DNA of 32,000 nucleotides from Ktedonobacterales bacterium. Its GTDB lineage: Bacteria > Chloroflexota > Ktedonobacteria > Ktedonobacterales > JADMIN01. Where the stretch lies: positions 570,001 through 602,000 of the forward strand of contig CP126532.1 in assembly GCA_030167145.1 (NCBI GenBank), written 5' to 3'. Each line of letters begins with the position of its first letter. Position 1 is the stretch's first letter. Under the pieces are notes generated by a model. That model did no database searches, was not told the DNA's origin, and was given only the letters and a program-made list of their open reading frames with translations. Positions 1-32,000 of the stretch are shown in pieces. The position numbers and the translations under genes are program-made.

Positions 1-80
1 GCGCATGCGCTGCCGTGCCAGCGTCGCCATAGGAGCGCCAAGTGATAGTACGCGGCGCGTTACAGTGCAAACGGCAGCGA

Positions 81-818
81 TTACGAAAAGCGTAACTCGG
101 CGGCGAGCAAATCGGCAGGTGTCGTCACTTTGATGTTGGCCGCGCTGCCCGCCACCACGGCTACGGCATGGCCCGCGCGCTCGAACGAGGCTGCGGTATC
201 TGTGCCCTCGAAGCCCGCGTGGCGCGCCTGATCGTAGACGGCGAGCAGCATGCGCGCATCGAAGGCCTGGGGTGTCTGCGCGCGCCACAGGTCCGCTGGC
301 TCTATCACCTGCTGGATCATCCCATCCTCGGCGACACGCGCAAGAGATTCACGCGCGCCCACTGGCGAGGCAAGCAGCGCGCTCCCATGCGTGCGGGCCG
401 CCTCCACCACCGCATCTATCGCCGCTGGCGCGATGAGGGGCCGCGCGCCATCGTGAATCAGGATGACGTCCAGTTCGCCGGCATTGATGCGCTCGCGTAG
501 ATGCGTCAACACGTTGTCTTCGGACTGATGCCGTGTCTCCCCTCCCGCAATGATCGCCGTCACACGTGGAAACTTATACCTTTCTACGATCTCGTCGCGA
601 ATGTAGTCCATCTCAAGTGGATGCGCAACCAACACGATGTCATCCACGACGCGGGCCTGTGTGAACGCGGCGATGGTATGGACGAGCAGCGGCTTGCCTG
701 CCAGCGGCAGAAAAACCTTGTTGCGTCCCGCGCCCATACGTGTGCCTTGTCCGGCGCAGAGAATGGCGGCAATGGTCCCGCGCTGCGGGTGCGGCGCTGC
801 CGCTGAGTTGTGCGCCAT
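81..818 (-). CDS. ispD: 2-C-methyl-D-erythritol 4-phosphate cytidylyltransferase (IspD)
   Basis: ORF 81..845(-). The N-terminal nucleotide-binding motif AILCAGQGTRMG..NKVFLPLAGKPLL and the length are typical of IspD. Start placed at the ATG (M10, 818), 6 nt after a GGAGAGG Shine-Dalgarno (SD) sequence. The TTG at 845 is an alternative. Confidence 0.9.
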   Translation of the reverse strand: MAHNSAAAPHPQRGTIAAILCAGQGTRMGAGRNKVFLPLAGKPLLVHTIAAFTQARVVDDIVLVAHPLEMDYIRDEIVERYKFPRVTAIIAGGETRHQSEDNVLTHLRERINAGELDVILIHDGARPLIAPAAIDAVVEAARTHGSALLASPVGARESLARVAEDGMIQQVIEPADLWRAQTPQAFDARMLLAVYDQARHAGFEGTDTAASFERAGHAVAVVAGSAANIKVTTPADLLAAELRFS

Positions 819-1435
819 GAACATCCTCTCCCTGGCCGCAGCCAAGATTGCCGCCCGCTCTACGCGCAGCGAATATTCTCCACCGCTTTATAGCGCGACC
901 CTGCCATCCATGTCCAGCGCGCAAACATGTTAGCCAGCTAACGCATGAGTCCGGCTATAGGACTGATCTGTAAGACACTAGTACTACCTCATCAGGGCGC
1001 CTCATGCATTTATGTCGCCGGATGCGGTACATTCCCCCTCGTGCCTGCGAGAGGGGTGGTGACGCTCACTGCTTTCCCAATCGGTGGAAGGCAGGCGAGA
1101 CGCTCGCATGTCCGCTCTGAAACGTAGGCGCCCCAGAGGACCAGAACATCTCTCGGTTTATAGGTGTTCGCGGCGCAAGGCGAATGTACTCGCAAGGGGC
1201 CGCACTCTGGCGCACGACAACGAAACACTGGAGCACGCATGGTGGCTTTATTGGAAGTCACCCCACGTCAGCGGGGCAGCGCTGGAAGCGCATGCGCCGA
1301 GGAGGGCAAACAATCGCGGTATCGCAGCCGCGGTGGCCGTCGCCACAGGGGCGGAGGGCCGACAGGAGGTTTTTGGTTTTGAGTCTCGCATCACTAACCC
1401 GGTTTGTGGATTCGGCGAAGCAGTCTTCGCGCAAG

Positions 1436-2074
1436 GTGAAGACGGTCGCCATTTTGACAGGGGTGTTTGGTTTCTCGATGCTCGCAGCAAACACGGGCAG
1501 CATCCCCACCGCGCATGCAAGCTCGTTCCGCTTTTCGCGCGGCTATTCCGTGCAGTCCGGCTGGCTCTGCTACGGCTGGAGCAACGGCGCTTACCACTGC
1601 ACACAACACTGGCACCGCTCTGGCAACCGCCTCGTCTCTGACAACCCTGGTTGGGTTCCTAACGGCGGCAGCGCAACCACCTCGTACTCCCACTCGTCCA
1701 GCAGCAGCGGGCGCTCCTATTCGAGCGGCTACCATCCGCGTGGCGCGAGCACCTATCCGTGGGGCCAATGCACCTGGTATGCCTGGTCGCGCGACACGCG
1801 ACTCTATGGCATGGGAATGCCGTATCAGTGGACTGGTCGGGCAAGCGCGCGCGGCTTCCGCGTTGGTGGCACACCAGTCGCCGGAGCCACGGTGGTCTTC
1901 GCGGGCGGCGTGCAGGGCGCCGACTCGGTGGGCCATGTGGCGCATGTCGAGCGCGTCTACGGGAACGGCACGTTCCTGGTCTCTGAGATGAACTACTACG
2001 GTTTCGGCGGCGGCTTCGGTCGCGTCAGCTACCGCGTGGCCCACACTGGCTGGGGCGTCAGCTTCATCTATTAA
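1436..2074 (+). CDS. secreted CHAP-domain peptidoglycan hydrolase/amidase
   Basis: ORF 1184..2074(+). The C-terminal ~120 aa carry the CHAP catalytic pattern: Cys in YPWGQCTWYAW and His in VGHVAHVE. Start moved to the in-frame GTG at 1436, which exposes a signal-peptide-like N-terminus (VKTVAILTGVFGFSMLAANTGSIPTAHA). The exact start is uncertain. Confidence 0.8.
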   Translation: MKTVAILTGVFGFSMLAANTGSIPTAHASSFRFSRGYSVQSGWLCYGWSNGAYHCTQHWHRSGNRLVSDNPGWVPNGGSATTSYSHSSSSSGRSYSSGYHPRGASTYPWGQCTWYAWSRDTRLYGMGMPYQWTGRASARGFRVGGTPVAGATVVFAGGVQGADSVGHVAHVERVYGNGTFLVSEMNYYGFGGGFGRVSYRVAHTGWGVSFIY

Positions 2075-2305
2075 GCCGCCTGCCCGGTGGCAGCCAGTGC
2101 CTTGGGGTGGATTGGGATGATGGGTGTGGCGTAGAGGATTACCCCATAGCGCATCGTATGACTCAGTCGGAGCACATGCCGCGTTTGCGCTTCCTTCCAG
2201 TGTGCGCGAGCGGCGGTATGCCAGCCGACGATACGACAACACCAACGGCCCGTGGACGCCGTCGTGCATGCTCCACGGGCGTTGTGCATATGGTGCCGAC
2301 CCAAA

Positions 2306-3232
2306 TCAATGGCCCAGCGTCTGGAAGACAGTTCCCAGGATGAAGATAGCGGCGGTGGCGTTGTTGGCGGCATGCAGCGCCATACACGGCCAGATCGAGC
2401 CAGTGCGCCAGCGAATGACCGCCAGCACCAGGCCAATCACCAGCAGCGGCGCGAACGAGCCAACGTCGCCATGCACCAGGGCGAAGAGCAGCGCCGAGAC
2501 GATGGTCGCCAGCCAGACGTTCATACCGCGCAAGAAGCCCGCGAACATGTAGCCCCGGAAGAAGATCTCCTCACAGAATGGCGCAACGAACACCGCGCCG
2601 ATCAGCGCGGCGATCACGGTGAACGGCGCATACGTCGCTTCCTGCTCTAGCCCTGCGCCATTGGTTTGCAAGGACAGGTGGAACACGTCAATGATCACCT
2701 GGTAGATAAGCAGCACCGTGAAGACGATGACCAGTCCGAGGATCACCCAGCCGATAGCGATGAGCCAGGAGATGATCGGTGATGGGTGTATCTTTTTGAA
2801 ACCGAGCGCGCGCAAGCCATCGCGCACGGAGACACCCTGGGGACGCCGACGCACGGCGAACCAGAAAGGCGCAAGCAGGAATGCGCCTTCGGTAATGACG
2901 GTGAAGCCGAGAAAGATAACGGCGGTGAGCAGATCCACCAGAGGATTGAGGCGAGCCTTCGGCGTGGTGGCGGCACCCTGGCTGGCGCTCAATTCGATGG
3001 CGACAAAGAGCAGCCACGGCACGAGGGTGATCGCAGTGCCGATGAGGGTTTGGCGAAAGGTCCACGGCGTCACGCCGACTCGCCCATAGTGCGGATCCAG
3101 CGGTGCGGGTGCGTCGCTGTCGGGCACAGGATAATTGGTGTGGGCGGGATACACTGGATATGATACCCCCGATGGAGCGGCATCAGGTGAGGGCGGCAGT
3201 GGCGGCAGTGGCGTGGAATCGGACATACGCAC
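2306..3232 (-). CDS. CPBP family intramembrane glutamic endopeptidase (CAAX protease-like), with Pro-rich N-terminal extension
   Basis: All three CPBP motifs are present: EEIFFRG (EExxxR), LLFALVHG (FxxxH) and ALHAANN (HxxxN). There are multiple hydrophobic helices. Confidence 0.85.
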   Translation of the reverse strand: MRMSDSTPLPPLPPSPDAAPSGVSYPVYPAHTNYPVPDSDAPAPLDPHYGRVGVTPWTFRQTLIGTAITLVPWLLFVAIELSASQGAATTPKARLNPLVDLLTAVIFLGFTVITEGAFLLAPFWFAVRRRPQGVSVRDGLRALGFKKIHPSPIISWLIAIGWVILGLVIVFTVLLIYQVIIDVFHLSLQTNGAGLEQEATYAPFTVIAALIGAVFVAPFCEEIFFRGYMFAGFLRGMNVWLATIVSALLFALVHGDVGSFAPLLVIGLVLAVIRWRTGSIWPCMALHAANNATAAIFILGTVFQTLGH

Positions 3233-3448
3233 GTTTCCTTTATGGTTGCTCTCTCGGACGATGCCGCAGCAACTCTGGTGTGTTTCCGGCCACCTCGCGG
3301 TTCCAGATAGGTCGAGAGCAAGCGCAGATGCGCGCCGCGTTGTCTATGGTGGGCCGTCGCCCCTATGATACAGGATTCCGCGCGTACTTCGCATCCTTCG
3401 TCACCAAATGTTGCCGCGGGGGATGTGATACGCCGCCTTGCCTTTCGC

Positions 3449-3478
3449 TTGCGGTTGCACGGGGCTGGGGCCTATAAT
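3449..3478 (+). promoter_or_regulatory. candidate sigma70-type promoter (TTGCGG-18 nt-TATAAT) for the small ORF at 3556
   Basis: A perfect TATAAT sits at 3473-3478 in a GC-rich context, with a weak -35 TTGCGG at 3449-3454. It is followed by a stable leader hairpin: CGGTCATG 3492-3499 pairs with CATGACCG 3509-3516. Confidence 0.4.
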
Positions 3479-3555
3479 AGTCCAGTCCGAACGGTCATGG
3501 GGTTGCCACATGACCGCTGGCTGGACCGAATAGGCAGCAAGAGAGGCAATTTCCT

Positions 3556-3837
3556 TTGATTAGCAGTTTGCGGGAACATCCACGAGACAGTATAAACTGG
3601 CGGCGCTATCGCTCAGGCTGCCCGAATTACCGTGTCCGCTGGTTCCTGGAAGGCGATTACAAGGAAGGTGGGCCAATCTATCAGGTGTATTGCCTGATGA
3701 ATACGCCACCAGAGACGGTGGACGAGCAGGAGAAATGTCTGGCGAGCCGAACGGAATGCTGGCGGATCGCTGAGGCAAGGAAAGCGGGACAGGCCAACAT
3801 CCCCGTCGAGAGCATCAGACGCCGCAAGCCCGCATAA
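3556..3837 (+). CDS. hypothetical small protein (93 aa, four Cys)
   Basis: TTG start 8 nt after an AGAGAGG SD. It lies downstream of the candidate promoter and leader hairpin. No recognisable family. Cys residues at CPNY, YCLM, KCLASRTEC. Confidence 0.45.
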   Translation: MISSLREHPRDSINWRRYRSGCPNYRVRWFLEGDYKEGGPIYQVYCLMNTPPETVDEQEKCLASRTECWRIAEARKAGQANIPVESIRRRKPA

Positions 3838-3909
3838 CGATCATCGCCCCCATACCTTCAATACACTCCCTCAGCATCACTACTTCCCCAGCCACAGCAA
3901 GCAATGGCC

Positions 3910-5346
3910 TCACTTTGCTTCCGGTCCGCGCAGGCTGCCCTGGATGCGCCCGCTGGTGACGTACACGGGCTGGTGAGCGGCGAAATAGTCTTCGAGCGCC
4001 TCGCGCAGTATCACGGGAACATCATAGCTGATCTCCAGATTCCATGAGGCGTCGGCATACCCGCCATAGGTATCCAACTCCCAATCGCTGCCCGCAACAC
4101 GGTACTGGCGTTCTGGCTCAACCGGCGCATCGCCAACGAAGAGCCGCCCGTCGCGCACGCTAGCGCCGCTCAGGTGGAACAGCCCGCGTGGCTGGCCGCG
4201 CATGGCACGCGGCGAATCCTTGGCGAACTCAGCATCCAGCCCACGCACGACCATCGCCGTGAGTTGCGCGCCGGTCATGGTTGCCACGCCGGGATTAGCC
4301 GGCGAGCTACACACATCCCACAGCGTGACACGATGCAGCGGCCCGGCGGTCAGTGGCCCACTGAACGCCTGGCCCACCGCCACAACACCCACTTCGGCGC
4401 GCATGCGCTCGCGCAGCATATCCGCCATCAGGTTGCCAACGCCGCATTCGCGGTCGGCGGCGAAGTCCAGCGGCTGCGCCAGCTCACCGATGACCACCTG
4501 GAGGAAACGCTCGACCTCGCCTTCGATGACTTCCGACTCTGCCAGGATGCGTGGCGACTGCGGCACGTCGGCCACCGGCAGCACAGTCGCGCGCTCCACA
4601 CGCATGTGCTCGCCATCCCAGAGCAGGTCCACGCGGCCAAGATGCTGCGCGTACTCGCCCGCCTGAGCGATCAGCACATCGCCCACCCACTCGCCTTCGG
4701 GCAAGAGGTGATGCGAGTGCGCACCCAGGATCAGCGTGAGTTCTTGCTGCAATTCTGCGGCTATAGCGCGGTCGGCCTCATCCACATGGAATTCTGGATT
4801 GAGCGCATGCCCCAGGTGCGAGAGCAGGATCACCGCGTCCGCACCCTGCTGGCGCAGCGCCGCCGACAATTCGCGAATCAGCGGTACGACGGGCAGCACC
4901 TGTAGGCCGAACCACTTCTCGTACTGATTGCCAATGTTGGCGGTAACGCCGATGAGGCCGAGACGAACTCCGCCCACATCCAGCAGCGTGGTGGGTGTCG
5001 TGCCAGGAATCGGCGAGCCGTCCGGCAGGCGCAGATTGGCAAGCAGCAGGGGGTAGGTCGCGGCTTGAGCTTCTTCGGCGAGCACCTGGTAGCCATAGCG
5101 CAGTATCGCGGCGTTGCCGACGGCGCTCGCATCACACCCCGCGATACTGAGCAGCCGGTGCATGGCGACGCCTTTGGTCAGGTTGCTCAGCCGGTTGACG
5201 GTATCTTCGCTGTCGCCAAGGTCGAAATAGAGCACCGGCGTATCGGGATGCTCGCGTCGCACCTGCTCAACCAGCGTGGCGACACGGGCCATGCCGTCAA
5301 CGCGCGCATGCATATCATTGGTATGGAGGAAAATCATGCGCCGCAT
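3910..5346 (-). CDS. bifunctional metallophosphatase/5'-nucleotidase family protein (UshA-like), with variant active site
   Basis: Metallophosphatase motifs are present: NDMH, DLGDS, LSHLGH, GAHSHH. A C-terminal 5'-nucleotidase-type domain is also present. The GNHE motif reads GNAA (see findings). Confidence 0.85.
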   Translation of the reverse strand: MRRMIFLHTNDMHARVDGMARVATLVEQVRREHPDTPVLYFDLGDSEDTVNRLSNLTKGVAMHRLLSIAGCDASAVGNAAILRYGYQVLAEEAQAATYPLLLANLRLPDGSPIPGTTPTTLLDVGGVRLGLIGVTANIGNQYEKWFGLQVLPVVPLIRELSAALRQQGADAVILLSHLGHALNPEFHVDEADRAIAAELQQELTLILGAHSHHLLPEGEWVGDVLIAQAGEYAQHLGRVDLLWDGEHMRVERATVLPVADVPQSPRILAESEVIEGEVERFLQVVIGELAQPLDFAADRECGVGNLMADMLRERMRAEVGVVAVGQAFSGPLTAGPLHRVTLWDVCSSPANPGVATMTGAQLTAMVVRGLDAEFAKDSPRAMRGQPRGLFHLSGASVRDGRLFVGDAPVEPERQYRVAGSDWELDTYGGYADASWNLEISYDVPVILREALEDYFAAHQPVYVTSGRIQGSLRGPEAK

Positions 5347-5568
5347 GCCAACATCCTTTCACGAACAGCACAATGTCTGATCCAAGCGCCCCAGCATACC
5401 ATGCGGTCCGTGTGTATGACAAGCGAGTGAAGGCAGTTCATGCTTGTCGGACGGCGCCAGGTGACCGTGTTGGTTGCGGTATACTTACAGAGTGATGGTA
5501 AATCTGTCCTCTTTTCATACGCATCATCGAACAAAGGACGCTTCTGCGAAAGCGAGGGTATAGAGCCA

Positions 5569-5973
5569 ATGTCAATGGATCGTCAAGAAGCAATCGAATT
5601 TCTCGTGGACCATTATCAGAATCCGCGCAATCGCGGCCCGCTGGACCCCGCCGACATCCATCTTTCGGGCGGAAATCCCGGCTGCGCTGACCATGTGGAG
5701 ATGTATGCGCGTGTGGACTCTGCTGGTCGTGTCACCGAGGTCAGCTTCGAGGGCGAGGGCTGTACCATCAGCATGGCCGCCGCCTCGTATGTCACCGAAC
5801 TAACCCAGGGTATGAGCCTCGAAGAAATCGAAAATCTGTCGTTCGAATCGCTGATAGACGACCTGGGCCGCGAAGTGGTGATGGCGCGGCCCACCTGCGC
5901 CACCGTCGCCCTGGGCACGCTCAAGAAGGGCGTTCACGAGTTGCATATGAAGCGGCTGGCCGAGCAAAAGTAG
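5569..5973 (+). CDS. sufU: NifU/IscU-type Fe-S cluster scaffold, SufU-like
   Basis: ORF 5440..5973(+). Conserved motifs are YQNPRNRG, GNPGCADHV, GEGCTISMAAAS and RPTCATVAL (three Cys ligands plus Asp). Start placed at ATG 5569 after a GAGGG SD. Confidence 0.8.
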   Translation: MSMDRQEAIEFLVDHYQNPRNRGPLDPADIHLSGGNPGCADHVEMYARVDSAGRVTEVSFEGEGCTISMAAASYVTELTQGMSLEEIENLSFESLIDDLGREVVMARPTCATVALGTLKKGVHELHMKRLAEQK

Positions 5974-5985
5974 TGGCAGATGTGG

Positions 5986-6639
5986 TTATTGCGCGAGCCA
6001 CTGCGTCAGCAGTGGGCGGCACTCGACCAGTGAAGCGACGACGGCGCTGGCACGCGTGAATCCGCTTAGCGCAATGCCGCGCGTTGGCACGGCGATGCAG
6101 CGCACCGCCGCGCGATATGCCGCCTCGACGCCGTGCGGTGAATCTTCGAGCATCACGGCGTGCTCCGGCGGTGTCGCCGTCAGTTCCAGCGCCTTCAAGA
6201 TCAGGTCGGGATGTGGCTTGCCGCGCGGCACGTCGTCAATACAGGTTACCGCATCGAAGTAGTGCGCGAGGCCGAAGTGTCTCAGGCTCCACGTGATATA
6301 CGGGCGCGAGCCAGAAGTAGCCACAGCCATCGGTACATCGCTGGCCTTCAGGTCGTCGAGGAGTTCGGCCAGACCAGGCATGAGACGCATCTCGCGCTCA
6401 CGCAGCGCCGTCATACGCTGATCGCGCTGGTCGCGTAGCTCGGCGGCGCTCAGTGGGATCGGCAGATCGCGCAGGAACATCGTCACCGCGTCGGCCACCG
6501 GCAGGCCAACGCTGGTGACGTAGTAATCCCACGGAAAAAGGTAGCCATGCTCAGCGAAAATCTCGCTGAGCGCCGCGTACGCAATATCCTCGCTATTGAC
6601 CATCAGGCCGTCGTGGTCGAAGATGGCCAGCTTATTCAT
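5986..6639 (-). CDS. HAD-superfamily hydrolase (beta-phosphoglucomutase/phosphatase-like)
   Basis: HAD motif I at the N-terminus (LAIFDHDGLMVNS), with downstream ATSG and GKPHPD motifs. Start at ATG 6639 (or 6645) overlaps the stop of the upstream PIG-L gene. Confidence 0.85.
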   Translation of the reverse strand: MNKLAIFDHDGLMVNSEDIAYAALSEIFAEHGYLFPWDYYVTSVGLPVADAVTMFLRDLPIPLSAAELRDQRDQRMTALREREMRLMPGLAELLDDLKASDVPMAVATSGSRPYITWSLRHFGLAHYFDAVTCIDDVPRGKPHPDLILKALELTATPPEHAVMLEDSPHGVEAAYRAAVRCIAVPTRGIALSGFTRASAVVASLVECRPLLTQWLAQ

Positions 6640-7384
6640 CGTCATCCACGAGGCGGATGTACTTGAATCCTTCGGCGTATTTCGTGTCGTGGCCATGCTT
6701 GCGCGCGACGGACGCCGTGTCTTTGGCCCATGAATCCACCTCTTCACCCGGATCCCACTTGGGGAACTGGCTCTTGTGGGCGCGCAACGCCGCTTTCTTG
6801 CGGTCGGTGTAGCCTTCGACGTTCACCCAGCGGTCCGCGCTCTGTGTGCCGCCAATGTAGATTTCTTTGACGTTATGCGTCGCCAGACCTTCGGCAGCCA
6901 GTTCCGGGAAGGCGAGCCGCGTGCTGGCAACCGGCATGATCGCGGCCAGCGTTGCCTCGCCCGCCGCACGGTGGTCGGGGTGGTTGATATACCCCTGCCC
7001 GCTCCAGCGCACGGTAGGATCCTGGCAGATGACAACATCTGGCTTGAGCGTGCGAATCACGCGGGCGATGTCGCGCCGAAGTTCCAGCGTTGGCTCGACG
7101 CGCGAATCCATATATCCCAGGAAGATGACATCATGCTTGACGCCCAGCTCGTGCGCCGCCGCCTGGGCCTCTACACGCCGCTTCGCCGCGAGTTGCTCGC
7201 TGGTGATTTCCATATCGCCCGCGTCGCCGACCTGCCCATCCGTCACCAGACAGTAGAATATGTCGCGCCCTTCGGCGGCCCACTTCGCTACGGTGGCGCC
7301 GCAGGTGAATTCGCCGTCGTCGGGATGCGCCATGACGATCAATACGCGTATTGGCGCCGTCGCCGTCTGCTCTGCTTCAGGCAT
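6632..7384 (-). CDS. PIG-L/LmbE family deacetylase
   Basis: Signature VLIVMAHPDDGEF and the later HPDH motif. AAGGAG SD 4-5 nt before ATG 7384. Confidence 0.85.
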   Translation of the reverse strand: MPEAEQTATAPIRVLIVMAHPDDGEFTCGATVAKWAAEGRDIFYCLVTDGQVGDAGDMEITSEQLAAKRRVEAQAAAHELGVKHDVIFLGYMDSRVEPTLELRRDIARVIRTLKPDVVICQDPTVRWSGQGYINHPDHRAAGEATLAAIMPVASTRLAFPELAAEGLATHNVKEIYIGGTQSADRWVNVEGYTDRKKAALRAHKSQFPKWDPGEEVDSWAKDTASVARKHGHDTKYAEGFKYIRLVDDDE

Positions 7385-7425
7385 GCTTCACTCCTTACGT
7401 GAAATACACATTCACTCACACATCA

Positions 7426-8154
7426 TCACTCGCTGACCCACACGCGCCGCCACTCGTTGAGGAGTGCCAGCGCGTCGCCGAGCAGCGCTTGATGCGCGGG
7501 CGCATTGAGCCACCGACTGACGCCAGAGGGATGCGGCAGCGGCAGCAGATGGACGCCGTTGCGCGTGAACGATCTGCCGATCACCTCGTGTAGCCTGGCT
7601 GGACCCAGGAAGGCTTCAATCGCCATCCCGCCTACAAGTAATACCGCCTGTGGGCGCACTAGCTCAAGCTCGGCCAGCAGAAACGGGCGGCATAACGCCA
7701 GTTCGGCAGGTGTAGGTTTGCGGTCCCCGGTGCCGCGCGGATTCTTACCGGGGTCGCACTTGGTCAGCGCCGACAGATAGACCTCGGAGCGCAGCGCCCC
7801 GGGTGGGAATCCTGCGCGCGTGAGCCATGCTTCCAACACGTGCCCGCCCGGCCCCGCGAATGGCTCGCCGCGTTCCACGGAGAGCCGCCCTGGCGCCTGG
7901 CCCACCAGCAAGAATCGGTTGCCGATGTGCCCGCGATACCCCGCGATGCTGGTGTTACGCGCCAGATAGCCCGCAGCCACACACCGTTCGCACGCCCGAA
8001 TCCGCGCATGCAGTTCAGCCAGCAGCCGCGTGCGCTCAGTGGCGTTTTCTTCCGGCGGCAGCGGCGTTGGCAGGGGAATCAGCTCGTTCGCGGACTCGAC
8101 TCGGCGGGTGCGAGGCGCGCGCGCAGCGGCGACGCTGCCAGTCGTGCCGGTCAT
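7426..8154 (-). CDS. uracil-DNA glycosylase superfamily protein (Fe-S, family 4/5-like)
   Basis: Motif A LLVGQAPG and motif B HPSGVS. Four Cys (CERC, TKCDP, LALCRP) are consistent with a 4Fe-4S UDG. The ATG overlaps the flavin reductase stop (ATGA). Confidence 0.85.
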   Translation of the reverse strand: MTGTTGSVAAARAPRTRRVESANELIPLPTPLPPEENATERTRLLAELHARIRACERCVAAGYLARNTSIAGYRGHIGNRFLLVGQAPGRLSVERGEPFAGPGGHVLEAWLTRAGFPPGALRSEVYLSALTKCDPGKNPRGTGDRKPTPAELALCRPFLLAELELVRPQAVLLVGGMAIEAFLGPARLHEVIGRSFTRNGVHLLPLPHPSGVSRWLNAPAHQALLGDALALLNEWRRVWVSE

Positions 8155-8723
8155 GGCAGGCTCTTCAACGGTTGCGGCTGGGGCTGCCCCTCAAGATACT
8201 GGCTACGGAAGTAGAGTAGCGGGTCGCCTTCGCGCGCTTCCAGCGCCTCGACCTGCCCCAGAAAAATCGTATGATCGCCGCCGGGATACTCCGCCACAAT
8301 TCGGCAGTCCACATAGCCTAACGTATCTTCCAGCACGGGCGCGCCGGTTGCCACCGTATGCGAGCGCGCATCGCAGAAGCGCAAATGGCGCTCATCGGTA
8401 TTGCCGGCGAAGCAGTTAGAGAGGTCTTCCTGACCGGCGTGCAAGAAGTTCACCGCGAAAAAGCCGCTTCGCCGCAGCGCCTCACGCACGAGGCTCGTCT
8501 TTTCAATGCAGATCAGCACCAGCGGGGGATCGAGTGAGACCGAACAGAAGGCATTGACCGTAATTCCTTGCCGTTGCTGGCCGTTGCACGTCGTAACAAC
8601 CGTGACCCCCGTGGCGAACCGCCCCATCACCTTGCGAAACTCGCTCGTATCAATAGTCATTGTGCTTTCGCTCTCGATGAACTCAGGATTTTTGGGCATG
8701 TGCTCGTAGGAACCAATGCTCAC
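8151..8723 (-). CDS. flavin reductase family protein (FMN-binding split barrel)
   Basis: FRKVMGRFATGVTVVTT...GITVNAFCSVSLDPPLVLICI is typical of flavin reductase-like domains. The true start may be the internal ATG at 8660 (MTIDTSEFRK). Confidence 0.85.
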   Translation of the reverse strand: MSIGSYEHMPKNPEFIESESTMTIDTSEFRKVMGRFATGVTVVTTCNGQQRQGITVNAFCSVSLDPPLVLICIEKTSLVREALRRSGFFAVNFLHAGQEDLSNCFAGNTDERHLRFCDARSHTVATGAPVLEDTLGYVDCRIVAEYPGGDHTIFLGQVEALEAREGDPLLYFRSQYLEGQPQPQPLKSLP

Positions 8724-8813
8724 TTTCCTGAAGTATATCGCTCGTGCAAAGCGCGCCGCAATGAACGTTCGTACAGGGTGACGGGCGTCGCGCAGCCATA
8801 TATAGCTGAAGAT

Positions 8814-9692
8814 TCACGCCTCCACGCCATATTCGTCGCGCAGCGGGCGAACGATTTCGCGCGCAAGCTGGGCGACGATGCCGTCGGGATACGGGTAGCT
8901 GAGGTTGAGGATGAGATGGGTCGCGCCCGCCTCAATGTATGGACGCAGGCTAGCGCGCGAGGCAGCGAGGTCGGCGGGATCCATGCGCATCTGGATCGAA
9001 CGCTGGATGCTGGCGGGATCGCGGCCAACGGCGGCGCAGTGGGCATCGAGCACCTGGCTCTTGTGGATAAAGGTCTCGACAGGGCCGCCAGCGAAGTTCC
9101 ACACATCGGCATACTGCGCGACGATGCGGAGGGTGAGTTGCTCGCCGCTGCCGCCGATGACGAAGGGAGGGTAGGGCTTCTGGATGGGCTTGGGTTCGCA
9201 GCGGGCCTCGCGCAACTGGTAATACTTGCCCTCAAAATTGGCGATGGTATCCGTCCAGAGGCGGCGCACTACCTCGCAGGCTTCGCCCAGGCGGCGGATG
9301 CGCTCGCCAGGGGTATAGAGCGGAATGCCGTAGGCAGTGTGTTCCAGTTCATTCCAGCCCGCGCCGATGCCGAAGTCTAAGCGTCCATTCGAGATGATGT
9401 CCACCGTCGCGCCCATGTTGGCGAGAACGGCGGGATGGCGGTAGGTGTTGCCCGTGACCATCAGGCCCACGCGGATGCGCTGTGTCTGGGCGGCGTAGGC
9501 GGCGAGCAGCGTCCAGCCTTCCAGGTCGGGACCGTTGGGGTCAGGGCCGAGCGTGTAGAAATGGTCGAAGAGCCAGGCATGCTCGAAATCTGGGGTGTCG
9601 TCGGTCTCGCGCCACACGCGCAACATCGCGTCATACGTCGTGAACTGCGGCGCGGTCTTCACACCAAAGCTGAGTGGCCGTTTCGTCGTCAT
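8814..9692 (-). CDS. LLM-class (luciferase-like) flavin/F420-dependent oxidoreductase
   Basis: ORF 8814..9737(-). The N-terminus LSFGVKTAPQFTTYDAMLRVWRETDD..FEHAWLFDHF and the overall pattern match luciferase-like monooxygenases. Start at ATG 9692, 8 nt after a GGAAGGGG SD. Confidence 0.85.
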   Translation of the reverse strand: MTTKRPLSFGVKTAPQFTTYDAMLRVWRETDDTPDFEHAWLFDHFYTLGPDPNGPDLEGWTLLAAYAAQTQRIRVGLMVTGNTYRHPAVLANMGATVDIISNGRLDFGIGAGWNELEHTAYGIPLYTPGERIRRLGEACEVVRRLWTDTIANFEGKYYQLREARCEPKPIQKPYPPFVIGGSGEQLTLRIVAQYADVWNFAGGPVETFIHKSQVLDAHCAAVGRDPASIQRSIQMRMDPADLAASRASLRPYIEAGATHLILNLSYPYPDGIVAQLAREIVRPLRDEYGVEA

Positions 9693-9883
9693 CTGCGATG
9701 CCCCTTCCATGTCACTAGCCCACGGTGTTGCCCACAATCGCGAACACCTGGCTCATAAACTGCCGATACCCCGGCGCGTCGTCGCTCAGTATCCGCGACA
9801 GATTGTAGTACGCCGTGATAGATGCGTCACGTTCAATGCGCATACGTCGTGCAAAAGAGCGGAAACAGCCTCAGCACATTGTG

Positions 9884-10879
9884 CTATGCGCCGGTCAGCA
9901 CAGCGGCCAGCGTTTCGGGGGCGACGTTGCCGCCAGAGAGGATGACGCCCGCGCGTGGGCCGTAGCGCCGCAGCTTGCCACTGAGCGCGGCGGCGGCGGG
10001 AACCGCGCCGGTCGGTTCGACCACCAGCTTGAGGCGCAGCGCCAGGAAGCGCATTGCTTCACGTACCTCGTCTTCGCTCACCAGCACCACCTCATCCACG
10101 GTCTCGTGGACGATGGGCCAGGTGAGCGTGCCAAGAGCGGCGGTGCGGATGCCGTCGGCGATAGTATCGGGCGGAGGAATGGTGACACGCTCGCCCGTGA
10201 GCTTGGCGAGATACGCATGGTTGCCAGCCTCGGTCTCCACGCCGACAACTGCGATGCCGGGGCGCAGGGCGTGCGCGGCGACGCTCGTGCCGGAGATCAG
10301 GCCCCCGCCACCAACCGGCGCGGCGATGACATCCAGGTCGGGCACATCAGTGAGCAATTCGAGCGCGGCTGTGCCCTGGCCAGCGATGATCGCCGGGTCA
10401 TTATAGGGTGGGACGAGCGTGAGGCCACGCTCAGTGGAGAGCCGTTGCGCCAGCGCCTCGCGGTCTTCAGTCATCCGGTCGTAAAAGACAATCTCCGCGC
10501 CGTAGCCGCGTGTCGCCTCCACCTTCACGATTGGCGCATCGGTGGGCATGCAGATGACGGCGGGGACGCCGAAGATGCGGCCACAGAGCGCGACGGCCTG
10601 GGCATGGTTGCCAGAGGAGAATGCGATGACGCCGCGCGCACGCTGCTCCGCCGGAAGACTGGCGATTTTGTTATATGCGCCCCGGAATTTGAACGCGCCA
10701 CCACGCTGAAACGACTCGCATTTGAACCAGACATCCTGCCCAGCAGCGGCGTTGAAGTCGCGGGATGTATGGACCGGCGTGCGGTGCGCTTGCCCCTCGA
10801 TACGCTCAGCAGCGGCATATATGTCGTCCATGGTGATGGCCAGCGGCTCCGTCTGCGATTGCTCGGATGATGCGGTCAT
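9884..10879 (-). CDS. PLP-dependent threonine/serine ammonia-lyase (threonine dehydratase-like, no regulatory domain)
   Basis: PLP-lysine motif GGAFKFRGAYNK and a glycine loop GGGGLISG. Start at ATG 10879, 6 nt after a GAGAGGA SD. Confidence 0.85.
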   Translation of the reverse strand: MTASSEQSQTEPLAITMDDIYAAAERIEGQAHRTPVHTSRDFNAAAGQDVWFKCESFQRGGAFKFRGAYNKIASLPAEQRARGVIAFSSGNHAQAVALCGRIFGVPAVICMPTDAPIVKVEATRGYGAEIVFYDRMTEDREALAQRLSTERGLTLVPPYNDPAIIAGQGTAALELLTDVPDLDVIAAPVGGGGLISGTSVAAHALRPGIAVVGVETEAGNHAYLAKLTGERVTIPPPDTIADGIRTAALGTLTWPIVHETVDEVVLVSEDEVREAMRFLALRLKLVVEPTGAVPAAAALSGKLRRYGPRAGVILSGGNVAPETLAAVLTGA

Positions 10880-10906
10880 GCGTGTTCCTCTCTTGATACG
10901 CACATC

Positions 10907-11518
10907 TCAGTGCGGCAGGACGAGTGTGCCGCTCCAACGCTCGGCGCCAGAATTGTTCGTGATTGGCGCCACGGTAATTGTACCGCTTCCAGAGGCAGCG
11001 GCGAGCGACCCCGTGCCGCCATTGATTTGATACGTATATGTGGCGGAGCCATCACTACCGCAGTGAGTTCCCTCCGCTAGGAAGCTGACGTTCTCGCCAC
11101 TGGCAACGGTGATGGTGCCGTAAGACGAGGTTGGGACGCAGCCATCCGTGAAATCGGGAGAGGCGAGATTGGCATCGCGGCTGAGTTTGAGCGTTCCGTA
11201 GCCAGTCGCCGTGCCAGAAGCAGTGACGGTGGCGCAGTATGATCCCTCTGCCTCGCCAACCGGGCAGTTATGCGGCGCGTAGGCGTCAATGAATGAGATT
11301 TGGAATGGGTTGGTATCCGGTGTTGGCGTGCCCGCTGGCGTTCTGGTTGCCGCATGCGGGGTCTCTTCCGCCGCGAATGTAGCCTGGTCTGACGCCGGGC
11401 TATTGGGCGCGCCACATGCGACAAGCAACACGAGCGCGACGAGCGCTAGTGCGCTCGCGAGACGGCGTGTGAAGCGCCGCCGTGCATGCGATTGGAGGAC
11501 TAGACGGGATGGGGTCAT
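10907..11518 (-). CDS. hypothetical lipoprotein (secreted, Cys-containing beta-rich domain)
   Basis: Signal peptide with a lipobox-like LLVAC|G after a basic N-terminus. No family recognised. Confidence 0.6.
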   Translation of the reverse strand: MTPSRLVLQSHARRRFTRRLASALALVALVLLVACGAPNSPASDQATFAAEETPHAATRTPAGTPTPDTNPFQISFIDAYAPHNCPVGEAEGSYCATVTASGTATGYGTLKLSRDANLASPDFTDGCVPTSSYGTITVASGENVSFLAEGTHCGSDGSATYTYQINGGTGSLAAASGSGTITVAPITNNSGAERWSGTLVLPH

Positions 11519-11791
11519 AGAAGAAAGGCCCTTCCACGCCCGCAAACATGTCGGGCGAATGATCTGAGGTCATTGTTTCAGCTGCGCCGCCAGGAGAGGC
11601 ACACGCGGCAATATAGCTGACTCTCTTGTATACGTCCCAAGTCCCGAGATATTTTCAAAGTTTGAGCAGATTTCACACAGGAATACGGCCACCTCGGTAT
11701 TGTACGTGGGGCGATGACCTCTGATGGGTCGTCACTGCACTGCAATGCGCGAGATCCTTACTCCTCGGTGCAGGCGCCGTCACGCGGCGTG

Positions 11792-11833
11792 GGGCCAGCA
11801 ATGCGTCAGGTAGGGCCAGCAATGCGCAGGCCG
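11792..11833. repeat. 21-bp tandem duplication (14-nt identical core GGGCCAGCAATGCG x2) spanning the stop codon of ORF 11806..12366
   Basis: The cores at 11792-11805 and 11813-11826 are identical and 21 nt apart. The stop TGA (11806-11808) lies between them. Confidence 0.8.
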
Positions 11834-12366
11834 AAGCGCTCATCAGCCCAGGCGAAGTAGCCAGGGAGGTCACTGCCAGCGCCAGCCGCCAGCCCATCTT
11901 CGAGCCATGCGAGCGCGCACTCAGCGTCGGCGGCCCGCGCGCCGCCAGCATGGATCAGCGTGCGGAGGCGGCGGCGCACCCGTTCGATTCCCGCGCGTGT
12001 CGCCTGTTCCACATCCACACCTTCTCGCGTTTCTGGCGTGGTGGAGCGTGCGCGCCAGAGCAGCAGCACATCATCGGGATCGGCATAGCGCGCGACGGCG
12101 GCAACGAGGGTATAGAGTGCGCCAGATGCGCCGAAGCCAGCGGCTTCATGCGCAGCAATCTCTTGTTCAAGGAGCCAGCGGGCAAGGTCACGGTCGGATG
12201 GGCGAAGCGAGGCAGCCAGCAGCGTCGCAACCGCAGCACGCATCTCAGCGGCACGCGCGTGTTCGCTTGTGGGTGCGGAGGCGTTTTGGGCGAGGGTGGC
12301 ACGGGCACTCGCGACAGCATCGGCATCATTGGAGCGAAGCGCCGCGAGCAGCCCATAGGGAGTCAT
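11806..12366 (-). CDS. hypothetical protein (186 aa, Ala/Arg-rich, helical-looking), translationally coupled to dnaX
   Basis: Its ATG overlaps the dnaX stop (ATGA at 12363-12366). No recognisable family. Confidence 0.6.
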   Translation of the reverse strand: MTPYGLLAALRSNDADAVASARATLAQNASAPTSEHARAAEMRAAVATLLAASLRPSDRDLARWLLEQEIAAHEAAGFGASGALYTLVAAVARYADPDDVLLLWRARSTTPETREGVDVEQATRAGIERVRRRLRTLIHAGGARAADAECALAWLEDGLAAGAGSDLPGYFAWADERFGLRIAGPT

Positions 12367-14525
12367 AAGACGTCGTCCTTATCGGCATTGAGCGGACGCA
12401 CGTCCGCCAATTCGATACCGTGGGTACGGATCAGCGCCTGGATGACGGGATCGGCGCGTACTTCATCTTCTAGCGAATGGCTGGGGCGCACGTCCGGACG
12501 GATAGGCGGGCGCAGCGGTGTCACATTGTTGGGGACGTAGCTCTCGCCAGCATCGCGCACCTGGGTTGGCGGCATCGGTTGGGCGCTACGCCCATTGACG
12601 TTGTTGGTGGCGGCGAAGGGGGACGCAGGCGCGGCATTCAGCGGCGTGGGGGGACGCGCCCTCGCGCCAGATGAGCTTCCGCGACTGGAATCCATGCCAC
12701 CGCCTGGCAGCGAGCCACGATTGGAGGCGGGTCCGCCAGGGGCATTGCCGGGATTGCCGCCGCTCGACGGTCCACCGCTGTTGCCGGAGGCGGGCACGAT
12801 GCGAATGAGGACGGGAGCGCCGACAACCTGTTCCAGCGCCCATTCGATGGCGGCTTTACTCTTCGGCTCGCGCAATTTCTCTAGGTGGAACTTATGATCG
12901 GCCTGAAGCACCAGCACTGGCCGTTCCCCTGGCTCGACCAGCACTGGCCGCGCCGAATTGAGCAATGCGGCGACACTCATGCTTTTCTGCTTGCAGACCT
13001 GCTTGACCAGTGCCCACTCGCTCTGCGCGCGGAAGAGCGTCTCGTGCAGGTCGCCAGGCGCTGGTGCGGCGCTGGCGCTCTCACTCGCATCAGGCCACTC
13101 CTCGTCTGTGGGAATGTCGAGCGGATCAGCGAGGGGCACTGGCGCAGGTTCTGGCGCATGGGTTGCCGGGGACGCGGGAGCATCCGGCCCGCCAGCCCAG
13201 ATGTTGGGCGCGGGCGAGGCATCCTCACGTTCGATGGCGAGCAGGTCAAGCTCTTCGATGGGTGGCCGTTCGGGTGATGGCGAGCGCGGCGCTGCCGTCT
13301 GCGCCTGTGATTGATGAGGCCGAGCCGGGGGCATTGCTGGCAGTGCGGCGGAAAGTGATGGAGCGGGTGGGCGGCTACCTGCTGCTGGCTGATGCTGCGG
13401 TGTGGGTTGCGCGGCGGCTACGGGTAGTCCACCGTTGGCGCGAATCGCCACGCATTCGAGGAACGACAACTCAAGCGCAAGTTGTGGGACGGGCAGACCA
13501 CGCGCGGGCGTCTCGTTGCGCGCGAAGACGCGAGCGCAGGCGGTCAGCTCTTCGAGCGAGAAGCGGCTCGCGAGCGCACTGATCTCGCGAGCATCCTCGT
13601 CGGTGCGATCCATTAGCTCAGCAACGTCAGCGCCAGCGCAGGCAAGCACCAGCGCACGCCATTCTTCCGAAAGCTGCGTATTGAGTTGGCGCAGGTCAGC
13701 GCCGTTGATCACTAGTTCGTTGATGCGATGTAGCCCATCGGCGGAACGCTGTTCTGCGACATCCACGATGAGCGCACGGACTGTGCCGGGGTCCGCGAGA
13801 CCCAGCATGCTGCGAATGCTATCGAGATCCAGGTGTGTGCCATTGAAAGCGACCGCCTGGTCGAGCAGGCTGAGGGCGTCGCGCATGCCGCCTTGTGCGG
13901 CGCGTGCGATGAGTTCAGCGGCGGCTGGCTCTAGTTCCAGTCCCTCGCCCTCGGCAACATGACGCAAATGCCCAACGATGTTACGCACGCTGTGGCGGCG
14001 GAAGTCGAAGCGCTGGCAGCGAGACACGATGGTCGGCAACACCTTATGCGCTTCTGTGGTGGCCAGCACGAAGATAACGTGTGGTGGTGGCTCTTCCAGC
14101 GTCTTCAGCAGCGCATTGAAGGCATGTGTGGACAGCATATGGACTTCGTCTATGACATAGACCTTATATCGTCTGCTGGTGCTCATCAAGCCGACAGTGC
14201 CAACAAGCTTACGCGCATCCTCCGCTTGCGTGTTAGAAGCGGCGTCAATCTCGATCACGTCGGGCGAGTGACCGGCACTGATCTCGCGGCAGGAGATGCA
14301 TTCATTGCATGGCTCGCCGTCATGTGGGTTGGCGCAGTTCACGGCTTTGGCGAGCAGACGCGCGGTGCTAGTCTTGCCGGTGCCGCGCGGGCCGCAGAAG
14401 AGGTAAGCATGGGCGAGCCGCCCATCGCGCACGGCATTGAGGAGCGTGCGAACCACCGCCTCCTGGCCGATGAGTTCGGAGAAGGATTGCGAGCGCCATT
14501 TACGATAGAGCGATTGCGATGCCAT
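12363..14525 (-). CDS. dnaX: DNA polymerase III subunit gamma/tau
   Basis: N-terminal AAA+ clamp-loader motifs are YRKWRSQSF..GQE, GPRGTGKTS, the Zn module CNECISC, DEVHMLS and SRCQ. A long Pro/Ala-rich linker and a C-terminal tau-like domain follow. Confidence 0.95.
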   Translation of the reverse strand: MASQSLYRKWRSQSFSELIGQEAVVRTLLNAVRDGRLAHAYLFCGPRGTGKTSTARLLAKAVNCANPHDGEPCNECISCREISAGHSPDVIEIDAASNTQAEDARKLVGTVGLMSTSRRYKVYVIDEVHMLSTHAFNALLKTLEEPPPHVIFVLATTEAHKVLPTIVSRCQRFDFRRHSVRNIVGHLRHVAEGEGLELEPAAAELIARAAQGGMRDALSLLDQAVAFNGTHLDLDSIRSMLGLADPGTVRALIVDVAEQRSADGLHRINELVINGADLRQLNTQLSEEWRALVLACAGADVAELMDRTDEDAREISALASRFSLEELTACARVFARNETPARGLPVPQLALELSFLECVAIRANGGLPVAAAQPTPQHQPAAGSRPPAPSLSAALPAMPPARPHQSQAQTAAPRSPSPERPPIEELDLLAIEREDASPAPNIWAGGPDAPASPATHAPEPAPVPLADPLDIPTDEEWPDASESASAAPAPGDLHETLFRAQSEWALVKQVCKQKSMSVAALLNSARPVLVEPGERPVLVLQADHKFHLEKLREPKSKAAIEWALEQVVGAPVLIRIVPASGNSGGPSSGGNPGNAPGGPASNRGSLPGGGMDSSRGSSSGARARPPTPLNAAPASPFAATNNVNGRSAQPMPPTQVRDAGESYVPNNVTPLRPPIRPDVRPSHSLEDEVRADPVIQALIRTHGIELADVRPLNADKDDVL

Positions 14526-14675
14526 GCGCTGCCTCGGATACGCGGAATGTTCGAACGATGGTTATGCTGGAAGGTATTGTAGCCCAAAACAAAGACGAGC
14601 GAGGCGTGGCCAAGGGCGCGCAGAGATAGCATGAGCGCCGAAAAGACAGGAGATGTGAGTAGATGTTTGGCAAAA

Positions 14676-14725
14676 GGAATGGGGGGACGAATGGGCAAGC
14701 TGCGGGGGTACGAATGGGGGAATGG
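14676..14725. repeat. G-rich direct repeats between the ffs 3' end and dnaX (GGGGG[G/T]ACGAATGGG x2; GAATGG x4)
   Basis: The 15-mers at 14681-14695 and 14704-14718 match 14/15. GAATGG(G)CAAG recurs at 14689 and 14720. Confidence 0.7.
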
Positions 14726-14729
14726 CAAG

Positions 14730-15003
14730 AAAAATGATCGTGCACCCACCTTCGATTCGCGCCGTCAACCCCTCATGACGCTCCAGCTCAGACCCGGCAA
14801 TCCCGCGGCACCCAGAGAGGCCCCCTTACCGCTGCTTCCTTCCGGATCTGACGGGGTTCGCGGGCATCTGCCGCGCGGGGACCGAATCCTCATAACCTTC
14901 GCGCCCCTCGGAGTCGGCTAGCTCAAACCTCGGGCGGGGATTCAGCCCCGCTATGAGCGTTTCGGGTACAGGGTAGCCCAAGCTCCCCGCCTAGCACGAT
15001 CTC
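14730..15003 (-). ncRNA. ffs: signal recognition particle RNA, large Bacillus-type (Alu domain plus S domain)
   Basis: The minus strand carries the domain IV core GUCAGAUCCGGAAGGAAGCAGC (about 14831-14852). Its 5' end GUGCUAGGCGGGGAGCUUGGGCUACCCUGUACCCGAAA resembles my recollection of the B. subtilis scRNA 5' Alu domain. The 5' GAUCGUGC (14994-15001) pairs with the 3' GCACGAUC (14736-14743), followed by AUUUUUCUU. It sits upstream of dnaX, as recalled for B. subtilis. Ends are good to about +/-5 nt. Confidence 0.9.
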
Positions 15004-15009
15004 GTGTCT

Positions 15010-15038
15010 ATTGTATCGCTTCGCCGCGCCAGAGTCAA
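15010..15038 (-). promoter_or_regulatory. promoter of ffs (TTGACT-17 nt-TACAAT)
   Basis: On the minus strand, the -35 TTGACT is at 15033-15038 and the -10 TACAAT at 15010-15015, with a 17-nt spacer. The predicted start is about 7 nt downstream and coincides with the SRP RNA 5' helix. Confidence 0.7.
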
Positions 15039-15160
15039 ACAAGATGAGCGGTCTGGCCGGGTTGTCCGGTAGTCATCCGTCTGCTAGAATGAGCGCACCA
15101 AGGCGCGGACGCATCACGCCGCGTGACTCGCTGTGCAGGGTGAAACGTGGGGAGCGCAAC

Positions 15161-15691
15161 ATGGGTACATCGGATTCGGATGCCATTGCAGAAGAGCAAA
15201 CGCCGCCAGAGATACCTGAGGTAGATGCAGCGCTGCTGGGACCAGAAGCGGATATAGTCGAACACGCGGGCGGCGCGGGCGGCGCGGGCGACGCCACTGA
15301 CATTCTGCTGGCTGGGGGCGTATCTCACACATCTTCCGCTCCATCGCATGTGGCACGAGACGTAACGTGGCCGCATATCTTCGGCATCTTCACGCTTGCC
15401 TGCGGCATTGAGGTGATAGTGTTTCTGCTGCTGGCGGCGACGCAACACATGTCGCTCGGTGGGGTGGCGCTGCTGGCGGGCGCACCGGCAACTATCCTCT
15501 ATGTGGCGCTGATGCTGTGGCTGCTTGGCGGGATGACTGGATTCCTGGGCAGGGACAAGGCTGTGCCAGTGTTGCGCCTGCTGCCCGCGCCAGCCAATAC
15601 AGACGAATCCACACGAGACGCCGCGCCCCCTGATGCTGTTGTGCCCGCCACATCTAAGACAGAGAAGCCGTCCCAATCTGGAAGCATCTAG
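15161..15691 (+). CDS. hypothetical membrane protein (2-3 TM helices, acidic N-terminus)
   Basis: ORF 15011..15691(+). The 5' part overlaps the ffs promoter, so the start is placed at ATG 15161 after a GGGGAG SD. Hydrophobic helices include IFGIFTLACGIEVIVFLLLAA and VALLAGAPATILYVALMLWLLGG. Confidence 0.55.
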   Translation: MGTSDSDAIAEEQTPPEIPEVDAALLGPEADIVEHAGGAGGAGDATDILLAGGVSHTSSAPSHVARDVTWPHIFGIFTLACGIEVIVFLLLAATQHMSLGGVALLAGAPATILYVALMLWLLGGMTGFLGRDKAVPVLRLLPAPANTDESTRDAAPPDAVVPATSKTEKPSQSGSI

Positions 15692-15856
15692 CGTCCGATA
15701 ATGCGCTCTCACGTCTGCGCTGAAGCCAAAGCAGGCCGCGGCTCTGCGCGCCAAAATGACTCGTTTCGTATTGCTCCTACGGGCGCGCGATAGACGTGCT
15801 ATAACTGGGGAATACGGGAGGCGCTTGCACGTAGCGCGGACGGAGAGGGCAACACG

Positions 15857-16582
15857 ATGGCAGCGGACAGCGGTTCAGCGGGAGATTACGGCACGAGCGA
15901 CATGCAACGGAACGCTGACGAGAGCATCGCCGATTTCGCGAGCCACCTGCGCGCATTGGAAGAAACGCTCTCTCCCGCGCAAGAAGCCCCGCCCCGTATT
16001 CCCCGGCAGGCGCGCAGCCGCGAAAAGCGCGACGAGATCCTCAAGGCGGCAGCACGGCTCTTTGTCCGCGACGGCTATGCCCAGACGACCTCAGACACCA
16101 TCGCTGCTGAAGCTGGCGTAAGCGTTGGCACGTTCTACAACTATTTTCGCAATAAGCGCCAGGCGCTGCTGACGCTGGTGATCGAGCGGCTGGATGGCAT
16201 CTTTAGCAATATCCGGCTCGCACAGATGGATTTTTCCGATGGGCACCCACGCGAGGTGATTCGCCGGGCCATCGGCGCGATGCTGGAGCGCGGCAACAGC
16301 GGATTGCGGCGCGCGTGGCTGGAGGTGATGGCGCAGGAACCCGAATTGCAGCCCTATCAGCAGATGCTCCGGCAGTACGTTCTGGTGCGGATCGAGGATG
16401 CGCTCCGCAAGGCTGAGGCGCGCGGTGAAACCTGGCCGGAGCTGGATATTTCGGCGACGGCGCTCGCCATTTTCACGCTGCTGGATACGATCAGCCTGAG
16501 GACCGATACCGGCATAGATGATGAGCGGCTCGCCGACGCACTCACTGATATGGTCTATCGCAGCACCTTTCCGCAAGGATAG
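15857..16582 (+). CDS. TetR/AcrR family transcriptional regulator
   Basis: Canonical TetR HTH: ILKAAARLFVRDGYAQTTSDTIAAEAGVSVGTFYNYFRNK. GGAGAGGG SD before the ATG. Confidence 0.9.
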   Translation: MAADSGSAGDYGTSDMQRNADESIADFASHLRALEETLSPAQEAPPRIPRQARSREKRDEILKAAARLFVRDGYAQTTSDTIAAEAGVSVGTFYNYFRNKRQALLTLVIERLDGIFSNIRLAQMDFSDGHPREVIRRAIGAMLERGNSGLRRAWLEVMAQEPELQPYQQMLRQYVLVRIEDALRKAEARGETWPELDISATALAIFTLLDTISLRTDTGIDDERLADALTDMVYRSTFPQG

Positions 16583-16606
16583 CGAGCGCCGAAGAGAGAG
16601 GTCCAG

Positions 16607-17500
16607 GTGATGTTTCCCCAAACGTCCGCGACGCGATCACAACTCGATCCGCTCCATCAGGTGAGCGCGCCAGTTGAGCGCTGGCACAATGGCGAACGCA
16701 GCGCGACACGCGATGAACTGGCGGTGGAGGAGCCGCTAGAGCTACGCACGCGCAGCACATCGGCACAAGGCGCTGCGTCACTCGAGACGCTGGCGGTCAT
16801 TTTGCGCACCCCAGGACACGACCAGGAATTGGCGGCGGGCTTTCTCTATAGCGAAGGGCTGCTGGCGAGCCACGATGAATTGGCGGAGTTGCGGCCAGGG
16901 GTGGACGCCGACGGATTGCCGTCAGACAACCTGCTCGATGTGCTGCCAGGGAGCGGCGTCAACCTGATCCAGCGTATACAGGAATCGGGATATACCCGGA
17001 GATTTGCCGTGAATGCGAGTTGCGGTATCTGTGGCAAGAATACGGTCGAGGCTGCGTGTGCCGTGCTGCCACCGGTCCACGGAGATGCCGTGGTCGTCGC
17101 GCCGGAGACGCTCTACAGCTTACCGGAACAACTGCGCGCGCAGCAGCGGGTGTTCGCGGCGACAGGTGGCCTGCACGCGGCGGGGCTATTCGATACGGCA
17201 GGGCACCTGCTGGGGCTGCGTGAAGATATTGGGCGGCATAATGCAGTGGATAAACTGGTGGGCCGGGCGCTGCTGGATGGCGCGCTGCCGCTGGCGGACC
17301 GGCTGTTGCTGGTGAGCGGACGGCTCTCGTTCGAGATCGTGCTGAAAGCGTGGACGGCGGGGATTCCGTTGGTAGCGGCGGTTTCGGCGCCATCGAGTCT
17401 GGCGGTGGATCTGGCGATGGCAGGTGGCATCACGCTGGTAGGCTTCTTGCGTGGAGAGAATGCGAACGTTTACACCCACCCGGAGCGCGTGCGGCGGTGA
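16607..17500 (+). CDS. fdhD: formate dehydrogenase accessory sulfurtransferase FdhD
   Basis: FdhD signatures NASCGICGK and GRHNAVDKLVG. Start is GTG 16607 or ATG 16610 after GAGAGAGG. Confidence 0.9.
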   Translation: MMFPQTSATRSQLDPLHQVSAPVERWHNGERSATRDELAVEEPLELRTRSTSAQGAASLETLAVILRTPGHDQELAAGFLYSEGLLASHDELAELRPGVDADGLPSDNLLDVLPGSGVNLIQRIQESGYTRRFAVNASCGICGKNTVEAACAVLPPVHGDAVVVAPETLYSLPEQLRAQQRVFAATGGLHAAGLFDTAGHLLGLREDIGRHNAVDKLVGRALLDGALPLADRLLLVSGRLSFEIVLKAWTAGIPLVAAVSAPSSLAVDLAMAGGITLVGFLRGENANVYTHPERVRR

Positions 17501-17802
17501 GGCCACGCCCCCACCTGTGGCGCGAGTGGCACGAATGGTGGGTCGCCTGTTACAAAAACGCCGTGCGCCCGTCTCCCACTTTCGGGAGGGCATGTTGACG
17601 TTCCCAGTGTCGCGGCGTAGAGTACACTTGGGTTTGAATGGATGAGGGACTCCCCGGCCTGGAGTGTTACGTCACGCTGGCTGATTTTTGTACGGTGTGG
17701 GCATCCGTGCCCCGTGCGGATGTAGTCCGCCTGCGTGTAGATGTATACCGAAGGTTTGCGCGTTACCGGTCTGCCGGGCGTGGGAAGATAGGGATTCAGG
17801 AT

Positions 17803-19395
17803 ATGCAGTGCTGGCAGTGTGGCAGGTCTGTGCGGTCCGGGGCAACCCACTGCTCCGCATGTGGCGCCGATCTCACCGAACGGGATGAGCGCGAGCCTGA
17901 AACAGGCGAAAGCAGTGTGTACGACGTTGCGGGCCGTGGGCGGGACGATAGCAGGCATGGTCAGCGCGACCGGCGAGTCTATCCACCGACAGCACGACGC
18001 GGCAGGGATGACGATTGGGGCGATGACAGTATGGAGCAGGACGTTCCCAGACCACGGGCGCGATCACGCGACGGGCGCGACAACGGCTGGAGCCGCTATG
18101 ATCGCGGACGCCGTGGCAGTGCGTGGCGCGAGGAAGAGACCGGTGAAGAAGTCGCACAGGACGAATATGATGAGCCTCGTGGCCGGGGAGCAGCGCGGCA
18201 AGACGAACCGCGCGGGCCAGACCCATTGGACGATCCTCGTGCGCCGGGGGTGTTGCGCCAGTCGCGCCCACGCAGTCAGGTTGAGCGCGGGCGCACTGGT
18301 GATCCTTACGCATCGCGCGATGGCCGTAGCAGCAGTAGCAACAGACGTGGCAATCCCGATGCGGACCGGCATGGTGGGTATTCTCGTGATGGCCGGGGAT
18401 CTGGCCAGCGCGATGGGCGCTACCCACCAGCCGGCGCGGCGGATGGTTACGACGATATGTCGCTGAGCGAAGAGTTTGCGGCACAGGGACGGGATTGGAA
18501 TGCGGGCCGGGAGCGCGGCCCCAGAGATCAGGGTGGATATGGGCGCGCGGGATCGGGCAGCCGTGGCGGCTCGACGGCTGATGCGCGGCGCGAACGTAGT
18601 GGCGCGCGACGAGGTCAGGATGAGCGCATGGGTCGCGGATCCGCCGCTTCTTGGGATGCGGCGGATAGCATGGGCATGGCATCCTGGGAACCAGGGCAGG
18701 GAAGAATTGGGACGTGGGCGGATGGCGATGCCACCTCGGATAAGCCAAAGGGCGGGCGCAAACGATTACTCGTGACGTTGCTGCTGGTGGCGGTGGTGCT
18801 CGTTGGCCTGGTCGGCGTGGCGATACTGAAGCTGCCATCGCTACTCGGCGGCGGTTCCTCCCAGGTGGCGACGGTGTCGGACGATCCCTTCGTCGCGTAC
18901 ACGCCCGGAGCGACACCAACAGCACTCCCACAGTATAAGGTGTATGCCAGCACCACATCCCTATACAGCGTCAACTACCCGCAACAGTGGTCAGTAAAGA
19001 ACAATGCGAATACGAGCGGCGGCCAGTCCGACTATGTGGACATCTTCCAGCAGGCCAGTCCGGTAGTGGTCTTCACGGTGGAGCAGGCGCAGGCGTTTGC
19101 CACATTGACCGATCAGCAGGCGATTGATGCCGAGGTCAATTCGGCGAAGCAGCAAGGCCAGACGTTCACACTCACCGCGAATTCGACGCAGAAAGTCACG
19201 GTTGGTGGCGCGCAGTGGCTGCGGCAGGAATACGATGGCACGGCGAACGGCGTCAAGAATCACGTCGCCATTCTGAGCACGCATCACGGTGGCCGCAGCT
19301 ATGTGATCGTCATGATTAGCACGCCCGACAACTTCGCCAAGGCTGACTCCACCTACTTCCAGCCGATGCTGAAGTCCTTCCGCTTCCAGAAGTGA
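17803..19395 (+). CDS. zinc-ribbon membrane protein: N-terminal Zn ribbon, ~300 aa Arg/Asp/Gly-rich disordered region, one TM helix, C-terminal extracytoplasmic domain
   Basis: ORF 17638..19395(+). Start placed at ATG 17803 (MQCWQCGRSVRSGATHCSACGADL). TM helix LLVTLLLVAVVLVGLVGVAIL. The C-terminal ~170 aa form a globular domain of unknown family, possibly a PsbP/DcrB-like fold (inference). Confidence 0.75.
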   Translation: MQCWQCGRSVRSGATHCSACGADLTERDEREPETGESSVYDVAGRGRDDSRHGQRDRRVYPPTARRGRDDDWGDDSMEQDVPRPRARSRDGRDNGWSRYDRGRRGSAWREEETGEEVAQDEYDEPRGRGAARQDEPRGPDPLDDPRAPGVLRQSRPRSQVERGRTGDPYASRDGRSSSSNRRGNPDADRHGGYSRDGRGSGQRDGRYPPAGAADGYDDMSLSEEFAAQGRDWNAGRERGPRDQGGYGRAGSGSRGGSTADARRERSGARRGQDERMGRGSAASWDAADSMGMASWEPGQGRIGTWADGDATSDKPKGGRKRLLVTLLLVAVVLVGLVGVAILKLPSLLGGGSSQVATVSDDPFVAYTPGATPTALPQYKVYASTTSLYSVNYPQQWSVKNNANTSGGQSDYVDIFQQASPVVVFTVEQAQAFATLTDQQAIDAEVNSAKQQGQTFTLTANSTQKVTVGGAQWLRQEYDGTANGVKNHVAILSTHHGGRSYVIVMISTPDNFAKADSTYFQPMLKSFRFQK

Positions 19396-19396
19396 C

Positions 19397-20044
19397 CTAG
19401 AGCACTTGCGCCTTTTCGGCGATAGTATCGCCGTGGGCCATACCATCCAGGTGTGCGGTATCGTTGAGGCGATGCACCGTGATCCGCTCGCCCTTGACCT
19501 CAAGCTCGGTGAGCGAAGCGTTGTCGCGGCGCAACTGCCAGCGGCGCGCCAGGTCCATGCCGAGCAGGTGACATACGAGCAGGCCGATGACGCCGCCATG
19601 CGTGACCCACAGCACCGTCGCGCTAGCATGGGCAACGTGCCAGCGGTCGAACGCCGCAAGCATACGGGCGAGCGCCTGGTGCGCCGTCTCGCCATCGGGC
19701 GGCGCATAGTCAAGCGTGTCTCCGCGCCACTGCGCCCAACCTTCCGGGTCGTGGGCCGTAATCTCGGCGAAGGTCATCCCCTCCCACGCGCCCATCGAAA
19801 TCTCGCGCAGGTCAGAATCGAGCGCGACAGGTAGGTCGTGGCAGCGGGCAACGGCCTCGGCGGTGAGGCGGGCACGTACCAGATCGGAGGCGACGATGTG
19901 GTCCAGTTGCGCACCACGCAACCGCCCGGCGAGGGCACCGGCCTGGCGCTCGCCCAGGGCGCTTAGTCCCACATCGCTCTGTCCGGTGAAGCGCGCCTCG
20001 GCGTTGTTTACGGTAGCGCCGTGGCGCGCAATCAGCAGACGCAT
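19397..20044 (-). CDS. histidine phosphatase family protein (phosphoglycerate mutase / alpha-ribazole phosphatase-like)
   Basis: RHG motif at the N-terminus (LLIARHGATVNN..RFTGQSD) and the second catalytic His in VTHGGVI. Confidence 0.85.
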   Translation of the reverse strand: MRLLIARHGATVNNAEARFTGQSDVGLSALGERQAGALAGRLRGAQLDHIVASDLVRARLTAEAVARCHDLPVALDSDLREISMGAWEGMTFAEITAHDPEGWAQWRGDTLDYAPPDGETAHQALARMLAAFDRWHVAHASATVLWVTHGGVIGLLVCHLLGMDLARRWQLRRDNASLTELEVKGERITVHRLNDTAHLDGMAHGDTIAEKAQVL

Positions 20045-20086
20045 GATGGGGAACCTCGTTTCACGTGCGATGGGACAGAGGTAGCC

Positions 20087-20117
20087 GCGTAGGGGCGTCC
20101 GCTGGACGCCCCTACGC
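20087..20117 (-). terminator. perfect 14-bp stem / 3-nt loop hairpin downstream of gatA
   Basis: GCGTAGGGGCGTCC-GCT-GGACGCCCCTACGC lies 15 nt after the gatA stop. There is no U-tract, so terminator function is inferred only. Confidence 0.5.
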
Positions 20118-20131
20118 CGTGGATGCCGCGG

Positions 20132-21628
20132 TTAACCGCGCTTGCGTGCGGCTTTCTTCGCGTCAGGCAGCGCGGGCCATTGCATGTGAAAGTCGGTGGC
20201 GCGCTGGTAGGCGTCGGCGACGCGCAGCAACAAATCTTCGCGGAAGGACGGGCCGAGGATTTGCAGTCCGACAGGCAGCCCGTCGCTGAAGCCGCATGGG
20301 ATGGAGACGCCCGGAATGCCAGAGAGGTTCGCCGGGATGGTGAAGACATCGTTGAGATACATCGCGTAGGGGTCATTCACCTTCTCGCCAATCTTGAAGG
20401 CGACGGTCGGCGACGTTGGCCCAACCAGCACATCGAATTGCTCGAATGCCTGCTCGAAGTCCCGTTTGATGAGCGTGCGTGTCTTCTCAGCGGTCAGGTA
20501 GTAGGCGTCGTAGTAGCCCGATGAGAGCGCATAGGTGCCGAGCATGATGCGACGCTTCACCTCTTTGCCGAAGCCCTCGTCACGGGTGCGCATCACAAAG
20601 TCAATCAGGCTCTCCGCATGGTTGCGTGTGGAGTATCCGTACTTGACGCCGTCGTAGCGGGCGAGGTTGGCGCTGCATTCGGCGGGCGCGATGATATAAT
20701 ACGCCGCGACACCATAGCGAGTGTGGGGTAGCGAACACTCGCCGACCTCCGCGCCGAGCGATTTGAGCGTTTCAATCGCCTCCTCGATGGCCGTGCGCAC
20801 ACCCGGCTCGACGCCTTCGACAAAGTATTCGGCGGGCACCCCGACACGCAGCCCCTTGATATCGCCGGTAAGCGCGGCAGTGTAATCCGGAACGGGCGTA
20901 TCCACCGAGGTGGAATCCAGTGGATCGTAGCCAGCGACGGCTTGCAGCACCAGCGCGGCGTCGCGGGCGGAACGCGCGAACGGGCCAATCTGATCGAGCG
21001 ACGAGGCGAAGGCGATCAGGCCATAGCGCGAGACACGCCCATATGTCGGCTTCATCCCCAGCGTATTCGTCAATGCGCCCGGTTGACGGACCGAGCCGCC
21101 AGTATCGGAGCCGAGCGCGGCCATCGCCTGGCCCGCCGCTACCGCCGCCGCCGAGCCGCCGCTGCTGCCACCCGGCACGCGATCCAGATCCCAGGGGTTG
21201 CGCGTGGGAAAGAAAGCAGAGTTTTCGGTAGACGATCCCATGGCGAACTCGTCCATGTTGGTCTTGCCGAGCATGACGATGCCCGCCTGACGCAGTTTGA
21301 CCATCACCGTCGCGTCATACGGCGGGACAAAGCGCTCCAGCATGCGCGAGGAACAGGTGGTGGTCACGCCTTCGGTGCAGATGACATCTTTGATGGCGAA
21401 AGGAATACCAGCAAGCGGGCCAAGTTGTGCGCCTTCACCCCGACGCTGATCTATGCGCTCCGCTTCGCGCAGTGCCTGCTGCTCTGTGGTGGTGACAAAG
21501 GCTTTGACGCGGCCTTCCACCTGGGCGATACGGTCCAGGTGGGCGCGCGTTAGCTCCACGGACGATAGTTCACGGCGGCGCAGTTGGTCAGCCGCTTCGT
21601 ATATGCTCAGTTGCCACAGCTCAGGCAC
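20132..21628 (-). CDS. gatA: Asp-tRNA(Asn)/Glu-tRNA(Gln) amidotransferase subunit A
   Basis: Amidase signature [12 protein letters not shown] and GatA-typical sequence throughout. GTG start 8 nt after GGAG. Confidence 0.95.
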
Positions 21629-21693
21629 AGCGGTTACTCCTCAGTTTCTTCTTGGTCTTTCCTCACGGGCACATCAATCCTGGAACGGTACGG

Positions 21694-21987
21694 CTACTCG
21701 TTGTCCAGCACGGCGCGCACGCGAATGTAGTTATCTTCGTGGGCGGGCGCGCGCTCTATGAGCGTCTGCGCAGGCATGCTAGGACGCGACTGGTCGGGGC
21801 GCATGATCGTGTCAATAGGTAGGATGTGGGCAGTAGCGGGTACCTGGCTGGTATCGGCCTCGTTGATGACGTTGATATGTTCGAGAATTGCGGATAGCTG
21901 ATCGCGCAATTGCTCGCGCTCCGCATCGCTGAGCGCGATGCGCGCCAGCGCGGCGACATGATCCACCGTGCGCTTATCAATGCTCAT
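21694..21987 (-). CDS. gatC: Asp-tRNA(Asn)/Glu-tRNA(Gln) amidotransferase subunit C
   Basis: 97 aa and directly upstream of gatA. GatC pattern: VAALARIALSDAEREQLRDQLSAILEHINVINE. Confidence 0.9.
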   Translation of the reverse strand: MSIDKRTVDHVAALARIALSDAEREQLRDQLSAILEHINVINEADTSQVPATAHILPIDTIMRPDQSRPSMPAQTLIERAPAHEDNYIRVRAVLDNE

Positions 21988-22034
21988 ACGTACTCACTGC
22001 TCCATATCCTTGTGAATTACTGCTGAGTCGTGGC

Positions 22035-22328
22035 TCAATGGCGAATCTGAAAGCCGACAAAGCTGCCGTCTCCAGCCGCCCAACGCTCGTCAATGACGTC
22101 TACCTGTGCCGCCGAGGGGCCGCGCCACAGCGCGCGCAGCAACTCATCGAGCGTCGCGCGATCCGCCTCAGCGACCACCTCCACGTTGCCATCGGGCAGA
22201 TTGCGAACGTAGCCTCGCACGCCGAGCGAAGACGCGACCCGCCGCACGAAAAAGCGGTAGCCGACGCCCTGCACATCGCCTTGCACGCGCGCGGTTAGTC
22301 GGGCGAGCATGCGCTCTGGAGCGCCCAC
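22035..22328 (-). CDS. acyP: acylphosphatase
   Basis: Signature V.G.VQGVGYRFF...GYVRNLPDGNVEV. Start placed at GTG 22328, 7 nt after an AGGAGG SD. ATG 22310 is an alternative. Confidence 0.85.
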   Translation of the reverse strand: MGAPERMLARLTARVQGDVQGVGYRFFVRRVASSLGVRGYVRNLPDGNVEVVAEADRATLDELLRALWRGPSAAQVDVIDERWAAGDGSFVGFQIRH

Positions 22329-22461
22329 GCGGGAGCCTCCTAGTGGAAGAACGCGGCGGTTGAAGTCTGCCACCGGCCACAGACACTTCATGATAGACAC
22401 TTCATGATAGTGCGAAACCTGGGGCAATGGCAAGTGCGGCGGGTTGGTGGCAGCGCAAGAA

Positions 22462-22499
22462 ACCGGCTGGCACGAGAGTGAAGTCCTCTGCCAGCCGGT
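22462..22499 (-). terminator. candidate intrinsic terminator of hppA
   Basis: An 11-bp perfect inverted repeat ACCGGCTGGCA (22462-22472) / TGCCAGCCGGT (22489-22499). On the minus strand it is followed by TTTCTT. It lies 27 nt after the hppA stop. Confidence 0.55.
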
Positions 22500-22525
22500 G
22501 TGGGTCGCGAATGTGGCGCTGAGCG

Positions 22526-24778
22526 CTACTTGTGCAGCGCGATGAAAAGCGGCGCGAGCACCAGTGTGATCGTGCTGAGCAACTTGATCACCACGTGCAG
22601 CGACGGGCCAGCGGTGTCCTTAAATGGATCCCCGACCGTGTCGCCGACGACGCTCGCGGCATGCGCTGGGGAACCTTTGCCGAGCTTCTTGCCAGATTCA
22701 TCCTTCAAGTAGCCCGCTTCGATGAACTTCTTGGCGTTGTCCCATGCGCCGCCACCGTTGTTCATCACCAGCGCCATCATGATGCCACCAATAGTGCCCA
22801 CCATGAGGAAGCCAGCAGCAGCCTCCGGGCCGAGGACCATGCCTACAAGAACCGGCGTGCCAACGACGAGAATGCCTGGGATCACCATCTGGCGCAGCGC
22901 GGCGCTAGTGCTAATGTCCACGCAGCGCGCGTAATCCGGCTCCGCTGTGCCCTGCATGATCTTCGGGTTCGCCTTGAACTGACGGCGAACCTCCTGGATC
23001 ATACCCTGCGCGGCGTTGCCGACCGCGCGGATTGCGAGCGAGCTGAAGAGGAAGATCAGCATCGCACCGATCATCCCCGCGATGAAGACTGGCGGATTGG
23101 CGAGATTGACGGTGTACGCGCCGATTCTGGCCGTACCGACGGCGTGCTCGTAGATGATGTCGAGATACGCGCTGAAGAGCAAGAACGCGGCCAGCGCCGC
23201 CGAGCCGATGCCATATCCCTTAGTGAGCGCCTTAGTGGTGTTGCCCACGCCGTCCAGCGCGTCGGTGATGTTGCGCACCGACTCAGGTGCGCCGCTCATC
23301 TCGACGATACCGCCCGCGTTATCGGTAATCGGGCCGAAGGTATCCATCGCCAGGATGTAGCCCGCGCTCATCAACATGCCCATCGTCGCGACAGCGGTGG
23401 CGTAGATGCCGGGGACGCTGATCAGGCCGTGGGTTGCGGTGGCGCCGAGGTCAGGATTGGCGAGGGTGCCCAGGAAGTACGAGAGGCCCAGGGCGATGCC
23501 GATAGAAATCACCGGTAGAGCAGTGTTCTCGAAGCCAACCGCCAGACCGGAGATGATGGTCGTCGCCGGACCAGTCTTGGAGGCCTCGGCAATCTCTCGC
23601 ACCGGGCGATAGGTGCCCGATGTATAGTACTGCGTGATCAGCACGAACGCGATGCTATTCAAGATGCCGACGATGCCCGCCAGGCCGAAAACCCACCAGT
23701 GGTCAGGCAGTGTAGGCCGCAGCAGGATATACGAAGTTGCGAAGATGCCGATGGCCGCAAGCACCGCTGTGGTGTAGTAGCCGACGTTGAGCTGGCCCAT
23801 GGCGATCTCGCCAGGATCCCTGCCACCCGCCTGCGCTGGCTCGCGCACAGCAGATTTGCGGACCACCAACACGCCGATCATCGAGCAAATAATGCCCACG
23901 CCCACCGCGACGAGCGGGAAGATGACCCAGCCAGGGCTTTGCTGTGTGCTGCCGAGCGCGAGAGCGACCGATGCGCCCAGAATCATCGCGCCTATATTCT
24001 CAGCGGCAGTGGATTCGAAGATGTCGGCGCCACGGCCCGCGCAGTCTCCCACATTGTCGCCGACAAGATCAGCGATCACAGCGGGGTTGCGGGGGTCGTC
24101 TTCGGGAATGCCCGCCTCGACCTTACCCACGAGGTCCGCGCCCACGTCCGCCGCTTTGGTGTAGATACCGCCTCCAAGCTGCGCGAACAGTGCGACAAAG
24201 CTGGCGCCGAAGCCAAAGCCCACGATGGTCACAGGGGTGGTGATGGCCGCCGCTGTGCTGCTGAGGCCGCCGAAGAGGATATAGACAACGGTCACGCCGA
24301 GTAAGCTGAGTGAGATTACCAGGAAGCCAGAGACCGCGCCGCCACGAAGCGACACCATCAGCGCCTCACCCAGGCCACGCCGAGCGGCGCTGGCCACGCG
24401 AATGTTGGAGCGGACTGCGACCTGCATGCCGATGTAGCCTGCAACGCCAGAGCAGAACGCGCCGATGGCGAAGGCGATAGCAGTCTTGAGCGCGATGGTG
24501 AGAGGCGAATCACTGTTCGCGGTGCTACTGGAACTGAGGAATGCGAGCAGGGCGGCGATAATGATCGCCGCGCCGATGGCGAGAAGTGTAATCGTGCGGT
24601 ATTGTCGGCGCAGATACGCCTGCGCACCGGTGAAGATCGCGTCTGAAATCTTACGCATCTCGGCGGTGCCGGTATCGCGCGAGAGAACCCAGCGCGCGAG
24701 GCCGAACGCGAATCCAATCGCGAGAAGGCTGGCCACAATGGGCACCGCCAGCCACCACATGATACTCAAGGTGTTCAC
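22526..24778 (-). CDS. hppA: K(+)-insensitive pyrophosphate-energized proton pump (membrane H+-PPase)
   Basis: 750 aa polytopic protein with H+-PPase motifs (GGGIYTKAADVGADLVGKVE, DNVGDCAGRGADIFES, DTVGDPFKD). GNTTKA has Lys at the A/K switch position, which marks the K+-independent type. GTG start at 24778. Confidence 0.95.
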   Translation of the reverse strand: MNTLSIMWWLAVPIVASLLAIGFAFGLARWVLSRDTGTAEMRKISDAIFTGAQAYLRRQYRTITLLAIGAAIIIAALLAFLSSSSTANSDSPLTIALKTAIAFAIGAFCSGVAGYIGMQVAVRSNIRVASAARRGLGEALMVSLRGGAVSGFLVISLSLLGVTVVYILFGGLSSTAAAITTPVTIVGFGFGASFVALFAQLGGGIYTKAADVGADLVGKVEAGIPEDDPRNPAVIADLVGDNVGDCAGRGADIFESTAAENIGAMILGASVALALGSTQQSPGWVIFPLVAVGVGIICSMIGVLVVRKSAVREPAQAGGRDPGEIAMGQLNVGYYTTAVLAAIGIFATSYILLRPTLPDHWWVFGLAGIVGILNSIAFVLITQYYTSGTYRPVREIAEASKTGPATTIISGLAVGFENTALPVISIGIALGLSYFLGTLANPDLGATATHGLISVPGIYATAVATMGMLMSAGYILAMDTFGPITDNAGGIVEMSGAPESVRNITDALDGVGNTTKALTKGYGIGSAALAAFLLFSAYLDIIYEHAVGTARIGAYTVNLANPPVFIAGMIGAMLIFLFSSLAIRAVGNAAQGMIQEVRRQFKANPKIMQGTAEPDYARCVDISTSAALRQMVIPGILVVGTPVLVGMVLGPEAAAGFLMVGTIGGIMMALVMNNGGGAWDNAKKFIEAGYLKDESGKKLGKGSPAHAASVVGDTVGDPFKDTAGPSLHVVIKLLSTITLVLAPLFIALHK

Positions 24779-25630
24779 GACTTGTCATTGCCCTCCTATA
24801 TACCTAGGCCATGCTAGATAACGCTGCGCTGCGTTGAGGCAGGGCCGCGAACACGCAGTTGGCCAGTCGCCGGAAGACCTGGCATTGCCGCGCACCATCG
24901 GGAAGAAGGTAGAACCCGGATGCGGGATGAGGAGTCAGTTTCGGTGACTGGCGTACGTGCGGATGCGCTAACCAGGGGATCCTGTGCTACGCGGATAGCC
25001 GCCCACGTGCCATGCAGGTTGTCGCAGACGCTTACATGCCGGTAGGCATGATGCAACGAGTGTAGCATAGTTCAGTGTTCCTGGCAAGCACGCCCGCTGC
25101 CCATCCCATGCGTCAGCCGCATATCTTGTGCCGTGCCTGGTCGTTTGCCACGAGATCCCTTGTGGCCGTGGTTTTCGACAAGTTGCCTGTACGCTCATGC
25201 CCTCTTGCATACGCACGGTGGCTGACGAGCGTCAGCCGAGACACACCTGCGCATAGTACCATCGGCAGCCGAGGAAGTGCGTTGTTCGGTTGCGCGGCTG
25301 AAGGAGCCGCGATGTTAGGTTCATCATGATAGTTGACGCGCGAGTGGGGATGAAGTCCTTTTGCTCGCTCTAGCCCAAGAATAGTGCAATGATGAGGTGA
25401 GCAGACGGTGGAAGCATCGTTGCGTGTCCACATTTCACTGTTCCACAATGCGGGAGCCTGAAAGAATGAAAAAGTGCAAGGTGTAAGACAAAGAACTGGC
25501 TCCAAGGCATGAACAGAGCTGTTGAACCACAAGCCGTCACTTCCGACCGTCATGCGATTGCGCTAGCCGCACGCAAAGCCGCGCGTGCGAGCGCATGTCA
25601 GCGGGCAAATGCCGCGCCTGCGAATCGCGC

Positions 25631-25654
25631 GATCAGCAAGATCAGCAGATCAGC
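25631..25654. repeat. three closely spaced GATCAGC heptamers overlapping the csrA stop codon
   Basis: GATCAGC occurs at 25631-25637, 25640-25646 and 25648-25654. The csrA stop (TGA on the minus strand) is at 25650-25652. Confidence 0.8.
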
Positions 25655-26057
25655 GATAGCGAAATGGCCCTGGGCCGACCGATGGCTGCGAAGGGCGCTC
25701 ATCGGCAGATTGCGGGCGCTGGGTGTAGCGGCTGTTCCCGTTCTGGTAATCACGATAGTCACGGTGGTCACGCTGATCGCGGTTGCCATCCTCACCAGGA
25801 TTGCCCAGGTCCGGCTCGCGCATTGGCGCACGATACGGACGGAAGCTATCGCGCTGCAAGGGCGGTGTTGGGGCGGAGTGCATACCAGGCGCGCCCGTAT
25901 GGCCCTGATTTTCCAGCAACTCTGAGCGGACGATGACAACTTCGGGCGGGGCGCTGATGCCCAGCTTCACTCGCTCGCCCTCGACCGCCAGCACATGAAT
26001 GGTGATCACACCATTCAGCACGATGGCCTCACCGGCCTTCCTACGTAACACTAACAT
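25650..26057 (-). CDS. csrA: carbon storage regulator CsrA/RsmA-family RNA-binding protein with ~85 aa C-terminal extension
   Basis: The N-terminal 50 aa MLVLRRKAGEAIVLNGVITIHVLAVEGERVKLGISAPPEVVIVRSELL align position for position with my recollection of E. coli and B. subtilis CsrA (MLxLxRKxGExI...VKLGIxAPxxVxxxRxE), including the conserved Arg. ATG 26057 follows a GAGGGGG SD by 8 nt. The tail is low-complexity (RDQRDHRDYRDYQNGNSRY). Confidence 0.85.
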   Translation of the reverse strand: MLVLRRKAGEAIVLNGVITIHVLAVEGERVKLGISAPPEVVIVRSELLENQGHTGAPGMHSAPTPPLQRDSFRPYRAPMREPDLGNPGEDGNRDQRDHRDYRDYQNGNSRYTQRPQSADERPSQPSVGPGPFRYR

Positions 26058-26649
26058 ACTCAATACCCCCTCATCGCAGGCGTCCGCGGTCCCTCGCCGC
26101 CTTCACCTGGCCAATTACCTCGCGCGGAGCTACCGCTCGCCGCCTGGATATACCCGGCCTCGGCTCACATCTCGTGCCGCGCCCGTCGAACAACCAATGC
26201 GAGATATGCCGTCACTTGTACAACGTAGATACCGCTTGCGAGTACCGCACCGAAGTACTATTCCTTGCGGATTCGTAGATGACTTCGCTGTGTTCTCGCC
26301 CGGATCGCCGGTGATCCTCCGTTCCATGCGTCTGTACAACTACTAGTTGATACACGCTATCGAGACATGCGGTTCGTTCCGCGCGTGAGCAGTCGCCCAT
26401 TCAACAGAGTCAACTGCTATATACGAGGGACGATACCGCAAGGTTTAGTCCTGCCTCCCGTGTATCACGCGCTCCGATGCAAATGCGATCCTCGATAGAG
26501 ACAGTATGTCGGTAGCAGTCCGGCATTACCATCTCTACCCAAGAACGTGTCACCTGTTCAGGCTGAGTACGGCACAATCGGCGAACAGTCCGCTTCCTGA
26601 TCAGACCCGCCTGTAGGGGGAACATGCACGCTATCTGGTATTGTATACG

Positions 26650-26677
26650 ATAATACTCCCCTGCCAGTAACTCGCAA
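26650..26677 (-). promoter_or_regulatory. candidate promoter (TTGCGA-16 nt-TATTAT) giving a ~585 nt csrA leader
   Basis: This is the best sigma70-like match I could find on the minus strand between the CNNM stop and csrA. The -35 is at 26672-26677 and the -10 at 26650-26655. It is not validated. Confidence 0.3.
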
Positions 26678-26741
26678 TATGCGCTTGCGTCCAAAATGAT
26701 GCGCCACCCGGCATTGCCCCAGCCCCAGTTCATCCCACAGG

Positions 26742-28418
26742 TCAACCCCGCTTCATCTGCGCTGAACCGTGGCCATGGACGCGATGCCGTGCGGGGCGCC
26801 GTTCGCTGCGCACGGCTCGCTGCGGCGTTGTATCAGACGATGTTGCAGAAGAAGTGTCATCTTCTCGGTGATTACCGTCACCATTGCTGGTATTCGTGGG
26901 CTGCGCTGCAGGAAGTGTACCGTTGGTATCGGATAGGCGTGCATCCTCTGCGGTGGCATCCTCCGACGCCGCTGGCGGAGGCAGCATGGGTGGCGCCGTG
27001 TCCGATGACATAGGTAGCGTTGGCGAAATCTCAGAGACGCGCACCGACGTGTCGTCACGGCGTTCGCCTATGTCTGGGATATGGGTCTCGTCTTCGCCGT
27101 CTGCGCTGCCATGGCGCACAATTTTCACTTTGGTCACCCGCCGGCCTCGCGTGCCGATGACAGTAAAGGTGAATTGTTCGGTCTTTACGGCATCACCAAC
27201 CGTCGGAATCTTATCGAGGCGCGCGTAGACGAAGCCGCCAAGGGTGTCGTAATCCTCGCTGGTGAGCTTCGAGGCGAGCACATCGTTGAGGTCATCGAGA
27301 CCGAGCTTGGCGTCCACGATGTATTCGTTTTCGCCTATCTGCTCGAAGAGTTGTTCTTCAACGTCATATTCATCTTGAATATCGCCAACGATCTCTTCCA
27401 CAAGGTCTTCGATGGTCACCAGGCCGGCCACAGAGCCGTACTCATCCACCACAATCGCCATATGTACACGCTGACTGCGCAGTTCGCGCAGTAGGTCGTC
27501 CAGGCGTTTAGTTTCAGGTACGAAGACGGCGGGCCGCGCCAGCGCCTCAACCGAGGCCACCTGCTCATGCGTGGCGACCACACGCAGCAGGTCTTTCGCA
27601 TAGAGCAGACCGATGATGTTATCAATGGTGTCTTTGTAGATCGGCACGCGCGACTGGCCGCCCTGGATGATGAGCTTCATCGCTTCTTCGATGCCCGCGT
27701 CAGATTCAATCGTAATCATGTCAATGCGCGGCACCATCACTTCGCGGACAATGGTATCGCCCAGCTCGAAGACATTGTGAATCAGTTCGCGCTTCTCTTC
27801 TTCAAGGTTGACTTCGTCGCTCTCACCAACGTCCACCAGCATCCGCAGTTCTTCTTCAGTGAGGAAGGGGCCGCGATGCATAGGCTTGCCGCCGAAGAAA
27901 CGCACGATGCCGCTGGTGATCCAGGTCAGCGCGGCTACCACTGGGCGCAGCACGGTTACGGCTGCTTCCACCGGCGTGACGAGGAAACGCGCCCAACGCT
28001 CCGGCGCTTGCACCGCCGCCGTCTTCGGCGTGATTTCGCAGAAGATCAGCACAATCAGCGAGAGCAAGATAGTCGAGATGACTTCGGCGTAATCTTGCAC
28101 CAGGCTCAGGGCCAGAATCGTGGCGACAGTGGAGGCGACGATCACCGCGACATTGCTCATCACCAGGATGGTTGAGAGGAAGTTTTGTGGCCGTTCGATC
28201 AAGTGCAGGATCTGCTCGGCCTTCTTGTCGCCCTCTTCTTCGAGGTTGCGCAACTTAATTCGGTTGACCGAGGTCAGCGCTGTCTCAGCCGCCGCGGACA
28301 TCGCCGCCAACCCTAGCGCCAACAGCAACAGGATCAGCAGAAAGGTGTCTTCACCCGTCCACGGCCGCAATCCGAGAAACGACGCTGCTACGATACCCGG
28401 CCAACTTGAACTATCCAT
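26742..28418 (-). CDS. CNNM/HlyC/CorC-family transporter (DUF21 TM domain + CBS pair + CorC_HlyC) with ~130 aa low-complexity C-terminal tail
   Basis: The DUF21 motif AAETALTSVNRIKLRNLEEEGDKKAEQI is followed by a CBS pair and a CorC-type C-terminal domain (EQFTFTVIGTRGRRVTKVKIV). Confidence 0.9.
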   Translation of the reverse strand: MDSSSWPGIVAASFLGLRPWTGEDTFLLILLLLALGLAAMSAAAETALTSVNRIKLRNLEEEGDKKAEQILHLIERPQNFLSTILVMSNVAVIVASTVATILALSLVQDYAEVISTILLSLIVLIFCEITPKTAAVQAPERWARFLVTPVEAAVTVLRPVVAALTWITSGIVRFFGGKPMHRGPFLTEEELRMLVDVGESDEVNLEEEKRELIHNVFELGDTIVREVMVPRIDMITIESDAGIEEAMKLIIQGGQSRVPIYKDTIDNIIGLLYAKDLLRVVATHEQVASVEALARPAVFVPETKRLDDLLRELRSQRVHMAIVVDEYGSVAGLVTIEDLVEEIVGDIQDEYDVEEQLFEQIGENEYIVDAKLGLDDLNDVLASKLTSEDYDTLGGFVYARLDKIPTVGDAVKTEQFTFTVIGTRGRRVTKVKIVRHGSADGEDETHIPDIGERRDDTSVRVSEISPTLPMSSDTAPPMLPPPAASEDATAEDARLSDTNGTLPAAQPTNTSNGDGNHREDDTSSATSSDTTPQRAVRSERRPARHRVHGHGSAQMKRG

Positions 28419-28493
28419 CCAGTGCTAATCTCCCTCTCCCCAGCATCCATTTCGCGGCGCGTGTGCGCCTCCCGCCAGAGAGGACGCTGCGTC

Positions 28494-30023
28494 TCAGTCT
28501 GTTTGACCGAACTCAGCATGCTTTTGCGCTGTCTTCGTTTCATTCTCATCGCGCTCATTCTCATCGAGTTCATTCTCATCGCGCTTGCCAGAGTCCGGGC
28601 TATGCGCCGACTTCACTTTGCGGACGGTGCGCGCGGGCATGCCGACGGCGAGCTTGCCGGGCGGCACATCGCGTGTGACGACCGCTCCTCCGCCGGTGGA
28701 GGCGCCATCGCCGATAGTCACCGGCGCGCGCAACAGGGTATCGCACCCCAGAAATACATGCTCGCCAATCTCGGTATGATGCTTCTGTTTGCCATCGTAA
28801 TTCATGGTAATCACGCCCGCACCAACATTCGTGCCAGAACCGATGTTTGTGTCGCCGATGTAGCTGAAGTGATGCATGTCCACATTCTCGCCAATCGTTG
28901 AATTCTTGACTTCACCAAAGTTGCCCACATACGCGCCGCGCTTCAGCCGCGCCCCCGCCCGCAACCTGCTCATCGGGCCGACCCGAGCTCCTGACTCCAT
29001 CTCCGCGTGGTCCAGCCAGGAGGACAGTACCAGGCACTCATCGCCGATGACACTATCCGCGATTACGCTGTTCGGGCCGATCTCACAGCGTTCACCGATG
29101 ACTGTTGCGCCGCGCAGATGGGTTCCGGGCCGCACAACGGTATCCTGGCCGATGCGGACGCCAGCCTCGATATAGGTAGTCGCGGGGTCTTGCACGGTCA
29201 CACCGGAGTGCATCACATCACGCACGATGCGCTCGCGGAGGATGCGTTCGGCATCGGCGAGTTGCACGCGGTCATTGACGCCCATCGTCTCCTCCAACGA
29301 AGCTGTCGCCGTGCTGACTGGCTGACCTTCGCGCACCGCCACATCCACCAGATCCGTCAAATAATACTCCCCGTTGGGATGAAGCTCTAGCCGTTCCAGA
29401 TGTGGCCAGAGCCATGCCCTTTGAAAACAATATATCCCAGAGTTGACTTCGGCAATCCGCAATTCTTCGGGTGTGGCATGCTTCTGTTCCACGATGCCGG
29501 CCACGCGGCCCCGCGCATCGCGCAACACACGCCCATAGCCCGTGGGGTCGGTGGCGATGCCAGTGAGGAAGGTGAGCGTCGCGCCAGTGCGCTGATGTTT
29601 GACCAACAGCGCGCGCAACGTCTCCGCGCGGACCAGCGGCGTATCGCCATACAGCACGAGGATCGTGTCGGGTTGCGCGTCAGCATCCATCCAGGCAGCG
29701 CGGGCGTGGCGTACAGCGTCACCGGTGCCAAGCTGCGGCTCTTGCTCGATGAACGTGGCGGACTCGACGAGAGGAGATGTGGCGAGTGCTGCGCGAACCT
29801 TTTCGCGCTCATGGCCGACGATGACAACGAACCGGGGACTATGGTCCTCCGTATCGCCAGCCTCGGACGCGGCGCCATCCTCTGTGCCAAGCGCCTCAGA
29901 CGCTGCGCGCAACACATGATCGAGCATCGCGCGCCCGCCGACCTGATGTATCACCTTGGGGAAGCGCGACTTCATGCGCGTGCTCTTGCCCGCCGCGAGG
30001 ATGATGGCTCCGACTCGGCCCAT
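28494..30023 (-). CDS. glmU: bifunctional UDP-N-acetylglucosamine diphosphorylase / glucosamine-1-phosphate N-acetyltransferase
   Basis: N-terminal GAIILAAGKSTRMKS..PKVIHQVGG, a left-handed beta-helix hexapeptide region, and an acidic ~40 aa C-terminal tail. Start placed at ATG 30023. TTG 30056 is less likely because it abuts the tRNA. Confidence 0.92.
   Translation of the reverse strand: MGRVGAIILAAGKSTRMKSRFPKVIHQVGGRAMLDHVLRAASEALGTEDGAASEAGDTEDHSPRFVVIVGHEREKVRAALATSPLVESATFIEQEPQLGTGDAVRHARAAWMDADAQPDTILVLYGDTPLVRAETLRALLVKHQRTGATLTFLTGIATDPTGYGRVLRDARGRVAGIVEQKHATPEELRIAEVNSGIYCFQRAWLWPHLERLELHPNGEYYLTDLVDVAVREGQPVSTATASLEETMGVNDRVQLADAERILRERIVRDVMHSGVTVQDPATTYIEAGVRIGQDTVVRPGTHLRGATVIGERCEIGPNSVIADSVIGDECLVLSSWLDHAEMESGARVGPMSRLRAGARLKRGAYVGNFGEVKNSTIGENVDMHHFSYIGDTNIGSGTNVGAGVITMNYDGKQKHHTEIGEHVFLGCDTLLRAPVTIGDGASTGGGAVVTRDVPPGKLAVGMPARTVRKVKSAHSPDSGKRDENELDENERDENETKTAQKHAEFGQTD
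28541..28585. repeat. 15-bp tandem repeat x3 inside the glmU 3' end (encodes RDENE/LDENE pentapeptides)
   Basis: The units are CATTCTCATCGCGCT, CATTCTCATCGAGTT and CATTCTCATCGCGCT, at 28541-28555, 28556-28570 and 28571-28585. Confidence 0.85.
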
Positions 30024-30072
30024 ACTGGTCTGTATCACTCCTGATAACTGCCGCAAAAAACATGAAGAGAAC

Positions 30073-30146
30073 TGGCTCGGGCGCCAGGATTCGAACCTGG
30101 GATCGTGGATCCAAAGTCCACTGCCTTACCGCTTGGCCACGCCCGA
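30073..30146 (-). tRNA. tRNA-Gln (anticodon UUG)
   Basis: The minus strand reads TCGGGCGTGGCCAAGCGGTAAGGCAGTGGACTTTGGATCCACGATCCCAGGTTCGAATCCTGGCGCCCGAGCCA. It folds as a cloverleaf with a 7-bp acceptor stem, anticodon loop CTTTGGA, T-loop GGTTCGAATCC and an encoded CCA. It resembles my recollection of E. coli tRNA-Gln. Confidence 0.93.
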
Positions 30147-30326
30147 ATGCAAACCCTTTCGTTCTTGAAGGATAGCATTCCTTTCTAGGGTCCGCCTATC
30201 CTGCAAAACGCCCTATGAGTGTATCATATCGCCTTCTCATCCGCAACCAACCTGTTGTACACTGTAAGCTCGATCACGGCACTGTGCCGAATAATTCCGG
30301 ACGCACAATTCAGCGAGGAGGTGCGC

Positions 30327-30743
30327 ATGTACACATCAAGAGAGTTGCGAAAGGGCGAGCTTTACTCGCGTGAAGATCTTCGCCAGAAGTTTGATATTAC
30401 AGATGCGACTATCAACACCGGCATATTTCAGCCATCTGGGCATGATTCAATTTGGCTCTTCGTCACAGAAAAGAAGACTCCTGACCGAACACAATATGCA
30501 GATCGACTTGATGGCGATTTCCTTCACTGGGATGGCCAAACATCTGGGCGCAAAGACCAAATAATCATCGAACATGAAAATCTCGGCCTCGAATTGCTGT
30601 TGTTCTATCGCATCTCGAAGTCTGAACACCCAGGTGCGGCTTTCCGATATGAAGGCACCTTTTGCTATGTATCACACTCTGGCGCTGAACCAACCCATTT
30701 TGTGCTTCGACGCACCGACAACTGGGCAAATGACAATGCATGA
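30327..30743 (+). CDS. hypothetical protein (138 aa) resembling the N-terminal module of DUF3427 / SRA-like domains associated with restriction enzymes
   Basis: ORF 30219..30743(+). Start placed at ATG 30327 after a strong GAGGAGGTG SD. GC is low, about 43-48% by hand count. The pattern IWLFVT..K......YADRLDGDFLHWDGQ...ELLLFYR......AFRYEGTF matches my recollection of DUF3427/SRA-type folds. The family assignment is tentative. Confidence 0.7.
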   Translation: MYTSRELRKGELYSREDLRQKFDITDATINTGIFQPSGHDSIWLFVTEKKTPDRTQYADRLDGDFLHWDGQTSGRKDQIIIEHENLGLELLLFYRISKSEHPGAAFRYEGTFCYVSHSGAEPTHFVLRRTDNWANDNA

Positions 30744-30787
30744 CGCCTTCTTCACGTAGCCAAGATATGGCCCAACGGAAGAAGGCG
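30744..30787. terminator. 10-bp perfect inverted repeat between two convergent genes (candidate bidirectional terminator)
   Basis: CGCCTTCTTC (30744-30753) pairs with GAAGAAGGCG (30778-30787) across a 24-nt loop. It starts immediately after the TGA of the + strand ORF and lies 35 nt from the stop of the - strand ORF. There is no U-tract. Confidence 0.45.
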
Positions 30788-30821
30788 AAACGCACTACCT
30801 GTTAAACATTGGCATCCATGA

Positions 30822-32000
30822 TTATGGCAGCCGCGCGACATTCACACGGATGAAGCCGCTGGAGGGATACGTCCAGCCGAGCGCCTGTTGCACCGAGGGG
30901 CTGAGGTCAATTCCCGCCTGGTTGAGCACCGGATGATTGAAACTGCCATCGCGCAGCCAGCCACTGGCATTGCCGTTGTAGGTCAACAGCAGCGTGCTGC
31001 CGCAGAACACGGCGTCGTTGTTGATCGAGGCGGCACTGGCCTCCGGACAGTATTCGGGCAGGCGCGTCGGCCAGTTGGTGGCGTCGGCGAAGTTGCCGCT
31101 GGGCAGGTAGCCCGCAGGCTGGAAGAATGGCAGCGCGTAATGCTGGTAGAGCAGATAGTATGCGATGCGTCGCCAGTTGCGCGGGCCAGGGCAGATGCTA
31201 TCCACCTGGGCATTGCTCAGCGAAGACGAACTGACCAGCGCGCTAGATACCGGACAGGTTGCGGATACCGTTGCATTCGGATTGAAGGCATCCCACCAGT
31301 TGTCGTCTTCGTTCCACGGCCCCACATCCGCCACGATCACCTGGCTCGCCGCCACCGTGCCCGACGCCTGTTTGATGTCTACGGTGAACGGCGGCGCGGG
31401 GCCATTGGGCGGTGTCGGCAGGTAGAAGGGCTGATAGATCGCGGGAATCTGCGTATTCCAGCCGTTATTCGCGAATTTGAGGTAGGCGTCGGGTAAGGCT
31501 ACGTATTGAGCGTTCTGCGGCTGGCCCTGAAGCGTGAAGCCTGTAGCGTACATCAGTATCGAGTACGGGCTGGGCTGGTGGATCGTCGGACCACCCAGGA
31601 TATTCGCCTGCACCCACGCGGGCGACGAGATTCGCATATACGTCTGGTCGGTAGTGGCGAGAAGAGCAGCATATTGGCTGCCCACAATGCCGTGCAAGCC
31701 AGCGCGCAGGTGTGCCAGTTCGCGCTGCTGCGCGGCAATGTTGGGGCGCGCATTCACGCGGCCCAGGCTCGCAGGATCGGCGCGCATCATCTCCAGCCAT
31801 GCGGCGCGGACGGCGGCGGAGACGCGCGTGACCTGCGCGGATGTCAGCCCGGCGGCGCGCCCCGCCTGCGTGGCCTGTGCCTGAATAGACGCATCGCCGC
31901 TGGCATAGAGGTAGATCAGCCGCTGAAACCACGCGCCGTCGCTTGCCCACTGCCGCAGCGCGCTCGCCGATGGTGGCGCGGGACGAACGGAGCTGCTTTG
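30822..32000 (-). CDS. hypothetical protein, 5'-truncated by the window edge; C-terminal region weakly RlpA/expansin-like (double-psi beta-barrel)
   Basis: The track starts this ORF at 31790. I translated the same frame upstream and it stays open with no stop to position 32000 (QSSSVRPAPPSASALRQWASDGAWFQRLIYLYASGD...), so the gene continues beyond the window. The motifs VIVADVGPWNEDD, AGIDLSPSVQQALGW and GFIRVNV suggest a DPBB fold. Confidence 0.7.
   Translation of the reverse strand, partial: QSSSVRPAPPSASALRQWASDGAWFQRLIYLYASGDASIQAQATQAGRAAGLTSAQVTRVSAAVRAAWLEMMRADPASLGRVNARPNIAAQQRELAHLRAGLHGIVGSQYAALLATTDQTYMRISSPAWVQANILGGPTIHQPSPYSILMYATGFTLQGQPQNAQYVALPDAYLKFANNGWNTQIPAIYQPFYLPTPPNGPAPPFTVDIKQASGTVAASQVIVADVGPWNEDDNWWDAFNPNATVSATCPVSSALVSSSSLSNAQVDSICPGPRNWRRIAYYLLYQHYALPFFQPAGYLPSGNFADATNWPTRLPEYCPEASAASINNDAVFCGSTLLLTYNGNASGWLRDGSFNHPVLNQAGIDLSPSVQQALGWTYPSSGFIRVNVARLP

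Follow-up and report, generated by a model that had tools for sequence, protein, structure and literature searches.

What is the function of the gene-free DNA on either side of a solitary csrA gene? This question is raised by a stretch of 32,000 nt from a Ktedonobacterales bacterium (Chloroflexota; contig CP126532.1, positions 570,001 to 602,000), here called the window, in which csrA is the sole gene of the interval 24779-26741 and no further coding signal is present. CsrA is among the best-studied bacterial post-transcriptional regulators. Nearly everything known about it was learned in Proteobacteria, in which it is antagonised by sRNA decoys, and in flagellated Firmicutes and Epsilonproteobacteria, in which FliW takes that role. 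An earlier note on this DNA proposed that the flanks encode structured RNAs serving csrA, such as decoys or a long autoregulated leader, in a module possibly acquired horizontally. Its core stood, as the flanks appear to be non-coding and in part functional at the RNA or regulatory level; the horizontal origin, the decoys and the assignment of both flanks to csrA did not. We consider it probable that the upstream flank comprises the csrA promoter and leader, and that the downstream flank consists of a spacer followed by a separate leader of the hppA gene.

The boundaries and content of the gap were as first described. All three genes lie on the minus strand. A CNNM/CorC-type transporter gene ends at 26742 (26742..28418; Pfam CNNM, CBS and CorC_HlyC in the JGI gene call) and neighbours csrA on its upstream side, an arrangement conserved by synteny in about 25 relatives. 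The csrA gene itself (25650-26057, 408 bp, 135 aa; Pfam CsrA, PDB homologues RsmE and CsrA) is followed by hppA (22526..24778; Pfam H_PPase), encoding a membrane H+/Na+-translocating pyrophosphatase. The start of hppA was placed at the GTG at 24778; the JGI caller instead takes the ATG at 24760. Its product shares 77-84% amino-acid identity with near-full-length relatives, and 67-71% over shorter fragments in loci L134 and L128. Genes for an AP endonuclease, FemAB, GlmU, CNNM, H+-PPase, acylphosphatase, GatC, a GatA-type amidase, a histidine phosphatase, a PsbP-like protein, FdhD and TetR are located within +/-10 kb. Genes in the 20 kb of JGI calls are typically ~50-200 nt apart, and the widest gaps are the two on either side of csrA, of 685 and 890 nt.

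The identity of the regulator was confirmed by a profile search. The csrA ORF matched PF02599 with 66.7 bits (cut-off 27; E=1.7e-18), residues 3-52 covering profile positions 1-50 of 53. We take the RNA-binding residues on the edges of two beta-strands to be L2, L4, R6/R7, V40, V42, R44 and I47 in E. coli numbering. In an alignment to RsmE (2jpp) and CsrA (1y00) they were kept as L2, L4, R6, K7, V40, I42, R44 and L47; L4 and R44 have been named critical in CsrA (PMC7652899). Residues 1-52 were 100% identical in an alignment of 18 homologues from 18 species. Residues 53-135 form a tail rich in P, G, R and D that ends in GPFRYR, and the motifs PRPYREP and GPLRYR recur among the 18 homologues. 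CsrA proteins typically, if not by definition, have a size of ~60-75 residues. With the domain and a tail of ~80 residues the protein exceeds this, and its homologues in the clade are mostly 122-180 aa long, a few reaching 281 aa. The CsrA found here represents an uncharacterised long-tailed subfamily; a literature search found no paper on CsrA in Ktedonobacteria. An extension past the RNA-binding domain is shared with the FliW-CsrA module of Bacillus and Campylobacter, and in Bacillus FliW binds CsrA at its extended C-terminus (PMC7652899). The tail described here differs in being of low complexity with conserved motifs of its own, and it does not align with the extension of Geobacillus CsrA. 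Moreover, fliW and flagellar genes were absent within +/-10 kb of csrA, as had been noticed before, and FliW was not among the scanned conserved neighbours of 80 Ktedonobacteria csrA loci.

The gap between the CNNM gene and csrA measured 684 nt in the window and 556-1250 nt in every syntenic locus. Selective constraint was quantified on one strain pair (L001 versus L003-L006), to which all figures of this kind refer, and revealed a block-like pattern on the minus strand. Directly after the CNNM stop lies a hypervariable junction (26704..26741), where 18 of 38 positions differ between L001 and L003, including a 5-nt indel. It is followed by a distal conserved block, D1 (26408..26703), which contains the promoter region together with the leader's 5' part and in which 2 of 296 positions differ. 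This divergence of 0.7% compares with 13.6% in the spacer downstream of csrA and 12.9% at synonymous sites of csrA (Fisher p=1e-12 and 6e-7, respectively). A fast-evolving patch (26342..26407; 13/66 positions) was not distinct from the neutral rate. The proximal block D2 (26058..26341), reaching to csrA, diverged at 7 of 284 positions (2.5%; p=3e-8 versus the spacer), with neutral sites at about 13%. D2 contains UGGAACGGAGGAUC with 3 GGA at 26315-26327. A 23-nt inverted repeat (26430-26452 / 26254-26276) ties D1 to D2, and the variable patch lies within its loop. By this comparison of strains, the upstream 684 nt behave like a long leader of csrA on which purifying selection acts strongly.

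A predicted promoter region was found within D1 (26640..26677, minus strand). It consists of two overlapping sigma-70-like sites, TTGCGA-N16-TATTAT and CTGGCA-N16-TACAAT, and the promoter scan gave 4 sites there versus 1.1 expected. In 23 of 25 syntenic loci TTGACA-N17/18-TAnnnT (TACTCT or TACAGT), followed by an (A/U)NCGUAU motif, is located 420-1070 nt upstream of csrA. This ancestral promoter is degenerate in the window: TACTGG at 26664-26669 aligns with the -10 hexamer, a clear -35 hexamer is missing, and the replacement hexamers are consensus matches only. The (A/U)NCGUAU motif lies ~12-14 nt (mostly 13) past the -10 hexamer in relatives and forms small hairpins with varying loops; in the window a predicted 5'-proximal hairpin GUAU-ACA-AUAC at 26638..26648 (minus strand) falls within this motif. 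Transcription of csrA probably begins near 26635-26645, at this conserved hairpin, so that the upstream 684 nt would consist of the csrA promoter and an unusually long 5' leader (~580-600 nt). Blastn of this flank against relatives recovered nothing beyond the near-identical strain and 48 nt in L023. Homology emerged only from an nhmmer profile (E=0.005) and, after that, from a covariance model. The single-sequence fold of the leader was unremarkable (z=-1.7).

The covariance model, R1, describes three hairpins followed by the Shine-Dalgarno sequence, which in the window is GAGGGGG (26066-26072). Its single match in the window (26053..26158, minus strand) covered the full length without non-canonical pairs and stopped just beyond the csrA ATG, exactly at the expected place; the score was weak (18 bits) and the E-values of the model (0.005-0.05) are rough. 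Among 12 sister-clade sequences 97% of cells were paired and 9 pairs changed on both sides, values reached by 0-1 of 500 shuffles. When 26 sequences were aligned, 12 of 19 pairs changed on both sides and none of 500 shuffles reached the observed values; the covariation score was 0.294, while shuffles gave 0.134 and slid controls <=0.093, in an alignment that was itself fitted to the model. By this covariation the csrA-proximal part of the leader is a structured RNA. The leader RNA would then comprise two constrained blocks with a freely evolving patch between them, and subsequently the three-hairpin element abutting the Shine-Dalgarno sequence.

CsrA binds GGA in hairpin loops (PMC7652899). 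Across 24 relatives aligned to the R1 model, GGA was present in the loop of hairpin 1 in 22, in hairpin 2 in 23 and in the Shine-Dalgarno region in 18 of them. Syntenic loci had a mean of 6.0 GGA in the last 150 nt before csrA (z=4.4). E. coli CsrA is described in PMC7652899 as repressing its own translation via four leader sites. The sister-species leaders place GGA in hairpin loops as well as at the Shine-Dalgarno sequence. This layout points to CsrA autorepression as in E. coli and is the one expected of an autoregulated leader. In the window GGA was lost at all three positions (loop 1 CCAGGCGGCGAGCG, hairpin 2 GAGGUAAUU, Shine-Dalgarno region GAUGAGGGGG), only 2 GGA remain in the last 150 nt, and GGA is found elsewhere in the leader, further upstream. 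Since the three canonical positions are mutated, autoregulation is less well supported here than in sister species. With GGA sitting further upstream instead, autoregulation would be either weakened or exerted via other sites. The long autoregulated leader of the earlier note thus survived as a long, constrained and partly structured leader, with the autoregulatory part weaker in this genome.

Compared with the E. coli csrA leader as reported in PMC7652899 (after Yakhnin et al. 2011), where one of several GGA sites overlaps the Shine-Dalgarno sequence, the sister Ktedonobacterales share GGA in two hairpin loops and in the Shine-Dalgarno region. The Ktedonobacterales leader differs from the one described there in its length of about 0.4-1.1 kb, in its apparently single conserved distal promoter, and in having a covarying three-hairpin element together with a second constrained distal block. 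Sequence similarity to that leader was absent, the window has no GGA overlapping the Shine-Dalgarno sequence, and CsrA binding is putative here. We infer the boundaries of the leader transcript, CsrA binding and the regulatory mechanism; most likely, the leader is the site of post-transcriptional control of csrA.

Alternatively, D1 (about 26408-26640) could be transcribed as an independent sRNA, for example a CsrA-titrating decoy, and the csrA promoter would then reside in D2. A conserved promoter and 5' hairpin far from csrA fit this idea, as does the near invariance of D1 between strains up to the freely evolving patch. In sister clades, too, the region upstream of csrA is conserved in a 5' and a 3' block and variable between the two. 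Their 5' block contains a GC-AGGAA-GC hairpin in 8 of 11 cases; this AGGAA-loop hairpin and the 5' hairpin are the only ones predicted there, and they lack covariation. In addition, a local cluster of 7 GGA in 150 nt (26451..26600, minus strand, inside D1) stands out from the minus-strand background (1.9 +/- 1.4 per 150 nt) and is the third-highest minus-strand interval of the window. Other observations speak against it. Neither in the window nor in L041 and L044 was a terminator predicted between the distal promoter and csrA, and L008 had only two weak 5-bp candidates, whereas strong intrinsic terminators directly follow csrA in L008 and L041. The promoter scan found no further sigma-70-like site closer to csrA in the window, several GGA fall inside predicted stems, and the inverted repeat joins D1 to D2. 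We therefore regard an independent D1 transcript as unlikely, if still worth considering.

A decoy of the known kind was not found. Rfam gave no match in 24600-26900, either at E<=10 or at gathering thresholds, which includes CsrB, CsrC and RsmX/Y/Z, and nothing in either flank of six relatives; in the whole window only the SRP RNA and one tRNA reached gathering scores. Over the whole 684-nt gap GGA occurred at the expected density (17 versus 16.2 in dinucleotide shuffles, z=0.26), far below the 22 GGA in about 370 nt of CsrB (PMC7652899); only the D1 cluster stands out locally. The leader resembles CsrB, CsrC and RsmX/Y/Z as a non-coding RNA tied to the CsrA system and in its local GGA cluster. 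Those sRNAs hold GGA in hairpin loops; the RNA described here differs in appearing to be fused to the csrA mRNA, with no independent terminator seen. The decoys suggested earlier have accordingly been given up, and the upstream flank is best read as promoter and leader of csrA.

The downstream flank showed a different organisation. Between the csrA stop and the predicted hppA promoter lies a spacer of ~560 nt (25088..25649, minus strand) which is lineage-specific, lacks a Pfam match and resembles no relative in blastn or tblastx searches. It diverges at the near-neutral rate of 13.6% between strains. In relatives, the corresponding distance is roughly 85 to 450 nt as read from coordinates. The promoter predicted by the scan (25059..25087, minus strand; TTGCCA-N17-(TG)TACACT) is kept as TTGTCA-N17-TGnTACACT in most relatives, with a diverged -35 hexamer in L128 and L191. 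The subsequent hppA 5' leader (24779..25058, ~275 nt, minus strand) consists of a 5' conserved block (24964-25058) with hairpins P1 (25035-25050) and P2 (24986-25010), a variable pyrimidine-rich middle, and a 3' conserved block (about 24776-24854) that holds the anti-Shine-Dalgarno-like sequence GCCCUGCCU (24837-24845) and the Shine-Dalgarno sequence AGGAGGGC (24790-24797). Irrespective of the gene upstream, all 15 instances of this leader have a sigma-70-type promoter on one side and hppA on the other. The two conserved blocks had pairwise identities of 80% (5') and 71% (3'), against 44% for the middle and 54% at third codon positions of hppA. A pattern scan of metagenomes matched 120 stretches, only 4 of which were real instances.

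A fold of the hppA leader is proposed more tentatively. The leader matches none of 4227 Rfam families, RNAalifold returned only short invariant hairpins, and the single-sequence folds were not decisive (z=-1.1; spacer z=-2.2). A five-helix model was 91.6% paired, with a covariation of 0.057 that equals the shuffles (0.057), the sequence being too conserved to be informative. Hence, of the structured RNA suspected in both flanks, the csrA-proximal element is backed by covariation, while the helices of the hppA leader did no better than shuffles. Two candidates were rejected. A long-range pairing of the 5' GGCA..GGGC with the 3' GCCCUGCC was contradicted by L128 and L134, and a leader peptide would end at codon 6 both in the window and in L018; these early stops and 1-nt indels exclude a coding reading of the leader. 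Since the conserved part accompanies hppA also without csrA, it was assigned to hppA and not to csrA. With the remaining ~560 nt near-neutral, the proposal that both flanks serve csrA was abandoned. The element would be a cis-regulatory leader in its own right, belonging to the pyrophosphatase gene, and may sequester the Shine-Dalgarno sequence. Like riboswitch-type or Shine-Dalgarno-sequestering leaders of transporter and ion-pump genes, it has a promoter-adjacent block, a variable linker and a block adjacent to the Shine-Dalgarno sequence, contains a sequence complementary to the latter, and always precedes the same gene. It differs from them by the missing Rfam match, a predicted fold without covariation and its restriction to about 15 instances in one bacterial order; the ligand is not inferable from sequence. 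A literature search found no paper on an hppA riboswitch.

Could the hppA leader instead be bound by the neighbouring CsrA, as a target or decoy, which would make csrA and hppA parts of a single regulatory module? The two genes are adjacent in 7 of the ~25 species with GlmU-CNNM-csrA order and in 2 metagenome contigs, and the GGA-containing 17-nt context of the Shine-Dalgarno sequence, GUAGGAGGGCAAAGAC, shows unusual conservation. Yet most syntenic csrA loci have no hppA downstream, and in L191 and L134, where a HAD-family hydrolase gene takes the place of csrA upstream of hppA, the leader is still present. The leader of the window moreover contains just 2 GGA in about 275 nt, the GGA of the third hairpin is not conserved, and the sense strand is rich in pyrimidines rather than in GGA. 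We consider such a module quite improbable and retain the hppA leader as a separate element.

A further possibility was that small genes for proteins, or remnants of genes that have decayed, go unnoticed in the flanks. The minus strand does carry ORFs of 111 aa (26410-26745), which coincides with the invariant D1, and of 146 aa (25113-25553). Apart from csrA, however, no ORF of the interval matched Pfam at E<=1. The flank ORFs show flat GC across codon positions with a GC3 of 0.50-0.66, in contrast to real genes (GC2 0.41-0.49, GC3 0.68-0.78), in agreement with the earlier view that they are not protein-like. The source's own (JGI) gene caller made zero calls in either csrA flank, and in six contigs the JGI, ENA and Logan pipelines likewise left the ORFs uncalled. 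Stop-to-stop ORFs compared all against all by blastp, and a tblastx search of 206 loci, showed no similarity to any relative, and neither conserved protein genes nor pseudogene remnants were found in the flanks; finding them is what the earlier note had named as counting against it. Codon periodicity was absent from the substitutions in the upstream flank. Both D1 substitutions would be non-synonymous, the 5-nt indel falls into the 5' end of the 111-aa ORF, and D1 is more conserved than the synonymous sites of csrA (p=6e-7), which is not expected of a coding region. Hidden genes are thus very improbable, and judged by coding signal and comparison all gene-free DNA of the interval is non-coding.

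Finally, the origin of the locus was considered. The lower-GC island described earlier is real but modest. GC is 56.6-57.3% in the flanks and falls to 49.5% at 25301-25500, whereas the window averages 62.0% (sd over 200-nt windows 4.6%); comparable or lower values occur elsewhere in the window (46-51% at 30100-30700, 52.5% within CNNM). The rare codons reported before (TTA twice and AGG) are indeed present at csrA codons 2-6, where they encode part of the invariant MLVLRRK; overall, csrA has a GC3 of 0.68, the same as CNNM and GlmU. The GlmU-CNNM-csrA order is found in about 25 Ktedonobacterales species (GTDB), and CNNM is merely 54-67% identical across relatives whose CsrA residues 1-52 are identical. 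It is hardly credible that the interval is a horizontally acquired island with a foreign csrA module, as flank GC 5-6 points under the mean, AT-rich codons at the csrA 5' end and a spacer restricted to this lineage might suggest, because about 25 species of the order share the gene order (in part including hppA), composition is native, 18 species have an identical CsrA domain, neither flanking repeats nor a tRNA junction nor mobile-element genes were found at the interval, and non-coding DNA of a 62% GC genome is normally lower in GC. On gene order and composition, the csrA locus is ancestral and vertically inherited in the Ktedonobacterales.

For genome scanning, the locus shows that ORF-poor DNA of lower GC around a small regulator can be a native leader and not an acquired island. 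Throughout an order of filamentous soil Chloroflexota, the CsrA domain has stayed extremely conserved and carries a long tail; it is encoded behind a very long, constrained and partly structured leader, with no known antagonist in sight in the loci scanned. In a speculation to which we assign a rather low probability, the non-flagellated Ktedonobacterales would run a self-contained CsrA circuit without FliW or a CsrB-type sRNA. The csrA leader would act both as cis sponge and as sensor, the tail (PRPYREP ... GPLRYR) would be a handle for a protein antagonist or for self-inhibition, and the hppA leader would belong to a new class of cis-regulatory RNA sensing pyrophosphate, an ion or energy status. 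The hppA leader, absent from Rfam, is a candidate new cis-regulatory element, and the locus yields concrete RNA fragments and protein motifs for CsrA control outside the model groups.

The csrA gene (25650-26057) lies in the interval 24779-26741 between the genes of a CNNM/CorC transporter (26742-28418) and hppA (22526-24778), with the GlmU gene at 28494-30056, all on the minus strand. The earlier note had taken csrA to be the only gene of this interval, and this was confirmed. The remainder of the interval had no Pfam match at E ≤ 1, six independent assemblies contained no further gene calls within it, and codon-position GC was flat outside csrA, in contrast to real genes. The drop in GC that had been described as an island is real, but it is modest (56.6-57.3% in the flanks versus 62.0 ± 4.6% in 200-nt windows) and equalled or exceeded in other parts of the window. 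The gaps flanking csrA (685 and 890 nt, JGI calls) are the biggest in 20 kb, where 50-200 nt is usual. A third long gap without a called gene (JGI; ~17500-18167, 667 nt) separates a 99-aa gene from that of FdhD and contained zero Rfam families at gathering score. The bacterial large SRP RNA was located at 14738-14999 (minus strand, 136.8 bits). The lowest-GC stretch of the window (30100-30700, 46-51%) overlaps an ORF on the plus strand (30219-30743, a 174-aa JGI gene without Pfam match) adjoining tRNA-Gln(UUG) (30073-30146, minus strand). This tRNA gene lies upstream of GlmU and has an equivalent place in four relatives (L009, L014, L025, L044).

Against PF02599 (cut-off 27) the csrA product scored 66.7 bits, and in its RNA-binding residues it aligns with RsmE and E. 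coli CsrA; the ORF encodes a true CsrA. The gene for this 135-aa protein lies on a 5.07-Mb contig from the metagenome-assembled genome of a member of the Ktedonobacterales (Chloroflexota); five shorter contigs from a closely related strain also carry it. Across 18 homologues, residues 1-52 show 100% identity, at loci whose CNNM proteins share only 54-67% identity with that of the window. Beyond this domain follows a P/G/R/D-rich tail of ~80 residues, variable in sequence, with the conserved short motifs PRPYREP, RY-PR-R and C-terminal GPLRYR. This tail does not align with the C-terminal extension that Geobacillus CsrA has in its complex with FliW (5dmb). A homologue search (E ≤ 0.001) yielded 453 related proteins; among the 120 matches listed, most are 104-201 aa long and the named ones are mostly from Ktedonobacterales. 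The window csrA belongs to an uncharacterised long-tailed subfamily, and a literature search found no CsrA work in Ktedonobacteria.

A scan of relatives with one genome per GTDB species provided 80 Ktedonobacteria csrA loci. Of these, ~25 keep the order GlmU-CNNM-csrA and 7 the order csrA-hppA. The GC3 of csrA (0.68) equals that of the CNNM and GlmU genes. The rare codons noticed earlier (TTA, TTA, AGG) are indeed present but confined to the first six codons, within the stretch for the invariant MLVLRRK, where relatives use other codons. Horizontal acquisition, raised as a possibility before, is contradicted by the synteny, the native GC3 and the invariant CsrA domain, and the csrA locus is ancestral and native. 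FliW and flagellar genes, which the earlier note had missed in the window, are absent within ±10 kb of csrA, nor did the conserved neighbours at the 80 loci show any. At 26 non-syntenic loci (L049-L086, from Ktedonobacteraceae, Thermogemmatispora and Dictyobacter), the gene for a short CsrA (62-90 aa) lies directly downstream of, and in the same orientation as, a sigma-70-family gene with regions 2, 3 and 4 (e.g. L069:4458-5681, L059, L064, L076, L080). This distinct, conserved context is likewise without FliW.

The upstream flank (26058-26741) found no relative by blastn besides the sister strain. Comparison of the window strain with this second strain (L003-L006) showed a neutral divergence of ~13% (csrA-hppA spacer 13.6%, csrA synonymous sites 12.9%, CNNM tail 15%) and no non-synonymous change in csrA; that a single strain pair was compared is the main weakness of the constraint argument. 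Two blocks of the flank were conserved, a distal block D1 (upstream positions 39-334, 26408-26703) with 2 of 296 sites differing and a proximal block D2 (positions 401-684, 26058-26341) with 7 of 284. Thirteen sites differed in the 66-nt patch between them and 18, including a 5-nt indel, in the 38 nt after the CNNM stop codon. Since D1 is more conserved than csrA synonymous sites (p = 6e-7) and substitutions in the flank show no codon phase, the constraint acts on RNA or DNA rather than on a protein. A 23-nt inverted repeat (26430-26452/26254-26276, 78% complementary) joins D1 to D2 and encloses the free-evolving patch; strain substitutions at 26435 and 26272 hit its two central mismatches. 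The 3' end of the CNNM gene (26742-27280) encodes a low-complexity, fast-evolving C-terminal tail with 85% amino-acid identity between the two strains, whose CsrA is identical.

At every syntenic locus the CNNM-csrA gap measures 556-1250 nt, and in 23 of 25 loci a canonical promoter (TTGACA-N17/18-TACTCT/TACAGT) is found 420-1070 nt upstream of csrA. An (A/U)NCGUAU motif follows it ~12-14 nt (mostly 13) later and folds into a small hairpin at the 5' end. The window aligns with this promoter, with TACTGG (26664-26669) at the -10 position and no good -35 hexamer. A promoter scan gave two overlapping sigma-70-like sites (26677..26650 and 26667..26640) and none closer to csrA than 26640. In relatives, strong intrinsic terminators lie right after csrA (L008:6408-6435, L041:6565-6595), while between the distal promoter and csrA none were found in L041 and L044 and only two weak 5-bp candidates in L008, which favours one long transcript. 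On the minus strand of the window no canonical terminator was found after csrA. Judged from sequence, csrA appears to have its own very long, constrained and partly structured leader. Three tandem GCTGATC(T) copies span the csrA stop codon (~25628-25656), with a palindrome (ATCGCGCGAT) after them. A 16-nt identity (ATCTACGTTGTACAAG, 26215-26231), which contains the palindrome TTGTACAA, is shared with the csrA leader of L012, which otherwise cannot be aligned with that of the window.

Structure next to csrA was analyzed in the 12 species of a sister clade, which share 89-96% identity with the window in the N-terminal domain of CsrA. The final ~220 nt before csrA have 76% identity among them and adopt a predicted multi-hairpin fold, in which 97% of cells are paired and 9 pairs have changed on both sides. 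Only 0-1 of 500 shuffles reached these values, and slid controls paired in 33-46% of cells. R1, a covariance model built from the proximal 108 nt of these leaders, matched at full length in 13 other loci, each encoding a long-tailed CsrA; these matches end at the csrA start codon or a few bases away from it. Its single match in the window (26053-26158) scored 18 bits (E ~0.005-0.05) with all pairs canonical. The alignment of 26 sequences was fitted to the model; it has two-sided changes in 12 of 19 pairs and a covariation score of 0.294 (0.134 for shuffles, ≤0.093 for slid controls).

In 24 relatives, GGA occurs in the hairpin-1 loop of 22 (e.g. CAGGAAUGG, CAGGAUCAG, ACGGAGGA), in hairpin 2 of 23 (GCAGGGAUUGC) and in the Shine-Dalgarno region of 18 (GAGGAGGGGG), and the last 150 nt before csrA contain on average 6.0 GGA over syntenic loci (z = 4.4). 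CsrA recognises GGA in such contexts, and in E. coli the protein represses translation of its own mRNA via four such leader sites (PMC7652899); the GGA contexts of the E. coli csrA leader resemble those of these relatives. In the window the three-hairpin architecture is kept but GGA is absent at all three positions (CCAGGCGG, GAGGUAAUU, GAUGAGGGGG). GGA is found instead in and after hairpin 3 (26092, 26085), as a triple at 26315-26327 and as 7 copies clustered within 150 nt (26451-26600). The autoregulated leader proposed in the earlier note is a well-supported candidate in the family and a weakly supported one in the window genome. CsrB/Rsm-type decoy RNAs, the other proposal for the flanks, are not supported, since the whole CNNM-csrA gap of the window shows no GGA enrichment (z = 0.26) and the Csr/Rsm sRNA models of Rfam had no match in the window.

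The downstream flank (24779-25649) falls into two parts. The part next to csrA, ~560 nt long (25088-25649), diverges at the neutral rate, lacks a counterpart in relatives and is read as a lineage-specific spacer; the distance from the csrA stop codon to the hppA promoter, read from coordinates, is roughly 85-450 nt in relatives and much longer in the window. The last ~300 nt are 69-91% identical in nine genomes. Promoter scan and conservation place an hppA promoter (TTGCCA-N17-(TG)TACACT) at 25059-25087, followed by a leader of ~275 nt. Its 5' ~95 nt are 80% and its 3' ~80 nt 71% identical between species, compared to 54% for hppA third codon positions and 44% for the leader's pyrimidine-rich middle. 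Profile searching and a pattern scan of metagenomes identified 15 instances, all immediately before hppA, and in two loci (L191:64-2165, L134:1266-2216) a HAD-family hydrolase gene replaces csrA upstream. The conserved part of this flank, suspected before to be a csrA-dedicated RNA, is therefore a leader of hppA and not a CsrA accessory. In L191, dnaA precedes the hydrolase gene, placing hppA there near the likely replication origin region.

Within the 5' block, the loop of hairpin P1 (CAUGC-loop-GCAUG) measures 5-9 nt and the stem varies in length, which favours an RNA hairpin over a DNA operator of fixed spacing. Hairpin P2 (ACGUGGG/UCCGCGU) is invariant and contains two G-U pairs. A conserved GCCCUGCCU is able to pair with the hppA Shine-Dalgarno sequence AGGAGGGC. 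A five-helix model was 91.6% compatible with the sequences, with zero covariation. The leader had no Rfam match and nothing on it was found in the literature; a leader peptide was excluded by stop codons and 1-nt indels. From its sequence conservation, we regard it as a candidate cis-regulatory element. JGI places the hppA start at ATG 24760; GTG 24778 is the likelier start, since it and the codons after it are kept in nine relatives, behind a conserved Shine-Dalgarno sequence.

Taken together, the locus consists of a native csrA of the long-tailed subfamily with its own long leader and of an unrelated, conserved hppA leader. This makes it more interesting than a bare orphan gene, for reasons that are partly other than those proposed before.
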